A stretch of 64,000 nt of DNA from an uncultured delta proteobacterium (GTDB lineage Bacteria > Desulfobacterota > Desulfobacteria > Desulfobacterales > JAFDCJ01): positions 256,001 through 320,000 of the forward strand of contig CAVYNY010000011.1 in the NCBI GenBank assembly GCA_963769935.1, written 5' to 3'. The position numbers and the translations under genes were made by a program. A model generated the notes under the pieces. It was given only the letters and a program-made list of their open reading frames with translations. It was not told the DNA's origin and did no database searches. Positions 1 through 64,000 of this stretch are shown in pieces (position 1 is the stretch's first letter; each line of letters opens with the position of its first letter).

Positions 1-1158
1 CAACAGGCCCTCTTCCTTTTTTGCAATTTCTTCAGGCTCCAGGCGCCGAAATTTTAGATAAATATCCGGCATAATGCCCTTGGCCTGTATCGAGCGATCA
101 TTGGGGGTGTAGTACCGGGCGATTGTTAATTTCAGCCCGGAGCCGTCACGCAGGGTTTCCACTGTCTGAACCGAGCCCTTGCCGAACGAGGTTGTACCCA
201 GGATCAGGGCCCGCTTGTGATCCTGCAGGGCGCCGGCCACGATTTCAGAAGCGCTGGCAGTGCCGCCGTTGATTAAAACCACTATCGGGTAGTCCCGTTT
301 AATTGCCGAAGGAGTTGCATTGAAAACTTTGGTGTTTTTCTTATTGCGCCCTTTGATGGAAAGAATTTTGCCGTCATCTATGAAAAGGTCGGCTATTTTG
401 ATGGATTGATTCAACAACCCGCCGCCGTTGTTGCGCAGATCGATGATCAGTCCTTTTAAGGGCACTCCCGAGTTTTCCATTCCGCCCAGGGCCTTTTCAA
501 ATTCGTCGGTGGTTGTGCCGGTGAAATTTGATAAACGAATATAGCCATAACCCGGTTCTAAAAGGATCGACTTTACACTTTGAATGGGAATGACATCTCT
601 GACTAATTCGAATTCGAGCGGTTTTTTCTCTCCTTCACGCATAATCGTGACCTTGACCTTCGTCCCCTTGGGTCCGCGCATCATATTGACTGCTTCTCTC
701 AGGTCTTTGGCTAATTTGCCGTCGACTTTAATGATTCTGTCCTGGGCTTTTATGCCGGCTTTATAGGCGGGGGTGTCCTCAATGGGTGTAATCACCGTAA
801 CGAAGCCGTCCTGCATGGTGATATGGATTCCGATTCCGGTAAATTTTCCCTGGGTATCGATCTGCAAATCTTCGAAAGCATCCGGCGGCAGCAACGCCGA
901 ATGCGGGTCCAGACTCTGCACCATGCCCTGAATTGCATTTTGGATCAATTCCTTGGGATTAACTTCATCGACATATTCCCGCTCTATCAAATCGATCACA
1001 TCGGAAAGCACTTTTAATTCTTCGTAGGTATCATCATTTTTAGCCGACAGATTTTTGGCCGACAGGTCACGGTAAAATCCGGTACCAATCGTCCAGAAAA
1101 GAACGGCGATTACCATCAGTAACCACAGTTTAAATTGCCGGGGGTTATTTTTGATCAT
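1..1158 (-). CDS. ctpA: Carboxyl-terminal processing protease (S41A, PDZ-containing); runs off the left edge
   Basis: Minus-strand translation gives GTASASEIVAGALQDHKRALILGTTSFGKGSVQTV and IIDLRNNGGG; ATG at 1158 with AGGAG upstream; typical position after envC. Confidence 0.9.
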   Translation of the reverse strand, partial: MIKNNPRQFKLWLLMVIAVLFWTIGTGFYRDLSAKNLSAKNDDTYEELKVLSDVIDLIEREYVDEVNPKELIQNAIQGMVQSLDPHSALLPPDAFEDLQIDTQGKFTGIGIHITMQDGFVTVITPIEDTPAYKAGIKAQDRIIKVDGKLAKDLREAVNMMRGPKGTKVKVTIMREGEKKPLEFELVRDVIPIQSVKSILLEPGYGYIRLSNFTGTTTDEFEKALGGMENSGVPLKGLIIDLRNNGGGLLNQSIKIADLFIDDGKILSIKGRNKKNTKVFNATPSAIKRDYPIVVLINGGTASASEIVAGALQDHKRALILGTTSFGKGSVQTVETLRDGSGLKLTIARYYTPNDRSIQAKGIMPDIYLKFRRLEPEEIAKKEEGLL

Positions 1159-1172
1159 TAATATACTCCTTC

Positions 1173-2469
1173 TTATCCTTTTTTTAACCACGCCAACGGG
1201 TCGACCGGCTTTCCGTGATGGCGCACTTCGAAATACAGTCTAGCCCCTTCCAATGATCCGGTGTCTCCCACGGTGGCGATAACCTCGCCGGCTTCAACTT
1301 CATCGCCTTTGGATTTAAAGGTTTCTTCCAGATGGGCATAGACGGTGTAATAATTTTGGCCATGGTCAATTATAATCATGTTGCCGTAGCCTTTGAACCA
1401 GTCGGAATACAGTACCCTGCCTTTAAAGACGGACCGGATGGGTTCGCCTTTGTCCGCTTTGAAATCGATCCCGCTGCGGAAGTTGGTAATGTTATATTTC
1501 TGGTTTTTATAAGGCCCGAATAAAGATACTATACTACCTTTAACCGGCATGATTAGCAAGCCTTTATGAGCGGAAAATGTCGATTGCGATGCAGATTCAT
1601 CCTGGTCCGTCATTTTTTAACTCTTCCCGCAACGAGTTTATTTTGTCGTCCAAATCGGCGGCGGCCTGGGTTAACGCATTTATCGCGGCCAGTTCCAGGG
1701 CTTTTTGATCGCGGATATCGGCCAGCAATTTTTGGCGCAGCGACCGCTCTTCAGACATTTGCCGTATCTGTTTTTTGTAGGCTTGCGCCCGTTCGTTTTT
1801 TTCGGTTTTGTGCTGCTCCAGGTCATGCAGCACCTTTGCAAGCTCAGCCTGATTTTTCACCATCTCATCGCGAATCGTCTCATCATAGGCCAGAATATGC
1901 TGGAGGGCCGCCTTGCGCTGGATAAATTCCTGCATTGAATCAGCGGATGCCAGCAGATCAATTGTGCCCAACCAGCTCATTTTATACATTGCCACCAGAC
2001 GCCGGGCTACATATTCTTCATTGACCCGGATGCGCTTTCTCAATTCCTCCGAGGTCCGGGATGCTTTGGTTATCTCTTTGTCCAGCTTATCGATTTCTTT
2101 GCTTAACAAGGCCGCGCGTTCTTTGCTTTGCTTGAAGGCCACTTCCACCTGGTTTAAGCGTTTTATGACATCGGTTTCTTTGCGGGTAATTGTCTCGACT
2201 TCCTGCCGGCCTTTTACTATCTCGCGGCGGATATGTTCTTGCCGCGTTTTATATTCCTCAATCCGGGTTTGCCGCCCTTCCGGCGGTTCCGGTTGCCTCT
2301 GATCTTCAATTTCCTGGGCGGATACGATGCGGATCAGGTGGCCGGCGGTACCGCCGACGGTTGCAACCGCGCAAAGAATAAGCGGACCGGCAATCAGGAG
2401 CAGAATTTTCCAATAAGATGTTGCGGGGCGGATGACCTTAGAGTTTTTTAAATTTTGGGACTTCGCCAT
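1173..2469 (-). CDS. envC: Murein hydrolase activator EnvC-like (coiled coil + M23 domain), split by an apparent +1 frameshift in the A6 run at 1613-1618
   Basis: ORF 1597-2469 is TM + coiled coil; ORF 1173-1613 is an M23 domain (GYGNMIIIDH, YAHL, LYFEVR); removing one A joins them; downstream of ftsEX. Confidence 0.8.
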
Positions 2470-2553
2470 AATTGGAATGGTGGAATATTGAAATAATAGG
2501 TTTATCGCTTAGCCGGTTTGCCGAATCGGGCCAACGGGTCAACAGGCCGGGCG

Positions 2554-3435
2554 TCAGGTTTTCAGAAACTGTTTCAGCGAAATGTAGCAACCCAGCCAGC
2601 CGACCAGCATACTTCCCAGCAAAATCCGGCCTAAAATCTCCGGGGGAAGAAACGTAATATGAAAAAGGCCCGGCAAAAGGCCCTGTTCCGCATTGGAAGA
2701 GATAAACAGGAAGGCGATATACAGCAGCCCCAACCCAAAAATTGCGCCCAGAGCTCCCTGGATGATTCCCTCGAAATAAAAGGGTATCTTTATGAAATTA
2801 TCGGTTGCTCCCACCAGGCGCATAATTTCGACCTCTTCGCGTCTTGAATAGATGACAAGCCGGATCGTGTTGGCCACAATGAAGATGGCGGCCATAAAAA
2901 ACAACGTCCCCATGGCATATCCCGCCAGTCGGAACAAATTGAACATGCGAATAAAACGACCGATCCAGCGTTGGCCGTATTCAACTTCTTCAACATGGGC
3001 CAGGATCTCGATTTGAGCGGCCAGCGATTCAATTTTTTGCCAGCTGTCGGTAGTGGCGGTCATGCGAATCTCAAAACTGTCGGGCAACGGATTTTCACTG
3101 AGGTTTTCGAATAGGGAGGCCTGGTGCTGCATCTGAGATTTCAGCTGTTTGAGCGCTTCCGCTTTGGGAATATACCGCAGCCGTTGGACCCCGTCCAGAG
3201 ACTGGATGGCCTGTCTTAGATATGCCAAATCGGTGTTACTGACCCCCGGCTTAAGATAGGCCATGATGCGCAGTCCTTTGTGCCAGGAATTAATAACTTC
3301 ACCGGTATTGATAAAAAAAAGAATAAAGGCGCTGGTTATTAATATCGACAATGAAATGGTGATGATTGTGATTAAATTCAAAAATATGTTTTTGAAGATA
3401 TCATCCAGCGCTCGTCTAAAAAATAGCATTGTCAT
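2554..3435 (-). CDS. ftsX: Cell division ABC permease FtsX
   Basis: NPLPDSFEI, NTIRLVIYSRREEVEIMRLVGAT and PFYFEG motifs; follows ftsE; start approximate. Confidence 0.92.
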   Translation of the reverse strand: MTMLFFRRALDDIFKNIFLNLITIITISLSILITSAFILFFINTGEVINSWHKGLRIMAYLKPGVSNTDLAYLRQAIQSLDGVQRLRYIPKAEALKQLKSQMQHQASLFENLSENPLPDSFEIRMTATTDSWQKIESLAAQIEILAHVEEVEYGQRWIGRFIRMFNLFRLAGYAMGTLFFMAAIFIVANTIRLVIYSRREEVEIMRLVGATDNFIKIPFYFEGIIQGALGAIFGLGLLYIAFLFISSNAEQGLLPGLFHITFLPPEILGRILLGSMLVGWLGCYISLKQFLKT

Positions 3436-4132
3436 ACTGCTTTTCGATGAAAGTGGATGTTTCAAGCCGGCCCTGTTGAAGGTGCAGGACATGCCCGCCG
3501 GTTCTGCGCATCAGGGCCTTGTCGTGGGTGGCTATTATGACGGTTGCCCCACGGATGTGTACGCCTCTGAGAAGTTCCAGAATTACTTCGGCCGACGCTT
3601 CATCCAGGCTTCCGGTGGGCTCGTCGGCCAGAATTATTTTAGGGTCTCCGATAATTGCCCTGGCAACGGCAATTCGCTGCTGCTCGCCGCCGGACAGGCT
3701 GGGCGGATATGATTTGAGGCGGTCTTCCATGCCGACCAGCCGCAGGACGCTCCTGACCTTCTTTTGGATGACCCGTTTTTTGTCGCCGGCGGCCTCAAGC
3801 ACAAGGGCAACATTGTCAAAAACGGTTTTGGTCGGAATCAGCTTGTAATCCTGAAAGATGATGCCGAATTTGCGTCTCAGTTGTGGGATGCGGTTGCGGG
3901 GAATCCGCGCAAGGTTGATGCCGTCGATCAGGATTTGCCCCTCGGATACGGGCTCTCCCAGATAAAACAGCTTTAGCAATGTAGTTTTGCCGGCCCCGCT
4001 GGGCCCGCTGATAAAGACAAATTCATTTTTGGCGATATCGAGGGTAATATCGATCAGGGCTTTTTTGGGACCGTAATTATGATGGACGTGGAACATCCGA
4101 ACGATGGAGCTCTTCTCTGCGGCGTCAATCAT
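3416..4132 (-). CDS. ftsE: Cell division ATP-binding protein FtsE
   Basis: Walker [31 protein letters not shown]; adjacent to ftsX. Confidence 0.92.
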
Positions 4133-5478
4133 TCCAGTACTTCCTGGCCGATCGCCCGATAGAGGACCGCTTTTGCTATTTTATAGTCATATAAGGCAGA
4201 GTAATAATTTGTCATTGTTTGGGTAAACAGGGTCTGGGCGACCAGCACGTCGGTAATCGTGGATACCTGTTCCTTGTAGCGTTCCTCGGTTATTCTCAGG
4301 TTTTCTTTGGCCTGCTCGATGGCTTTTTCAATGGTGACAATATTCTGTTCCGATTCGTTGGTTCGCAGAAACGCCGATTTGACCTCCTGGTTAATATCGA
4401 CCTGGACTTGTTCCTGGCGATACTTGGCCTGGGATATACGCTGCAGCTTTTCGCGTACACCGTAGGTGGTCCGTCCCCATTCCCAGAAACTCCAGGTCGC
4501 CGTGGCCCGGATATCCCAGTATTCGCTGTCGGAGATGCCTTCCCCGCCGTTGGCATCCCAATCGGTTCCGCGTTTGTAGTAATTTCCCTCCAGATTGACG
4601 GTGGGGTAGTAATCGCGCTGGGCCAGTTTATAATCTTTTTGCGAGATCTGGACTTCAAGATCGGCGACTTGAATTTCAAGCCGATTTTTTCCGGCCTGCG
4701 CCAGGCAGTAGTCGATGTCATGTTCAAAAGGTTTGTAGTCCAGGATGTCCACAATAGAAACCGGGGCATTCACCGGCCTGATCAACAGGGTATTAAACTG
4801 CGATTTGGCGATTGCCAGATTGTTTTGGGCCGTAATGAGAGCCTGCTTCGCATTGGCCAACTGGACCTGGCTCTGCAGCAAATCGTTTAAAGGGCTCATG
4901 CCGACCTGGTACATGTTTTCGGCCACATCTTTCTGGGCCGTGATCTGCTTGACGGTAATCTGGGCCACATCGAGCAGTTTCTGGGTTTTTAAAATTGAAA
5001 AATAGGCATTCTTGGCATCCAATACGATATTCTGCCGCGTGAGTTGTTGATTGATTTCAGCGACATTGAGTCCCAGGCTGGCAATTTTGTACTGGTTGAT
5101 CAGTGCAAACCCTGTAAAGATCGGCTGTGAGAAAGAGGTCACGAAATTGTATTCATCCTCAGGGCTAACCAGGACTTCCGTGATGCCGACCCCCGGCACA
5201 CCGATGGCCTGGCTCGTCGGTTGATTGCGGCGCAGATAGCTGTATCTCGAATTCAAGGTCGGCAAAAACTCGGTGGTCCGCGCATTTTTCGTATCCTGAG
5301 CAGCCCTGACTTCCGCCTCGGCTTGCTTAAGTCCCAGATTGGCCTTGAGCGCGGCGGTGATGGTTTCCTGCAGATTCAGTTTTTCTGAGGGTTCCTGGGC
5401 AAAATTCAAAACCGGATAAAATAAAATGAGTCCGATGGTGAGGCTGCAAAGCAAGTCGCTTAGCCTAGTCCGTGCCAT
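4129..5478 (-). CDS. TolC-family outer membrane efflux protein
   Basis: Signal peptide and two OEP-like repeats (QPIFTGF; DAKNAYF; YYSALYDYKIAKAVL). Confidence 0.85.
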   Translation of the reverse strand: MARTRLSDLLCSLTIGLILFYPVLNFAQEPSEKLNLQETITAALKANLGLKQAEAEVRAAQDTKNARTTEFLPTLNSRYSYLRRNQPTSQAIGVPGVGITEVLVSPEDEYNFVTSFSQPIFTGFALINQYKIASLGLNVAEINQQLTRQNIVLDAKNAYFSILKTQKLLDVAQITVKQITAQKDVAENMYQVGMSPLNDLLQSQVQLANAKQALITAQNNLAIAKSQFNTLLIRPVNAPVSIVDILDYKPFEHDIDYCLAQAGKNRLEIQVADLEVQISQKDYKLAQRDYYPTVNLEGNYYKRGTDWDANGGEGISDSEYWDIRATATWSFWEWGRTTYGVREKLQRISQAKYRQEQVQVDINQEVKSAFLRTNESEQNIVTIEKAIEQAKENLRITEERYKEQVSTITDVLVAQTLFTQTMTNYYSALYDYKIAKAVLYRAIGQEVLE

Positions 5479-5929
5479 TTTATAAGCTGCTCCTTTAATT
5501 CAACCCCGGCCCGCAATCGCTGCCGGTTAAGGATTGACCTGTAAAATATTTCCTGGTATGAAGCCGTCGAGTTCAGGGAGTGCCGTCGCCGGTTTTCCTT
5601 GCTCAAAGCCTCCACTGAAACCCATTAAAAAGGCTTCTTCCAAAAAGTGGAGGCTTTTTTATATCGAATCACCCTATTGAAATCAACAGTTTATTGGCAA
5701 TGATGGCTGTCCTGTTCAGGAGTAAACCGATCGAGGCCATTGGAGCGGGCATGCACCGATGGTCCGGAAGTTGTCAAATCGGCCAGCCTGGCGGAGCGCC
5801 GGGAGGAGGGCCTGAAAATATTGGAAAATACGTGGACGTAGGCAGCAGCCGAATCAAGCGGGATGAGTTGATCGAAAGGTGGAATGAGCTCAACCGTCAG
5901 TTGTAAGCGGAAAAACGACGGACAACGGA

Positions 5930-6307
5930 CTACGGACGATTGACGATATACGTCGCACCCGCATCATCGGATTCCCAGGCCGTGACCCGGCTGACATGGG
6001 CGGTGTGATTATCGATTCTTTTCTGCAGCTCGGTGGCCACAAAAAAGGCGATATTTTCCGAAGACGGCTGGTTTTTTTGAAAGTAATCGATTTCGTTGAG
6101 ATATTTGTGGTCGAGCATGGACATGATATCGCGCACGTGTTTTTTTATGACGCCGAAGTCCAGCAAGACGCCTGCCCCGTCGGTATTTTCACCCGAGACA
6201 TAGACCTCGATCTTCCAGTTATGTCCATGCAGATTCTCACACTTTGAACCCAGCATGGTCAGTTGATGTGCGGCAGCGAATTTAGTGACGACTTTTAATT
6301 CATACAT
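5930..6307 (-). CDS. queD: 6-carboxytetrahydropterin synthase
   Basis: FAAAH, CENLHGHNW, LDHKYLN, SSENIA, WES motifs. Confidence 0.93.
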   Translation of the reverse strand: MYELKVVTKFAAAHQLTMLGSKCENLHGHNWKIEVYVSGENTDGAGVLLDFGVIKKHVRDIMSMLDHKYLNEIDYFQKNQPSSENIAFFVATELQKRIDNHTAHVSRVTAWESDDAGATYIVNRP

Positions 6308-6371
6308 TGCACTAAAATCCAAAATCCCAAAAATCAGATTCCAAACAATATTCGAATGCGGAGCATTAAAT

Positions 6372-6466
6372 AATTAATCCGCCGGACCTTTGAATAAACA
6401 ACTTTCTTCAGTTGTCAGGGAGCAAATTACCACCCTGATCGGCCAATTTTTCAGGGCGGATTAATT
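6372..6466 (+). repeat. 95-bp MITE-like element, copy 1 (TIR AATTAATCCGCC...GGCGGATTAATT)
   Basis: Terminal inverted repeats; internal similarity to the copies at 11178, 31039 and 32750. Confidence 0.7.
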
Positions 6467-7576
6467 GGGTGCTTCAGCCGTTCCGCCTCGGAGGATGTTT
6501 TTTAATTTCTTGGACAGCTTGTTGGATTCGAGTTTGGCGAATTCCTTCAGCAGGGCTTCCTGCTTTTTATTCAAACTGGTCGGCGTGCGGATATCAATCT
6601 GGATCAATTGATTCCCGCGCTTTCCCGTCCTCAGGGAGGGGATCCCCTCTCCGCGAAAAGACAGCACATCTCCGGGCTGGGTGCCCCTAGGTATCTGCAG
6701 GGTTTTATTGCCGTTTAGGGTCGGAATGGATATTTCATCGCCTAAAGCCGCTTGTATAAATGAAATCGGTATTCGGCAGATAATATCCGTATCACGGCGC
6801 TGGAAAAACTGGTGGGGTTCGACATTAATAAATACATATAAATCCCCCGGGGGACCGCCATGCATGCCGGGCTCGCCTTCGCCGGTCAGGCGCAGTCTTG
6901 ATCCGATGTCTACGCCGCCGGGAATTTTGACCGAAACCTTTTTGTTGACCATCACCTGGCCTGCGCCGCCGCAGCCGGCGCATGGGTGGGCTATGGCCTG
7001 ACCTTCACCGCGGCAGACAGGACAAGTTGTGCGCACGGTGAAAAACCCCTGGTTTCTTGAAATCTGACCCGCCCCGCCGCATTGGCGGCATGTTTCCGGA
7101 CCTGTTCCCGGTTCACAGCGACTGCCGTTGCAGACGGGACAAATCTCACTTTTGCCCACCTTGATCTCGGTTTCCGTACCAAAAGCAGCATCCATAAAAC
7201 TGAGGGTCATATCGAAGCGCAGGTCGGCGCCGCGCTGCACTCTGTTCCTGGAGCGCCTGCGGGTGCCAAAGCCGAAGAAATCCTCAAAAATATCGCCGAA
7301 ACTCGAAAAGATATCCTCAAACCCGCCAAAACCCGAAAATCCGGACCCTGCAAGGCCGGCATGACCGTATTGATCATACAGGGCTCTTTTTTGAGCATCC
7401 CGCAGAACTTCGTATGCTTCAGCTGCTTCTTTAAATTTTTCTTCAGCTTCTTTATCGTCGGGATTTCTATCCGGATGATACTGTAAGGCAAGTTTGCGGT
7501 AGGAAGCTTTTAGCTCAATTTCGGTGGCGTTGCGGCTCACACTCAGAATTTCATAATAATCCCGTTTGGTACCCAT
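6461..7576 (-). CDS. dnaJ: Molecular chaperone DnaJ
   Basis: J domain with HPD, G/F-rich region, four CxxCxGxG-type repeats. Confidence 0.97.
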
Positions 7577-7799
7577 TTATACTACCGTGCCATTCCGACG
7601 TCTTGAAATTTTTTCCCCGCTGTTTTTTGGGAAATTATCTTGTTTTTCGAGGTAAAATATCTTGTCGGGTCGTTGATAACTCCCCTTTGGATGCTTAATC
7701 GGCATTCAAATGTTGTCACTAATGTAATGCAAGAATGGTTGTTGTCAATTTATAATGAATCACCGCATCTGCTGCATTTTTGATGTCGCCCCGCGGGGG

Positions 7800-9728
7800 C
7801 TACAGGATGATCCGGCCGGTTTTTTCCGTGCTGTATCCGCCCAACTCTTCTGCGCGGCGCTTAAATTCGCGGCTATTGATGGTTTCAAGCATCAGCCGAA
7901 TATTATCCGATTCAAAGTGGGCCAGCGGGATGATCAAATCATATTGCTCCGTGACCACCGGAATAAATTCAAGATTCAGCGCTTTGGCGGCGGCATAAAT
8001 TCCCAGACCGGTATCCACCGTACCGCTGAGGACTGCCACCGCCACGGCCATGTGCGTGAACTCTTCATGCCGGTAGCCGACGATAGCCTCCGGATCGATG
8101 CCGATTTGGTTCAGACGATAGTCAAGCAGAATCCGGGTGCCGGAACCCGGCTGGCGGTTGATAAATGCGATATCTTTGCGGGCCAGATCTTCGATGCCCT
8201 TAATGCCCTTGGGATTTCCCCGTCCAACAATCAACCCCTGATCGCGGTAAACCAGATTGACCAGTTTTACATCAAGTCCCGCTAAATATTTCGCAATATA
8301 GGTTACATTGTACGAGCCGTCTTCGGTATCCAGCAGATGCGACCCCGCCAGGTGGCAGGCACCTCTCTTGATGGCCATCAATCCCCCCATGCTTCCGACA
8401 TGGCTGGAAGAAATGGTCAGGTGGCTGTGTTTAGCCTTGATCATGTCGGCCAAGACATCCAGCGTGTTATCGTGGCTGCCGACAATGACAATGGTATTCT
8501 GCACGGAAGAAAGCGGGCGCAGCAACTCAGCCACGGCCGTCTCGTTATCTTTTAACCCTTCAATATGGTTTGGTATGCGAATGATGCCGTCGGCTTCGGT
8601 GATTGAGGTAATACAGCCGGCCCCTCTGGGCAGGGGAGTTGCCACGATCCGGTCGCCGACCTGTCCGAGCTTTACCCGCAAGAATTCCTCGACGCCGAGT
8701 TTGGAAGCAATTTTTCGAGTGGGTTCAACCTCAATCGTTTGAACAGCAGGGTCGGGTTGTCCCAGCATTCGATTGAGTATGGGGCGAACGAACTGTTCAA
8801 AGGCAATGATAGCCGACACCGGATATCCCGGAATGCCGAATACGGGTTTGCCGCGCACGGAGCCGATTACCACCGGTTTGCCGGGCATAATGGTAACGCC
8901 ATGCACCAGAACCGTGCCGAGGTCCAAGATTACGCTTTTGGCAAAGTCTTCCGAACCGGCCGAAGATCCACCCAGCACTAAAATCATTTGATAATCTTCA
9001 TTAACGGCCTGATCCACCACCTGTTTGATCTTGGCCGGATCATCTGCCAGCATTTCATGGCGGATGTAAGCTCCACCGAATTTTTCGACCAGGCTGCCCA
9101 GCATAAAGGAGTTGGTTTCGAGCACCTGACCGGGCTTGAAGCTATCGAGCGGCCGGGTGCGCCAGTCGAAAAGTTCCGATCCGGTAGGGATGATCAGAAT
9201 GCGCGGTTTTTTTTTGACCGGGACTTCAAATATCCCACCGGTCAGAAGGGCGCCTACACAATAGGGGGTAATGACATGATTTTGCGGAAAAAGAAGCTCG
9301 GTTGCCACCATATCTTCACCCACCTTGCGCACATTCTGCCAGGGAAACACCGGCTTATCGATTTCTACGCGCTCATCGTCTACCAGATTTACCTGCTCGA
9401 TCATGATCACGGCATCGGTTTCCCGCGGCATCACATTTCCGGTGTTCACATAAAAAGCATCACGATCGATCCGGAGCCCTTTGACGGCGGCCTCACTGGC
9501 CCCGAATGTAACTTCGGCCTTGACGGCCAGGCCATCCATAGCGGCCGCATTAAAATGAGGCGCAGAAATTCCGGCATACACGGGTTCGGCCAGCACCCGT
9601 CCAACCGCCTGCGGAACAGAGATTTTCTCAGCTGCTGGAAAATTCTCTCCGGGAAAATGCGCAGCGACGATTTGCCGGGCTTCCTGCAGGGTTTTCATTT
9701 CTAAATAAACGTTGCGTTTAGATCCCAT
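7800..9728 (-). CDS. moeA: Molybdopterin biosynthesis protein MoeA fused to a periplasmic-binding-protein-like domain
   Basis: AAMDG, IPTGSE, GGSSAG, PGKP, PGYPVS, then C-terminal GSHD / NRQPGSGTR PBP domain. Confidence 0.9.
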   Translation of the reverse strand: MGSKRNVYLEMKTLQEARQIVAAHFPGENFPAAEKISVPQAVGRVLAEPVYAGISAPHFNAAAMDGLAVKAEVTFGASEAAVKGLRIDRDAFYVNTGNVMPRETDAVIMIEQVNLVDDERVEIDKPVFPWQNVRKVGEDMVATELLFPQNHVITPYCVGALLTGGIFEVPVKKKPRILIIPTGSELFDWRTRPLDSFKPGQVLETNSFMLGSLVEKFGGAYIRHEMLADDPAKIKQVVDQAVNEDYQMILVLGGSSAGSEDFAKSVILDLGTVLVHGVTIMPGKPVVIGSVRGKPVFGIPGYPVSAIIAFEQFVRPILNRMLGQPDPAVQTIEVEPTRKIASKLGVEEFLRVKLGQVGDRIVATPLPRGAGCITSITEADGIIRIPNHIEGLKDNETAVAELLRPLSSVQNTIVIVGSHDNTLDVLADMIKAKHSHLTISSSHVGSMGGLMAIKRGACHLAGSHLLDTEDGSYNVTYIAKYLAGLDVKLVNLVYRDQGLIVGRGNPKGIKGIEDLARKDIAFINRQPGSGTRILLDYRLNQIGIDPEAIVGYRHEEFTHMAVAVAVLSGTVDTGLGIYAAAKALNLEFIPVVTEQYDLIIPLAHFESDNIRLMLETINSREFKRRAEELGGYSTEKTGRIIL

Positions 9729-9750
9729 TTTCGCTCCAACTGGCAGAAGT

Positions 9751-9908
9751 GGAATGGATTCGATTTTTTATGTTTATTTAGACAGGATCAACAGGATTAT
9801 CAGGGATTTTTTCGCCTGCGGCGAGGGGCCTTTCGGCCGAAGGCCGCCTTATCCTAACGATCCTGTTGATCCTGTCCAATTTTTTACTTTAAAATAAGAA
9901 TCCATTCC
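9751..9908. repeat. Palindromic intergenic element (GGAATGGATT...AATCCATTCC; inner GACAGGATCAACAGGAT/ATCCTGTTGATCCTGTC)
   Basis: Nested inverted repeats visible; related left end at ~61028-61080. Confidence 0.6.
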
Positions 9909-9947
9909 TCTCTTTTCCCAATTCTTTATTTCAAGAACCACAGCGCC

Positions 9948-11174
9948 TTACAGCGGAATCACCTCCACCTCGGCACCTTTATCCAGCCCCTCCGTATTCA
10001 TGCCGATTTCGATCAGCCCGTCTGCTTTTACCATGGTATTGATTAACCCCGATTTGCCTAAAATGGGTTCGGCCCACCGGATTCCCTCATTATGGTATGT
10101 GCGGACGCGAATATAATCCACCCGGCCCTGAGCCGATGCGATGTTTCGGCTGAGTCGGGCGGTCAGCCGCGAATCCCTTGCGGCTGCGCGACAGCCGCTG
10201 ATGTGATCAATAAAGGGCCTGACAATACGTGCAAACACAATCATGGCGGAAACCACATGTCCGGGCAATCCCCAGAACGCCTTGTTTTTTATTCCGGCCA
10301 AAATTGTCGGTTTGCCCGGGCTGATGGAAATTCCGTGAAACAGGATGGCGGCGTCTTGCATTGCGGATATGACGTCGATGGTAAAATCGCGGGCGCCCAC
10401 CGAACTGCCCCCGGATACCAGAACCATATTGCACTGGTTCAAGGCCTGGGTGCTTTTTGCCAGCAGCGCCTGGTAGTCATCGGGCACAATTCCAAATTGT
10501 ATCGGCCTGGCCCCCGACTCCTGAATCAATCCCGCAAGGGTATAGGTATTGATGTCACGTATCCGGCCCGGTCCGGGAACCTCGCCCACGGGGACAATTT
10601 CATCTCCGGTGGAAATGATGCCGATAATCGGTTTTTTATATACCGTAACCACCTGACTGCCCAGCGCCGCCAGCATGCCGGCTTCCTGAGGTCTGATGCG
10701 GCGTCCGCCGGTCAGGGCAATTTCACCTTTTTTAAGGTCTTCGCCAACCGTCACCATATTCTGGCCGGGTGCAACACTGCGGTACACCTCAATGGTGGTA
10801 TTATCGATGGCCTCAGTGTGCTCCAGCATGACAACGCTGTCGGCGCCTGCCGGCAGCATGCCGCCGGTTGAAATCCGCACGGCTTCACCCGGTCCTATCG
10901 AGATTTTTGGAGAAACTCCCATGGCTACGGTTCCGGTTACAGTCAGATATGCCGGATTGCCTTCACTGGCGCCAAAGGTGGATGATCCTTTGACTGCAAA
11001 ACCGTCCATGATCGAACGGGAAAAATCCGGCAGATCGATGTCGGAGCGGATATCGGTCGCCAGTATTCTGCCCCCCGATTCCGTCAGGGGAATACTTTCG
11101 GTCGGCATGAGCGGAAACAGCTGCCTGTATTCGAGGACCTGATCGATTGTTTTAACTTTGAAAAATTCTTTCAT
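9948..11174 (-). CDS. moeA: Molybdopterin molybdotransferase MoeA (gephyrin-like)
   Basis: SIMDGFAV, ISTGDE, SGGSSVG, PGKP, GLPG motifs. Confidence 0.93.
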   Translation of the reverse strand: MKEFFKVKTIDQVLEYRQLFPLMPTESIPLTESGGRILATDIRSDIDLPDFSRSIMDGFAVKGSSTFGASEGNPAYLTVTGTVAMGVSPKISIGPGEAVRISTGGMLPAGADSVVMLEHTEAIDNTTIEVYRSVAPGQNMVTVGEDLKKGEIALTGGRRIRPQEAGMLAALGSQVVTVYKKPIIGIISTGDEIVPVGEVPGPGRIRDINTYTLAGLIQESGARPIQFGIVPDDYQALLAKSTQALNQCNMVLVSGGSSVGARDFTIDVISAMQDAAILFHGISISPGKPTILAGIKNKAFWGLPGHVVSAMIVFARIVRPFIDHISGCRAAARDSRLTARLSRNIASAQGRVDYIRVRTYHNEGIRWAEPILGKSGLINTMVKADGLIEIGMNTEGLDKGAEVEVIPL

Positions 11175-11177
11175 CCT

Positions 11178-11272
11178 AATTACTCCGCCCTGTAAAACGG
11201 TATATTCAGGGTCGTGATTTTGTCATTTCCAATTGAAGATAGTCGTTGGATCAACGATTTGGCGGATTAATT
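11178..11272 (-). repeat. 95-bp MITE-like element, copy 2 (inverted orientation)
   Basis: Reverse complement reads AATTAATCCGCC...CCCTGAATAT...CAGGGCGGAGTAATT; same length as copies 1 and 3. Confidence 0.7.
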
Positions 11273-11565
11273 ATTCATTAAGCGATTTACCCGATCAATA
11301 TTAGCCAGAGCCGCAATCTTGTCAAGCGCTGAGATGGCAGCTGGATGCTGGATACTGGATAAAATAAGGCAAAAGGTTAAAGGATAATGATAATTTCAAC
11401 GTCATCGGCAGAATGTGTCATCTGGCATCTGAATCCATTAACCAATAACTAATAACAAATAACGGTGGCCCTTTTCTGTCCTCTGACTTCTGTCCTCTGA
11501 CCTCTGCCTTCTGTCTTCTGTCCTCTGATCTCTGATCTCTTTCCTCTGTTCTCTGATTTACTGAC

Positions 11566-11593
11566 TTGCAATAATTAAAAATCTGCGTATAAT
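11566..11593 (+). promoter_or_regulatory. Putative sigma-70 promoter of the DEAD-box helicase gene
   Basis: TTGCAA-N16-TATAAT about 70 bp upstream of the start. Confidence 0.5.
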
Positions 11594-11660
11594 CTACCCA
11601 TTATAAAATATGATGCAATAGCAAGCGTTTACCCCAAGCATTAAAAAGGTGGCAAAATCT

Positions 11661-13121
11661 ATGTCGGAAGAACCTCAATCGCCGTTGCAAATCCAACGGG
11701 CTCAGAAACCTGAATTTCTGACGAATACCAGATTTGATGAGTTTGATTTACATGCCGAAGTACTGGCCGGGCTAAACGATGCCGGGTTCGTGTACTGCAC
11801 TCCGATCCAGGCCCAAACACTGCCGATTTCCCTGACCGGCCGGGATGTTGCCGGGCAGGCCCAGACCGGCACCGGCAAAACGGCTGTTTTTCTCGTTACC
11901 CTTCTAAACCGGCTGTTGTCGAAACCGGAAAAAAGCACCGGTCTGCCCCTGGCCCTGATTGTTGCACCCACCCGGGAACTGTCTCATCAAATATATGAAG
12001 AAGCCAAAGTTCTTGCGCGTCACACCCGGCTTTCTATGGTGCAGGTGGTAGGCGGCGTGGATTATCTCAAGCAGGCTGAAATTCTTCGCCAGGGGGTCGA
12101 TATCGTCATCTGCACCCCGGGTCGCATTATCGACTACTATAAACAGGGAATTTTTAAAACTGAAAGCATCAAATCGCTGGTTATTGATGAAGCGGATCGT
12201 TTGCTGGATCTTGGTTTTGCCAAAGACATGCGCTATATTCTGCGCAAGCTTCCGCCCTATGACAAACGGCAGTCCATGTTGTTTTCAGCCACGCTTTCTT
12301 ATCGGGTTTTGGAACTTACTTATGAATATATGAACCTGCCCGAATTTATTTCCGTCACTCCGCAGACCGTGACCGTCGAAGGTATCGAGCAGTCGTTGTA
12401 TCATGTCGGCAGCGACAAGAAGGTTGCTCTCCTGCTGGGCCTTTTAAAGCGGGAGGAATGGAGCCGGATGCTCATATTTGTCAATACCAAGGCCGGCGTG
12501 GAAAACTTGACCTATAGACTGAAAGGCAATGGATGCCCGGCTGAGGGGATCACAGGGGATCTGCCCCAGCGAAAGCGGTTTCAGCTGATGGCGCAGTTTA
12601 AAAAAGGTCAAATCAAAATCCTGGTTGCAACGGATGTCGCTTCACGGGGCATTCATGTCGAGGATATCAGCCATGTGATAAACTATGATCTGCCCCAGGA
12701 CGCGGAAAACTATATTCACCGCATCGGCCGCACAGCGCGGGCCGGCAAAACCGGCAAGGCAATTTCTCTGGCATGTGAGAGATACGTATTTCATCTCGAG
12801 CAGGTGGAACAGATGCTGGACTACAAAATTCCGGTAATATGGCCCGATGAAGACTGGTACGTAGAAGATAAATCCAGACCGCTTCCCAGCAAAAGACGAA
12901 GCCGGCCGAAAAGAAGCGACCAGCGGCGCGACAGGGGGGCGGATAAAAAACAGCGGACCGGCCCCGCCGGCCCCGGCCCCAAACCCCAGAAAAGAAGAAA
13001 GCCTTCGCACTTTCCAGGCGCTTTTTTCGGCTTTGGACCAGGGCCGATAGAAGATGAAAAGACGGATGTGCGCCAGGAGCCTATCTCAAAAGCGCCTGAT
13101 ACCAAAACTGCGGACGCCTGA
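11661..13121 (+). CDS. rhlB: DEAD-box RNA helicase (RhlB-like)
   Basis: Q motif, AQTGTGKT, PTREL, DEAD, SAT, HRIGRTAR; basic C-terminal tail; start may be GTG 11649. Confidence 0.88.
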   Translation: MSEEPQSPLQIQRAQKPEFLTNTRFDEFDLHAEVLAGLNDAGFVYCTPIQAQTLPISLTGRDVAGQAQTGTGKTAVFLVTLLNRLLSKPEKSTGLPLALIVAPTRELSHQIYEEAKVLARHTRLSMVQVVGGVDYLKQAEILRQGVDIVICTPGRIIDYYKQGIFKTESIKSLVIDEADRLLDLGFAKDMRYILRKLPPYDKRQSMLFSATLSYRVLELTYEYMNLPEFISVTPQTVTVEGIEQSLYHVGSDKKVALLLGLLKREEWSRMLIFVNTKAGVENLTYRLKGNGCPAEGITGDLPQRKRFQLMAQFKKGQIKILVATDVASRGIHVEDISHVINYDLPQDAENYIHRIGRTARAGKTGKAISLACERYVFHLEQVEQMLDYKIPVIWPDEDWYVEDKSRPLPSKRRSRPKRSDQRRDRGADKKQRTGPAGPGPKPQKRRKPSHFPGAFFGFGPGPIEDEKTDVRQEPISKAPDTKTADA

Positions 13122-13280
13122 TGCGGAATTCTGTGCGTAAATCTCACCTGCGGCGTCGTGGTCGCTTTTTTAGAATTAACGTCGAACGCTGGTTCCTTGA
13201 ACGGTGAACGCTGAACCTTTGAACGCGTGCCAGCGGTATCCCCCTTGATAAAGTCCAATTTATTCCTTAAATTACCGAAC

Positions 13281-14027
13281 ATGGGACACGTCTTTGACTT
13301 CAATGAAGCTGTCGCTTACGAGCATTGGCTGAAAAAACCGCAATCTAAAAAAGCATTTGAACTCGAGACGCAATTGATGCGGGATTTGCTGCAACCCATG
13401 CGGGGCGAGACCGTGCTGGATATTGGTTGCGGTACCGGGGCCTGTCTGGTTGCGTTTCTTGAGATGGGCCTGCGGGTCACCGGTGTGGACCCGTCTACCT
13501 ACATGCTGGATATTGCTCTGAAAAAAATCAGCACCCGGGCGGATCTTTACCGCGGGTACGCCGAAGATTTGCCCTTTGATGACAATTCCTTCAGTTATGC
13601 CTGTCTTTTTACTACGCTGGAATTTGTCGAAGATCACCGCAAGGCGCTCGAAGAAGCATTTCGGGTGGCCAAGGACCGCGTCTTTATCGGAGTGTTGAAT
13701 CGCTACGCCATTAAAGGAATTCAACGGCGCGTCAAAGGAATATTCACGCCGACCATCTTCAATCATGCCAAGTTTTTCAGCGTCTGGGAACTTAAGCAAT
13801 TAATCCGGGATATTATCGGAGATACGCCGGTGTCATGGCGCACGGTGTGCCAGCTGCCGTCGAATTCGGGCCATTTTGTCAACAGCCTGGAACAGTCTAA
13901 AATTATCCAGCGTTGTCCGTTCGGAGCCTTTGCCGGGATCGTGGTAACCCTGGTGCCCCGGTTTAGAACGCGGCCGCTTACCATGCGATACCAGGCCAAA
14001 AATCCGGGCGAGGTTGCGACCGGGTAA
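13281..14027 (+). CDS. Class I SAM-dependent methyltransferase
   Basis: VLDIGCGTG and AEDLPFDDNSF motifs. Confidence 0.88.
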   Translation: MGHVFDFNEAVAYEHWLKKPQSKKAFELETQLMRDLLQPMRGETVLDIGCGTGACLVAFLEMGLRVTGVDPSTYMLDIALKKISTRADLYRGYAEDLPFDDNSFSYACLFTTLEFVEDHRKALEEAFRVAKDRVFIGVLNRYAIKGIQRRVKGIFTPTIFNHAKFFSVWELKQLIRDIIGDTPVSWRTVCQLPSNSGHFVNSLEQSKIIQRCPFGAFAGIVVTLVPRFRTRPLTMRYQAKNPGEVATG

Positions 14028-14269
14028 GATGGGATTGGATATGAATATTGAAGATTGAAGATTGAAGATTGAAGATTTGTGGATGTCGCTTCGCTCCGTC
14101 ATTTTTATAATCGTTTTCTTTAAATAGATACGCCAAGGCGCGGAGACAACTGTTAATTTTAAAATAGAAAGAATTCCTTAATTATTCAATCTGCAGTATT
14201 CAATATTCATTTATTACAGCTTCGATTCCTGATTCCTCAAACTTTAAATCAAAATGGAGTTTTACCACC

Positions 14270-15283
14270 ATGGAAGCTTACCTGTATGAAACCCTGGAGG
14301 ATAAAAAGGTCAAATGCAACCTTTGCAGTCACCGTTGTGTGATTAAAGACGGCCGCCGGGGAATTTGCGGGGTGCGTCAAAATGAGAACGGCATCCTGAA
14401 AACCCTGGTTTACGGCAACCTCATCGCCCGTCATATCGATCCTATTGAGAAAAAGCCCCTGTTTCATTTTTTGCCCGGAACCCATTCTTATTCCATTGCC
14501 ACCGTCGGCTGCAACTTTCGCTGCCGCTTCTGTCAGAATGCCGATATTGCCCAGATGCCTGCCGACCACAAGGGCCTGATTATGGGTGACACCTACACCC
14601 CGCAGGAAGTGGTGGATGCGGCGGAAAAGGCCGGCTGCCGCAGTATCTCCTACACCTATACCGAGCCCACGGTCTTTTTTGAATTTGCTTACGAGACTGC
14701 CAAGCTGGCTCACGATCGGGGAATTCGCAACGTATTTGTCACCAACGGGTACATGACCGCCGAAGCGCTGGAGATGATTCATCCCTATCTGGATGCCGCC
14801 AACGTCGATTTGAAGGCTTTTTCGGACAAGTACTACAAAGAGATTTGCGGCGCCGGCCTGCAGCATGTGCAAGCCACCCTGAAATTAATGAAATCGCGCG
14901 GCATCTTTGTGGAGGTGACCACCCTGATCGTTCCGGGATTGAATGACGACGCGGCGGAGTTAAAAGGACTGGCTGAATTTATCGCCCAAGACCTGGGCGT
15001 TGGAACCCCTTGGCATATCAGTCGATTCCATCCCACCTACAAGCTGATTGACCGCCCCCCCACACCGGTTAAGACCCTCATAAAGGCCCGGAAAATAGGT
15101 CTGAAAGCCGGCTTGAGATATGTGTATACCGGCAATGTCCCCGGCGATGCCGCAGAAAATACCTTTTGCTACAGCTGCGGGGAGAAGGTGATCGAGCGTT
15201 GGGGCTTTCAGGTAGGAAAGCTGAGGATTAAAAACGGCCAATGTGAGAAATGCGGCGCGCAAATCGACGGAGTGTGGGAATAG
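14270..15283 (+). CDS. amrS: AmmeMemoRadiSam system radical SAM enzyme
   Basis: DPIEKKPLFHF, CNFRCRFCQN, YTYTEP, HISRFHP, C-terminal CxxC pairs. Confidence 0.92.
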   Translation: MEAYLYETLEDKKVKCNLCSHRCVIKDGRRGICGVRQNENGILKTLVYGNLIARHIDPIEKKPLFHFLPGTHSYSIATVGCNFRCRFCQNADIAQMPADHKGLIMGDTYTPQEVVDAAEKAGCRSISYTYTEPTVFFEFAYETAKLAHDRGIRNVFVTNGYMTAEALEMIHPYLDAANVDLKAFSDKYYKEICGAGLQHVQATLKLMKSRGIFVEVTTLIVPGLNDDAAELKGLAEFIAQDLGVGTPWHISRFHPTYKLIDRPPTPVKTLIKARKIGLKAGLRYVYTGNVPGDAAENTFCYSCGEKVIERWGFQVGKLRIKNGQCEKCGAQIDGVWE

Positions 15284-15338
15284 CCGCCCTTCGAGCGGCG
15301 GGTTCAGGGTTTTATGTTCAGAGTTCAACGGTTTAAAT

Positions 15339-16496
15339 TTACGAGCTGTGAGCTTTTGCAGGTATTCGGATCAGCTGGATCGCGCAAAGCGACACCAAGG
15401 CCATCATGGCTCCGCCGAAAAATGGTATGCGGTAGTCGACCATCCACAGCACGCCGCCTAAAGCCGGCAAAAAAACTGCGGCAATATGATTGATGGTGAA
15501 ACCGACTGCCATGCTCGGGGCAATGTCTCTGCGGTCGCCCACCTTTTGGAAATAGGTGCGAATGGCAATGGCAAAGTTAAAAAATATGTGATCCAGAATA
15601 TAGAGGGCGGCAATCAGCAGCTTGGATGTTGTGGTGGCATAAGCCAGAAAAATGAGAATCAGACTGAAATATTCCAGCGATAAAACTTTTCTCTCGCCAA
15701 AGCGTATAATGCTTCTTCCGATCAAAGGGCTCAGATAATAATTGATGGCATTGTTGATGACAAATAGAATTGTGATTTCTTGAACGGAGTATTTGAATTT
15801 CTGCACCATCAGCAAAACGGCAAATGCCATAAAAATCTGGCGCCGGGCCCCGGCCATGAAAGTCAGAAAATAAAAGAGCCAGTATTTTTTGCGCAGAATC
15901 ATTTTTTTGTGTTGCGGGATCAGCGTCTTGTCTGAAGGGTCCTGCAGCAATCCCCAGAACCCCGCGACGAAAGTCAGACCGCCAATCAGCAGGTAGATCC
16001 CGGCAAAATTCATTACAAACGCTGCAAAATAAATCAAAATTCCGACTGCGATGTTGGATGCCGCCGCAAAACTGCGTTGTTTGCCGAAAACCCAGGGTGA
16101 TGTTCCCTGATCGAAGTACTGAAGCGTCAGGGACATGTTGGTAGTTTCAAAATAATGAAAACCGAAGCTCATCACCAGGGTGGTTGTCATCAATCCGGCA
16201 TAGGATGGAAACCAACCGGTAATTGCCAGACCGAGACCCAGAATTAAAATCGAAAGGGCCGAAAGGCGATGCTCTTTGATGAACATGATTACGAAGACGG
16301 CCAACAGCGCCAGAAATCCCGGAATTTCTCTGACGGATTGTATCATTCCAATTTGATTTCCGCCCAGCCCGGCGACATCAACAGCAAAATTGTTAAACAA
16401 CGTGAGCCAGGTCTGCAACCCCATGGTTGAACAGATTGTAAACACAATCAGGTATCGGTACATGGGATCTTTTTTTGCTTTTTCGATATGAATCAT
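15339..16496 (-). CDS. MFS transporter
   Basis: About 12 hydrophobic segments; SVREIPGFLAL motif. Confidence 0.85.
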   Translation of the reverse strand: MIHIEKAKKDPMYRYLIVFTICSTMGLQTWLTLFNNFAVDVAGLGGNQIGMIQSVREIPGFLALLAVFVIMFIKEHRLSALSILILGLGLAITGWFPSYAGLMTTTLVMSFGFHYFETTNMSLTLQYFDQGTSPWVFGKQRSFAAASNIAVGILIYFAAFVMNFAGIYLLIGGLTFVAGFWGLLQDPSDKTLIPQHKKMILRKKYWLFYFLTFMAGARRQIFMAFAVLLMVQKFKYSVQEITILFVINNAINYYLSPLIGRSIIRFGERKVLSLEYFSLILIFLAYATTTSKLLIAALYILDHIFFNFAIAIRTYFQKVGDRRDIAPSMAVGFTINHIAAVFLPALGGVLWMVDYRIPFFGGAMMALVSLCAIQLIRIPAKAHSS

Positions 16497-16537
16497 TTTC
16501 GGGTGCTTCGTTTATTTTAAGCTGTAATTTCAGTCAT

Positions 16538-16709
16538 GGTTCAAAATGATGAACCTCGGTATTAAGTCTATTTTCAATTACTTAAGATCCTATTCATGAG
16601 TCTGACCGACTGCGGTTCAAAATTTTGAATTTTACGCCATAGTAAAAAACTGCTTTAAAAACAAGTACTTTATCAAAATTTAACCCTCAAGGGTTAAAAA
16701 TTGTGAACC
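16538..16709 (+). promoter_or_regulatory. Three palindromic GGTTCA-N6-TGAACC sites (putative enhancer-binding-protein sites), unit 1
   Basis: GGTTCAAAATGATGAACC 16538, GGTTCAAAATTTTGAATT 16614, GGTTAAAAATTGTGAACC 16692; spaced 76-78 bp. Confidence 0.65.
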
Positions 16710-16837
16710 CAAACAGCGGTTCAACCGGTCTGCCGGCCACTATGAAAACGTCGCTTTTTTTTGGCATAAAATTATATCTTACTGAATTTAAATGGGATAT
16801 AAATATTTTTTCCTTGGCCGGCCTTTTTAATTCTAAT

Positions 16838-16854
16838 TTGGCAAGTTTATTGCA
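16838..16854 (+). promoter_or_regulatory. Sigma-54 (-24/-12) promoter, unit 1
   Basis: TTGGCAAGTTTATTGCA matches TGGCA-N6-TTGC with exact spacing. Confidence 0.75.
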
Positions 16855-16864
16855 GGATACTATG

Positions 16865-16939
16865 CCAGCCTAATAATTTGTTCATCTGTTCTCCTCCTTA
16901 ACGGCCGATTGGCTAGCCCCCAATCAGCCGTTTTTTTTT
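16865..16939 (+). ncRNA. Putative sigma-54-dependent small RNA, copy 1 (anti-SD CTCCTCCTT core plus intrinsic terminator)
   Basis: Starts about 12 nt after the -12 box; no ORF on this strand; ends in hairpin AACGGCCGATTGG/CCAATCAGCCGTT plus T-run; near-identical paralog downstream. Confidence 0.65.
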
Positions 16940-16965
16940 GATGATTGGCTGCGGAATTTAGCGGA

Positions 16966-17134
16966 AGTTCAAAACTTTGAACCTAATATAAATAGTAATT
17001 TAAGTTAGTTATAAGCTATTCCCTCAGACGGCAGGACCGGGTTCAAAATTTTGAACTTTAGGGACTAATAAGAAAATGCTTTAATAACAGAAGGTTTTCA
17101 AGTTTTGCCGGCAGCCGGTTAAAAATAATGAACC
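16966..17134 (+). promoter_or_regulatory. Three palindromic GGTTCA-N6-TGAACC sites, unit 2
   Basis: AGTTCAAAACTTTGAACC 16966, GGTTCAAAATTTTGAACT 17040, GGTTAAAAATAATGAACC 17117; spaced 74-77 bp. Confidence 0.65.
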
Positions 17135-17259
17135 CAAGCGCCGGTTCGAAAGCCTGCAGTTCTGCTTGGCGATGCGATCCGATCTTTTTTTAGATTTTTA
17201 ACTAATTGAATTATATAGGTATAATTAATATTTTAAATTTATTTATTTTTTTCTTCATT

Positions 17260-17276
17260 TTGGCAGATAATTTGCA
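17260..17276 (+). promoter_or_regulatory. Sigma-54 (-24/-12) promoter, unit 2
   Basis: TTGGCAGATAATTTGCA with exact spacing; 143 bp from the third palindrome versus 146 bp in unit 1. Confidence 0.75.
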
Positions 17277-17286
17277 TTAAAATATC

Positions 17287-17371
17287 ACTAAAGAAATAAA
17301 GCCTAATAATTTCTTCATCTGTTCTCCTCCTTAACGACTGATTGGCCAGCCCCCAATCAGTCGTTTTTTTT
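17287..17371 (+). ncRNA. Putative sigma-54-dependent small RNA, copy 2
   Basis: Same core as copy 1; terminator AACGACTGATTGG/CCAATCAGTCGTT with a compensatory change, plus T-run. Confidence 0.65.
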
Positions 17372-17506
17372 GTTTGAATTTTAAGAAGCTTTTGCTTAAA
17401 AAACATTTCTGGATGTGTTAAATTTTTTGTTATCGTCACATCTACTTAGCCAATCAACTGTTCAACCCGTCAGCGGATTTTGTATTTCAAGAACCAAGGA
17501 CCACGG

Positions 17507-18346
17507 ATGATTATCGATTGTCACACCCACATTTTCCCGGCAGATGTGCAACAGAACCGGGATCAATATTTTCAGGCAGAGCCGAACTTCAAACTATTAT
17601 ACCAGTCTCCCAAATCCAAGCTGATCGGGGCCACGGAACTGTTAAACGCCATGGATGAGCACGGGGTGGACAAATCGGTTATTTTCGGGTTCCCATGGTC
17701 CGATACCGATACTTATCGATTCCACAACGACTACATCATGGAAATAGTTCAAAAATATCCCCACCGGTTTATCGGCCTGGGATGTTTCGATCCGGCAGAT
17801 GTACAGGCTTTGGCTGAAACCGAACGGTGCCTGGCCGGAGGCCTTTCCGGCATCGGCGAACTGGCGTTTTATCGGTCCGGTATTGACGAATCCGCCCTGG
17901 AGCAGCTGGCTCCGATTATGAAGATCTGCTTAAATCGCGGCCTGCCGGTTTTAATTCATACCAATGAACCTGTGGGACATCACTATCACGGGAAAACTCC
18001 GATTACGCTGGCCCAGATTTACCAACTCATTAAACGATTCCCGGACAACAACATTATTTTGGCCCATTGGGGCGGCGGCCTGTTTTTTTATAGCCTGATG
18101 AAAAAGCAGGTTAAAGAAAGCCTTAAAAATGTCTATTTTGACACGGCCGCTTCTCCGTTTCTTTATGATGCCGCAGTATACCGCGTCGCCATTGAGCTGA
18201 CCGGCGCCGACAAAATCCTTTTCGGTACGGATTTTCCCCTGCTGCCGCCGGCAAGATATTTTAGCGAGATGGATCAGGCTGGATTAAGCCCAGCGGAGAT
18301 CGACCAAATTTGCGGTTTGAATGCGAAAGTGCTGCTTTCGCTTTAA
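17507..18346 (+). CDS. Amidohydrolase family protein (Amidohydro_2)
   Basis: IIDCHTH, GIGEL, IH, AHWGGG, FGTDFP. Confidence 0.88.
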   Translation: MIIDCHTHIFPADVQQNRDQYFQAEPNFKLLYQSPKSKLIGATELLNAMDEHGVDKSVIFGFPWSDTDTYRFHNDYIMEIVQKYPHRFIGLGCFDPADVQALAETERCLAGGLSGIGELAFYRSGIDESALEQLAPIMKICLNRGLPVLIHTNEPVGHHYHGKTPITLAQIYQLIKRFPDNNIILAHWGGGLFFYSLMKKQVKESLKNVYFDTAASPFLYDAAVYRVAIELTGADKILFGTDFPLLPPARYFSEMDQAGLSPAEIDQICGLNAKVLLSL

Positions 18347-18368
18347 TCTTTTATCAAGGAGGATCTTC

Positions 18369-19697
18369 ATGAACAAATCAGTGGTCGCCATCGTATCCTA
18401 CGATAAACCTAAAGAATCCGTGCGCCAAGCCGTCGAACTTTCCCGCGGTCTGGATCACCTGCCGGCCGGGGCCAAGGTGTTTATTAAGCCCAACATTGTC
18501 TTTTGGACCAAAGCCGTTCCCTTTCCCAAGTGGGGCGTTATCACCACCTCCCGGGTAGTGGAGGACATGATTGTGATTCTCAAGGAGCGCGGCATCGATG
18601 ACATTACCATCGGCGAAGGGACCGTTACCATGAATCCCAAAGACCTGACCACTCCGGCCCATGCTTTTGAAACCCTGGGTTACGGGAAATTGAAGCAAAA
18701 ATACGGCATTAAATACGTGAATATATTCGAACGGCCGTTTAAAAAGATGGATCTCGGCGACGGTGTCGAGCTCCGGTTCAATACCGATGTTCTGGCAAGC
18801 GATTTTGTAGTGGATCTGCCGGTAATGAAAGCCCACAATCAGACCGTGGTCAGTTTGGGCATCAAAAATTTAAAAGGACTGATCGACGTCTCCTCCCGCA
18901 AAAAATGCCACAATATGACACCCGGTAGGGATCTGCACTTCTGGGTGTCCAAACTGGCCGACCCAATGCCCCCAATTTTCACCCTTATCGACGGTATTTA
19001 TTCCAACGAACGGGGTCCCGGTCCGGACGGCAAATTGCGCCGGACCAATCTTCTGGTGGCATCGGCCGACATATTGTCGGCCGATCTGGTAGGTGCCGCA
19101 ATTCTGGGGTATCAACCCGAACAGGTGCCGCACCTGGTACATGCGGCCCAACACCGCGGTCGTCCCTGCGACCTTTCGGACATCGAGGTCGTTGGCGAAC
19201 GCATCGCAGACGTGAAACGGCCGCACGAATATGATTTCAGCTACAGTGAAACAGATGAAGTAATTCTCCCGACCCCGCTGGCAAAACAGGGAATTAAAGG
19301 TGTTTTTTATCACAAGTACGATTTATCAATGTGCACGTATTGTTCCGGTGTCAACGGTTTGATGATTTCTGCTATTCGGTTTGCCTGGAAGGGAAAACCC
19401 TTTGATGATGTGGAGATTCTCACCGGTAAATCCATGCAGCCGACACCCGGCAAGAAAAAAACGATTTTAATGGGCAAATGCATTTACCAGGCTCATAAAG
19501 ACAATCCTGCTATCCAGGAGGCCATACCCATCAAGGGTTGTCCGCCCAAACCCGAAGATATGCTGAAGGCCTTGCAAAAAGCCGGCATTGAAGCCGATCC
19601 GGGGCTGTTTGAAAACATCGATCATCTGCCCGGGTTTTATATGGAACGGTACCGGGACAGGCCCGAGTTTGATGAGGGGTTTTTTCAGATAAAGTAG
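18369..19697 (+). CDS. DUF362 domain protein (probable Fe-S protein)
   Basis: KVFIKPN, LPVMKAH, SLGIKNLKG, CTYC, KGCPP. Confidence 0.8.
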   Translation: MNKSVVAIVSYDKPKESVRQAVELSRGLDHLPAGAKVFIKPNIVFWTKAVPFPKWGVITTSRVVEDMIVILKERGIDDITIGEGTVTMNPKDLTTPAHAFETLGYGKLKQKYGIKYVNIFERPFKKMDLGDGVELRFNTDVLASDFVVDLPVMKAHNQTVVSLGIKNLKGLIDVSSRKKCHNMTPGRDLHFWVSKLADPMPPIFTLIDGIYSNERGPGPDGKLRRTNLLVASADILSADLVGAAILGYQPEQVPHLVHAAQHRGRPCDLSDIEVVGERIADVKRPHEYDFSYSETDEVILPTPLAKQGIKGVFYHKYDLSMCTYCSGVNGLMISAIRFAWKGKPFDDVEILTGKSMQPTPGKKKTILMGKCIYQAHKDNPAIQEAIPIKGCPPKPEDMLKALQKAGIEADPGLFENIDHLPGFYMERYRDRPEFDEGFFQIK

Positions 19698-19814
19698 GTT
19701 TCGAGATTCGGGTTTCAGCGACGCCTACGGCCGTCCGAACGGACAGTTCAATCGAAATGGAGATTTCGGTCGCGGTGATTCTCAAACAAGTTTAAAAAAT
19801 CACCTACCTATAAG

Positions 19815-20188
19815 ACCTCGTATGAAACTACATCTCACACAGAGCGCTCAGAGATCACAGAGGTCTGGGTTTACAGCCGCCTGCGGCGAAAGAAATCCGC
19901 CTCCGGCGGACTGCGGTCTCTGTGAGCTCTAACGAAGTGGGCGTGATATTAAATCCAACTGTGTCCGATTTCCAAAAGTTTCTTTGTTCGATCAGACTGG
20001 ACGTTCGCGGCCAGAGGCAGCGCTCATATGAAAATTCGTTTATAGCGACCGATTTCGTAGGGCGGGCTTACGTGCCCGCCGCAATGAGTCGGCACGGAGG
20101 CCGACCCTACGCCAGCGCCAAACCAAAGTTTCTTTTTTGATCAGAGCGGCCGTTGTTTTGGCCACCGGCGGTGCTGACACCTGAAACC
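19815..20188 (+). repeat. Modular intergenic repeat, copy A
   Basis: Shares ~56-bp and ~50-bp identical blocks with 31546-31789, and its ends with 38566-38785. Confidence 0.75.
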
Positions 20189-20206
20189 TGAAACCTCAAC
20201 CCTATC

Positions 20207-20890
20207 TTAGATCTTTACCTGCCTGAGTTCCTGCAGAATCGGCTCAATTCTTGCGCGGTGCTCGGGCGGCACCATCAATACCTGCAGCGGCTGATTGGCA
20301 ATCAATCCGTTGCCGGTGCAATGCAGTTTGCCGTTGCGGTACGCCTCACGGTTTTGCTCCATCGACATCGTCTGCAAAACATCCACCAGATTGCCGCTGC
20401 AGCCTTCGGCATCCACATGTTCGATGGTCTGCAAAATTACCGTGTTCACCGATAAGACCAAATCGTCCATTTCCGCATAGCCTTTTTCTCCGCAATGGCG
20501 GCGGGATACCAGGCAGCGGCATCCAAACGGACGCACTTCGTAGAGCGGGCACTGGTGATCCTGCAAAACAGGGCAGACCTGCCAGTTTTCGCTGCCGGTT
20601 TCCTCCGGTGGTTCGATGCCGTCGGCGCATAACCGCGCCAGGCGGTTGGTGGTGATTTGCGGTCGAAAACGATTTATTTCCGACGCGGAGCGAATCTTTT
20701 GGATGAACCCGGTGTCGGTGTCCGAGATCAGGCGGTCAATAATCTTATACCCTTCAAGGGTGGTCAGGATTACACCCGAAGTGCAGCAATGATCACAAAG
20801 TTTTTTACAGGCCAAATCCAGTGAGTCGGCGAATCTGTCATAGATAGAGTAGATCTGATCCAGTATTTTTAATTTTGAAGCAATTATCAT
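20207..20890 (-). CDS. YkgJ-like cysteine-cluster protein
   Basis: ACKKLCDHCC and CPVL..QCPLYEVRPFGCR motifs. Confidence 0.75.
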   Translation of the reverse strand: MIIASKLKILDQIYSIYDRFADSLDLACKKLCDHCCTSGVILTTLEGYKIIDRLISDTDTGFIQKIRSASEINRFRPQITTNRLARLCADGIEPPEETGSENWQVCPVLQDHQCPLYEVRPFGCRCLVSRRHCGEKGYAEMDDLVLSVNTVILQTIEHVDAEGCSGNLVDVLQTMSMEQNREAYRNGKLHCTGNGLIANQPLQVLMVPPEHRARIEPILQELRQVKI

Positions 20891-20982
20891 AATTATCTCC
20901 AAATTTATTTCTTTTTAAAATTGGGTTCCCTCATTGTAAGTTCTTAATTGTGATTTCAGTGCATATTAGTGAAAGGCAATTT

Positions 20983-21057
20983 TGCCACCAAGACCCTAAG
21001 TCACAAAGATAAATTTTATCCAGAAATATCACTTTGTGTCTTCGTGCCTTTGTGGCA
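20983..21057. repeat. Imperfect palindrome TGCCACCAAGAC...CTTTGTGGCA; second copy at ~43481-43554
   Basis: Inverted-repeat arms shared by the two loci. Confidence 0.6.
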
Positions 21058-21119
21058 ATTTTTCTCCGCCATACAAGGTGAACCCGACCTAAATTCTATC
21101 TATTAATCACGATCGAAAC

Positions 21120-22079
21120 CTACTTTTTATTTGGATATACATTGTAAAAAGCCTCGACCACCTTTTGCGGATGGATAGCTGCCAGGCACTGCGAATCATT
21201 GCAATTGGCCTGATCGGTTTCAAAACACGGGCGGCATTCCAGCGCGGGGCGCACGATCCTTACGACCCGGCCGATCGGTGTCCAGCGGGCGGGGTCGGCC
21301 GGCCCGAATATGACCGTTGTCGGCAGGCCTAAGTAGGCTGCCAGATGGCTGGCGCCGGAATCGTTGCCGATGTACCCGCCGGCGGATTCGAGCAAAACCG
21401 CCAGTTCCGGAAGATCCTGCGGTGTGTGTACCAACCGGTGCGGGTGCTGCAGTTCAGCCGCCAGACTTTCTTCCGCCGGACCCAGGACGAATTCCGGCTT
21501 CAATCCATCATTTTTCAGCATGGTTTCCACCAGAAGGAAATTGGAAACCGGCCAGCGTTTGCGGATGCTGCCGGCGCCGGGATGCAGCAATATCTTGCGA
21601 AAATTTTGCGGGCGGTCCTTGTGAACCGGCAGCGGTACGTCATCCAGCGTTGCATCCGTGTCTTTTATCAGACCGCAGCCGTAAATCTTATCCAGTATGA
21701 ATTGCGCCACATGGATGCACTCATGGACCGGCGGTCTGGGTGGAATCCGGCAAACGGGTTTTTCCGTTACCTGGTTGAGGGATTGTTCGAGTTGACCGGA
21801 TAGTGAAAATAATACGATTTCCCCATACGGCTTCAGCAGAGCCTTTATTTTCGGATCAATTTGATGGGTGAAAAGCGAAGCCCAGCAAGCGGCTTCCAGC
21901 GGATGCCAATTTTCAGCAAGTCCCAGGGCCTTGGCCAGCTTTCCCTGCCCGCTCTGACAGAGCACATCAATAAACCGATAATAGGCTTGCAGCCGGAGGA
22001 TCGCCGGAAATGTCAGGATGAAATCCCCGATGGCACCCTGGTGGACGATGAGAAGCTTTGTATCCGCTATATTCAGCAT
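21120..22079 (-). CDS. Glycosyltransferase family 9 (heptosyltransferase-like)
   Basis: GAIGD, HPGAG..KRWP, GNDSGASHLAA, IFGP. Confidence 0.88.
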   Translation of the reverse strand: MLNIADTKLLIVHQGAIGDFILTFPAILRLQAYYRFIDVLCQSGQGKLAKALGLAENWHPLEAACWASLFTHQIDPKIKALLKPYGEIVLFSLSGQLEQSLNQVTEKPVCRIPPRPPVHECIHVAQFILDKIYGCGLIKDTDATLDDVPLPVHKDRPQNFRKILLHPGAGSIRKRWPVSNFLLVETMLKNDGLKPEFVLGPAEESLAAELQHPHRLVHTPQDLPELAVLLESAGGYIGNDSGASHLAAYLGLPTTVIFGPADPARWTPIGRVVRIVRPALECRPCFETDQANCNDSQCLAAIHPQKVVEAFYNVYPNKK

Positions 22080-22266
22080 TCCATTTTTCCACCCCTCCAA
22101 AGGCGGATCTTCGACATTCCATTATTTTATGGGTTCTCTGAGAATTCGATTGGCAATTTTAATCCGCTTTTGTCGTTTGTCAACGGATTGTGCAAAGCTT
22201 TCTCAAATGCCAGCGTTGCGTAAATTCTATTTTTGCATCTGCAGGCCAAATTGAGCATGAGTCGCT

Positions 22267-22449
22267 TCATTGAGCGGCAATACCATAATCTTCGATGTAT
22301 CTGGAGAACCGTTCATGGATTTGATCGGCATCGAGTCCAAACTGAGGCCGATCAAATCCAGGCTTCAATCCCCGCGCGAGGCCGTTTAGCCACCGGACCG
22401 GCAGGGGTGCATGTATCCCGCCGAAAGTAATTTGCCTTTTAGCGGTCAT
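22267..22449 (-). pseudogene. Possible internally deleted remnant (C-terminus resembles sulfotransferase-family tails)
   Basis: 60-aa ORF ending FGLDADQIHERFSRYIEDYGI; resemblance is from memory only. Confidence 0.3.
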
Positions 22450-22526
22450 ATCGCTATTTTTCAGGGTCGAGTAATTAATTTAGCCTCAGCGTCCCCGGCG
22501 CCTCGGCGGAGAATTATTTCAGTTCG

Positions 22527-23465
22527 TTAGCCGGCTGATGACGCAACGCTCCTTTCTTTTAAGGTGTCGGCAACTTCCAGGGCCTGGTTCCACGTCGGGA
22601 CCCCCTGACGGCCGCCGTATTCCCGGCAGGACAACGAGGCTACCGCCACCGAAAACCTTACGGCCCGATGCAGGTCAAAGCCTCTGGTCAGGGCCAGGGC
22701 AAAGGCCGCGTGAAAATTATCGCCGGCCCCCACGGTATCGACGACCAGCACCTGCGGGGCAGCCACATGTTGGAGGGTGTCGTCGGTGATATAGTAAGCC
22801 CCGTCTTCACCGTGGGTCACGATCAGGCTGCCGGCCACCATTTCCTTTAATTTCATGATCCTTTGATTAAAGGGAACGTCTTCAAAACCCAGCTCAGCGG
22901 CTGCCAGAAATTCGGAGGACGGGATGAAATAGTCGGCCGTTTGCATGATATCTTCGATGCCCGCCCGCCACCTTTCGCAATCGTAAACGACTTGGGCGTC
23001 ACTTCCCGCAAGCTTTTTTAATTGCCCGCCCAGGTAGGTGGCCTCCGGGTCCAGCAGTACCACACCGGACTGCCGGACCAGTTCTTCGATCAGGGGGCCT
23101 ACTTTTATCTGTGGTAAGGAATTGCGTTCATAAATAATGCTGCGGGCACCGCTGCCGGCGGTAATAAATACATACGCCACCGGTGTTTTGCCGCCCTTGA
23201 CGATTTCAACAAATTCCGTGGTTACGCCGAAGTCCGCCAGGCGCTTTAAGCATAATTTGCCTTCATCATCATCGCCGAGTTTGCCCACATAGGCAACCTT
23301 GCCGCCTAAGCGCGATATGCAGCAGGAGGCCGTGCCTCCCTGGCCGCCGCCCTCGGTCAGGCGAAACTCCAGCGGCAGTTTTTGATTCTCCTGCGGAAAT
23401 CGATTCAGCACGGCAATCATATCGAGACAGCTGCGGCCGATGACCAGTACGTCGAAATTGTTCAT
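22527..23465 (-). CDS. PfkB-family carbohydrate kinase
   Basis: N-terminal GGG motif and DTVGAGDNF signature. Confidence 0.9.
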   Translation of the reverse strand: MNNFDVLVIGRSCLDMIAVLNRFPQENQKLPLEFRLTEGGGQGGTASCCISRLGGKVAYVGKLGDDDEGKLCLKRLADFGVTTEFVEIVKGGKTPVAYVFITAGSGARSIIYERNSLPQIKVGPLIEELVRQSGVVLLDPEATYLGGQLKKLAGSDAQVVYDCERWRAGIEDIMQTADYFIPSSEFLAAAELGFEDVPFNQRIMKLKEMVAGSLIVTHGEDGAYYITDDTLQHVAAPQVLVVDTVGAGDNFHAAFALALTRGFDLHRAVRFSVAVASLSCREYGGRQGVPTWNQALEVADTLKERSVASSAG

Positions 23466-23610
23466 GTTTGAAAACCGTTAATTTGTAAATTTGCCATCAG
23501 GCGACCTCCTGAGAAGCATTTCATGGGAAATTAATGTTTTTTCATAAATATATCAAGTGCGCCCGAGGCATACGTTTTAATGAACTCCAGATACGACCGG
23601 GATACGAAAT

Positions 23611-23638
23611 AAAAAAGCAGGACCATTTCTGGTCCTGC
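23611..23638 (-). terminator. Intrinsic terminator after the PEP-CTERM remnant
   Basis: GCAGGACCA/TGGTCCTGC stem followed by a T-run on the minus strand. Confidence 0.65.
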
Positions 23639-23665
23639 CATATCCTTTAATAATTTTAATTTTTT

Positions 23666-24037
23666 TTATTTCTTAAATTTTTTTCTGCAAAGTCCCGCAA
23701 GTCCAATAAGTCCGGTACCTAAAAGCATCAGCGTTGCAGGTTCGGGAACCGGCGCAACTCTGGCTCTAAAGATGAAATCCTGGTAATCCTTGTCACTGGC
23801 GGACAAATTTAGATCTTCAAAACCAATAATATACTCGTTTGAGAATTCGAGCACTTTATAAACAACAGCTTGAGAGAGCAGGGAGTTCCCAGTAAACATA
23901 CGAGACTGCGAGGCGCCATTGGGATCAAGGTAAAACCCGAATGTTATTGGCCCGCTGAATGGCGTATCAGCTTCAGCTCCTGCTGAAGATGCACCCGCAT
24001 AAATTTCTTTGTAGTCAGAACTGTTTGTATCATACCA
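23666..24037 (-). pseudogene. 5'-truncated PEP-CTERM sorting-domain protein (DUF4114-like GFED..D.DY.D domain)
   Basis: VPEPATLMLLGTGLIGLAG-RKKFKK tail; frame open upstream to 24037 then TGA; no signal peptide. Confidence 0.75.
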
Positions 24038-24219
24038 TCAATATTTTTATTTAAAAAATCGAGTATAAAAAAGAGTATAAAAAAATAGTAATATTTTTGG
24101 GAAAAATTTTTCCTAGGGGTGGAAAGCTGCTGGTAAAGCAAATGCAGGAATATAGTTTAACCGGGGTGCGTGCGTAATTGATCTTTTTTAGTTCCCCGAT
24201 GAATCGGCATTTCCGTTTT

Positions 24220-25059
24220 TCACCCCACCCGGTCGGTCCGGGTGATGTTAAATACGCTATATTTGCCGCTCAGGGGACATTTGAATTCCAGGGCAGTTGC
24301 GGTAAGCTGCATACCTTCAGTGTTTTTATTGCCTTCACCATAAAGCGGATCGCCCATTACCGGGAAGCCGATCATTTCAAAATGGCGGCGGATCTGGTGC
24401 TTGCGGCCGGTGCGGATAATCACATCGACCATGGTGGTGTTGGACGTCGGATCATAATCACCGGCCGTATACTCGGTTTCGGCAGATTTGCCGTCCAGCG
24501 GTATTTGAATTGTATCCTTGGTTTTTTTTTGAGCAAGGTCTCCGAGGACCTGCGCCTGGTAGTGTTTGACGATGGATCGATTCTGAAACAGGCGCGACAG
24601 TTTGCCGGCCGCCCCTTTATCATGGGCCACCAGCACGATGCCGGCTGCTTCCCGATCCAGTCGGTGAACTGGAAAAACCTGGCGTTTGTTTTTGAAAAAA
24701 AGCTCCGCCGCACGCAGCAGCGCGCAGTGATCCCCGTAGGCGGTGCCCTGGGTCATCAGGCCGGCCGGCTTGAACCACACACTGTAGCGCCTTCGATCGC
24801 TGATGCACTCCGCCGCCGGAGGCATTAACGCCAGCAGTTTTTCATCATAATAAAACGCGAGGCGATCCCCCCGCTTTATAACCGTGGTTGCCCGCCGGAT
24901 TCGATATTGTTTGCCGTGCGTCCGCTTGAGCCAGACCGCCCCCTTGTTCATGGCATCCTTAATTCGGATCTTGGAAATTCCGCTGTGCCTGGCCAGAAAT
25001 TCAACGGCCGTTTCAGGATCATCCGGCCCCACGGTTTTTTTGAGTGAAAATTTTTGCAA
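24220..25059 (-). CDS. RluA-family pseudouridine synthase
   Basis: KPAG, VHRLD, TGRKHQIR, GDPLYG; TTG start approximate. Confidence 0.9.
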   Translation of the reverse strand: MQKFSLKKTVGPDDPETAVEFLARHSGISKIRIKDAMNKGAVWLKRTHGKQYRIRRATTVIKRGDRLAFYYDEKLLALMPPAAECISDRRRYSVWFKPAGLMTQGTAYGDHCALLRAAELFFKNKRQVFPVHRLDREAAGIVLVAHDKGAAGKLSRLFQNRSIVKHYQAQVLGDLAQKKTKDTIQIPLDGKSAETEYTAGDYDPTSNTTMVDVIIRTGRKHQIRRHFEMIGFPVMGDPLYGEGNKNTEGMQLTATALEFKCPLSGKYSVFNITRTDRVG

Positions 25060-25060
25060 G

Positions 25061-26494
25061 TTACTGTTCGATCTCCGGCAGCGCTGCCAGTACATTGGCG
25101 ATAAACTCATTTGAATTCCAGGACTTGCGATGGGAGGTAGCGCCAAATCGAACCAGCACGAGCTTTTTGGAGGGTATTATGATAACTTTTTGCTCCTGAA
25201 ATCCGAGGGCTGCAAACGCATCCTGCGGCGCGCCGGGCCATCTTCGATCCCCAGGATCCGAGGGCGATCCGGCGTTCAACCAAAAAAGAGCGCCGTACTC
25301 CCCCCGGGGGGCCTGCGGCGTGGGCGTGGTGGAATATCTCACCCAGCCCTGCGGGAGAATCCTCTCCCCCTGCCAGACGCCGTCCTGAAGGTACAGCTGA
25401 CCAAATCTGGCCCAGTCCCGCGGGGTTGCAAATGTGTAAGACGAGCCTACAAAGGTACCGGATGAGTCCGGTTCCATAACCGCGCTGTACATGCCTATCG
25501 GGTAAAATAATTTGGTGCGCATAAAAGTATAATACTGCGGGTAGCGCTTTTCAGCGGTCTGCCGGACGATACGGGCAATAATATTGGCCGTGCCGCTGGA
25601 ATAATTCCATTTGGCGTCGGGTTTTGCTTCCAGTGGTTTGCCGGCGGCATAGGCCGCAAAATCATAGCTTTCGTATAACATGCGCGTCGTGTCGTCAGGC
25701 GGCAGGTAGCGCTCTTCGAATTCAAGCCCGGAGCTCATGCGCAGCAGTTGATCGAGGGTGATTTCCCGACGGGGATCGCCTGCCTGTTGCCATTCTGCTA
25801 CCGGGGCCGGCGCCTTGATGTCCAGCTGCCCGTTTTTTACTTGGATTCCGATCAGCGCATTGGTCACACTTTTGCTCATCGACCAACCCAGCAGCGGCAT
25901 ATCTTTATCAAAGCCGGGGGCGTATCGTTCGGCGGCCAGCCGTCCGTCATATACCACGATGACGGCCCGCGTTTTTCTCGGATGAGCAGGTCCCGGTTCG
26001 GCAAAGGCGGCATCCAGGGCTTTTTGCAATTTAGCGGGGTCAATGCCCAGGGAGGCGGGATCCACCGGCCCCCGGCTGCCTGCGGGCCAAGGTAAATCAT
26101 CCCGGCGAGCGGGTTGGACATCATCGGCGGCCTGTTTGTAAAAAGTTTGTCGGCGCATTTTTTCCTGGGTGGCCCCGATAACCAGGGAACACCCGCAGCC
26201 GTCACGGTAGATAGCCGTTGCGGTGAAAAGGCCGAAATAATCTGCGCTGACGGATTTTTGTTCGCGGTTCACCGTCCACTCAACAGGTTTAAGCAATGGA
26301 TTCAGCGGGGCAACATCCTCCGGATACACGATATCCGGATTGCGCTTCGATATGAAGGTGCTGGAGCAAAGGTACTTCGCGGTATAACCTGCCCCGACGG
26401 GCAGCGCTTGGCTTAAAAACCAGGCAAACGCGCCAAGAGCCACGATCAGAATGCCTCCGATACCGAGCAGAACTATTTTCAACCAGCGCTTCAT
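25061..26494 (-). CDS. Serine hydrolase, beta-lactamase class C-like, with N-terminal membrane anchor
   Basis: SMSK (SxxK), LLRMSSGL, WNYSSG. Confidence 0.88.
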   Translation of the reverse strand: MKRWLKIVLLGIGGILIVALGAFAWFLSQALPVGAGYTAKYLCSSTFISKRNPDIVYPEDVAPLNPLLKPVEWTVNREQKSVSADYFGLFTATAIYRDGCGCSLVIGATQEKMRRQTFYKQAADDVQPARRDDLPWPAGSRGPVDPASLGIDPAKLQKALDAAFAEPGPAHPRKTRAVIVVYDGRLAAERYAPGFDKDMPLLGWSMSKSVTNALIGIQVKNGQLDIKAPAPVAEWQQAGDPRREITLDQLLRMSSGLEFEERYLPPDDTTRMLYESYDFAAYAAGKPLEAKPDAKWNYSSGTANIIARIVRQTAEKRYPQYYTFMRTKLFYPIGMYSAVMEPDSSGTFVGSSYTFATPRDWARFGQLYLQDGVWQGERILPQGWVRYSTTPTPQAPRGEYGALFWLNAGSPSDPGDRRWPGAPQDAFAALGFQEQKVIIIPSKKLVLVRFGATSHRKSWNSNEFIANVLAALPEIEQ

Positions 26495-27036
26495 GATGGC
26501 CTCCTTTAATTTAAGGATAGAATGACCGGGTAATATAGAAGAACAACCAATGGATGTCAAAGGGCATATTGTACCCTATAATCTCATAAAATGTTGCATT
26601 TGAGCTAGGCTGTTCCAACGAAGACCATTGGCATTATGGATTGATCCTGGCCTTCGGCTCGTAGAGCCTACGCCTCGGAGAGATATTGGTTTCCAGTCTT
26701 CGCCCTTTCAGAGCTTCGGCCCGGCAAGCTGGATACTGGATGTTTCCTGGATCTCATTCCGGGTGCATTCCTGAATATCCAACCAAAAAGCGACAAATAC
26801 CGCCATGCTCCTGAGGGACAGGCCTCTTTCCCGTCCCAAAAAATCTGCCATCCGCCATTCGCAATCTGCAATCGAAACGTTTTCTTATTGACAATTTTCC
26901 ATCCATAAGCCATAAGGAAACAAGTTCATGATTTAGGTGGTTTCCATCACCCTCATCTTATAAATCCTCTCGAGGAATCCAAGCCGGACGGCAAATAATA
27001 TTCCTTGATAGAACCAGAGGAGCCACGGACCTTGGC

Positions 27037-27065
27037 GGCAGAGTCAGTAGTGACTCTGCCTTTTT
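27037..27065 (+). terminator. Intrinsic terminator upstream of the cold-shock gene
   Basis: Perfect 10-bp stem GGCAGAGTCA/TGACTCTGCC followed by TTTTT. Confidence 0.7.
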
Positions 27066-27227
27066 AATTGGGAACCGCATAAATCGTTTCGCCCATGTGT
27101 CTGCGGTGTTCGGCAGGTTTCGCCTTATGCGGCGGTTTTAAATTCAAGAAGCATTGCGCAAATAGGCGGGTAAACAGGACGCTGGGCACCATTCATTCTA
27201 TAACAAATGTTAGAAGGAGTTTTTGAT

Positions 27228-27431
27228 ATGCCGGAAGGTACAGTAAAGTGGTTTAATAAGAAAAAAAATTACGGATTTATCGCATCCGAAGATCAGGAAG
27301 AAGTTTTCTTTCATGGCTCCCAAATTGTCGACCATGGTTTTTTTGGTTTGACCAACAATGATAAGGTTAGCTTTGAAATCAAAGAAACCCAAAACGGGCG
27401 CCAGGCGGTTAAGGTAAAGGTGACCAGTTAA
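27228..27431 (+). CDS. Cold-shock domain protein
   Basis: GTVKWFN..KNYGFI, VFFH; AAGGAG RBS. Confidence 0.92.
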   Translation: MPEGTVKWFNKKKNYGFIASEDQEEVFFHGSQIVDHGFFGLTNNDKVSFEIKETQNGRQAVKVKVTS

Positions 27432-28075
27432 TTTTTTTTCATCAACAGCTGTTTGATTTTTTTAACGCCGTCGCCGGCGTCTTGGGCGCAAGCGTCGGCG
27501 CCGATGCGGTCGGCCCAGCGTTTAGTGACCGGGGCGCCGCCCACAATCGTTTTATACTTTTCTTTCAGGCCTGATTTTTTCAGCTCTTCTTCAAGCTCCT
27601 TTTGAACCACCATGGTTGTGGTCAACAGCGTGCTGCTGCCGATGATGTCGGCCTTGAATTTTTCCGCTTCTTCGATAAAACGCGCAATGGGAACATCGCG
27701 GCCCAGGTCCAGCACATCGAAGCCGTTGGCCCGCAGCAGGGCTACAACAATCGTTTTGCCGATGTCATGCATGTCGCCCTCGACGGTTCCGATGACGATT
27801 CGGCCGGCGGCGGTTTCGTGCCCCAGCGGAATGGCCGCGTTAATGATGGCGGTTGCTTTTTCCATGGCCGCCGCCGATTTTACCAGGCCCGGGATAAACA
27901 GCTTGCCGGCCCCGAAAAGATCACCGACCCGGTTGATTCCGGGGATAAATCCGTTGGCCATTAAATCCAAAGGGTCGATGTTTGCATCCAACCCCCGCCT
28001 GGCAGCCTCGGCTGCCTTTTCAACATCGCCCTGTAAAATTGCTTCAATTGCCGCCGAATATATTTTTTCTGTCAT
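27428..28075 (-). CDS. mtbC: Methylamine corrinoid protein (cognate of MtbB)
   Basis: B12 cap domain plus GTVEGDMHDIGK (DxHxxG), DLGRDVP, VGGAP; directly downstream of mtbB. Confidence 0.88.
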   Translation of the reverse strand: MTEKIYSAAIEAILQGDVEKAAEAARRGLDANIDPLDLMANGFIPGINRVGDLFGAGKLFIPGLVKSAAAMEKATAIINAAIPLGHETAAGRIVIGTVEGDMHDIGKTIVVALLRANGFDVLDLGRDVPIARFIEEAEKFKADIIGSSTLLTTTMVVQKELEEELKKSGLKEKYKTIVGGAPVTKRWADRIGADACAQDAGDGVKKIKQLLMKKN

Positions 28076-28130
28076 ATGCGCATCCGCTTTGTCTGAAAAT
28101 TGTCTGAAAAGTAATTTTCTCCTGAACCGT

Positions 28131-29534
28131 TCAACCTATGTCCGATTTGAACAATTCAACCGAATTAATCCTCACATCCAGCAGCTCCGCAACCTTGAGC
28201 TTGGCCCGCATGCCTTTCGGACTGCCGGCCACAGAGGTGATGATGCCGATTCCCAGGTCCTCCCTGACCTGTCGCATGACTTCCTCGTTGGTCAGGTCCG
28301 AAATTTCAACTGCCAGTTTTTTTGCCGCATACTGCTTTGCTTCGGCCAATTTCATTTTTTTGATCAGCTGCAGCCAGGCCACCAGATCTCCGGAGGTCCG
28401 GATGCCGCCCATGCCGGAAGCAAAAATATGCGCCAGGTGCATCCCGAAAGGATCGCCGACGCCAATCTACAAACCGTCGGCTTTGCCGATCTGTACCAGC
28501 GATTTCGATGCCCGGGTGACGCTGTCGATCGGCGGTGCTTCCAGCATCGGCACCCCGCCGACGCCCATGCCGACGTTTACATGCACCGGTATATCGACCG
28601 CCGCCACGGCCGCTTTGACGAATGTCAGGCTGCGGGCGATGTTCCAGGCCGTGGACTGATTCGTGTTGGTGCCGACGGCCACCCCGAAGATGCTGGCACC
28701 GGCGGCTTCGGCCATGCGGGCCTGGTCGTGGGGGTACATTCCGGCCAGCTGCCGGCCGTTAAAGGTCATCTCGCCGTGCATCCCCAGAACAAATTCGCCC
28801 GCACCGCCCAGAATGATCGGCATGTCCGGCGCCGCTTTTCTCAAATCACCGACGGCTTGCAGCGCTGCTAAAAAATCGGCATCGCCCGCCGAACCGGCCG
28901 TATCGAAGTTGAGGCCCTCACAGCCGATGCGATCAAGTTTTTTGCCGACGAAAACCAGATCCTGGCGCAGCTGGGCGGCGGCGGCCTCCTGGACCTCCTG
29001 GGCTTCTTTGATTTTGCCCCCGGCCAGAAGATCGGCCGGATTTTGGTGGGGACCGTCCGGTTGAAAATATAATCCCATGTTGGGCTGGGCCCCGTACAAA
29101 AACGGAGCTGTGGTCATCATGGAAATCGTGTAGTACTCATTCATCTCGGAATTGACGATGGGTTTAACCGGTTTGAAGCTGTAATCGCTGTGGCCCATGG
29201 AGGTCGTATCCGCCGCACAGGCCCGCTCATAGGTCAGGATCGCCTGCATGCGGCTCATGGATACGCCGACACCGCCGCTGTCCTGCCCGGAATAAAAACT
29301 CATCGAGCAACCGTCATCCGTGACAATCACCTCCCGACCGGGTTCGACACTGACGGCCCGGGACGGCTCGGCCAGGATATCAAAGAGTGCTTCCATCTCG
29401 TCGGGGGTGAGTTCGGGAATTTCAGCACGCTGCGCCGCTTCCCGGCTGGCGGCCTGAATATCTTCCTTAACCTCTTCGGATGCCATCAAAACCCGCTCGC
29501 CGTCACCCATCCGGATTATAATTTTATCCTTCAT
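28131..29534 (-). CDS. mtbB: Dimethylamine:corrinoid methyltransferase with pyrrolysine at an in-frame TAG (codon 356, nt 28467-28469); 467 aa
   Basis: ORFs 28467-29582 and 28131-28442 are in one frame joined across TAG: ...GKADGL-O-IGVGDPFGM...ASGMGGIRTSGDLVA; RMGDG, DYSFKPVKP, NFDT motifs match recalled archaeal MtbB. Confidence 0.95.
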
Positions 29535-29672
29535 TGGCAGATTCTCCCGTTTTTCCAATATTCCAACGTTCCACCACTCCAATAAGATTGCCTGGTAAAA
29601 CGCTTTCTAACAAAGGGGTATCTGAAAATCAATACCAACCTTGATTTGACGACAATTTAAACAATGCCGGGG

Positions 29673-29700
29673 TTGACATACCCGCTATGGAAAAGGTAAT
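29673..29700 (+). promoter_or_regulatory. Putative sigma-70 promoter of pylT
   Basis: TTGACA at 29673 with GGTAAT at 29695-29700, upstream of the tRNA. Confidence 0.45.
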
Positions 29701-29723
29701 TAGAGAGCACTTCAAGACTCAGC

Positions 29724-29797
29724 GGGGGGTGGATCGATAGGAGATCGCGTGGACTCTAAATTCACGTAGCTCGGTGCGACACCGTGACCTCCCGCCA
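29724..29797 (+). tRNA. pylT: tRNA-Pyl (anticodon CUA)
   Basis: Acceptor GGGGGGT/ACCTCCC, single G8 connector, D stem GATC/GATC, 6-bp anticodon stem CGTGGA/TTCACG with loop CTCTAAA, 3-nt variable loop TAG, T loop without TTC, discriminator G and encoded CCA. Confidence 0.96.
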
Positions 29798-30036
29798 CTG
29801 TTGGTTCTTGACAACACGTCCTCATATAGGGTGTTGAAGTTATGACATTTATGCAAAAACTTTTTCCACCACGAAAACACGAAATTTATCTTATCCTCTT
29901 TTCGTGTTTTCGTCCTTTCGTGCTTTCGTGATTAATTTGTCTTTATTAGTTCCGGCTAGTCCGGGGAGGTATTAAAAATGGATTTCATCCTTTTCATCAA
30001 ATAACCAATAACCGTTTGTTCAACCGGGGGATAATT

Positions 30037-30879
30037 TTGCAAACAACCTGGACCGCAATCCAGCATGCCCGCCTGATAGAACTAGCCGCCGATGAATGCG
30101 AGCTCAATATGCAATTTGACGGCGCGGCCGGGCGTGACAAGGCTTTTCAACAATTGGAAAGGCAGCGGGTTAAGATACAACGACAGAAGCTCCAGCAATT
30201 GCGCGCTGGTTATCGGCGGCCCGGACTGTGCCGGCTTGAAAGCCGCCTGACGGAAGTCCTGGTCCAAAACAATTTCGTGCAGGTGGCCACACCGACCATA
30301 CTTTCCAAAGGACTGTTGGCCAGAATGTCAATTGATGACGACCATCCGTTGGCCTCACAAATATTCTGGCTGGACAAGGACCGATGTCTGCGGCCGATGC
30401 TCGCGCCGCACCTCTATTATGTTTTAAAAGACCTTTTAAGGCTGTGGGAGAAGCCGGTGCGCATATTTGAGATCGGATCATGCTTTCGCAAGGAATCTCA
30501 GGGTGCCCGGCATTCCAACGAATTTACCATGCTCAATCTGGTAGAGATGGGCCTTGCCGAGCAAAAACGGCAGGCCAGGCTTGAAGAAATGGCAGCCCTG
30601 ATAACAGCGGCCGCCGGTGTGGATGATTATATTATTCAAGCGGAAAGTTCCGCAGTTTACGGTGAGACCATTGACATTCTGGCCGGTGAGAAGCGGTTGG
30701 AAATCGGGTCTGCCGCCATGGGGCCGCATGTCCTCGATCAGGCCTGGCAAATCACGGATGCCTGGGTGGGCATCGGTTTTGGACTCGAGCGCCTGCTGAT
30801 GGCGGCGGAAAAGAGCGACAGTCTGGGGAAAATGGGCCGAAGCCTGGCCTATCTTGATGGTATTCGGCTGAATATTTAA
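30037..30879 (+). CDS. pylSc: Pyrrolysyl-tRNA synthetase, catalytic subunit
   Basis: FVQVATP, CLRPMLAP, IFEIGSCFRKES, EFTMLNL, AMGPH, GFGLERLL, YLDGIRLN; TTG start at 30037 (or 30016). Confidence 0.96.
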   Translation: MQTTWTAIQHARLIELAADECELNMQFDGAAGRDKAFQQLERQRVKIQRQKLQQLRAGYRRPGLCRLESRLTEVLVQNNFVQVATPTILSKGLLARMSIDDDHPLASQIFWLDKDRCLRPMLAPHLYYVLKDLLRLWEKPVRIFEIGSCFRKESQGARHSNEFTMLNLVEMGLAEQKRQARLEEMAALITAAAGVDDYIIQAESSAVYGETIDILAGEKRLEIGSAAMGPHVLDQAWQITDAWVGIGFGLERLLMAAEKSDSLGKMGRSLAYLDGIRLNI

Positions 30880-31038
30880 TCGTTCATGGTTCATAGTTGA
30901 TAGGCTGAGGGCATTGAAGTTCGCAGGTTATAGCTCATAGCTGATAATCGGAAGGTATTGGCGCTCATAGCTCACAGCTCATAGTCTTAGCTGAATCGAT
31001 TTAAAAAGAAAAAACTTAAAAAATGCGCAGCATAAATT

Positions 31039-31133
31039 AATTAATCCGCCGCACCCGTGAAAAAATTATATCCTTCAGTTATCAAAGAACAATTTAAAAC
31101 TTTGATAGTGCTATTCTTCGGGGCGGATTAATT
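31039..31133 (+). repeat. 95-bp MITE-like element, copy 3 (between pylSc and pylSn)
   Basis: AATTAATCCGCC...GGCGGATTAATT, 95 bp. Confidence 0.7.
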
Positions 31134-31153
31134 AGTATGGAGAGCTACTAGCT

Positions 31154-31501
31154 TTGGAGGAGAAGACGCCGACCAAACAGCCTGCTAAGCGCTATTACCG
31201 CAAGCGGGTGGAGCTTTTTCGCCTCATCGACAAAATTAAGCTCTGGCCTTCGCGCCAGGGCCTGCTGCACGGCATCAGGACAATTGAGATTGCAGGCGAT
31301 CAGGCGCGCGTGACGACCCACTGCAACAAAACGTTTATGATTACCAATTCCAGAAACAGCCGGGCTGCCCGCTGGCTCAGAAATAAATGGTTCAAAGGGG
31401 TATGCGGGACTTGCCGGGTCCCGGAATGGAAGTTGGCCAAGTATTCAGCCACTTATTTCAAACGCCGGTATGGTTCGGACTTGTTGAGAGAGAAGGAATA
31501 G
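31154..31501 (+). CDS. pylSn: Pyrrolysyl-tRNA synthetase, N-terminal tRNA-binding subunit
   Basis: KIKLWPSR.G.LHGI, THC, NSRNSRAARWLRNK, CxxC-VPEWKL. Confidence 0.94.
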   Translation: MEEKTPTKQPAKRYYRKRVELFRLIDKIKLWPSRQGLLHGIRTIEIAGDQARVTTHCNKTFMITNSRNSRAARWLRNKWFKGVCGTCRVPEWKLAKYSATYFKRRYGSDLLREKE

Positions 31502-31545
31502 AGGTTCAGAGTTCAGGGTTCACAGTTCAAAGGTTTTGGGGTGAC

Positions 31546-31789
31546 ACCTCATATGAAACTACATCTCACACAGAGCGCTCAGAGATCACAGAGGTCTGGG
31601 TTTACAGGCGCCTGCGGCGAAAGAAAAATGTTCTCTGCGGTCTCTGTGAGCTCTAACGGCTTGTCGGGTCGTAGCTCGAAGAGCGAAGCCTGAAAGTGGG
31701 CGTGATATTAAATCCAACTGTGTCCGATTTCCAAAAGTTTCTTTTATGATCAGACCGGCCGTTGTTTTGGCCGGCGGCGGCGCTGACAC
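31546..31789 (+). repeat. Modular intergenic repeat, copy B
   Basis: Identical blocks shared with 19815-20000. Confidence 0.75.
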
Positions 31790-31832
31790 TTGAACCCTAA
31801 ACCGTTAAACCTTTGCCACAAAGGAGATCTAG

Positions 31833-32723
31833 ATGCACCCGTTGATCGAATCCCTGATCAAGAGCGGTCCGGTCGTAACCGACGGATCCTGGGGAACCCA
31901 AATGCACAAGCGCGGCTTGAAACGCGGCCAGAGCCCGGATTCCTGGAATCTGAGCCATCCGGCACAGGTTGAAGATGTGGCCCGGCAATATGTCGATGCC
32001 GGAAGCCGGATCATCCTAACCAACACCTTCGGCGCAAGCCGCCTGTCGTTATCAAATTACCGACTGGGAGATAGGGTGCTTGATATCAACAGCGCCGGTG
32101 TGCGAATTTCAAAGCAGGCCGCCGGCGACCGGGCGCTTGTTTTTGCTTCCATCGGCCCGACCGGCAGAATGCTGGTAACCGGGGAGACCACCGCAGCAGA
32201 ACTGCAAACTGTATTCCAGGAGCAGGCCGATGCCCAGGCCCGGGCCGGCGCGGATGGGATCATTATTGAAACCATGATCGATATCGATGAAGCCAGAATC
32301 GCGGCGCTGGCCGCCAAACAAACCGGTCTGCCGGTCATTGTCAGCATGGTGTATGATTCCGGCGAGGACAAAGACCGAACCATGATGGGCAACAGCCCGG
32401 AAGAAGTTGCGGCCGAACTTGGGAAAATTGGTATCGACGGCATCGGAGCCAACTGCGGACAGGGCATTGAAGCATTTTTGCCGATTTGCAAGCGCCTGCG
32501 GCAGGCTGCGGATCTTCCCATCTGGCTGAAACCCAACGCCGGTCTGCCGGAAGTTGTTGACGACAGCGTGGTGTTTCGCACCACCCCCGCTGCGTTTGCT
32601 AAATACATTCCCGATCTGATTCAAGCCGGTGCAAATTTTATCGGCGGCTGCTGCGGCACGGACCAGGAATTCGTGAAGGTCATCCGGCAGGCGGTGGCCG
32701 AATTTATAAAACCGAAAATATAA
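31833..32723 (+). CDS. Stand-alone homocysteine S-methyltransferase domain protein (MetH N-terminal-like)
   Basis: DGSWGT, TNTFGA, SIGPTG, IETM, GANCG, KPNAGLP, GGCCGT (three Zn-ligand Cys). Confidence 0.9.
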   Translation: MHPLIESLIKSGPVVTDGSWGTQMHKRGLKRGQSPDSWNLSHPAQVEDVARQYVDAGSRIILTNTFGASRLSLSNYRLGDRVLDINSAGVRISKQAAGDRALVFASIGPTGRMLVTGETTAAELQTVFQEQADAQARAGADGIIIETMIDIDEARIAALAAKQTGLPVIVSMVYDSGEDKDRTMMGNSPEEVAAELGKIGIDGIGANCGQGIEAFLPICKRLRQAADLPIWLKPNAGLPEVVDDSVVFRTTPAAFAKYIPDLIQAGANFIGGCCGTDQEFVKVIRQAVAEFIKPKI

Positions 32724-32749
32724 CCTTAAAAAAATGTGCAGCCTAAGAC

Positions 32750-32845
32750 AATTAATCTGCCGGACATTCGTTCTTGCAACTTTCTGCAATTGTCAAAGAA
32801 CTATTCTACATCCCTGAATATGCAATTTTTCAGGGCGGATTAACT
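32750..32845 (+). repeat. 95-bp MITE-like element, copy 4
   Basis: AATTAATCTGCC...CCCTGAATAT...CAGGGCGGATTAACT, 96 bp. Confidence 0.7.
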
Positions 32846-32865
32846 ATATTAATCAGGAGGAAAAT

Positions 32866-34053
32866 ATGCCCGAATCTTTTATACTTCCCTTTCACGACTG
32901 GCTGGTTGAGCTGCGGCGCGACCTCCACCAAATTCCGGAACTCGGCTACCGGGAGCATAAAACGGCATCCAGGATCTGCCGGGAGTTGGATCAGCTGGAA
33001 GTGCCCTACCAAACTGCCGTGGGCCGGACCGGAGTGGTGGCCCGGCTGAAGGCTGAAACCGGCGGCCCGCTGGTTGCCTACCGGGCTGATATGGATGCCC
33101 TGCCGCTGGAAGAGGCCCATGACGTTTCTTATAAGTCCCGGCACGAAGGAATGATGCATGCCTGCGGCCATGACGGGCATGTGACCATTGCCCTGGGGAT
33201 TATGCGCTGGCTGAAGGAACAGGAGTGGCAGCGCAAAGGCAGCGGTGAAATCATTTTCTTTTTTCAACCTGCAGAAGAAGGCGGTGCCGGTGCCAAGGCC
33301 ATGCTGGGCACCGGATTGTTTGATCATGAGCCGGTCAAAGCCATTTTTGCCGGGCATATGAATCCGGAGCTGCCCGTTGGAAGGGTCGAACTCATTTACG
33401 GCACCGCCCATGCCGCCACCAACACCATCGGCATTCGGATAAAGGGTAAAGGCGGGCACGGGGCCGCCCCCCATCTTTGCATCGACCCCATTATTGCGGG
33501 CGCCCATCTGCTTACCCAGCTGCAGACCTTTACCAGCCGCAGTCTTTGTCCCCTGGACAGCGCGGTGCTTACCATTGGTGAATTTCATGCCGGAACTGCG
33601 GAAAATATCATACCGGAAGAAGCCCATTTGAAAGGGACCCTGCGCACCCTTACACCGGAAGTTCGCCGCCAGGCCGTCCGCCGGATTGAAGAAATGGTTC
33701 GGAGCCTGGATCTGGCATTCGGGGTTACAACGACCTTTAAAAACACTGAAGGCTATCCGGCCCACGTCAATGATACGGCAATGGTGGATCACCTGAAGAA
33801 TTGTGTCAACGAGGTTCTAGGCCCCGACGCAGCTTTTGTTGCCCGCCCCCGGATGGGAGCCGAGGATTTTGCCTATTTTTGCCAGAAGTGGCCGGGCGCC
33901 ATGGTAGGGATCGGCTGCCATGATCCGGCCAAGGGCTTCGAATTTGCCCTGCACTCCCCCCATTTTGATATGGACGAAAGGGTGCTGGACGTCGGGGTCC
34001 GCCTAATGGGTCACGCTCTGCTTCAGATTATTGAAAAAGAGAGGTCGGTTTAA
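32866..34053 (+). CDS. M20D-family amidohydrolase
   Basis: RRDLHQIPEL, RADMDALP, MHACGHDGH, FQPAEE, AEDF, HSPHF. Confidence 0.92.
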   Translation: MPESFILPFHDWLVELRRDLHQIPELGYREHKTASRICRELDQLEVPYQTAVGRTGVVARLKAETGGPLVAYRADMDALPLEEAHDVSYKSRHEGMMHACGHDGHVTIALGIMRWLKEQEWQRKGSGEIIFFFQPAEEGGAGAKAMLGTGLFDHEPVKAIFAGHMNPELPVGRVELIYGTAHAATNTIGIRIKGKGGHGAAPHLCIDPIIAGAHLLTQLQTFTSRSLCPLDSAVLTIGEFHAGTAENIIPEEAHLKGTLRTLTPEVRRQAVRRIEEMVRSLDLAFGVTTTFKNTEGYPAHVNDTAMVDHLKNCVNEVLGPDAAFVARPRMGAEDFAYFCQKWPGAMVGIGCHDPAKGFEFALHSPHFDMDERVLDVGVRLMGHALLQIIEKERSV

Positions 34054-34126
34054 ATTTAACATGAATTCTAAATCTCCAAACCTCCAAGCCTCTGAACCTC
34101 TGAACCTTTGAACGCTGAACCCAACT

Positions 34127-34166
34127 AAAGGATGATCCGGTTAGTTATCCGGATCATTCTTTTTTT
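34127..34166. terminator. Terminator between the convergent amidohydrolase and ilvD genes
   Basis: GGATGATCCGG/CCGGATCATTC stem with T-run. Confidence 0.65.
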
Positions 34167-34189
34167 ATTGGTAACGTTGCGGCGCAGTA

Positions 34190-35869
34190 TCATTCATCGG
34201 TTACGCAGCCCTCTGAGGCCGACTTTACGTTTTTAATGTATTTGTAAAGCGTGCCGCGACTTGCTTTATAAGGAGGGGCCTGCCAGGCGTTGCGGCGTTT
34301 GTTCATCTCAACATCGCTGATATGAACATCGATTGTATTATTTTCGGCGTCGATGGTGATCGGATCGCCGTTTTTCACCAGGGCGATGGGGCCGCCCTCC
34401 TGGGCTTCAGGGGCGATGTGTCCGGCAATAAATCCGTGGGATCCCCCTGAAAAACGGCCATCGGTCAGCAGGGCCACCTCCTGGCCGAGGCCGGCACCCA
34501 TGATGGCGGATGTAGGCGTCAGCATTTCGGGCATTCCGGGCCCGCCCTTGGGGCCCTCGTAACGGATGATGATGACATCGCCGCTGCTGATTTTTTTCTC
34601 TTCCAGGGCTGCCAGCATGTCTTCTTCAGAGTCAAACACGTTGGCCGTTCCGGTGAACTTGGTTCCTTCTTTGCCGGTAATCTTGGCCACGGCACCTTCC
34701 GGCGCCAGGTTGCCGTGCATAATTCGGATATGTCCGGTTGCTTTGATGGGATTTTCCAGCGGGCGAATAATTTCCTGGCCCGGTGAGAGGTCGGCGACAT
34801 TCGCCAGATTTTCGCCCAGTCTCTTACCGGTCACGGTGAGGCAGTCTCCCTGCAGTAATCCGGCTTCCAGCAAATATTTCATCACGGCCGGAATACCGCC
34901 GGCAGCATGGAGGTCTTCCTGGACGAAACGGCCGCTCGGCTTCAAATCAGCCAGGAAGGGCACCCGATTGCTTATCTCCTGGAAATCCTCCAGGGTGAGC
35001 GGCACATCCACCGAGCGTGCCATGGCGATTAAATGCAGGACGGCATTTGTTGAGCCGCCCAGGGCCGTGACGACCACCATGGCATTTTCAAAGGCCTGAC
35101 GGGTCATAATGTCGCGCGGCTTGATGTCTTTTTCCAGCAAATTTCGGATCGTCGCACCGGCTTGAATACATTCTTCAAGTTTTTGCGGCGATTCGGCCGG
35201 CGTACTGGAGCTGTAAGGCAGCGACATACCCATGGCCTCGATGGCCGAGGCCATGGTATTGGCTGTGTACATACCGCCGCAGGCGCCGGCGCCCGGACAG
35301 CTGTGGCGTACAATGGCATGACGCAGTTTGTCATCAATTTTGCCTGCCAGATATTCACCGTAGCTTTGAAAGGCGGATACAATATCAAGCTTTAAATCGG
35401 CATGGTGACCGGCGTGAATGGTGCCGCCATAAATCATCAGCGCCGGGCGGTTCAGCCGTCCCATGGCCATAACACATCCCGGCATATTTTTATCACACCC
35501 CGGCAGGGAAATGTTGGCGTCGTACCACTGGGCATGCATTACCGTTTCAATCGAGTCGGCAATCAGGTCGCGGGACTGCAGGGAATAGCTCATGCCTTCG
35601 GTTCCCATGGAGATGCCGTCACTGACCCCGATGGTGTTAAAGCGCATGCCGATCATCCCGGCCGCTTCCACCCCTTCTTTTACTTTAGCGGCCAGGCTGT
35701 TTAAGTGCATGTTGCAGGTGTTGCCTTCAAACCACACGCTGGCGATACCCACCTGGGCTTTTTCCATGTCGGCTTCCTGCAGGCCGGTGCCGTAAAGCAT
35801 TGCCTGGGAGGCGCCCTGGGATTTCGGCTGGGTAATGCGGGAGCTGTATTTGTTCAGTTTATCGGTCAT
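34190..35869 (-). CDS. ilvD: Dihydroxy-acid dehydratase
   Basis: [48 protein letters not shown]. Confidence 0.96.
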
Positions 35870-35930
35870 TTTGTTCTCCTTATACACATCGTCGTGATCA
35901 ATGGCGCGTTCGGCCTTTAAAATAAAGCAT

Positions 35931-36017
35931 CCCCGCCGCAAGCAGCGGGGTATTTGTCCGAGGTTTGCGGCAATCTTATCGCAGCGAGCTGCGGGGAATT
36001 AGACCCGAACAAGATTA
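35931..36017. repeat. Pair of GC-rich REP-like palindromes (CCCCGCCGCAAGCAGCGGGG; CGCAGCGAGCTGCG)
   Basis: Two related hairpins upstream of ilvD. Confidence 0.45.
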
Positions 36018-36236
36018 AAATGTTTACTACTTTACTTGTAAGGTCGATTTCCATTTCGTCAACCTTCGAACCAGACTATACAGGCTCAAACCCGCAACGT
36101 TGCGCAAACATTCAGGCAGCGCCCGGTGGTTTCCATAGTTGTAATGAAATAAAAGGTGCTTATTTTTCGTTGAGCTTGCCGCTGTTTCCGATAAACAGGC
36201 TTATGGCCGACAAATATAGATTAGAAGAGGTATGGG

Positions 36237-36654
36237 ATGAAAAAAGTCCTTTTGGTTATATTATCCATTTTCTTATTTGCCTTTTCCCTGGGAGCAGGCA
36301 ATGGCGAAATCATCGGCATTAATTACCAGCCGGCCCGCTACCTGGATGTTTCCGCCAATGAGGCTGCGCAGCTCATCAATAATGAACACCCCTTAATACT
36401 TAGATGTCCGCACGCCCGGTGAATACAACAATGGACACCTGCAAAATGCGGTTTTGATTCCGGTTCAGGAACTGCAAGATCGCCTCAAGGAGTTGGCCGC
36501 TTACAAAGATCGGGAAATTTTGATTTATTGTGCTACGGGAAGCCGCAGTAAAGCGGCATCCAAAATCCTGATTGATAGCGGCTTTAAACAAATCGCCAAC
36601 ATGCGCCACGGAATTTATGATTGGGTAAAAAAGAACCATCCCGTGACGCGGTGA
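36237..36654 (+). CDS. Secreted rhodanese-like domain protein with an apparent +1 frameshift at ~36400
   Basis: Signal peptide, then (L)DVRTPGEYNNGHL in a shifted frame, and YCATGSRS active loop. Confidence 0.78.
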
Positions 36655-36764
36655 TGTTCTGGATGCTGGATGCCCGATGGTGGATGCTGCATTCCTGCTT
36701 TCGCGGGAATTGCAAAAAGACTCCCCGACTGCTCAAATAATAATTGGAAAAAGGAGGAAGGTAT

Positions 36765-37304
36765 ATGTTTATTGATTTAATTCGGCAGAGAAGAAGTATT
36801 CGCAAGTTTACGGATGAAAAAATCGAAGCGGATAAAATTGAAGTCTTGAAGGAAGCCGCACTGCGCTCACCGTCATCGATGGGTAGTAATCCCTGGGAGT
36901 TTGTCTTTGTCACCGACCAGCAGCTGCTGGCAAAACTGGCCAAGGCCAAACCCCACGGTGCAGGATTTCTTTCAGAAGCCCGGCTGGGGATCGTTGTGTG
37001 TGCCGATCCTGAAAAATCGGGCGTCTGGATTGAAGATGCTTCCATTGCCACCATTTATCTTCACCTTGCGGCAGCATCGCTGGGGCTGGGAAGCTGCTGG
37101 ATCCAGATAAGAGAAAGAATGCACGACGATCTGACTTCCGCTGAGTCTTATATTGCCCGGGTTTTGAACATACCTTCAAATTTTAAAGTCGAGGCGATGA
37201 TAGGTATCGGGTATCCCGCGGAACAAAAAGCGCCCCACAAAAGAGAAGCGCTGCAGGATGAGAAAATTTTTCTAAACCGGTACGGCAGTCCCTTTGCGGG
37301 CTGA
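36765..37304 (+). CDS. Nitroreductase family protein
   Basis: RRSIRKF, SPSS...PWEF, LGLGSCW, IGYP. Confidence 0.92.
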   Translation: MFIDLIRQRRSIRKFTDEKIEADKIEVLKEAALRSPSSMGSNPWEFVFVTDQQLLAKLAKAKPHGAGFLSEARLGIVVCADPEKSGVWIEDASIATIYLHLAAASLGLGSCWIQIRERMHDDLTSAESYIARVLNIPSNFKVEAMIGIGYPAEQKAPHKREALQDEKIFLNRYGSPFAG

Positions 37305-37415
37305 CAAGAAATCTGCTTTCTGTGTCGAGCAGCGTTTCATCAAAATCAAAAAATGCGCCTATCCGTACACTGACAATGTTGCCGTTTTTACAATCTTCAA
37401 TTTTCAATTATCCGT

Positions 37416-38228
37416 CTAGTTCCCTTCGAATACCGGTCGTTCTCTTTTCACAAAGGCGTTGTAGGCGCGCTTGAAATCTTGAGTCTGCATACAAAGGGCC
37501 TGGGTCTGGGCCTCGGATTCGATAGCCTGCTCAATGGTCATGCTCCACTCCTGGTTGAGCATGGTCTTGGTCATGCCGTGGGCAAAGTTGGGGCCGGCCA
37601 CCAGGCGCTGCGCCGTGGTCATGGCCTGCGCATAAGGATTTTCGCTGACACCGTTGAAGAAGCCCCAGCGTTCCCCCTCCCCGGCTGTCATGCTGCGGCC
37701 GGTCAGCAGCAATTCCGTTGCGCGGCCCTGGCCGATGATACGGGGCAGGACGGCACAGGCTCCCATATCGCAGCCCGCCAGACCCACCCGCACAAACAGA
37801 TAGGCAACCTGCGAGTCGGGGGCGCCGTACCGCAGGTCACAGGCCATGGCGATGGCCGCCCCGGCGCCGGCACAGATACCTTCGATGGCGCCGATGACCG
37901 GCTGGGGACAGCCGCGAATCGCTTTGACGACATCTCCCGTCATGCGGGTAAACGCCAACAGGCCCTTCATATCCATTTGGGTAAGGGGCCCGATGATCTC
38001 GTGAACATCGCCGCCGGAGCAGAAGTTTCCGCCCGCTCCACGAATAATGACGGCCTCAATATCATCGGTGTATACCAGATCGCGGAACACATCCCGCAGC
38101 TCGGCATACGAGTCAAACGTCAGTGGATTTTTACGCTCGGGGCGGTTGAGGGTGACCGTTGCAACCGTACCTGCGGTTTCCCACAGAAAGTGCTTCGCCG
38201 TGTGGTCCGCCAGCTTAATCGAATGCAT
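37416..38228 (-). CDS. Enoyl-CoA hydratase family protein
   Basis: [22 protein letters not shown]; the type found in 2-aminobenzoyl-CoA clusters. Confidence 0.9.
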
Positions 38229-38565
38229 GATGATATTCCTTTCAACAACAGAAGTTACTTTCAGGGCAGAATCAAATTTACTTTTTTAGATACTGTGTGC
38301 AAATAGAACATCGAACATTGAACGTCCAACTTCGAATGTCCAATATTGATGGCGCTACGCTTTATCTAATTTAAAACAAATACCCCGCCCAATTTTGAAT
38401 GAAAGATGCGCGCGTGCAGCGCACACATTGCGTATGGCTGTGAATTTTTTAAAAAGATCGAATACAATATTCGACGTTCGACGTTCAATGTTTATTGTTG
38501 GAGGTTCATTAGTTTCCTTTTTCGATCAAACTGGTTGAATCCAGTGGACCGGCGGCTGGGCTGAC

Positions 38566-38785
38566 ACCTCATATGAAACTTCCTTAAATTCGATGCCATT
38601 TTTACGAAGTGTCTCACCGCTGAGAGCGCAAAGAGCGCAGAGATTAATTTAACTTTTCTTTCTCGGCGTTCTCCCACCGGGGCGTAGGCCCTATGGGCCA
38701 GAGGCGGCGGGCTCTGCGGTGAACTATTATGCTTCTTTTTCGATCAGACCGGCCGTCGTTTTGGCCGGCGGCTGGGCTGACACCT
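38566..38785 (+). repeat. Modular intergenic repeat, copy C (same ends, different filling)
   Basis: ACCTCATATGAAACT...GATCAGACCGGCCG...GCTGACAC. Confidence 0.65.
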
Positions 38786-38814
38786 GACACCCGAAACCTG
38801 ACACCTTCAATTAC

Positions 38815-39585
38815 TTACATCACTTCCCCGCCGGCCACGATGATGGCCTGGCCGGTGATGGAGGCCGACTCCGGGCGGCACAGCCAGGCAACGGTATCGG
38901 CCACTTCGGCCGGTTGTATCAACCGCCCCTGAGGATTGCTGCGGGTGAACTCAGCCCTGGCTTCTGCTGCCGAACGTCCGGTTTTTTCAACGATATTTTG
39001 CACTGCCTCCCGTACGATATCGGTATCGGTGTAGCCCGGGCAGACCGCGTTGACGGTGATGCCGCTTTTGGCCGCCTCCAAGGCGAGGGCCCGCGTCAGT
39101 CCCAGCACGCCGTGCTTGGCGGCACAATAGGCGCTGACATAAGCATAGCCTTTGAGGGCGGCGGTACTGGCCACATTGACGATGCGGCCCCAACCGCGCC
39201 CCCGCATTTCATCGAACACCGCCCGCGTGCAGTTAAAAACGCCGTCCAGGTTGACGGCCATCATGCGGCGCCAGTGTTGAACATCCAGTTTGTGAAACGG
39301 TGCGGAGGCCGCCGCACCGGCAGTGTTCACTAATATGTCGACCGGCCCGAAACCCGCCCGCGCCCGGTCAAAGGCGGCCGCAACGCTATCGCCGTCGGTC
39401 ACATCGCAGGGCACACTGCGGGCTTGCGGAAGCGTTGCCGCCGTGGCGTCCAGGGGTTTCAGACGGCGTCCCATCACCGTAATGCGGGCACCCTCCGCGG
39501 CCAATGCAGCCGCAATGGCGGCGCCAATCCCCGTGCCGCCCCCCGTAATCACCGCGTGTTTTTCTTTTAGTTTCATGATCTTCAT
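38815..39585 (-). CDS. SDR-family oxidoreductase
   Basis: [19 protein letters not shown]. Confidence 0.92.
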
Positions 39586-41891
39586 GCGTTCAGCGCCATT
39601 TCGGCGGCGCGTTTCAGGTTGCGTTCCAGCTGTTCGAATCCGTTAAGATACTGCACGGGACAGCGGACGCCGTCGCCATGATACTCCTGTCGAGCGGCAG
39701 CCCGCAGGGTCCAATAGCGGTCCATCAAATGCGGCCGGGCCAGGCAGCACAGGTCGGCGCGGCCGGCGGCGATGATGCTGTTGATGTGATCGATCTCGTA
39801 GATGTTGCCCACCGCCATGGTCGGAATACCGGCCTCATTGCGGATCTGATCGGCAAACGGCGTCTGAAACATGCGCCCGTAAATCGGTTCGGCGTCGGGG
39901 CTGGTCTGACCGGCGGAAACATCGATAATATCGGCACCGGCCCCGACAAAGGCTTTGGCAATCAACACCGCCTCAGCCGGCGTAACGCCCGCATCGCCGA
40001 TCCAGTCGTTGGCCGAGATTCGCACCGACAATGGTTTGGGGTCCGGCCAGATTGTGCGCAGCACGCGGCACACCTCCAGCGGGTACCGCAGCCGGTTTTC
40101 CAGCGAGCCGCCGTATTCGTCGCGGCGTTTGTTCAGCAGCGGGGTGATGAACGCGGACAGCAGATAGCCATGGGCGCAGTGCAGCTCCAGCATATCGAAC
40201 CCGGCTCCGGCGGCCCGCCTGGCGGCGGCCGCATACTCGCCAAGCACCCTGTCCATGTCCGCGCGGGTCATGGCACGCGGCACCTGATTTGCCGGGCTAT
40301 ACGGCACCGGGGAAGGTCCGATGATTTCCCAGTTGCCTTGGGCCAGAGGTTTGTCAATGCCTTCCCAACCCACCTGAGTCGAGCCTTTCGGGCCTGAATG
40401 GCCCAGCTGAAGGCAAAATTTGGCCGCCGTGTGGTTGTGGACAAAATCGACGATGCGTTTCCAGGCGGCCTGCTGTTCATCGTTCCAAATACCGGCACAT
40501 CCGGGGGTGATGCGTCCTTCGGGGCTGATATCGGTCATTTCGGTGTAAACCAGTCCGGCCCCACCCATGGCCAGCGAACCGTAATGAACCAGATGCCAGT
40601 CGGACGGCAGCCCTACTTCGGCACTGTACATGGACATCGGGGAGACGACCACCCGGTTTTTCAGGGTCATTTGGCGGAGCTTGAAGGGGGTGAACATGGG
40701 AGGCACCGGACCGGCCGCCGGTTTGCCGCAGGCCCGGCCGGCAAAGCTTTTTTCGATATCCTCCAGCCATTTTTTGTCGCGCAATCTCAAATTTTCATGA
40801 CTGACGCGTTGGCTGCGGGTCAGCAACGAGTAGGTAAATTGCTTCATATCGAAGTTTTCGATGTAGCGCGGCGCATTTTCAAACCAGCTCATGGAGTTGC
40901 GGGCTGCGCTCTGCAGTCTCAACGCTTCGAGCTCCCGTTCATCCTGGTAAGCCTGCAGCGCTTCGGGTACCGGCTTGCCGGAATGCATGCTGTGAGCCAG
41001 GCAGATGGCGTCCTCGAAGCCCAGTTTGGTGCCGGAGCCGATGGAATAGTGGGCGGTGTGAGCGGCGTCGCCGATCAGCACAACGTTGTCCTTAATCCAG
41101 TTGTGACAGAGCACCCGCGGAAAGCTGATCCAGGCCGATCCGCGTATGTGGCGGGAATTGGTAAGCAGCCGGTGCCGGCCGAGGTGTTTGGCGAAAATTT
41201 GGCGGCAGGCTTCGGCGCTTTCTTCCTGGGACATGTGCGCAAAGCCCAATTTTTCGTAGGTTTGCGCCTGGCATTCGACAATGAAAGTGGAGGTATGCCG
41301 GTCGAACTGGTAGGCATGGGCCCAGATCCAGCCTTGCCTTGTCTCCTCAAAGATGAAGGCGAAGGCGTCATTGAAGCACTGGCGGGTGCCGAGCCAGACA
41401 AATTTGTTGGGCCGCAGGTCGATATCGGCCTCAAAGCCTTTCAGATCGCTGTTGCGGATTTTGGAATTAATGCCGTCGGCGGCGACGATCAGATCAGCGC
41501 CGGCAAACTTTTGGGGGATATCGTCAACTTCGACCTCCTGTTGGAAAATCAGCTCGACCCCGAGTTGCCGGGCGCGTTCAAAAAGAATCTGCATCATCCG
41601 GCGGCGGCCGATGCCGATAAAGCCGTGTCCGCCGGAGCGCTCCACCTGGCCTCTGAGGTGCACGTCGATGTAATCCCAGCGCACCAGTTCTTCGATGATC
41701 GCCCGGGCGCTGACCGGGTCGTTCAGCCGCAGGTTGTCCATGGTTTGATCCGAAAAGACTACGCCCCAGCCGAACGTATCGTCCGGTTGGTTGCGCTCAT
41801 AAACGCTGATAGCATTTGCAGGATTGTGCAATTTCATGGAAATTGCCAAATAGACACCCGCAGGTCCTCCCCCGAGACATACGATTTTCAT
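39582..41891 (-). CDS. abmA: Bifunctional anthraniloyl-CoA monooxygenase / salicylyl-CoA 5-hydroxylase-reductase (FAD monooxygenase + OYE-like domain)
   Basis: [41 protein letters not shown], then OYE domain [18 protein letters not shown]. Confidence 0.88.
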
Positions 41892-42061
41892 GGTTGCCTC
41901 CTGCTGGCCGGATTTCGGCAGTTGCATCTTTATAATTCAATCAGACTTTTTCAGCAAGCATAACGTCGGACCTCAACTTGATAATGTCATCGTATGGTGT
42001 TAGAAAATCAGGAGGATCATACATAGCATCCAATTTGTATCGCCATAGGGACTAGATTCAA

Positions 42062-43411
42062 ATGAAACATATCGGCAAATACCAAATCCGCGGCCTGCTC
42101 GGGCGCGGCCGCATGGGTAAAATCTTCAAAGTCCAACATCCGCTGATCGGAAAAATTTTCGCCCTGAAGCTGCTGGATCCCGATCCGCTGCTCGTCGAGT
42201 TGATGGGCCGGGATAAAATTAGAGCCATGTTTAAGACCGAAGCCGTTACCATTGCCGCATTGCGACACCCGAATATTGTTGAAATACTGGACTATGATGA
42301 ATCCGAGGACAAACCATTTTATTTGATGGAATACTACGTGAACAATCTCGGAACCATGATGGGCGAAACCTTTCGCATAGAGCAGGCTTCCCGCACCCTC
42401 ACAGTCGAAAAAGCGATTCGCTACATATCTCAAACCCTGAATGCGCTGAAATGCATGCATCAGGCCGGTATTATTCACCGCGATATCAAACCCCACAACC
42501 TGTTGCTGACGGATCACGATACTGTTAAGGTTTGTGACTTCGGGCTGTCAAAATTAAGAGGCGAAAATTTCGACGGTCCTTCCTCGCTGAAGTTCGGTTC
42601 GGCCTGGTATGCCCCGCCGGAACAGGAAGAAGATCCCAACCGTGTCGATGCCAGTGCCGATCTGTATGCGGTCGGCATCACCATTTATCGAATGCTGACA
42701 GGGGTTTTACCGGAAGATAAGTACCTGCCGGTCGGCCGCTTCAATGCCGACCTGGATGGGAGCTGGGATGATTTTATCCGCAAGGCAATTGCCCGCCGTC
42801 CCCCAAAGCGGTATCTCAGCGCTGCCGAAATGCTCACGGATCTGCAGCTGCTGGCGACGGCCTGGCAAGCAAAAAAAGAGCAGATCTGCCTTCTGCCGCA
42901 AACGGCGAAAGCCGGCAGGGCCGCCCCGGCAGCAGCCCGCCCCGGCCTTCGCAGCAGCTGTATTAAAGTCAGCCCCCGCGATGCAAAAAAGACATTTGCC
43001 TTGGACGATCTCTGGCGGCCCGTACAATTTTTGCCAAACGACTTTGAGATCAATTCCGATGAAACGATCACCGATCGCGCAACCGGCCTGGTCTGGCAGC
43101 AGTCGGGGTCCGAATTCCCCATGACCTGGCCCCAGGCAATCCTTTACATGAAAACGCTCAATTCACCACGTTTTGCCGCCGGCAGCAGGTGGCGCCTGCC
43201 GACAATCGATGAATTGACAACGCTGCTTACCGATTTTCCCCACGGCGAAGACTACTGTATTGAACCCATCTTCGACCGGACGCAGAAATCAATCTGGAGC
43301 TGCGACCGGCGATCCTTTAACGCAGCCTGGTATGTCAGCCTTGATTTGGGGTATGTGGCCTGGCAGGATTTTACCGGCTACTACCATGTGCGGGCCGTAC
43401 GCCGTATTTAG
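42062..43411 (+). CDS. Hanks-type Ser/Thr kinase fused to a C-terminal DUF1566 (Lcl) domain
   Basis: LGRGRMG, HRDIKPHN, DFG, APPE; DRATGLVWQ, WRLPT.DEL, VRAVR. Confidence 0.88.
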   Translation: MKHIGKYQIRGLLGRGRMGKIFKVQHPLIGKIFALKLLDPDPLLVELMGRDKIRAMFKTEAVTIAALRHPNIVEILDYDESEDKPFYLMEYYVNNLGTMMGETFRIEQASRTLTVEKAIRYISQTLNALKCMHQAGIIHRDIKPHNLLLTDHDTVKVCDFGLSKLRGENFDGPSSLKFGSAWYAPPEQEEDPNRVDASADLYAVGITIYRMLTGVLPEDKYLPVGRFNADLDGSWDDFIRKAIARRPPKRYLSAAEMLTDLQLLATAWQAKKEQICLLPQTAKAGRAAPAAARPGLRSSCIKVSPRDAKKTFALDDLWRPVQFLPNDFEINSDETITDRATGLVWQQSGSEFPMTWPQAILYMKTLNSPRFAAGSRWRLPTIDELTTLLTDFPHGEDYCIEPIFDRTQKSIWSCDRRSFNAAWYVSLDLGYVAWQDFTGYYHVRAVRRI

Positions 43412-43758
43412 TCCTTCGGGCCTACATGCAATATTATTTCGTTAAGAATGAATTATTTGCATTTTATGGCAAAATATTTCTGCCACCAAGACACAAAGAC
43501 ACCAAGGATTATTCAAACAGAATTCTTTCTTAGTGCCTTAGTGTCTTTGTGGCAACAGCAGATAAGATAGATCCGCCGGAGGCGGACCGCAGATATTCAA
43601 TCTTCCATCTTCAATTTTCAATGAAGCTGGCCTGTTTGCCGATGTGCTGACGCCCTTTGCCCGAAACTCTGACATTTTCGAATATCCTGCCGGTTTCGGC
43701 GCTTGCTCAATGAAGGTTAAGAAACTGAATTTGTTAAGAATTTTATATTTCAAATACC

Positions 43759-43775
43759 TTGGCATAGCTATTGCA
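43759..43775 (+). promoter_or_regulatory. Sigma-54 promoter-like site
   Basis: TTGGCATAGCTATTGCA with exact -24/-12 spacing, upstream of 44083. Confidence 0.6.
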
Positions 43776-44082
43776 AAATTCGGCCACTGGATTTTATTCT
43801 GATCTTGAAAACATGGTTCTATGGCCAAGTAAGAGAAGATTGGCTGTGCGGTAAACATGTGCCTTGGAATGATGGGACACTGGAGTGTTGGAATACTGGG
43901 TTGGGCGGAATGAGATCTGTTTTTATATGGAGGCACGGATCAGAAAATAAAATCAGACCATCATCCGCTTTTGTTTCCCAATATTCCATTTTTCTCTACG
44001 AGCCGGAAGCTGGGGTGAAGTCAAAGCCTGGCCCTCTAAACTATGATTCTTTACTACCCACATGCTTCCGGAAGGGATCGAT

Positions 44083-45159
44083 ATGAATATAAAAAATGCT
44101 TGGGGTGTGATTGTATTAACGGTCATACTATGGGTTATCAGCATATCCGGATTCGCCCAAACGGAAAATGAACCCAACCTTACCAGGTATTCGCCCCATG
44201 CACCCGCCATGAATGACGGCAAGCGCTTTTTGGAGCTGCTGGAGTACAAACTGACCGTCAGTCAAGACCCAGCCCAAAGCCGATCCGGCCCGCCGAACAA
44301 CTCGCCGGCGGGTTCATCGGAAAACCCCACCGCCGCGGGCCCTGCCTCGCATGGGGGCTATACCAGGAAACGCCTGCACGAAAACAATTTTGGCTTCTCA
44401 TTTGAACTGCCGGATTACTGGCTATGGGACCCGTTGCCGGATAATTGCGGCTACCTGCTGTCGGGTCCGGGGGGCACCGAGGAAAATGAAGTGATCATCG
44501 TCGTGCAGGCCGTGAAAAAAGCCGCCAACCCGGGCAGCTCGGTCGTAAAACAGCTGCAGGAAGCCAAGGCCCAAATCCAGGGAATTCCCGGAGCTGAAAT
44601 CCGCTCCGAAGATGTCGTCGCCGTCTCAGGCCGGCAGGTTCCCTTCTTTTTGGCGCTTTATCCCGGGCTAACGGCCGGTCATGAGCCGGCCACCTTTGCC
44701 CACGTCCAGCTGGCTGTGGAAAACGAGCTTTGCTATATCTGGATTTCATATGCGGCGCCCAGCCGGTATTTCCAGAAATACCAGGACGTGTTTGCCAACC
44801 TGCTGACAAGCTTTCAAATCGCCGCAGCCGGCGGGCAAAGCCGGAGCAGGGCGTCGTCGGTGCCGGGGAACACCGAGGGCCGGATAACGGTGCAGGCATT
44901 TAATGCCGGCAGCGGCAGCCTGTCGGCCCCACGGGTAAAGATCAGAGCGCAGGGATTCGGCAGCGGTGCCAAACAGCTGAAGCTGTTTGCGGTTTCAGCG
45001 GACGGCAAACTTAAGGAATTGCAGTCCGCACCGTGTGCGAACGGGGCTACCGTCGACTTTAATGCCGTTTACAATCTCCTGGAAACCAAATCCTTCGAGC
45101 TGCGCCTGTATGACGCGCAGGGGAAGGTGATTGCCCGTCTGCAGCGCGACAACGCCTGA
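44083..45159 (+). CDS. Secreted hypothetical protein (central PsbP-like region)
   Basis: Signal peptide; FGFSFELPDYW...FANLLTSFQ pattern. Confidence 0.65.
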   Translation: MNIKNAWGVIVLTVILWVISISGFAQTENEPNLTRYSPHAPAMNDGKRFLELLEYKLTVSQDPAQSRSGPPNNSPAGSSENPTAAGPASHGGYTRKRLHENNFGFSFELPDYWLWDPLPDNCGYLLSGPGGTEENEVIIVVQAVKKAANPGSSVVKQLQEAKAQIQGIPGAEIRSEDVVAVSGRQVPFFLALYPGLTAGHEPATFAHVQLAVENELCYIWISYAAPSRYFQKYQDVFANLLTSFQIAAAGGQSRSRASSVPGNTEGRITVQAFNAGSGSLSAPRVKIRAQGFGSGAKQLKLFAVSADGKLKELQSAPCANGATVDFNAVYNLLETKSFELRLYDAQGKVIARLQRDNA

Positions 45160-45470
45160 TCAATATGAGCCGGTTCCGAGCAGCGGTTCGCGAATCGGCC
45201 GTCAAACCGACCGCTTCATCCCTTTCAAGCCCGCCGGTCAACTGGCCGGGAATGAATCGCCGGACGTCCGGACGCCAAAGGTCCTTGCGCAAGCCGGCAG
45301 GGTGGCTTAAATTGGAGTTATCACCAACGGCTGCGATGATTCGCGGCTGCCGGATAAGAGATTGCAATTTTTAAAGCATGCAGCTTGTGAGCAAATCGAA
45401 ATCAATTCCCCAACATCCGGAAATCCGAATTCAGGCTTGTCCGGATGATGCTGCTGAGACAGGCAAAAGG

Positions 45471-46619
45471 ATGAGTGCGGCCAAAAGAACCGGAATCGTG
45501 CGGGACCCGCGGTACGCTGACCACTGCACGGGTCCCGACTGCCCGGAAAGCTCCGACCGGGTGAGGGTGCTCTACGCCATGCTGCAGGAGCCCGACATGC
45601 GGGGAAATTTTCAGGACATCACGCCCAGACGTGCTGAAAAGGAAGAGCTGCTCATGGTCCATTCTCCTGAATACATCCGGTGCCTGGAAGATACCCGGGG
45701 CAGGGACTGCACGTATCTGGACCCGGACACGCAGGCCTCGTCCTTTTCGCATGAGGCGGCCCTGCTGGCCGCCGGCGGACTGTGCCGGGCGATCGAACTG
45801 GTCCAGACCGGGGAATTGGACAACGCCATGGCCTTGGTCCGGCCGCCCGGGCACCACGCCGAGAGATCCAAGGCCATGGGTTTTTGTCTTTACAACAACG
45901 TTGCGGTCGGGGTTCGCTACGCTCAGCGCCGTTTGGGCTTTGGCCGCATTCTGGTGGTGGACTGGGATCTGCATCACGGCAACGGCACCCAGCACTGCTT
46001 TGAGGACGACCCGTCCGTGCTGTTTTTTTCGATTCACCAGTCTGCCTCCTATCCCGGCAGCGGAAGGTTCGGGGAATCCGGTAAGGGGCGGGGCAAGGGG
46101 CGAACGGTCAATATACCGCTGCGGCCCGGCTGCGGAGACGCTGAATACGTCGGCATCCTTGAAAGAATCCTGCGGCCCGTCGCCTTGGAGTTCGGACCGG
46201 AGCTGATTCTGGTCAGTGCCGGTTTCGACATCCACCACAACGACCCTCTCGGGGGCATGCGTGTGACGTCGAAAGGCTTTGCCGGGCTGACCCGCTCCGT
46301 CCTCATCACGGCCGATCAATGCTGTGGGGGCAAGGTGATCATGACCCTTGAAGGCGGATACGACCTCCAGGCGCTCAAGGATTCGGTCAAAGCGGTCCTG
46401 CGGGAATTGGCCGGTTTGCAGGCAACCGATATCGATAATATCACAGCCGGGGTCGACGCCAAAATGCTGGCCTACCTGCTGTGGCGGATCCGGCGCAGCC
46501 ACGGAGGGTACTGGAAGTCTCTTGAAGCCGCGGCAAGGAACGGTTCAATCCCGGAACCAACCATTTTAGAGCGTTTGAGAGAAAATGCGCTGCGCATTAT
46601 GAACTACTTTAAGAGTTGA
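45471..46619 (+). CDS. Histone deacetylase family protein
   Basis: RPPGHH, GFC, DWDLHHGNGTQ, SAGFD, LEGGY. Confidence 0.93.
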   Translation: MSAAKRTGIVRDPRYADHCTGPDCPESSDRVRVLYAMLQEPDMRGNFQDITPRRAEKEELLMVHSPEYIRCLEDTRGRDCTYLDPDTQASSFSHEAALLAAGGLCRAIELVQTGELDNAMALVRPPGHHAERSKAMGFCLYNNVAVGVRYAQRRLGFGRILVVDWDLHHGNGTQHCFEDDPSVLFFSIHQSASYPGSGRFGESGKGRGKGRTVNIPLRPGCGDAEYVGILERILRPVALEFGPELILVSAGFDIHHNDPLGGMRVTSKGFAGLTRSVLITADQCCGGKVIMTLEGGYDLQALKDSVKAVLRELAGLQATDIDNITAGVDAKMLAYLLWRIRRSHGGYWKSLEAAARNGSIPEPTILERLRENALRIMNYFKS

Positions 46620-46998
46620 CAGACACTGGCGTATCAGATTCCGGCGGGCCTTCTGATTATATGGTTCCGGTTTCAGGGTCGGTGTGAATCGAAATCACAA
46701 ATTACAAAATCCAAATTACAAATAAATTACAATGAACAAAATTCAAAATTCCAAACCTTACAGCATAAGTACTGGTCTTCGCATCAGATAAGATAGCGAT
46801 CATTTATTGCGAAAGCCCGGAATTTATAATATCTCAATGAAACCAGCTGAATTTTCTCCGGTTTACCGGTTTCGGCTATTGATGATTGTGATTTGAGATT
46901 TATTTATTATTTGGTGCTTGAAGTTTGAGATTTATCGCCTGCAGGCTGTAGTACATTGTGAATCAGTCATTTGACATTCGAAATTCGACATTTTAAAA

Positions 46999-47610
46999 AT
47001 GGCTCCCTTCAGAGATTCCATACGGCGGATCGCCCGGGGCATGCAGTCCTGCGAGGAGTGGCTCGAATTGATCAGGGACCTGGACGCGTCCGTCCTTCCC
47101 GGCGAGGTACCCGCCGGTCTTCACATGCGCTGGGCCCATAACGGGGATCTGTTTGCCATCAATGCGCTGGAAGGATTCGTGAAAGAGACCGAATTCATGG
47201 AGGAATCCCTCCGCAAAGGGGATCGCTGTCTTCTGCTGGAGGATGAAACAGGGATCTGCGCCTTTGCCTGGGTCACTTTCCGGGACTTCAAACTGGCCCT
47301 CTGGTACACGCTGGAACTTCCCCCCGGCTGGTCATACCTGGTCTATATTTTCGTGCACCCGGCCCGCGCCCGGCAGGGCGTTGGCTCCCATTTGCTGGGG
47401 TCATTGATGGCGTCCCTGCGCGAGATGGGCTGCCGGCGGATCGTCTCGGGCATGTACAGCAACTGGGGGGCTTCTATCCGGCTGCATAAAAAAATGGGCT
47501 TTCGCATCCACCGCCGGCTGGCCCAGTGTAAAATTCTGAACATCTTTCCCACGCCGCCCCGGGAAGCAGCCGGGGATGCGGATAACGCCGATCCTTCGCA
47601 GGTTGAATGA
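46999..47610 (+). CDS. GNAT family N-acetyltransferase
   Basis: FVHPARARQGVG motif A; N..SIRLHKKMGF. Confidence 0.8.
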   Translation: MAPFRDSIRRIARGMQSCEEWLELIRDLDASVLPGEVPAGLHMRWAHNGDLFAINALEGFVKETEFMEESLRKGDRCLLLEDETGICAFAWVTFRDFKLALWYTLELPPGWSYLVYIFVHPARARQGVGSHLLGSLMASLREMGCRRIVSGMYSNWGASIRLHKKMGFRIHRRLAQCKILNIFPTPPREAAGDADNADPSQVE

Positions 47611-47666
47611 AGGCCCCGGAATTTCTGCAGGTATTACAGCATTCCAATTGAGACTAAATTGTATGA

Positions 47667-47906
47667 TCAACCGGCGTCCGTCTCTGCGGCGGCATAGCCC
47701 TCGGGAGTTAGAAATGCGCTGGTTTTGAGCACGTTCATATCAACCAATCCGCATTGATACAGCGATTTCAGCGCCTGCAAGGAAGCGCTGGGAGCCTGGT
47801 CAAGGGCGGCAACGATGTCGCTGATGTCCATGATACCCGGCGGTCCGCTATGGTTCCACTCCTTGGCCAACAGCAGTAAAACCAGCTGTTCCTCTGATGT
47901 CGGCAT
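47667..47906 (-). CDS. Small hypothetical protein (winged-helix-like)
   Basis: AGGAGG RBS; 79 aa; LTPEG motif; follows the PfpI gene. Confidence 0.6.
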   Translation of the reverse strand: MPTSEEQLVLLLLAKEWNHSGPPGIMDISDIVAALDQAPSASLQALKSLYQCGLVDMNVLKTSAFLTPEGYAAAETDAG

Positions 47907-47920
47907 GGCGTACCTCCTTT

Positions 47921-48442
47921 TCAGGTAAGGGCCGCGACCAATTCCCGGCAGTAGTCCGGGATATCGGCCACCACGCGTCCCCACACCAAGTTGCCCTCTC
48001 GAAAGGCCGGTTCGTCAACCCATATCGCGCCGGCATTTTCCATGTCATCTTTGATACCCGTGCTGCCGGTTGCCCGTTTGCCTTTACAAATGGCCGCGCT
48101 GGCCGCCACCCAACCCGCGTGACAGATAAATCCCAGGATTTTGCCCTGGGCATTCATATTTTGCACCAGCTGAATAATGTTTCTATCCCGGCGGAGCTTG
48201 TCCGGAGCCCAGCCGCCGGGCACCAGCAGCGCATCCAGCTCGTCGGCGGTGATCCGGCCGGCCGAAATCTGAGTTTCGGCAGTCAGGCCGCCGCTTTTGC
48301 TGGTATGGATTTCACCGGCCTTGGTTCCAATGACCTTGACATCGGCGCCCTCTTCCTGCATGCGCATATACGGTACCCAGAATTCCAGGTCCTCATATCC
48401 GGGTCCGACGAGAATACCGATGGTTTTACCTTTAAGCCGCAT
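47921..48442 (-). CDS. PfpI/DJ-1 family protein
   Basis: YEDLE, VPGGWAPD, ICHAG. Confidence 0.92.
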   Translation of the reverse strand: MRLKGKTIGILVGPGYEDLEFWVPYMRMQEEGADVKVIGTKAGEIHTSKSGGLTAETQISAGRITADELDALLVPGGWAPDKLRRDRNIIQLVQNMNAQGKILGFICHAGWVAASAAICKGKRATGSTGIKDDMENAGAIWVDEPAFREGNLVWGRVVADIPDYCRELVAALT

Positions 48443-48548
48443 ACGTACCTCCTTTTGCCATCATGAATGGTCTATTTTGCAGGGCAGTTTAATTAGCAGT
48501 AATTCGATTCTGTTTCAGACCGGCATCTCATATCAATGGGCAATGGGG

Positions 48549-49716
48549 TCACCGTGAAATCAGCCGGGATATGCCGGCGCGAAACGTTTCTACGGGGGTC
48601 AGCAGGCTGACGACCACCAAGCCCTCTTTATTAAATTCATAAAAATACCCTGGATGAACCAACGTGTGGTCACGCTCCAACAGCTGTAGAATGCGGTCTT
48701 CTTCGGAAACCGCGTCAAAAATTTCAATAATGGCATACCAGCCGCCTTCCCGCAGCAACGCACGGCAGTTGGAGCTGCGGGTGATTCGCTCAACTAAAAA
48801 CCGCTGGTTGTCGGTGAGGCGGGCTGAGATTTGTCGCTGCATCTCCCGGCGATGACCCAGCAGCCTTGCGGCCGCGTGCTGGACGGGGGTTGCCACGGAA
48901 AGATAAAAATCCAGCAGTATTTCCAGGCGGTCCTGGGCGGCTTCAGCCAGGCCGGGCTCGCCGCCGATGACAATCCAGCTTAATTTCACCTGGGGCAACC
49001 CCAGCATTTTAGAAAAGCCGTTCAAGACGAAGGTCAGCGCCTGGGCGCGGTTCACGACAGTTGGGACCTCCGGCGGCCTTTCGACCCCATAATAGTCGGA
49101 AAATACTTCGTCGACAATCAGCGCCAGGCGATGGCGGCGGCAAATCCGATCGAGAGCTGCCAGTTCCTGCTGCTTTAAGTAGTTGCCGGTTGGATTGTTG
49201 GGATTGACCACGACAATCGCCCGGCACTTGGGGGTGATGAGCGCCTCCAGCACATCCAGGTCGATCGACCATCCCTGCACGTCGTCGTAGCGCAGCGGAT
49301 AGGAGAAGGGCTGCAAACTTTCAAAACGCGCCAGGTAAGAGATCAAGGGATATCCGGGCCGGGGAATAAGAACTTCGTCGCCGGGGTTTCCCAGCAGTTT
49401 GAAGATAATTGAATACGCTTCGCTGGTGCCGGACGTCAAAAAGACGGCCTCACTGTCAATGGGGACTCCCCGATCAAGGTAGTACTGGGCAATCGCCCGG
49501 CGGGCTTTTAACAAACCGCGCGGCTCGGGCTCATAGGTCATGGCGTCCGCCTGCGCCAGAGCTGCCAGAATATCAACCGCATCATAGTCCAATCCGGCCT
49601 GCGTCGGATTGGACTGCGTCAAATCAAAAATTGTTTCTCCCTTTGATTTTTTGTCCTGGAGAATCAGGCTCAGACGCATTGGGGCTCAGATCCCAATCGA
49701 AACGATCTGAAAACAT
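48549..49716 (-). CDS. PLP-dependent aminotransferase class I/II with an apparent +1 frameshift near 49677
   Basis: DLTQSNP, NPNNPTG, DEVF, GFSK; upstream MFSDRFDWDLSPN (ATG 49716) lies in a different frame from RLSLILQ. Confidence 0.85.
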
Positions 49717-49834
49717 AATATCCAGCCTGGTCTTAGGCATAGGTCGATTCGTTTAATTGCTTCGCTGAAAGCCATGCGTACAACGGCCGGATGATTTAAT
49801 CAATAAAATTTGTGATTCCCTTCACCGGGCTCGG

Positions 49835-50428
49835 TCAGGTGCGCTTGCTCCGCCTGGGTTTACTTTTCCTGCGCACGGAAAAACCGAAGGTGCCCAGCAG
49901 GCGGCCCAGGGCAAAATAGCGGCCGTGGGCAAAGCAGATGGGGTCGGCGTGGGAAAACTGGAAGGCGCCGCTGCGCGGATGGATCAGGCTCTCTTCGGCG
50001 TTGACGGCCACCACCTCGGAGATGAACATGTCGTGGCTGCCCAGGGGCAGGATCTGACGCACCCGGCATTCGATGTTCAGGGGCGACTCGCCGATAAGCG
50101 GCGCACGGACCTTCTGGGCTTCAAGTGGAGTCAGACCCAACTCTTTGAACTTGTCCACCTGACGGCCCGATTTGACCCCGCACCAGTCGGTGGCAAAAGC
50201 CAGCCCGCGGGTGGTGAGATTGATGACATACTCGCCGCTCTTTTGAATCAGCCCGTAGGAGTAGCGTTCCGGGCGCACCGAGATATAGCACATGGGCGGG
50301 TCGCTGCACAGGGTGCCGGTCCAGGCGATGGTGATGATGTTGAAGCCCTCCTGGGCATTGCCGCAGGTAACCAGCACGGCCGGCAGCGGATAGAGCATGG
50401 TTCCGGGCTTGAAAACGCGTTTGGTCAT
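49835..50428 (-). CDS. Flavin reductase family protein
   Basis: PLPAVLVT, NIITIAW, ESPLNIEC, LGSHDMF. Confidence 0.9.
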   Translation of the reverse strand: MTKRVFKPGTMLYPLPAVLVTCGNAQEGFNIITIAWTGTLCSDPPMCYISVRPERYSYGLIQKSGEYVINLTTRGLAFATDWCGVKSGRQVDKFKELGLTPLEAQKVRAPLIGESPLNIECRVRQILPLGSHDMFISEVVAVNAEESLIHPRSGAFQFSHADPICFAHGRYFALGRLLGTFGFSVRRKSKPRRSKRT

Positions 50429-50560
50429 GGCGGCCTCGCTTTGCTAATGCGGCAATAGTTATTTATACAATGAATGGATTCGTTTATATTTTCTGTTTCT
50501 TGAATAGGATCTATCAGGCTACGCTAAAGCTGCGATCCGGCCGACGCAATATCAAAGTCT

Positions 50561-51535
50561 TCAGTCGGCAGTTGCCAACGGCCGGAAGGACCAGGTGCCC
50601 CTGAGCAGCGGCAGCAGGCCCGATATTCGGAAATAAATCGGATGCGCGGAAAGCGCCTTGCCTCCCCAGCCCGGAGGGAATCGATACAACAGCTGAATTT
50701 GCCTGTGCTGGCCAGGACCCAGCGGTTCGCCGGAAGCTTTGCAGCAAAAATACAAAAGCTCCGCTTTACGTCCCTGGTCGTCTGCGAGATCGAAAAACCG
50801 CTGCGTTAAATCGAGCAGGATCGGCTGCGCGCTGGTATTGTTCAAAGCGACCATGATGTTGAACGCGTTGTAGTCATGGGAAATCCGGCCGAAAGCCACA
50901 CGTTCCAGGGTCACCACATCCCCGCGATCCTGCGGAAAGGAGGATGCCGGGTCCAGCGAATATTCGGTCCTCTCGATCGCGTTGGGCGGGAAAACCAGAA
51001 TGCTCACGAAATTTGACAACGCTTCTTTTTGCGTGGACGCTTCCTGAGCGATGCCGATGAAGCGGCGAACCGGAGGGTAGAACAAAACGGCCAGGATGAC
51101 CAGCACCGAGGCGGTCGCAGCGACCAGAACGGCGCCGAGCCGCCGAGGCGTCCGGCCCAGGTTTGCGGCGATCTCCGCTGCGGCATTGCCTTGCGGCTCG
51201 AAGATCGTCACCCCTTTGAGGTAGGCAGGGATCGTCTCCATATCCGTGGGCTCGAGCAGCACCGGCAGGACATGCTTCTTGGGGGATGTCCATTTCTCAC
51301 GGGCCAGTCTGAGCTCGCTGAGGCTGTATGCGCCTTGCCGCACGGAGTCCGGCGAGATCAGGAACACGAAAAGGTCGGCTTCTGCGATGCGCGTTCGAAT
51401 CACGGCGTTGAAGTCTTCGCCTCCGGAGAGGTCCGCCTTGTCAAAGAACACCTCATGGCCTTCAGACCGCAGGGCCAGAGCTATTTCTTCGGCCTTCGTG
51501 CGGTTTGTAAAGGAATAAGAAAGAAAAATTTTCAT
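50561..51535 (-). CDS. TIR-domain protein with a single TM helix and an extracytoplasmic C-terminal domain
   Basis: IFLSYS, VFFDK, FLISPDS, YSLSEL, VLPV; TM LGAVLVAATASVLVILAVLFY. Confidence 0.85.
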   Translation of the reverse strand: MKIFLSYSFTNRTKAEEIALALRSEGHEVFFDKADLSGGEDFNAVIRTRIAEADLFVFLISPDSVRQGAYSLSELRLAREKWTSPKKHVLPVLLEPTDMETIPAYLKGVTIFEPQGNAAAEIAANLGRTPRRLGAVLVAATASVLVILAVLFYPPVRRFIGIAQEASTQKEALSNFVSILVFPPNAIERTEYSLDPASSFPQDRGDVVTLERVAFGRISHDYNAFNIMVALNNTSAQPILLDLTQRFFDLADDQGRKAELLYFCCKASGEPLGPGQHRQIQLLYRFPPGWGGKALSAHPIYFRISGLLPLLRGTWSFRPLATAD

Positions 51536-51551
51536 AAGAGAACGTCGCCTA

Positions 51552-53138
51552 TTAGTCGCCTTGGGTTGCCTGCTGCCGGGCGATGCGCTTGCGGCTGGGC
51601 AGTATCAGTGCAAAGGGAATGGTGGCCAGGAAAAGCAGTCCCAGTATCCACGACACATCGTTGTAGGCCATCATAGCGGCCTGACGCTTGACCAGGGCAT
51701 TCAGCAAGGCCTGACCGGTTTGCTGCACCGCCGCCGGGTTCAGGCCGGCGTGATCGAGAAGGCCGGCGGCCAGGCGTTGGAAATCGGCCAGGTTGGAGTT
51801 GTACGGCGTGATATGGGACACCAGTTGAACGCGGTGAATTTGCTGACCGCGAGCCACCAGGGTGGCAACCAGGGCATAGCCGATATTGCCCCCGATGCGC
51901 CGGGCCAGGGTGTAAAGGCCGGATGCATCGGTCATGTCGGCGCGGGGGATGGTGCTCAGGGACAAAGTGGTCAGAGTTACGAACATAAAGGGCATACCGA
52001 CACCCATGATCAACAGGGTCGGCACCAGATTCCAGAAGCCGGCCTCCAGCGACAACCGCGCCAGGTCATAGTAGGACCAGCAAGTGACCAGAATGCCGAA
52101 CACCACCAGAACCCGCGCATCCAGGTGACGGTAGAGCCGACCCACAATGGGCATGCAGACCAGCAGCATCACAGCGCGCGGCGCCAGGATCAGTCCGGCC
52201 TGGAAAGCCGGGTAACCCAAAAGTTCCTGGGTAAACTGAGGCAGAATGAAGGTAGTGCCGAACAGGGCGATGCCGAAGATCACCCCCATGAAGGAGCCCA
52301 GACTGAGAGTCAGGTTGCGCAGAATGCGAAAGTTCACCACCGGTTCGCCGATATTCATCTCCCAGTAGATCAGGCCTATAAATGACGCGGCGCAGACCAC
52401 TGCGCCCAGTCGGATCATGTTCGAATCGAACCAGTTTTCCTGCTGGCCGCGCTCCATGACGATTTGCATGCTGGTCAGTGCCACAGCCAGCAAGGCAATG
52501 CCCAGCCAGTCGACTTTTTTGACGCCGCGGCGCAGGTATTGTGGATCGAAGACAAAGGTTGCAACCATCAGTATCCCGACAATGCTCACCGGTACGTTGA
52601 TGTAAAAGATCCAGGGCCAGCCGTAGTGATCCGTGAGCCAGCCGCCCAGGATGGGCCCGATGGCCGGTGCCAGCACCACGCCCATGCCCCATAGCGCCAT
52701 GGCCATGCCTTGCTCTTCCTGGGGGTAAGTTTCGCGCAAAATAGCTTGGGAGACCGGAATCAACGCACCGCCCCCCACACCCTGGATGACCCGGTAGATC
52801 AGCATCTGGGGAAAGCTGGTGGCCGTGCCGCAGAGGATGGAACCCACTGTGAACAGGCAGAAAGATCCCAGATAGAGGCGTTTGCGACCGATCAGGGTGC
52901 TCCACCATCCGGCCATGGTGACCATGATAATTTCCGCGATACTGTAACTGGTGGCGACCCACGTGATCGTCGACAGATCCGTGCTGAAACTGCCCATCAT
53001 GTGGGGCAGCGACACATTGACCACACTGATGTCCATGACGGCCATAAATGCGCCGAACATCACGGCCACCGTGATAAGCCACTTGTTGACCACCGGCGCG
53101 GCCGCAGCCGGCGCTATGGGGGAAGCGGGTCCGTTCAT
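51552..53138 (-). CDS. DHA2-family (EmrB-like) MFS efflux permease
   Basis: DISVVNVSLP, WVATSY, APAIGPILGG, WIFYINVP. Confidence 0.93.
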   Translation of the reverse strand: MNGPASPIAPAAAAPVVNKWLITVAVMFGAFMAVMDISVVNVSLPHMMGSFSTDLSTITWVATSYSIAEIIMVTMAGWWSTLIGRKRLYLGSFCLFTVGSILCGTATSFPQMLIYRVIQGVGGGALIPVSQAILRETYPQEEQGMAMALWGMGVVLAPAIGPILGGWLTDHYGWPWIFYINVPVSIVGILMVATFVFDPQYLRRGVKKVDWLGIALLAVALTSMQIVMERGQQENWFDSNMIRLGAVVCAASFIGLIYWEMNIGEPVVNFRILRNLTLSLGSFMGVIFGIALFGTTFILPQFTQELLGYPAFQAGLILAPRAVMLLVCMPIVGRLYRHLDARVLVVFGILVTCWSYYDLARLSLEAGFWNLVPTLLIMGVGMPFMFVTLTTLSLSTIPRADMTDASGLYTLARRIGGNIGYALVATLVARGQQIHRVQLVSHITPYNSNLADFQRLAAGLLDHAGLNPAAVQQTGQALLNALVKRQAAMMAYNDVSWILGLLFLATIPFALILPSRKRIARQQATQGD

Positions 53139-53155
53139 AGGTTCCAGAATTTATT

Positions 53156-54604
53156 CTATGGTGTTGCGGGCCTTGGATCGGCCTTTTGAACGGCCATGTC
53201 CGCGGCGGCCGCAGACACGTCGGCCTTGACATTGACCTCCGGCTCCACCGACATGCCCGGTACCAATCGAAACTTGGCGAGCTCTTCGGGCCGGTCGAAA
53301 ACAATCTTCACCGGTATGCGCTGAACCACTTTGACGAAGTTGCCGGTGGCATTTTCCGGCGGCAGCAGGCTAAAGCGCGATCCGGTTCCCCGCTGAATGC
53401 TGTCCACCCGGCCATGGAACGTCTCGTCGGGATAGGTATCAACTGAAACCGTGACGGGTTGGCCCGGGCGCATATGCGTCAGCTGGGTTTCCTTGAAATT
53501 GGCCGTCACCCAGACATTGGGGCGCACAATCGCCATCAGGGACTGCCCCACCTGCACAAAAACGCCCGGCTCCACATTTTTCTTGGTTACGTGGCCGGCG
53601 GCCGGGGCATGGATTTTGGTATAGGAGAGGTTCAGGGTGGCTTGCTCGACTTCGGCCCGCGCTTTTTCGGCATCGGCCTTGGAGGCCTCGGCCCGGGAAC
53701 TGCTTTGGGCCACCTGCACGGGTGCGGATCGGGCGGACGTCAACCGGGCGTTGGCCTGTTCCAGCTGCGCCTGCCGGGCGGCTGCCTGGGCCTGCGCCTG
53801 ACGCACATTGTCCTCGGCCGCCTTCTGGGCCGCTTCGGCCCGCTGGAGCAAGGACTGCTGAGTCGCAATTTTGCTGCGGGCGGCATTCAGATCGGCTGCG
53901 GCCATGCGTTCGTCGGTTACGGCATGGTCCAGCTGTTGGGGACTGATGGTGTTGCTCCGGGCCATTTCCCGGTAGCGTTTTAAATCCAGGGAAGCTTGCT
54001 GATATTTGGCTTCCACGGCAAGTGTTTCGGCCTGAGCCTGGTCCAGCGCCGCCTTGGCAAAAGCTACCTGCGCCTGAGCTTCGCCTTGCTGGCTTTTGGC
54101 CGCGGCTGCCAGAGCCCGGGCGTTTTGCACCATAGCCGCAGCCGCTGTCACGGCCTGTTCGGCCTCGGCCAGGCCGGCCGCGGAGGTAATGGAGGTCAGG
54201 TTGACATCGATGTCCCGCGAGCGGCGGGCGGCCTCGGCTGCGTCCAGTGCGGCCCGGGCTGCGTCCAGCCGAGCCTGAAAATCACCCGGATCGAGTTCCA
54301 CCAGCAGGTCGCCGGCCGCAACCTGCTGGTTGTCGGTGACGTGGACCCGGGCCACATGACCCGAAACCCGGGGGCTGATGGAAACGATGTGACCATCGAT
54401 AAAGGCGTCGTCAGTGGATTCGTGGGAAATGGCATACAGGTAGTAGGGAATTCCCACCGCCAGGCCTACCACGGCCAGACCGGCGGCAACCAATGCCAGG
54501 ACGCGGCGGCGGGGTCCCTTGCGCCGGGTTTCATCGCCTTGGGTTGCCTGCTGCGGCTCAATTGCGGAGTCTGTTTTTCCCTGAGAAGTTCTTGATTGTG
54601 CCAT
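53156..54604 (-). CDS. HlyD/EmrA-family membrane fusion protein
   Basis: STDDAF, ANFKETQL, PPENATGNFVKVVQR. Confidence 0.93.
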   Translation of the reverse strand: MAQSRTSQGKTDSAIEPQQATQGDETRRKGPRRRVLALVAAGLAVVGLAVGIPYYLYAISHESTDDAFIDGHIVSISPRVSGHVARVHVTDNQQVAAGDLLVELDPGDFQARLDAARAALDAAEAARRSRDIDVNLTSITSAAGLAEAEQAVTAAAAMVQNARALAAAAKSQQGEAQAQVAFAKAALDQAQAETLAVEAKYQQASLDLKRYREMARSNTISPQQLDHAVTDERMAAADLNAARSKIATQQSLLQRAEAAQKAAEDNVRQAQAQAAARQAQLEQANARLTSARSAPVQVAQSSSRAEASKADAEKARAEVEQATLNLSYTKIHAPAAGHVTKKNVEPGVFVQVGQSLMAIVRPNVWVTANFKETQLTHMRPGQPVTVSVDTYPDETFHGRVDSIQRGTGSRFSLLPPENATGNFVKVVQRIPVKIVFDRPEELAKFRLVPGMSVEPEVNVKADVSAAAADMAVQKADPRPATP

Positions 54605-54664
54605 AATCTGCTCATTTTCAGTTGGTTGCCATACGGCGTGCCGATGCCGAACCTGCGCCGGGCT

Positions 54665-56131
54665 TCACGGCGGATTCGGTGCGCCGGCTATCGTATCCGG
54701 CCCCGCATCCCGGACCGCAGGGTCCCCGCCGTCGGACGGCGGCAAGGGCGTCAGATCGATATCGAGCAGGCCCGCCGCGCGCAATAGTCGCAGGTAGTCC
54801 ACGATGTGATTGAACTGTTCTTCGGTCAGAGCCAGTTCAGCAGACAAAAATTGATCCTGGGCGATGAGACGCTCCAAGTTGGTGCCAAGTCCCGCCCTAT
54901 AGGCCGCATCGGCCTGGCGCAAAGCCTCCCGGGCTGCTGCCTGGCGAATGCCCAGCTGGTCGATCTGCTGCACGTTGGCGATGAGGTTTTCCACAGCCAC
55001 GCGCAGCTCTCGGAGAATTGTGCGGCGTAGCCCGGATTCGGCCAGATTAGCCTGACGCAGGCGGGAGTATGCCGTTCGGACATCGGCGTGCACCAGACCC
55101 GCTGAAAAAATCGGCAGATCGACTTGAATCAACCCTGTCCAGTCCACGTCGTCCGGAAAGCTTTCGCGATAGAGGTAGCGCGTCAAGTTCAGCGACACCG
55201 ATGGGAAATACTCCCCCCAGGCGGCTTCCAGCCGCTCGGCGGCCGCTTTAACCTGCATCCGGGCGGCCTGCAGGTCCTGGCGGTGCGCGTCGGCCAGCGG
55301 CAGCAGTTGATCGGCGGGTCGGTTCTCGCGTGGGACCTCTAGCCTGCCCGTCAGAGCGCCTTCCACGGCCGGGACGCCTATCAGTTGGGCCAGCATGGCC
55401 CGCCCATTGCGCACATCGTTGCGGGCCCGGATCAGGACATTGCGGGTTCCGGCCAGCTGAGCCTCACTCTGGGCCACATCCACGGGACGGGCCACACCCG
55501 CCCGGCGCTGCACATCCATATCGTTCACCCGCTGCTGCTGCACCTGCACCGAGTTTTCCAAGACCTGGACCTGCTTTTCAGATCGCATCACCTGGTAGTA
55601 GGTCTGGGCGACGTCCAGCAGGAGGATGGCTTGGCGATCCAGCAAAAGGTACCGCCGTTGTTCGGCCGAAGAGGCAGCGGCCCACAGAGCGGGCGCATCC
55701 TGAAAAGGGCTTACGTTCAGATTGCCCTGCAGCGGTGCATCCAGCGTTTTCGTGCGCAGAATGCTGGAGACCAGGGAATTGGTGCCGCCCAAAGATGACG
55801 CTTCCTGACGCATATAACTGGGGGCAAAATGAATCGTGGGCAGAAAACGCGCAAACGCGCGGTCCTTCTCGATCAGCGCCTGCAGATAGTATTCGCCGGA
55901 CTCGGCCAATTGCTCGTTGTTGGCGTTGGCCAGCACCACAGCACGCTTCAGGGTCACGGACTCGCCCGCAGAAAAGGGTGCCGGCGGCTGGGTTTGACCG
56001 GCATCCAGCACCTTTCTGTAGGTTTGCACCTCCCGGGCCTGGTCCACGGCACAGCCGGCCGCCAGCAAAAGCGCTATTCCCGCCAGCCATGCCAAACCGT
56101 TACGATTCAACCTTTTTTCCTCCTGATACAA
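54665..56131 (-). CDS. TolC-family outer membrane lipoprotein
   Basis: Lipobox LAAGC; OEP repeats; in the efflux operon. Confidence 0.87.
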   Translation of the reverse strand: MYQEEKRLNRNGLAWLAGIALLLAAGCAVDQAREVQTYRKVLDAGQTQPPAPFSAGESVTLKRAVVLANANNEQLAESGEYYLQALIEKDRAFARFLPTIHFAPSYMRQEASSLGGTNSLVSSILRTKTLDAPLQGNLNVSPFQDAPALWAAASSAEQRRYLLLDRQAILLLDVAQTYYQVMRSEKQVQVLENSVQVQQQRVNDMDVQRRAGVARPVDVAQSEAQLAGTRNVLIRARNDVRNGRAMLAQLIGVPAVEGALTGRLEVPRENRPADQLLPLADAHRQDLQAARMQVKAAAERLEAAWGEYFPSVSLNLTRYLYRESFPDDVDWTGLIQVDLPIFSAGLVHADVRTAYSRLRQANLAESGLRRTILRELRVAVENLIANVQQIDQLGIRQAAAREALRQADAAYRAGLGTNLERLIAQDQFLSAELALTEEQFNHIVDYLRLLRAAGLLDIDLTPLPPSDGGDPAVRDAGPDTIAGAPNPP

Positions 56132-56228
56132 TATCCCAAAAGCCCCGCAACGCCATCTCCATTCGCGACCGATTCAGACAAGCCTGCCATCAACAGTTAG
56201 AGGCAATGGTTTTTTCCGGTAGCCGGCT

Positions 56229-56852
56229 TCACCGGGAGCCGCTTCGCATCCTCCTCTGCTGCACGGACGTCCACTTGTTCCGGTGCACCAAGCCTGCCCG
56301 GACAAAGCCGAGAATATGTTCGGTCAGCGTCTGGGAATCGATGCTTTGGTAACCCTCCATCAATACGGAACGTACCAAGCCGGGAATGAAGCGCGCGGTC
56401 AACTCAGGGCGGGGATCGATGAACTCGCCGCCGGCGATGCCGCTGCGGATGATGGATTCGATAAGGACCCTTAGCTCGTTGCGTTTGCCGTCCCACTGAG
56501 CATTGTTGATGACACTGCCCCAAGGCACGCTGCGCATTAATTCGAACATATGGGGGTTCTGATAAGCGAATTCTACCATCTCGCGAATCGCGGCCTCCAG
56601 ATTTTCCATTGGACCGAGCTGGTTTTGATTCAGTCGGCGCTGCATCCGTTCGACCAGTTGGGCGAAGCCGCTGTAAAGCACCGACAGGTAGAGGTCCTCC
56701 TTGTTTTTGAAGTAGATATAGAGTGTACCCTTGCCCACACCGGCCGCTTCGGCCACATCGCTCAGAAGGACCTTGTGGAAGGGATGAGCGGCAAACAACT
56801 CGACCGCCGCGGCCAGGATTTTCATCCGTTTTTGTTCGTCCAACACTTGCAT
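56229..56852 (-). CDS. TetR/AcrR-family regulator
   Basis: DVAEAAGVGKGTLYIYFKNKEDL helix-turn-helix. Confidence 0.92.
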   Translation of the reverse strand: MQVLDEQKRMKILAAAVELFAAHPFHKVLLSDVAEAAGVGKGTLYIYFKNKEDLYLSVLYSGFAQLVERMQRRLNQNQLGPMENLEAAIREMVEFAYQNPHMFELMRSVPWGSVINNAQWDGKRNELRVLIESIIRSGIAGGEFIDPRPELTARFIPGLVRSVLMEGYQSIDSQTLTEHILGFVRAGLVHRNKWTSVQQRRMRSGSR

Positions 56853-56892
56853 GGCGGATCTCACGGCAGGCAGTTCAGATACTCCCGCCCTC

Positions 56893-57567
56893 TTAGCCGC
56901 CGGCCCGAGGCGGCGGCGCATCATCGGCTTGTTCCATCAGGCGCTCGGTTAGGGCAACGATCATTGCTTCGGCGGCTTCAAAACCGATCCGGGAAATGTC
57001 GACGGTCAGGTGATAATTGCGCAGATCGTACCAGGAAACGCCGCAAATTTTTTGCACGTAGCGGCGGCGGTCGTTATCCGTGCGATCGATCATTTTTTTG
57101 GCCGCCGCCGGGTCCGGTGCGTGGTAAACCTGCATCACGCGTCCAATGCGAAAGTTGCGTTCGGCGTGAACGAATATGTTGATCAGCCCTGCCCGCCCTT
57201 TGAGGCGATGAAAGGCGCAGCGTCCCAGGATGACACAGGACCCCCGGGCCGCCAGCCTCAAGAGGACCCTGTGCTCGACCGCGATCAATTCATCGTCTGA
57301 AATCAGCCGCAGCGGCGGCGGGCTCTGGATGTCTTCGGGGCAGCCCGTGGCAAAGGTATGCAGGAGCTTGGTCCAGAAGCTCTGGGTGCGTTCTTCCCGC
57401 CGGACCAGTTCTGAGCCGCTGGTGTCCAGCTCTCGGGCGGCCTGCTCCAGGATTTGGTGATCCAGGTAGACAAAACCCAACCGGTGGGCTATCCGCTGGG
57501 CCAGATAGGATCCGCCGCTGCCCAACTGTCGAGCGATGGTGATATGAAAAGGCCGGTCGACAGCCAT
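56893..57567 (-). CDS. Cytidylate kinase-like family protein
   Basis: ITIARQLGSGG, CVILGR, YHLTVD; GGAGG RBS before ATG 57567. Confidence 0.85.
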   Translation of the reverse strand: MAVDRPFHITIARQLGSGGSYLAQRIAHRLGFVYLDHQILEQAARELDTSGSELVRREERTQSFWTKLLHTFATGCPEDIQSPPPLRLISDDELIAVEHRVLLRLAARGSCVILGRCAFHRLKGRAGLINIFVHAERNFRIGRVMQVYHAPDPAAAKKMIDRTDNDRRRYVQKICGVSWYDLRNYHLTVDISRIGFEAAEAMIVALTERLMEQADDAPPPRAGG

Positions 57568-57792
57568 GATGCGCCTCCGAAAAATTACAAACCGGTTTGC
57601 CGGTGTCCAGGCGTAAACGCCATCTTTAGGATCCAGGCCGGTGCTCGGGATGTTCTGAAGTCCTCGGCGCAGCGCTGCTATCCACCGCAGGCAGACGGGC
57701 CGGGCCGGAACACAAATCGGTGTTTTGCGGATGGACACGGCTTAAAAAAACAAAGGCAACCCACTCATTGGTGATTCCGCAAAGCCCCTGTG

Positions 57793-57837
57793 AATACTGA
57801 CCAGCCGGTATTACATGAATCAGCTATCCACTGTCAA
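57793..57837 (-). promoter_or_regulatory. Putative promoter with an overlapping TetR-type operator for the efflux operon
   Basis: Minus strand TTGACA-N16-TGTAAT; imperfect palindrome AATACTGACCAGCCGGTATT overlapping -10/+1. Confidence 0.5.
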
Positions 57838-58342
57838 GCCATTTCTGCCGTCTGATGGGTGCCGACCCGCACGTACCGTACCATCGTAGCGATCTACGAA
57901 CGCCCCCGTATCGGCTATTTTCTTAGGCTTTTCTGCCTTATCGGCGGGTCTGTCCGGGTGAAGGTCGGCCAAGGACCGACATGTAAGTTGTGAATCGAAT
58001 TCGGCCACCGCTCAATATATGGAAATTCAGATAAACGCCGCGGCCAGCACCCAAATAACCAAAGCGGCTTTTATTGTCAATATTGATTTTTTGCGCGCAC
58101 CTATGGTATTTGCATATATCGCAACTCATAAAAAAACGGTTCTAAAGACCAAAACAAGGCAATCTTTGTCCGAAGATTTAAATTTCAATTATTTTCGGGT
58201 AATGGAGTGATGGAGTAATGGCTAAAGGATTGTTATTTTTTTTCAATACTCCAGCACTCCCAGATCGAGACTTTCAAAAACTTCTCGCAATGTTAAATCA
58301 CTTTAATTTTATTACTAGTTTTGAAAAGTTATATTCCTCATC

Positions 58343-60885
58343 GTGAAACATCTGAACCCAGATATCCTGCAGCGCGGCCTTCCCGTAGAAGCAGTCCTGG
58401 CGGATTTGCAAAATACTCTGACCGGCAACCCCTGTGCCGTGCTGCAGGCTCCGCCCGGGGCCGGCAAGACAACCGGCATTCCCCTGCACCTGCTCAAGGC
58501 CTCCTGGCTGGAGGAGCGTAAAATCATATTGCTGGCTCCCCGCCGGCTGGCCGCCCGGGCTGCTGCCATACGCATGGCCGACCTTCTCAAGGAAAAAGTC
58601 GGGCAGACGGTCGGCTATCGTGTGCGCCTGGACAGCCGCGTCAGTGCTGCAACCCGCATCGAAGTGGTCACCGAAGGTGTGTTGACGCGAATGCTGCAAA
58701 GTGATCCCTCTTTGGAAGGGGTCGGGTTGGTAATTTTTGATGAGTTTCATGAGCGCAGCCTGGATGCCGATCTGGGATTGGCTTTGTGTCTGGATATGCA
58801 GGGGGTGCTGAATAAAAAGTTGCGGCTGCTGATCATGTCCGCCACCATTGAAACCGAACCGCTGGCTGCCCTGCTGGAAGGCGCCCCGGTGATCGCCTGT
58901 CCGGGCAAAGCGTTTCCGGTTGAAACCCGTTATGTGGGATTGCACACGCCTGTTTTTTCCGGCGAAGCCCTGCGCAATGTTGTGCTGTCCGCGGCCCGCC
59001 ATGAGCCGGGCAGTATTCTGGTGTTTTTACCCGGCGCTGCGGAGATCCGTCAGTTGGCCCGGTTGCTGGAGGCAGCCCTGCCGGGTCCGGATTGGATCAT
59101 TGCCCCACTCTTCGGGAACCTGTCACGCAGCGAACAGGACCGGGCCATTGCACCGCCGCCCGACGGAAAGCGCAAAATCGTCTTGGCCACATCCATCGCT
59201 GAAACCAGTTTGACCATAGAGGACATCCGGGTGGTGGTGGACAGCGGCCTGCAGCGGGTCCCCCGTTTTGATGTGCGCAGCGGGTTGACCCGTCTGATCA
59301 CGCTGCCGGTATCGCGGGCTTCGGCGGACCAGCGGCGGGGGCGGTCCGGGCGAACCGGTCCGGGTGTCTGCCTGCGCCTGTGGTCCCGCAGAATGCATTA
59401 CACACTGCCCGCCGCCCACCGGCCCGAAATTCTCGAGGCCGACCTGGCCGGCCTGGCTCTGGAACTGGCTATCTGGGGTGTGGATGATCCCAACGGTTTA
59501 CGCTGGCTTGATCCGCCGCCTGCCGACACCTTTGACAGCGCCCGCCGATTACTCCGTTCGCTTGAAGCGCTGGACGCCGATGGCCGGGCTACCGATCACG
59601 GGCGGCAGATGGCGGCTTTGCCTTTGCACCCAAGGTTGGCCCACATGCTGGTTGCTGCGAAAGGCCGGGGTCAGGGGGGCGTCGCCTGCGATCTGGCAGC
59701 CTTGCTCAGCGAACGCGACGTGGTCCGTTTTGAACCTGGACGTTCCGATGCCGACATGCGCATTCGCTTCGATCTGCTGCAGGCCTTGCGCAACAAACAA
59801 GCACTGGCCTATCCGGGCGCCACCGTCGATTTTTCCGCCGTTTGCCGGGTACTCCATACGGCAGATAATTTGCGCAGGCGCCTGGGCTGCAAGCGTGGGT
59901 GAAAATGAGGCGCATCCATCGGCCGTTTATTGGCCTGGGCATATCCGGACCGCATTGCCCGCCGTCGTGCAGACGGGCGGGGCCGATTTTTGCTGGCTAA
60001 TGGCCGGGGGGCGTATCTTGATCCTGTTGATGCACTGGCGGCCGAGCAATTTCTGATTGCGGTGGAACTGGACGGTGATCGCCGCAACGCACGAATTTAC
60101 AGAGCCGCGGCCGAGCAGTCATGGATAATCTCATGGAGCAGTTCAAGGATCAGATCCACCCGGTGGAGGCAATTGAGTGGGATGCGGAGCGCCGGATTGT
60201 TGCCGCCCGGCGCGATCTGAAACTGGACGCGCTGACGTTGCGCAGCGATCCGCTTGCGTCTCCCGACGCGCAGCAGGTTTTGGCGGCGCTGTTAAAAGGC
60301 ATCCGGCAGGAGGGGCTCGCGTGTTTGCCGTGGGCCCGGGCCCTGCGGCAGTGGCAGCAACGAGTTTGCTTTTTACGGCGGCTGGCCGAAGATCGGCAGC
60401 AGTGGCCGGATGTCTCGAACGATGGCCTGGCCGCAAACCTGTCGCAATGGCTGGCCCCTTACCTGACCGGAATTACCCGGCTGCGTGATCTGGCCCGGAT
60501 CGACTTAAAAAAAGCGCTGTTCAGCATGCTGCCCTATCGGCAGCATAAACTGCTCGATGAATTGGCCCCCACGCACCTGGCGGTGCCGAGCGGTTCACGG
60601 ATTCCCATTGACTACTCGGGCGATGTACCCGTGCTGGCCGTGCGTCTGCAGGAGATGTTCGGCCTCGTCAAGACGCCGGCGGTGGCCGGCGGCCGTCAGC
60701 CGCTGCTGATCCATCTGCTTTCGCCGGCCGGCCGGCCGGTGCAGATCACACAGGATCTGGCGGGCTTCTGGCAGACCGGCTATCCCGAAGTCAAAAAAGA
60801 ACTCAAAGGCCGCTATCCCAAACACTATTGGCCGGACGATCCCCTGCAGGCGCAGGCGACCGCGCGGGTGAGGCCGCGGGGGTGA
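58343..60885 (+). CDS. hrpB: ATP-dependent helicase HrpB, interrupted by two in-frame TGA (59900, 59906) and a frameshift near 60115
   Basis: APPGAGKTT, DEFHER, MSAT, QRRGRSGR, AYPDRIA, RLQEMFG, LKGRYPKHYWPDDP across three ORFs. Confidence 0.9.
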
Positions 60886-61567
60886 GGCCGCGGGGGAGCG
60901 CCTGAATCTTACCCGAGTCATAGCCTTTGACGTGCAGTCACTGAAACTTGGGTCGGACCAAAGAAATTCTTGGCCAGGTGCACGGCGGTCTGATTCGTAA
61001 CGATGCAGCAATAATTATTTAGACAATGAATGGATCCGATTATAATTTTTATTTATAGACAGGATCTAACGGATTTATTGGATTTTTTTTGTTCTTTGTT
61101 TCCGGACTTGCCGCGCCATAGTGCTGTACTACCTGGAGGACGGCGGGATGAACCAAAGAATACCCAATTGCCTTTGGCAAAGCATCCTGCGATGTATGAT
61201 ATGAATTTGTCGGGCGCTGCCTGTCATTTTCCTGTTTTGTCTGATTTTACAGGCACCGCCTGTAGAATAAGGCATGAGCCTAAACAAGTGCTTTATAAGG
61301 CCTTAGAATGCTTTTTTACCGGCGAAAAGATACATTAATCTATGAAAATTCTTGACGAATTTTTAGATAGTAATTAAGCTGACAGGTGTTTTGTCCGAAC
61401 TGAGACGTATCACGCCGGAAGCCAGGGTCTGCTATTCGAAGTTCCATTCACTTCCCAAACCCAAAAGATAGGACGTGACTGGCGGTTCAGAAGGAAACAT
61501 TGATCGATGGCGGAAAGAGACGAGACCTAATGAGGGGTTTTTAAGGGATTCATTAAGGAGAGAATCA

Positions 61568-61864
61568 ATGAAAACAAAGGAACCTGCGACCCTTCTGCAG
61601 GAGAACCTTGCAGTTCTTATGGACCATCACGTCAAAGCCCTTTATCTATTCGGATCAGTTGTTCGCGGCGAGGACAGGCCTGGAAGCGACGTGGACATCC
61701 TGGTTGAATTCCAACCCGAGGCACGGGTAGGCCTGTTCGGCCTGGCCAGGTTACAGCGACGGTTAGCGGAAATCCTTGGCAGACCCGTGGATCTGACGAC
61801 GCCGGACGCTCTACACAAAGCTCTGAAAGATAGAATAATCAAGGAGGCTGTTCGTGCCGCATAG
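61568..61864 (+). CDS. Minimal nucleotidyltransferase (MNT) antitoxin
   Basis: LFGSVVRGE...SDVDILVEF, GRPVDL; AAGGAG RBS. Confidence 0.9.
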   Translation: MKTKEPATLLQENLAVLMDHHVKALYLFGSVVRGEDRPGSDVDILVEFQPEARVGLFGLARLQRRLAEILGRPVDLTTPDALHKALKDRIIKEAVRAA

Positions 61865-62002
61865 AGAATGGAAATTTCGGATTCAAGACATATTGGACGC
61901 CATCCGCGCCATTCGGAAATACACAAAAGGGATGGAATTCAAAACCTTCGTCTATGATCGGAGAACAGTGGATGCAGTGGTGCAAACTTGATTATCATTT
62001 GA
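61854..62002 (+). pseudogene. Truncated HEPN/DUF86 toxin
   Basis: MPHREWKFRIQDILDAI...TVDAVV then frameshift/stop; overlaps the MNT stop; RxxxxH part missing. Confidence 0.8.
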
Positions 62003-62099
62003 TAATAATTTGACACCTGGGTAGAACCTGCTATCATAAAGGCGTCCTATCTTTATAAAAGAGAATCACGGTTGGCTGAAGTCACATAGCTTAGAAAAT

Positions 62100-62654
62100 G
62101 TGGAAGATATTATAGCAGGTTTTTACAGAGACTGCATACGTTTGAATCATTCGATAGCTTCAACTTTTTTCATTATTGACGTTGCAGAAAGTCTTAAGCT
62201 GTCAGGGGTATTGAGCCAGCAGCTGTACGTGGCATTTCAGTTAGCTGCAGAGGCTTGCATGATCCATGACATGACAGAAAACGGAAAATGGACCCATCTT
62301 GATACGAATGATAAAGAGAACGATCACTTTATTGATTGCCGTGATCATGAAAATATCCCCCTTGCCATGTTACTTATCCTTTCTGACGAACTTTCGATTT
62401 GGAGTAGACCTATGTTCGGCAAACCGCAAGTAAGGGATCTCGATTCCGGTATTACACAGTTTTCACACAATGAACGTGCCGCAGCGATTGAGCTATCCAT
62501 CAGTGAAGCTAAATCAAGATTCTGGATTCGTATTGCCGCTGATAAAAATAGGGAGCCGCTTGAAAAGAAATTGAAGAATTTAAAATGTTTCAGAAGAAAA
62601 GGAGCAAAAAGGAATAGCTCTTTTGTTTTAGGTTATGCTTTGGATGTGAGATAG
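62100..62654 (+). pseudogene. Probable C-terminal fragment of an HD-like phosphohydrolase protein (AT-rich)
   Basis: NHSIAS, IHD, PLAMLLILSDEL..W.R motifs; no N-terminal part. Confidence 0.4.
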
Positions 62655-62697
62655 CATTCTCCTTAAGCGCCTCTAAACAGACACAATAGGATATTAT

Positions 62698-63111
62698 GGG
62701 ACGTTCCTCGGATCTCGGATCCGTCCTCTTCCAAAAGCTTCAATCAGTGATCCTCGACGATTTGCCATCCTCTCTCGCGGATTCGCTCGCCATCGAGGAC
62801 GCGATGTTTAATTTTTTCGATATTGAGACCGCGCTCATCTCTAGTTCTCCCGCCCTCCAAATAACATAGCAGGCTCCGGACCTGTACCATTCTTCGTTGC
62901 TTTCCGCCTGTCAATAACTCCTTGAAAGTAAGACCGAATAAACCGAAAAATCATCACGGTCAGCATCATCTAAAAAGATCTTTCTTCGATTAATCTCCCT
63001 CACAATGATATGGTGCAGCGCTCCAAGGGCGTCTATACGGGCTTTTCGAGGCATGCCATTCAGGTATCAAATAATTCGGATTTGGTAAACCGTAAATCCG
63101 AGGAACGTCCC
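62698..63111 (-). mobile_element. Internally deleted Y1/REP-associated tyrosine transposase element with 16-bp inverted repeats
   Basis: GGGACGTTCCTCGGAT / ATCCGAGGAACGTCCC; minus-strand ATG 63054 MPRKARIDALGALHHIIVR...IFLDDADRDDF joined to a C-terminal HTH-like piece. Confidence 0.75.
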
Positions 63112-63196
63112 TTAAAGCCTATAGCCCGCGGCCTTCGCAAGAAAAGCGTCAAGTTCGGCCTGGGTTAGACGTCGCTGCGGTTTAGTTTTCACAGAA

Positions 63197-64000
63197 TTAT
63201 TCATTTTCACTCACATATATTTGTTGACGGCCTATTGATTTTTTCCTAAACTCCCGCACATTCAACGCCTTCCATTCGAGCAGCGGGTGCCTTCTGATAC
63301 GATCCTGCAAATCCTCATCGGCCGTCAATAATTCTGGGCGGACTTCACCCCTTGTCCAACAATCGATCCAGGAATTCCATTTCCGTCGCCGTGAAAGGGA
63401 GCAATGCCGCCAGGCCATGAAGACAGTCGTTGATGAGTCTTTTTTTAAAAGAAGCGGCGCTTATTGGGTCTGCACCTTCTGAGCGCAACATCGGAAGGAG
63501 CTTTTGTTCGAAATCCTTGATTTCCAGGTCACATCCTCTATGGCGACAGTCCGCCAATTCCTTTGATCCATAGCGCCATAGAGGACAAACGCCAAACGCA
63601 GCCGCCCCGGCTGAAGCGTGCCGGTGCGGAAAAGATGGCTGCAATCGAATAGATCCCTTGCCTGCTTTCGCGAAAGAAGCGCTGCGAGTTTTCCCGCCGC
63701 TAGTTCATGGATATCCAGCACCTGAATGTCAGTTGCCTGCCAAACGCCGACCGGCCGCGAGACCATGACCCTCAGGCGGCCACAAGGGGATACGGAACAT
63801 AAAGTTGACATCTACTTCAAGGATGCCCCCTTGCCCGCTCGCACCCTGATAGCGAAGCTGCCATTTCCCACCGGCATGTTCGCCGGGCATGCGCCTGACT
63901 GTAAACTCTTCACGGGAGAATACCGCCTGCAACGCCGTCTCGACCTTGGGGCGTTCCGCAAGCATGACCTCTCGATCAGACGCACCCACATAATTCAGAT
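63197..64000 (-). pseudogene. AbiEii-family nucleotidyltransferase toxin, multiply frameshifted; runs off the right edge
   Basis: DLNYVG, EHAGGKW, LEVDVNF, ELAAGKLAALL.R..ARDLFD, HPLLEWKALN spread over four ORF fragments with at least three frame changes. Confidence 0.8.

Follow-up and report, generated by a model that had tools for sequence, protein, structure and literature searches.

The window analysed here, a 64,000-nt stretch of a genome that we designate G000, contains two tandem repeats that we interpret as sibling small RNA (sRNA) genes, transcribed from sigma-54-type promoters, whose products would repress the mRNA of a 16-strand porin in trans by pairing at two sites. We put the probability of this reading at roughly 0.82. 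The predicted target is strongly supported, and the RNAs would constitute a new family within a known kind of sRNA.

The repeats occupy positions 16538-17372 of the window as two units of ~430 nt each. Every unit comprises three palindromic boxes (GGTTCA-n6-TGAACC, spaced by 74 to 78 nt), one sigma-54-type promoter motif (TGGCA-n6-TTGCA), an unpaired core, and a plus-strand terminator. The two cores form the ends of the units, lie 433 nt apart, and have 72 nt in common at 93% identity. In unit 1 the boxes are found at 16538-16555, 16614-16631, and 16692-16709 (about -292, -216, and -138 from the promoter motif) and are likely enhancer sites for a sigma-54 activator. The -24/-12 motif follows at 16839-16854 (plus strand), and predicted sRNA copy 1 (~75 nt, plus strand, 16865-16939, both ends inferred) consists of a seed (16867-16879), an anti-start/anti-SD segment (16875-16903), and a terminator stem (16900-16932) that is followed by a U-run. 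Unit 2 has the same layout, with boxes at 16966-16983, 17040-17057, and 17117-17134 (about -286, -212, and -135), the promoter motif at 17261-17276 (plus strand), and predicted sRNA copy 2 (~86 nt, plus strand, 17287-17372, ends again inferred) with its seed at 17300-17312, anti-start/anti-SD segment at 17308-17336, and terminator stem at 17333-17365, again followed by a U-run. We take the motif to be a -24/-12 element, and the +1 positions to be 16865 and 17287, on the basis of the sigma-54 consensus. The first-pass annotation had placed the end of conservation near the +1 site; this describes copy 1, whose core begins at 16867, and fits copy 2 loosely, with a core beginning at 17300.

On the plus strand the core is unpaired and pyrimidine-rich and leads into a hairpin and U-run (fold z of -3.2 and -5.6 for the two copies; 0 of 200 shuffles each). 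In the minus-strand reading, AAGGAGG, and no U's, comes after the hairpin. Judged by sequence motifs only, each copy lies between genes and has a promoter and an intrinsic terminator of its own, as expected of a trans-acting sRNA. The flanks, which are conserved in this genus, are an MFS transporter gene on the left (15339-16496, minus strand) and an amidohydrolase gene on the right (17480-18346, plus strand). G000 contains exactly two copies of the RNA. Triple boxes with a promoter occur at just these two places in the genome, which has 41 single box hits in all; the activator therefore likely has the RNA as its only target. Sites resembling the IHF consensus with no more than one mismatch were seen between boxes and promoter in 23 of 36 rows (6 being repeats), a count made without a shuffle control; their positions are scattered, several falling at -62 to -65. 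RNA contigs from runs X6, X7, and X9 (one study, unstranded) cover the flanking genes and leave the RNA cores uncovered. An RNA contig of run X9 matches the window at 17305-17335 only (31 letters) and diverges on both sides; its opposite strand resembles the beginning of some other organism's secreted protein.

Of the 22 same-genus genomes, 20 gave a BLAST match to the RNA unit with E below 1e-11, and the unit is present in most of the Desulfobacterales genomes searched. No RNA was found in G002 and G017, where the neighbouring amidohydrolase gene was also not found with the query used, and an assembly gap may account for the absence. A covariance model built from 26 copies matched 15 of 18 genomes from other families of the order (9 already in the model, 5 new and credible, and 1, G033, dropped) and 17 of the 141 genomes of a phylum sample, G000 counted. 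Weak model matches in G033 and at G026:C102, in which a promoter or a terminator is missing, were discarded. A pattern scan of named genomes, covering 30 of 64 parts, gave at least 123 matches, at least 69 of which pass a strict filter for the anti-SD stretch and terminator; carriers among the matches listed include Desulfobacterales, Desulfosarcina, Desulfonema magnum, Desulfocicer, and Desulfatirhabdium. Of 35 distinct homologous copies, 33 have the strict promoter motif in front of them and the other two a one-letter variant. Two to three boxes at about -290, -215, and -138 accompany 30 of the 31 copies with enough upstream DNA. Double-sided changes affect 11 of the 13 terminator stem pairs, and the stretch from promoter to seed is variable among homologues. 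Neither the RNA nor the porin leader matched an Rfam family at the gathering and E-value thresholds; the best weak match for the RNA reached 21.9 bits against a threshold of 80, a search that takes in ChvR, csRNA, Mic, Qrr, and suhB if Rfam holds them.

We also noted variations on the unit. In five same-genus genomes (L051, L052, L053, L054, and L055) the whole unit is present once more at an unlinked position, and in three of them the 3' end of the anti-SD part is altered, perhaps tuned to another porin paralogue. Tandem RNA pairs are also present in L191 (D. magnum) and L230. The seed is duplicated at the RNA 5' end in L008, L012, L015, L016, and L020-L023, which echoes a tandem motif near the leader 5' end. 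Distant homologues of family f50 (L129, L132, L133, and L135) keep the promoter, anti-SD tract, and terminator and have no anti-AUG CAU.

The predicted target lies outside the window, at the porin gene that starts at G000:C19:109671. One part of the core gave weak opposite-sense BLAST matches to G000 C19:109661-109691 and to many relatives, and most of these matches are the starts of one kind of gene, encoding a secreted protein of 360 to 450 aa with a C-terminal Phe or Trp. The gene often stands beside gatB and a gene for an FG-GAP protein; a porin-like start beside the FG-GAP neighbour was seen in only 5 of 20 regions, G128, G160, and G076 among them. A structural model of the G020 orthologue (pLDDT 67.5, seven-row alignment) is a strand-rich barrel whose best Foldseek matches are OmpT, DcaP, Omp32, and PorB, with E values down to 3e-15 (OmpT). 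The modelled 16-strand barrel, together with the signal peptide and the C-terminal Phe, identifies the predicted target as a 16-strand porin, and the fold matches suggest a trimeric outer-membrane channel. Pfam has no family for two of the porin homologues and gave a below-cut-off barrel match for a third; a second target family scored 114 bits on NF033939, against a cut-off of 250.

In G000 itself the porin gene (G000:C19:108549-109671) is split over three frames. At the breaks, near-identical contigs from two DNA and two RNA runs are free of the extra single letters, and splits were seen at 3 of 20 loci tested in the G000 assembly. The frameshifts are likely an assembly error, the alternative being a broken gene in the strain. 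The target would escape an annotation pipeline. The X6 and X7 RNA contigs include the porin and end between L024:9763 and 9924, close to the presumed transcription start (~9884 in L024), and an X2 DNA contig continues past that point. We did not count these contig ends as evidence because they come from one study and contig depth cannot rank genes.

Pairing between the RNA and the porin leader is predicted to involve two modules. The 3' half of the RNA pairs with CGUUAAGGAGGA and AGAUGAAGAAAUU(G) at the porin start, and for copy 2 this duplex spans the SD, the AUG, and the first three codons (12 + 15 bp, -36 kcal/mol). The 5' seed of the RNA, AGCCUAAUAAU, is complementary to (A/G)UUAUUAGGC-type motifs of the leader, which are located near -171, -163, and -46. 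The G000 leader, ~210 nt long and downstream of a sigma-70-like promoter, contains AUUAGGC three times and is the sole cluster of three [AG]TTAGGC in the 8-Mb genome, which has two clusters of two or more in all. The repeated seed motif lies 40 to 175 nt upstream in the leader, and leaders have one to four such sites. It is present in 13 of 13 same-genus porin leaders (12 genomes) and in 0 of 6 non-porin starts retrieved likewise; second porin-like genes in G013 and G023 are without it. The conserved, unpaired region of the RNA is thus complementary to a distantly encoded mRNA. Since the seed sites are upstream of the SD, one straight duplex cannot hold both modules. Co-folding places a first RNA on the SD and AUG, at -25 to -28 kcal/mol net, and, for copy 1, a second RNA on an inner SD-like element and the -46 motif.

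That inner element was noted in its own right. In the G000:C19 porin leader, an SD-like sequence that has no start and is complementary to the 3' end of the genome's 16S rRNA lies at -112 (L024:9775-9784), and such an element is found 85 to 196 nt before the start in 21 of 23 porin leaders. Genome-wide in G000, 16 of 4,278 starts with their own SD have an SD-like element 60 to 200 nt upstream; 7 of these 16 genes look secreted, compared with 510 of 4,278 in the background. RNase J is present. The element may be STAB-SD-like.

In order to rank the porin against other genes, duplex energies were computed for 18,494 candidate starts in G000 over a window of -24 to +18, which was picked after the target had been seen. 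The porin start ranked first for copy 2 (-36.3 kcal/mol, against a mean of -12.8 with a standard deviation of 4.0) and second for copy 1, and it ranked first for both copies once the best leader seed helix was added. The seed alone is unspecific, with the porin at ranks 25 and 55. An earlier, wider ranking of duplexes, with 100-nt windows at 7,100 called genes, gave noisy results and missed the porin, as the gene list did not contain its broken open reading frame (ORF). An exact-match search with the antisense core gave a longest non-self match of 13 to 14 nt, which alone is not decisive. Nine-nucleotide matches at 35872-35880 and 31164-31156, which the first pass had listed as expected by chance, are present, and we agree that they are chance, because they occur 53 and 65 times genome-wide.

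RNA and leader change together across families. A 12 x 12 matrix was computed with one genome per family and one porin-like gene where there were several. Cognate start duplexes averaged -31.7 kcal/mol versus -23.7 for non-cognate combinations, and cognate seed helices averaged -10.1 versus -6.5. The cognate advantage was matched in 0 of 200,000 permutations for either module, a count that overstates independence because the families were treated as independent, without a tree. The cognate sum was the best of its row in 8 of 12 cases and the best of its column in 10 of 12; G025, for which a single porin-like gene was found, did not pass the test (row rank 7 and column rank 6 of 12). Control genes of the same genomes (1 to 7 each) gave a trace of -5.9 +/- 7.1 versus -127.8 for the porins, and the latter became -116.2 when the G037 leader, picked by complementarity, was swapped for a homology pick.

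Individual families illustrate the pattern. A GCCUAAU seed goes with an AUUAGGC leader in this genus and G023, ACCUAAU with AUUAGGU in G031, G036, and G176, (A/G)CCUGAU with AUCAGGU in G032 and G037, AAACAAU with AUUGUUU in G039, and CUUAAUGAU with AUUAUUAAC in G038. For G036, the leader was used to predict the seed before the RNA had been located, and the prediction held. In the start module, CCUAAAC faces GUUUAGG in G037 and CCUUAAAG faces CUUUAAGG in G035, and a rewritten 20-nt spacer in G029 is matched in that genome's own porin start. Among held-out named genomes, three of five show a clear match (D. magnum, Desulfosarcina sp., and Desulfobacterales bin36), each with the fitting seed type in two to four leader copies; the D. 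magnum RNAs pair as well or better with the leaders of two other genomes than with their own. In Desulfobacula a joint loss of the GGAGG core is apparent by eye, and the energy does not single it out. The RNA and leader of Desulfotignum were not matched in this held-out test. The pairing is kept by compensating changes in RNA and target, G025 and Desulfotignum being unmatched.

These results bear on the first-pass proposal that the RNAs block translation starts in trans. Its trans-antisense core is supported, with the predicted target being a porin leader and start elsewhere in the genome that covaries with the RNA across families. What does not stand is a target mRNA beginning MKKLLG, as only MKK(L) mirrors the porin start, or a target set of secreted proteins in general, as the evidence points to one main target. 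The two modules share AAUUU of the RNA, and for this reason the complement of the core reads MKK-LLG; MKKLLG is therefore a chimera in which MKK mirrors the porin start and LLG the leader motif.

The alternative that the minus strand makes a tiny hydrophobic toxin, with the plus-strand RNA as its cis antitoxin in a type I pair, was also raised in the first pass. The micro-ORFs on which it is based were confirmed: a 12-codon frame at 16885-16847 (minus strand, MNKLLGWHSILQ) and a 13-codon frame at 17318-17277 (minus strand, MKKLLGFISLVIF), each behind AAGGAGGAGAACAG. A strong SD and ATG, an MKKLLG that is invariant in most same-genus copies, and the tandem arrangement would suit such a pair. 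Across 33 distinct copies, however, the ORF varies from 6 to 28 aa with unrelated tails, six copies end directly after MKKLLG, the G037 homologue is frameshifted and reads MRNYQA, and the stop often falls within or past the promoter motif, so that no conserved hydrophobic peptide of toxin length is apparent. The DNA of the core is near-invariant even at third codon positions, and pairing with the porin leader accounts for every conserved letter. There is also no U-run terminator on the minus strand, and a scan for the sigma-70 consensus only gave 2 promoter-like sites there versus 3.9 expected. The toxin interpretation is thus already largely refuted and scarcely credible, and we regard both micro-ORFs as by-products of the antisense core, the 12-codon frame being no conserved peptide gene.

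Shared letters could also mean that one protein binds RNA or DNA at both places, or that the minus strand is a decoy, with no pairing involved. Protein sites are often short direct repeats, which the leader motif is as well, and the minus strand mimics the porin leader in compact form. Yet promoter and terminator both face the plus strand, several cognate pairs are kept solely as G-U wobbles in the plus-strand sense (G023, G035, G037, G038, and G029), which fits RNA pairing and not sequence identity, and changes track in the SD-AUG spacer too (G029, G035, and G037). We consider this very improbable, and we give still less credence to pairing that activates or stabilises the porin mRNA. Upstream pairing does activate some sRNA targets, and the leader is long and has upstream sites, but the SD and AUG themselves lie within the strongest duplex, and the leader has no stable SD-hiding fold (z of -0.34; SD unpaired probability, 0.66). 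A less remote, though still unlikely, alternative is a broad anti-start RNA that damps many secreted-protein messengers with a strong SD and AUG-AAR-AAR, the porin being the best of many. The starts that rank second to fourth for copy 2 (G000:C17:28083, C38:36134, and C10:285742; -29 to -31 kcal/mol) are signal-peptide-like, opposite-sense matches in relatives include starts like those of solute-binding proteins (L029, L036, L039, L042, and L043), and streptococcal csRNAs have generic anti-SD/anti-AUG stretches (PMC3091779). Against this, the porin leads the next start by 5 kcal/mol for copy 2 and by 11 with the seed, other starts are without the leader motif, and covariation tracks the porin and not the control genes. 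A broad effect could accompany the main target as a side effect and leave it unchanged. Separately, G000:C17:28083 and C38:36134 are possible secondary targets, the former with a weak single box just upstream.

The likely activator is a conserved pair of histidine kinase and sigma-54 response regulator. The regulator has Sigma54_activat, receiver, and HTH_8 domains; no named NCBIfam equivalog fits it. In many other families its gene stands directly before the RNA gene (14 genomes, all outside this genus), and 3 of 10 further regions behind the regulator gene contain diverged RNA copies. In all five cases with enough DNA, the regulator gene is 3' of the kinase gene. Genomic rpoN, a -24/-12 motif at fixed spacing, upstream palindromic sites, and this linked gene for an apparent enhancer-binding protein are what a sigma-54-dependent unit would have. 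In G000 the pair is encoded at G000:C10:100450-103300; the regulator orthologue (C10:100450-101820) is 72% identical, and there is no room for an RNA behind it. The regulator is single-copy in 39 of 52 genomes at E below 1e-140. It is present with the RNA undetected in G024, G040, G053, and G054, and it was not found in G028, which carries the RNA. In G023 the pair is flanked by mlaF/mlaD-like genes, by a TPR gene, and by two porin genes; this gene context is the sole ground for our guess at an envelope signal. No Hfq match (PF17209) was obtained in any of 31 genomes (rings exceeded the cut-off in 5 of 14 controls), and ProQ was not found in G000, the one genome searched.

We therefore envisage the following sequence of events, of which the signal, envelope stress, is the least certain step. 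The two-component pair would drive synthesis of the RNAs from about 16865 and 17287, and their pairing would block ribosome loading and speed decay of the porin mRNA. Two or more RNA molecules would act on each messenger, because the seed sites upstream of the SD are out of register for one straight duplex. Neither Hfq nor ProQ would be needed, with long multi-site pairing doing the work. A more elaborate version is tentative, and we think it rather less likely than not to hold in full: an order-wide, chaperone-free porin switch in which one sigma-54 two-component system makes an sRNA that loads the leader in several copies, blocking translation and stripping a STAB-SD-like shield against RNase J. 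One RNA copy would cover the true SD and AUG and another the start-less SD-like element, a perfect complement of the 16S tail, with its nearby seed motif; the numbers of leader seed sites (one to four) and RNA gene copies (one or two) would tune the dose.

Elsewhere in the window, 28370-28469 (minus strand) matches Rfam PYLIS_2, the pyrrolysine insertion element of mtbB, at 68.8 bits. The adjoining ORF at 27428-28075 presumably encodes a corrinoid protein, and the two together look like a pyrrolysine methylamine-methyltransferase region. At 7800-11174 (minus strand) are two tandem genes that we take to be MoeA-like, the longer one with an extra C-terminal domain.

By the tests run, the predicted RNA is a member of none of the known systems with which we compared it. 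MicF, MicC, MicA, RybB, and OmrA/B repress porin messengers at the translation start by means of 5' seeds, OmrA/B being tandem siblings. These enterobacterial sRNAs need Hfq and are under sigma-E or OmpR control; repression of a porin by start pairing is predicted here too. The 31 genomes searched gave no Hfq match, and the RNA does not fit the Hfq-dependent MicF/MicA/RybB type. Qrr and GlmY/GlmZ are driven from sigma-54 promoters by an enhancer-binding response regulator, often in several copies; they act on quorum-sensing or glucosamine targets, depend on Hfq, and belong to gamma-proteobacteria.

The RNA would act in the manner of ChvR of Caulobacter crescentus, which is two-component activated, Hfq independent, and directed at one outer-membrane-protein target, with two different RNA stretches that pair at separate sites, the first close to the start and the second farther upstream in the leader (PMC6237742). 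ChvR differs in its ChvG-ChvI control and its TonB-dependent receptor target (PMC6237742). The RNA predicted here has instead a sigma-54-type promoter with three palindromic boxes, a general porin target, a duplex of SD, AUG, and three codons, an upstream site repeated one to four times, and no Rfam match. Streptococcal csRNAs resemble it as sibling sRNAs under a two-component system, with unpaired anti-SD/anti-AUG stretches and hosts without hfq; they differ in being CiaR dependent and Gram positive and in having, for the most part, a 5' stem-loop (PMC3091779). The csRNAs have neither sigma-54 nor a porin target, and the predicted RNA has no Rfam match. Dv_sRNA2 of the sulfate reducer Desulfovibrio vulgaris lies directly 3' of DVU0679, a sigma-54 response regulator gene, and in its report it is the only listed target of DVU0679, its function is given as unknown, and its orthologues are listed in Desulfovibrio, Desulfotomaculum, and Symbiobacterium only (PMC3333781). 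The validated box of that system is unlike the box of these units (PMC3333781). NcS25 of Burkholderia likewise pairs over a porin SD and start and, according to its description, has no sigma-54 motif (PMC10117139). The main text of a sigma-54 regulome paper mentions neither sRNAs nor porins nor the box (PMC4641369). Our literature search, which covered sources other than subscription journals and theses, returned no description of the RNA and no sRNA with a known target in Desulfobacterales.

The analysis outlines a complete predicted circuit of sensor kinase, sigma-54 regulator, enhancer boxes, sRNA, and porin. In marine and wetland sediments, Desulfobacterales are major sulfate reducers, and the circuit would let them control the outer membrane in a way akin to the sigma-E and OmpR sRNAs, in a lineage whose searched genomes gave no Hfq match. 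Desulfonema magnum 4be13 is a cultured, fully sequenced carrier, with two tandem copies behind the regulator gene. The RNA and the porin leader also offer an unusually clean natural record of sRNA-target coevolution, in which the family-specific compensating changes would serve as ready-made swaps.

Follow-up and report, generated by a model that had tools for sequence, protein, structure and literature searches.

The closest precedent for the proposal made here is MtgBCDE of Ruegeria pomeroyi, described as a dual glycine-betaine methyltransferase and methionine synthase whose amine methyltransferase, corrinoid protein, pterin-binding corrinoid:tetrahydrofolate methyltransferase (MeTr) and stand-alone PF02574 module lie on separate genes; in that account mtgE is usually distant from mtgBCD, S. 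meliloti excepted (PMC12478193). The three-part split MetH of Phaeobacter inhibens is described as separate PF02574, PF00809 and PF02607/PF02310 proteins with a RamA-like activator (PMC5764234), and the core methionine synthases MesA–MesD as methylating homocysteine independently of folate, with a corrinoid protein as the proposed methyl source (PMC7857596). Pyrrolysine (Pyl)-dependent methylamine enzymes are tied, in the literature cited here, to methanogenesis or to tetrahydrofolate (THF)-linked methyl oxidation. The deltaproteobacterial systems reported from the Olavius delta-1 symbiont (PMC1976440) and from marine settings (PMC8318568) combine a TAG-containing mtbB, a cognate corrinoid protein, pylT and split pylSc/pylSn with pylB, pylC and pylD. 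The second of these reports calls the second transferase of the trimethylamine (TMA) complex uncharacterised and proposes that a metH-family second transferase leads to THF and the Wood-Ljungdahl pathway (PMC8318568); the word homocysteine does not occur in the main text of either.

The locus described here, from an uncultured delta proteobacterium (genome G000; assembly 96.7% complete), resembles those two systems in its mtbB, corrinoid gene, pylT and synthetase genes, and differs from both in that no pylB, pylC or pylD was found in the genome. The genes mtbC and mtbB are divergent from pylT, pylSc and pylSn, which are followed on their strand by a gene for a stand-alone MetH-type homocysteine methyltransferase (HcyMT; Table 1). 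Family models and sequence agree with the layout given in the initial annotation, which had also stated that the window, the whole stretch of 64,000 nt, contains no pterin-binding corrinoid:THF methyltransferase, MtbA-type CoM methyltransferase or RamA activator; genome-wide searches put no gene of the pterin-binding, UroD-type or RamA kinds there, and all three kinds are present elsewhere in the genome. The true start of pylSc may lie a few codons downstream of the position listed.

Table 1. Features of the mtbBC–pyl–HcyMT locus, with positions counted from the first letter of the window.
Feature	Position	Strand	Basis or remark
mtbC, cognate corrinoid protein, 215 aa	27428..28075	-	DxHxxG motif D101-H103-G106; TIGR02370; PF02607+PF02310
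mtbB, dimethylamine:corrinoid methyltransferase, 467 aa	28131..29534	-	predicted Pyl at residue 356; TIGR02368
PYLIS_2, begins at TAG	28370..28469	-	Rfam RF02509, 68.8 bits vs gathering 36
In-frame TAG, pyrrolysine codon	28467..28469	-	sequence
pylT, tRNA-Pyl (CUA)	29724..29797	+	ARAGORN; minimum-energy fold is a cloverleaf
pylSc, pyrrolysyl-tRNA synthetase catalytic subunit	30016..30879	+	TIGR02367, 335.9 > 178.15
Spacer, 274 bp, mostly genome-wide repeat	30880..31153		position of pylB-pylC-pylD in G008, G018, G020
pylSn, synthetase N-terminal subunit	31154..31501	+	TIGR03912, 132 > 51.15
Spacer, 331 bp, chiefly genome-wide repeats (128 hits)	31502..31832		AAGGAGA ribosome-binding site at its end
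HcyMT, MetH Hcy-domain type, 296 aa	31833..32723	+	PF02574 E 3e-65; C208, C273, C274, N235, E146

MtbB is a member of the dimethylamine (DMA):corrinoid methyltransferase family by its model scores (TIGR02368, 544.9 against a cut-off of 369.1; PF09505, 648.8 against 25; Pfam Dimeth_Pyl, E 5e-195), and activity on DMA is predicted. Enzymes of this family methylate their corrinoid protein from DMA. The single in-frame TAG (context ADGL-O-IGVGD) has an identical position and context in 12 of 12 aligned orthologues; a sequence search for solved structures related to MtbB returned none. MtbC passes its family model (224.7 bits; cut-off 215.3) and groups with the corrinoid proteins that adjoin mtbB in relatives. 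Of the pylTSBCD system, tRNA-Pyl and both synthetase subunits are encoded.

The stand-alone Zn-thiol homocysteine methyltransferase of the initial annotation is borne out. PF02574 is the only Pfam match of HcyMT, which carries the motifs GANC208 and GGC273C274. Among solved structures it is closest to T. maritima MetH (E 2e-51), and BHMT (1e-17) and MmuM (2e-9) match it less well. The predicted model superposes on that enzyme with a TM score of 0.92 and an rmsd of 1.3 Å, the other comparisons giving TM 0.74–0.85. C208, C273, C274 and N235 align with T. maritima C207, C272, C273 and N234; we take the cysteines to be the three Zn ligands and N235 to be the PNAG asparagine. HcyMT scores below the cut-offs of the corrinoid-free BHMT and MmuM families (NF005718, 206.9 < 338; NF007020, 88.9 < 215) and has no match to the MetE catalytic domain PF01717, by which it differs from MesA–MesD as described in PMC7857596. 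Family and modelled fold assign HcyMT to the MetH type, which depends on cobalamin, and it is predicted to take its methyl group from a corrinoid.

The initial annotation had left the rest of the genome to be surveyed for methionine synthases and THF methyltransferases. No fused MetH was found in it; a MeTr gene (PRK07535, 352 > 259) lies next to its own corrinoid gene at C9, a second corrinoid–HcyMT pair lies at C20, and there are three MTHFR genes, four stand-alone corrinoid proteins, RACo genes, a stand-alone PF02965 activation domain and six full-length non-Pyl MttB-family genes, none with a TAG at the Pyl site. RamA-type activators, at C11:362599 and C20:81911, exceed the PF14574 cut-off and fall below those of the AcsV and RamA families. 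A PF01717 protein at C16:160713 was rejected as a proven methionine synthase, being weak (E 2e-8) and under all named cut-offs. The separate Hcy, pterin and cobalamin genes of a Phaeobacter-type split MetH are thus present, and the reservation that HcyMT might belong to a conventional split MetH encoded elsewhere is partly borne out: the remaining parts are indeed encoded elsewhere.

Judged by gene families, these parts are those of a split MetH or MtgBCDE-like network. The genome shares with the MtgBCDE system, as reported, the separate amine methyltransferase, corrinoid, MeTr and PF02574 genes, the lack of a fused MetH, RamA-type reactivation and many MttB-family paralogues, and differs from it in having as donor enzyme a Pyl-dependent MtbB, predicted to act on DMA, in place of the non-Pyl MtgB, four stand-alone corrinoid proteins in place of one hub, and an Hcy module linked to amine genes (PMC12478193). 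Three of its corrinoid proteins score well below the named MtgC families (171–217 against 370 for NF047996; 157–182 against 310 for NF047995). Compared with the P. inhibens split MetH as described, the same three kinds of protein and a RamA-like activator are present, whereas the Hcy module lies behind pyl genes and the PF02965 domain stands alone (PMC5764234). A single tblastn query gave no DUF1638 match in the genome.

HcyMT and the Pyl methylamine genes are genuinely linked, but the linkage is bound to one lineage. Of the 23 genus genomes, 17 carry HcyMT, and 11 of these carriers have it close to pylSc or mtbB, in three different gene orders; the synteny that the initial annotation had proposed to look for is kept in the genus and also in two sister records. 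Two loci, L101 and L103, have HcyMT next to mtbC-mtbB-mttB(Pyl) in a stretch free of pyl genes. An mtbB is found within 10 kb of nine of the 17 orthologues in the genus, the expectation for a random gene being 0.3–1.7%. This proximity is beyond chance, and since the genomes are kin it may reflect a single inherited event. The remaining six carriers have neither pylSc nor mtbB on the contig of HcyMT. Beyond the genus, HcyMT was found in a single one of 35 mtbB carriers, the other 34 having no match at E 1e-80, and no mtbB was found in three of four HcyMT carriers.

Homologues of HcyMT often keep company with corrinoid proteins. A corrinoid gene lies within 8 kb at 41 of 80 homologue loci, and because these neighbours come from several corrinoid clades, HcyMT looks promiscuous toward corrinoid proteins. 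At 10 of the 80 loci a non-Pyl mttB, a corrinoid gene and HcyMT share one strand with no MeTr, and relatives of HcyMT close an operon of a non-Pyl mttB, a corrinoid protein and a transporter. All three genomes checked that have an mttB-corrinoid-HcyMT operon also encode a fused MetH and have no stand-alone MeTr match, which supports the three-part chemistry proposed. The genus sequences nest within a 56-row clade (SH-aLRT 99) that contains such loci, in a tree from which five distant BHMT-like rows were excluded (from a separate set of 110 rows, 16 duplicates were removed). In records other than those of Desulfobacterales, the corrinoids next to HcyMT homologues fall outside the MtbC clade, and many are closer to the C9 corrinoid (46–57%) than to MtbC (35–42%).

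These observations are consistent with a model in which a corrinoid network is shared and HcyMT is its outlet to methionine, likely also unloading MtbC, rather than part of a dedicated pathway; we hold this reading with about even confidence. MtbB, given Pyl at the TAG, would methylate Co(I)-MtbC from DMA, for which this genome would need scavenged pyrrolysine. Reactivation of the corrinoid would fall to a RamA-type activator from another part of the genome, and homocysteine bound to Zn on HcyMT, whose fold and ligands are those expected, would take the methyl group from the methyl-corrinoid. By analogy with MtgBCDE, the stand-alone MeTr may shuttle methyl groups between corrinoids and THF, allowing this HcyMT to serve in folate-dependent methionine synthesis as well and methyl groups to be oxidised for energy, so that the network's other exit likely leads to THF. 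Of the initial annotation's proposal, the three-component chemistry of MtbB, MtbC and HcyMT gains from the MetH-type enzyme, the conserved linkage and the apparent mttB-corrinoid-HcyMT operons that stand apart from MetH. Counting against the shared-network model are the transcription of HcyMT away from mtbBC, its absence behind pylSn in G002 and G005, the six genus carriers with neither pylSc nor mtbB on its contig, its rarity among mtbB carriers of other genera, the neighbouring corrinoids of clades other than MtbC's outside Desulfobacterales, and the lack of pylBCD in searches of this genome.

If that model is correct, the homocysteine exit would give Pyl methylamine enzymes a biosynthetic role, carry the logic of MtgBCDE, published in 2025, over to a donor enzyme of anaerobic Desulfobacterales that depends on Pyl, and make HcyMT a named candidate for the second transferase of a bacterial Pyl system. 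The locus would be ordinary if HcyMT worked only with the C9 corrinoid and a MeTr acting on methyl-THF, its site behind pylSn being an inherited accident. We consider such a plain split MetH unlikely, yet the best placed of the alternatives. In its favour, no fused MetH was found, and the MeTr, its corrinoid and the activation domain are encoded elsewhere; two genomes (G143 and G256) carry a member of the HcyMT clade in a corrinoid-RACo-activation-domain cluster without mtbB; there is a weak grouping (87) of the C9 corrinoid with those adjoining HcyMT homologues; and flanking SAM-methyltransferase/radical-SAM genes, which recur next to HcyMT or next to pyl genes, fit one shuffled ancestral region. 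However, all three gene orders, and L101 and L103 too, retain HcyMT alongside methylamine methyltransferases, its sister clades sit in mttB-corrinoid operons of genomes with their own fused MetH, and the C20 pair could already serve a split MetH in this genome.

The strong form of the initial annotation, a dedicated DMA-to-methionine synthase of MtbB, MtbC and HcyMT in which Pyl is solely biosynthetic, seems quite unlikely. The genome does retain one mtbB, mtbC, pylT, pylSc, pylSn and HcyMT at a locus lacking MeTr, with no Pyl-MttB, MtmB or pylBCD found, and a low methionine flux would fit a scavenged amino acid. Nevertheless, the genome encodes a MeTr beside a corrinoid, MTHFR and RamA-type activators, MeTr-tier pterin proteins are found across the genus, and in another member (G004, at L194) mtbB, a corrinoid gene and MeTr are consecutive, so the claim of anabolic use in place of energy metabolism is not supported. 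Relatives have up to eight mtbB matches, seemingly beyond the needs of methionine supply, and in two of them (G002 and G005) the pyl cluster is preserved without HcyMT downstream of pylSn, though the sequence runs on.

The initial annotation had passed over the missing pylB, pylC and pylD, which were sought with curated models, tblastn and close-relative HMMs (default filters; best E-values 0.023, 3e-6 and 5e-5, respectively, none above cut-off). No remnant was found in the pylSc–pylSn spacer; a 64-aa PylB-like tblastn match was rejected as one because it falls in frame within HcyMT. MtbB would therefore need imported pyrrolysine, or may not be made at full length. The missing pylBCD genes hint at possible pyrrolysine cross-feeding. 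A further reading, which we regard as quite unlikely, is that a sub-lineage without Pyl synthesis (here also without the Pyl-TMA enzyme) retains tRNA-Pyl, its synthetase and a single Pyl protein under purifying selection, and would be a natural pyrrolysine scavenger with a folate-free methionine synthase running from DMA through MtbC to homocysteine. It is very unlikely, in our estimate, that the DMA arm is silent, with MtbB ending at the TAG for want of Pyl synthesis, the cassette being a recent relic and HcyMT serving other corrinoids. Besides the failure to find pylB, pylC and pylD, the Pyl-mttB found upstream of mtbB in relatives has been lost here, and one relative (G015) has a truncated pylB, a broken pylC and no pylD. 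Against this, all remaining genes of the cassette are intact, dN/dS of mtbB and pylSc versus relatives is 0.05–0.12 (0.07 and 0.08 between G013 and G015, both without detected pylD), and pylBCD, on a separate contig in several relatives, could be unassembled given the 96.7% completeness.

Near-identical pieces of mtbC, mtbB, pylSc and HcyMT occur in four metatranscriptome assemblies from one study; with coverage of 26–30 of 30 bins that extends into the spacers, these contigs are no evidence of transcription or of an operon. No piece among those listed bridges pylSn and HcyMT, and joints at 31048–32805 in RNA contigs were read as artefacts because both ends lie in genome-wide repeats. A promoter and terminator scan was uninformative (4 promoter-like sites against 5.6 expected; 16 terminator-like sites against 11.0 ± 4.0).

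Finally, all 40 aligned HcyMT homologues have S106 in place of T. maritima D105, nine of the first ten rows, those of the genus, have F248 in place of Y247, and UroD-type genes, for which a part in S/Se-methyl metabolism has been proposed (PMC10418091), lie near 17 of the 80 loci. That HcyMT acts on another thiol or selenol, or uses a small-molecule donor such as SAM or S-methylmethionine without a corrinoid, is nonetheless very unlikely, as E146, N235 and all three cysteines are invariant in the same 40 homologues, the BHMT and MmuM cut-offs are missed and corrinoid genes adjoin about half of the homologues.

All of the genes named in the initial annotation were found where it had placed them, and its observation that a stand-alone homocysteine S-methyltransferase (HcyMT) lies next to the pyrrolysine (Pyl) genes is confirmed. 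Its interpretation, that MtbB, MtbC and HcyMT form a dimethylamine (DMA)-fed methionine synthase in an anabolic rather than energetic use of Pyl, stands in part. Such three-component chemistry is plausible, but an exclusive methionine role is not, because a THF exit exists and a member of the same genus (G004) encodes mtbB, a corrinoid protein and a pterin-binding corrinoid:THF methyltransferase (MeTr) in a row. We give about an even chance to a model in which HcyMT is the point where methyl groups leave a shared corrinoid network for methionine. Gene identities, protein fold, ligand residues, gene linkage and the genome inventory are shown directly, and every methyl transfer in the model is inferred. 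The enzyme would be a promiscuous methyl-corrinoid:homocysteine methyltransferase, inherited with the methylamine island, that acts as a split MetH with MeTr and the corrinoid protein of contig C9 and is supplied by MtbC when DMA is demethylated.

Features of the window, of its genome (G000) and of related loci
Feature	Location	Strand	Details
Cold-shock protein gene	27228-27431	plus	converges on mtbC
mtbC	27428-28075	minus	55 bp beyond mtbB; TIGR02370 above cut-off
mtbB	28131-29534	minus	467 aa; one TAG, codon 356; TIGR02368 544.9 vs cut-off 369.1; Rfam PYLIS_2
tRNA-Pyl	29724-29797	plus	
pylSc, pylSn	between tRNA-Pyl and HcyMT	plus	
HcyMT	31833-32723	plus	296 aa; PF02574
M20 amidohydrolase gene	32866-34053	plus	142 bp past HcyMT
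Corrinoid gene adjoining stand-alone MeTr	C9		PRK07535 352 > 259
Corrinoid gene directly upstream of second HcyMT (33% identical)	C20:91045-92559 = L001:9045-10559		ABC transporter after pair
UroD + corrinoid	C32		
RamA-type genes	C11:362599 and C20		broken copy C16
Stand-alone MetH activation domain	C10		
mttB-corrinoid-HcyMT loci, other genomes	L107, L114, L117, L123, L129, L137, L138, L142, L152, L163		

In sequence HcyMT most resembles the homocysteine domain of the Thermotoga maritima MetH (E = 2e-51, against 1e-17 for BHMT and 2e-9 for MmuM), and its predicted structure (pLDDT 95.8) superimposes on that domain with a TM score of 0.92 and an rmsd of 1.3 Å, compared with TM scores of 0.74–0.85 for BHMT and MmuM. 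All 40 of the homologues aligned keep C208, C273, C274, N235 and E146, residues that we take to bind zinc and homocysteine. The nearest named relatives of HcyMT come from MAGs of Desulfobacterales and deltaproteobacteria; one of them, at 82%, is a record of the Olavius delta-1 symbiont.

Functions absent from the window are encoded elsewhere in G000 (a 7.99-Mb assembly of 41 contigs, with 96.7% completeness and 5.4% contamination), which also has six non-Pyl members of the MttB family and three MTHFR genes. A fused MetH was not found in this genome. Pyl-MttB and MtmB were not found either, so MtbB is the sole Pyl protein identified there. The second HcyMT tier, at 33–37% identity, is present in 7 of the 23 genus genomes. 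G000 shares parts with the split MetH of Phaeobacter, as outlined in PMC5764234. The locus can also be likened to MtgBCDE of Ruegeria pomeroyi, described in PMC12478193. Three G000 corrinoid proteins fall outside the named MtgC families by cut-off.

Within the genus, mtbB was matched in 23/23 genomes, pylSc in 21/23, and pylB and pylD in 14/23 each, and an HcyMT orthologue (66–82% identity) is present in 17. HcyMT immediately follows the pyl genes in 8 of these 17 carriers and lies within 10 kb of an mtbB in 9, where a random gene would have a chance of 0.3–1.7%; one or the other holds in 11. The genomes are kin, and the counts are not independent. Because G008, G018 and G020 carry a fuller order (mtbC-mtbB-mttB(Pyl), then pylT-pylSc-B-C-D-pylSn-HcyMT), the arrangement in the window, with only a spacer (30880-31153) between pylSc and pylSn, seems to be a reduced version lacking mttB and pylBCD. 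In G016 and G017 an ABC transporter separates HcyMT from mtbB, which is accompanied by mttB-family genes, and G022 has a third arrangement; shared flanking genes point to a single ancestral region that has been shuffled. Against tight linkage, HcyMT shares its contig with neither pylSc nor mtbB in 6 of the 17 carriers (several of these contigs are short, but that of G019 is not), and the orthologue is absent from G002 and G005 though sequence runs on past pylSn. In the other 4 of the 6 genomes without it, contigs stop inside the pyl cluster. The M20 amidohydrolase gene also follows HcyMT in G013 and G015, where MttB-family gene fragments lie upstream of pylT.

Spacer length around pylSn is a poor guide to co-transcription because the spacers there are mostly genome-wide repeats. 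Those at 29798-30030, 30880-31153, 31502-31832 and 32724-32865 are palindromic, with 68–128 blastn hits each, and are possibly REP- or MITE-like.

Pyl-MtbB is already known in bacteria of similar kind, according to PMC1976440 and PMC8318568. HcyMT is not a standard component of bacterial MtbB systems, because outside the genus it accompanies mtbB in a single one of 35 carriers, where it lies on a different contig, and three of the four genomes with HcyMT have no mtbB. Across 301 genomes of the order, with at most seven candidates scored per genome, mtbB occurs in 45 and HcyMT of the present type in 11. Among the best 80 homologue loci, many of them short and the top ones overlapping the genus sample, neighbors include a corrinoid gene (41), RamA-type (17), UroD-type (17) and MeTr (4) genes. 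In G143 and G256, outside the genus, HcyMT sits inside a conventional corrinoid-RACo-activation-domain cluster.

In two loci without pyl genes in the stretch (L101, L103), a non-Pyl mttB followed directly by HcyMT is transcribed divergently from mtbC-mtbB-mttB(Pyl). This MttB-like family (L101:4206-5630, L102, L103, L176, L178, L180) is divergent, with ~25% identity to Pyl-MttB and Ser at the Pyl site, and its gene sits either directly upstream of HcyMT or in the interval that separates mttB(Pyl) from pylSc. Ten further loci, in spirochaetes and deltaproteobacteria-labelled MAGs (table), have a non-Pyl mttB, a corrinoid gene, a gap and HcyMT; the gap holds a GPH-like symporter in the two scanned, both below cut-off. 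All three checked genomes with this operon encode a fused Hcy-pterin-cobalamin MetH elsewhere, and none of the three gave a stand-alone MeTr match. In these genomes HcyMT seems to form the accepting end of a three-part module of its own. The operon is a candidate dedicated methyl-donor-to-methionine module. The HcyMT tree places the genus sequences inside a clade of 56 rows (SH-aLRT 99), at whose unresolved base the mttB operons lie. The neighboring corrinoid proteins spread over several clades; outside Desulfobacterales records none groups with MtbC, and the C9 protein is the closer relative of many.

G000 retains pylT, pylSc, pylSn and a TAG-containing mtbB, and neither curated models nor tblastn with proteins of relatives nor HMMs built from 10–11 relatives each recovered pylB, pylC or pylD. 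Both pylB and pylD were likewise not found in G006 (87% complete), G010, G013 (1,620 contigs), G019 and G021. G006, G013 and G015 join G000 in one HcyMT clade (support 99); among these four, pylD was matched in none and pylB only in G015, whose pylB/pylC copies are truncated (L189:8341-10367). Relative to G000, mtbB and pylSc have dN/dS values of 0.05–0.12, with dS often near saturation. This combination is compatible with scavenging, with recent loss or with genes missing from the assembly. TAG is still a common stop in G000, since it ends 418 of 1,746 long ORFs; pylSn itself closes with it (31499-31501). Natural Pyl auxotrophy is possible, and the DMA arm in G000 would depend on outside Pyl; that G000 is a scavenger running a DMA-fed methionine synthase we consider improbable. 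A literature search of mainly open-access full texts yielded nothing that connects PF02574 enzymes with a methylamine transferase of the Pyl type and no description of natural pylTS without pylBCD.

Some genus members have 6–8 mtbB matches (G016:C6, G017:C8, G009, G012), and multiple copies are often clustered with mttB, corrinoid and ABC-transporter genes. A UroD-family gene (MtbA-like fold) adjoins mtbB copies in G011 (L088:11371-12372) and G015 (L189:18544-19545) and is a candidate alternative second transferase.
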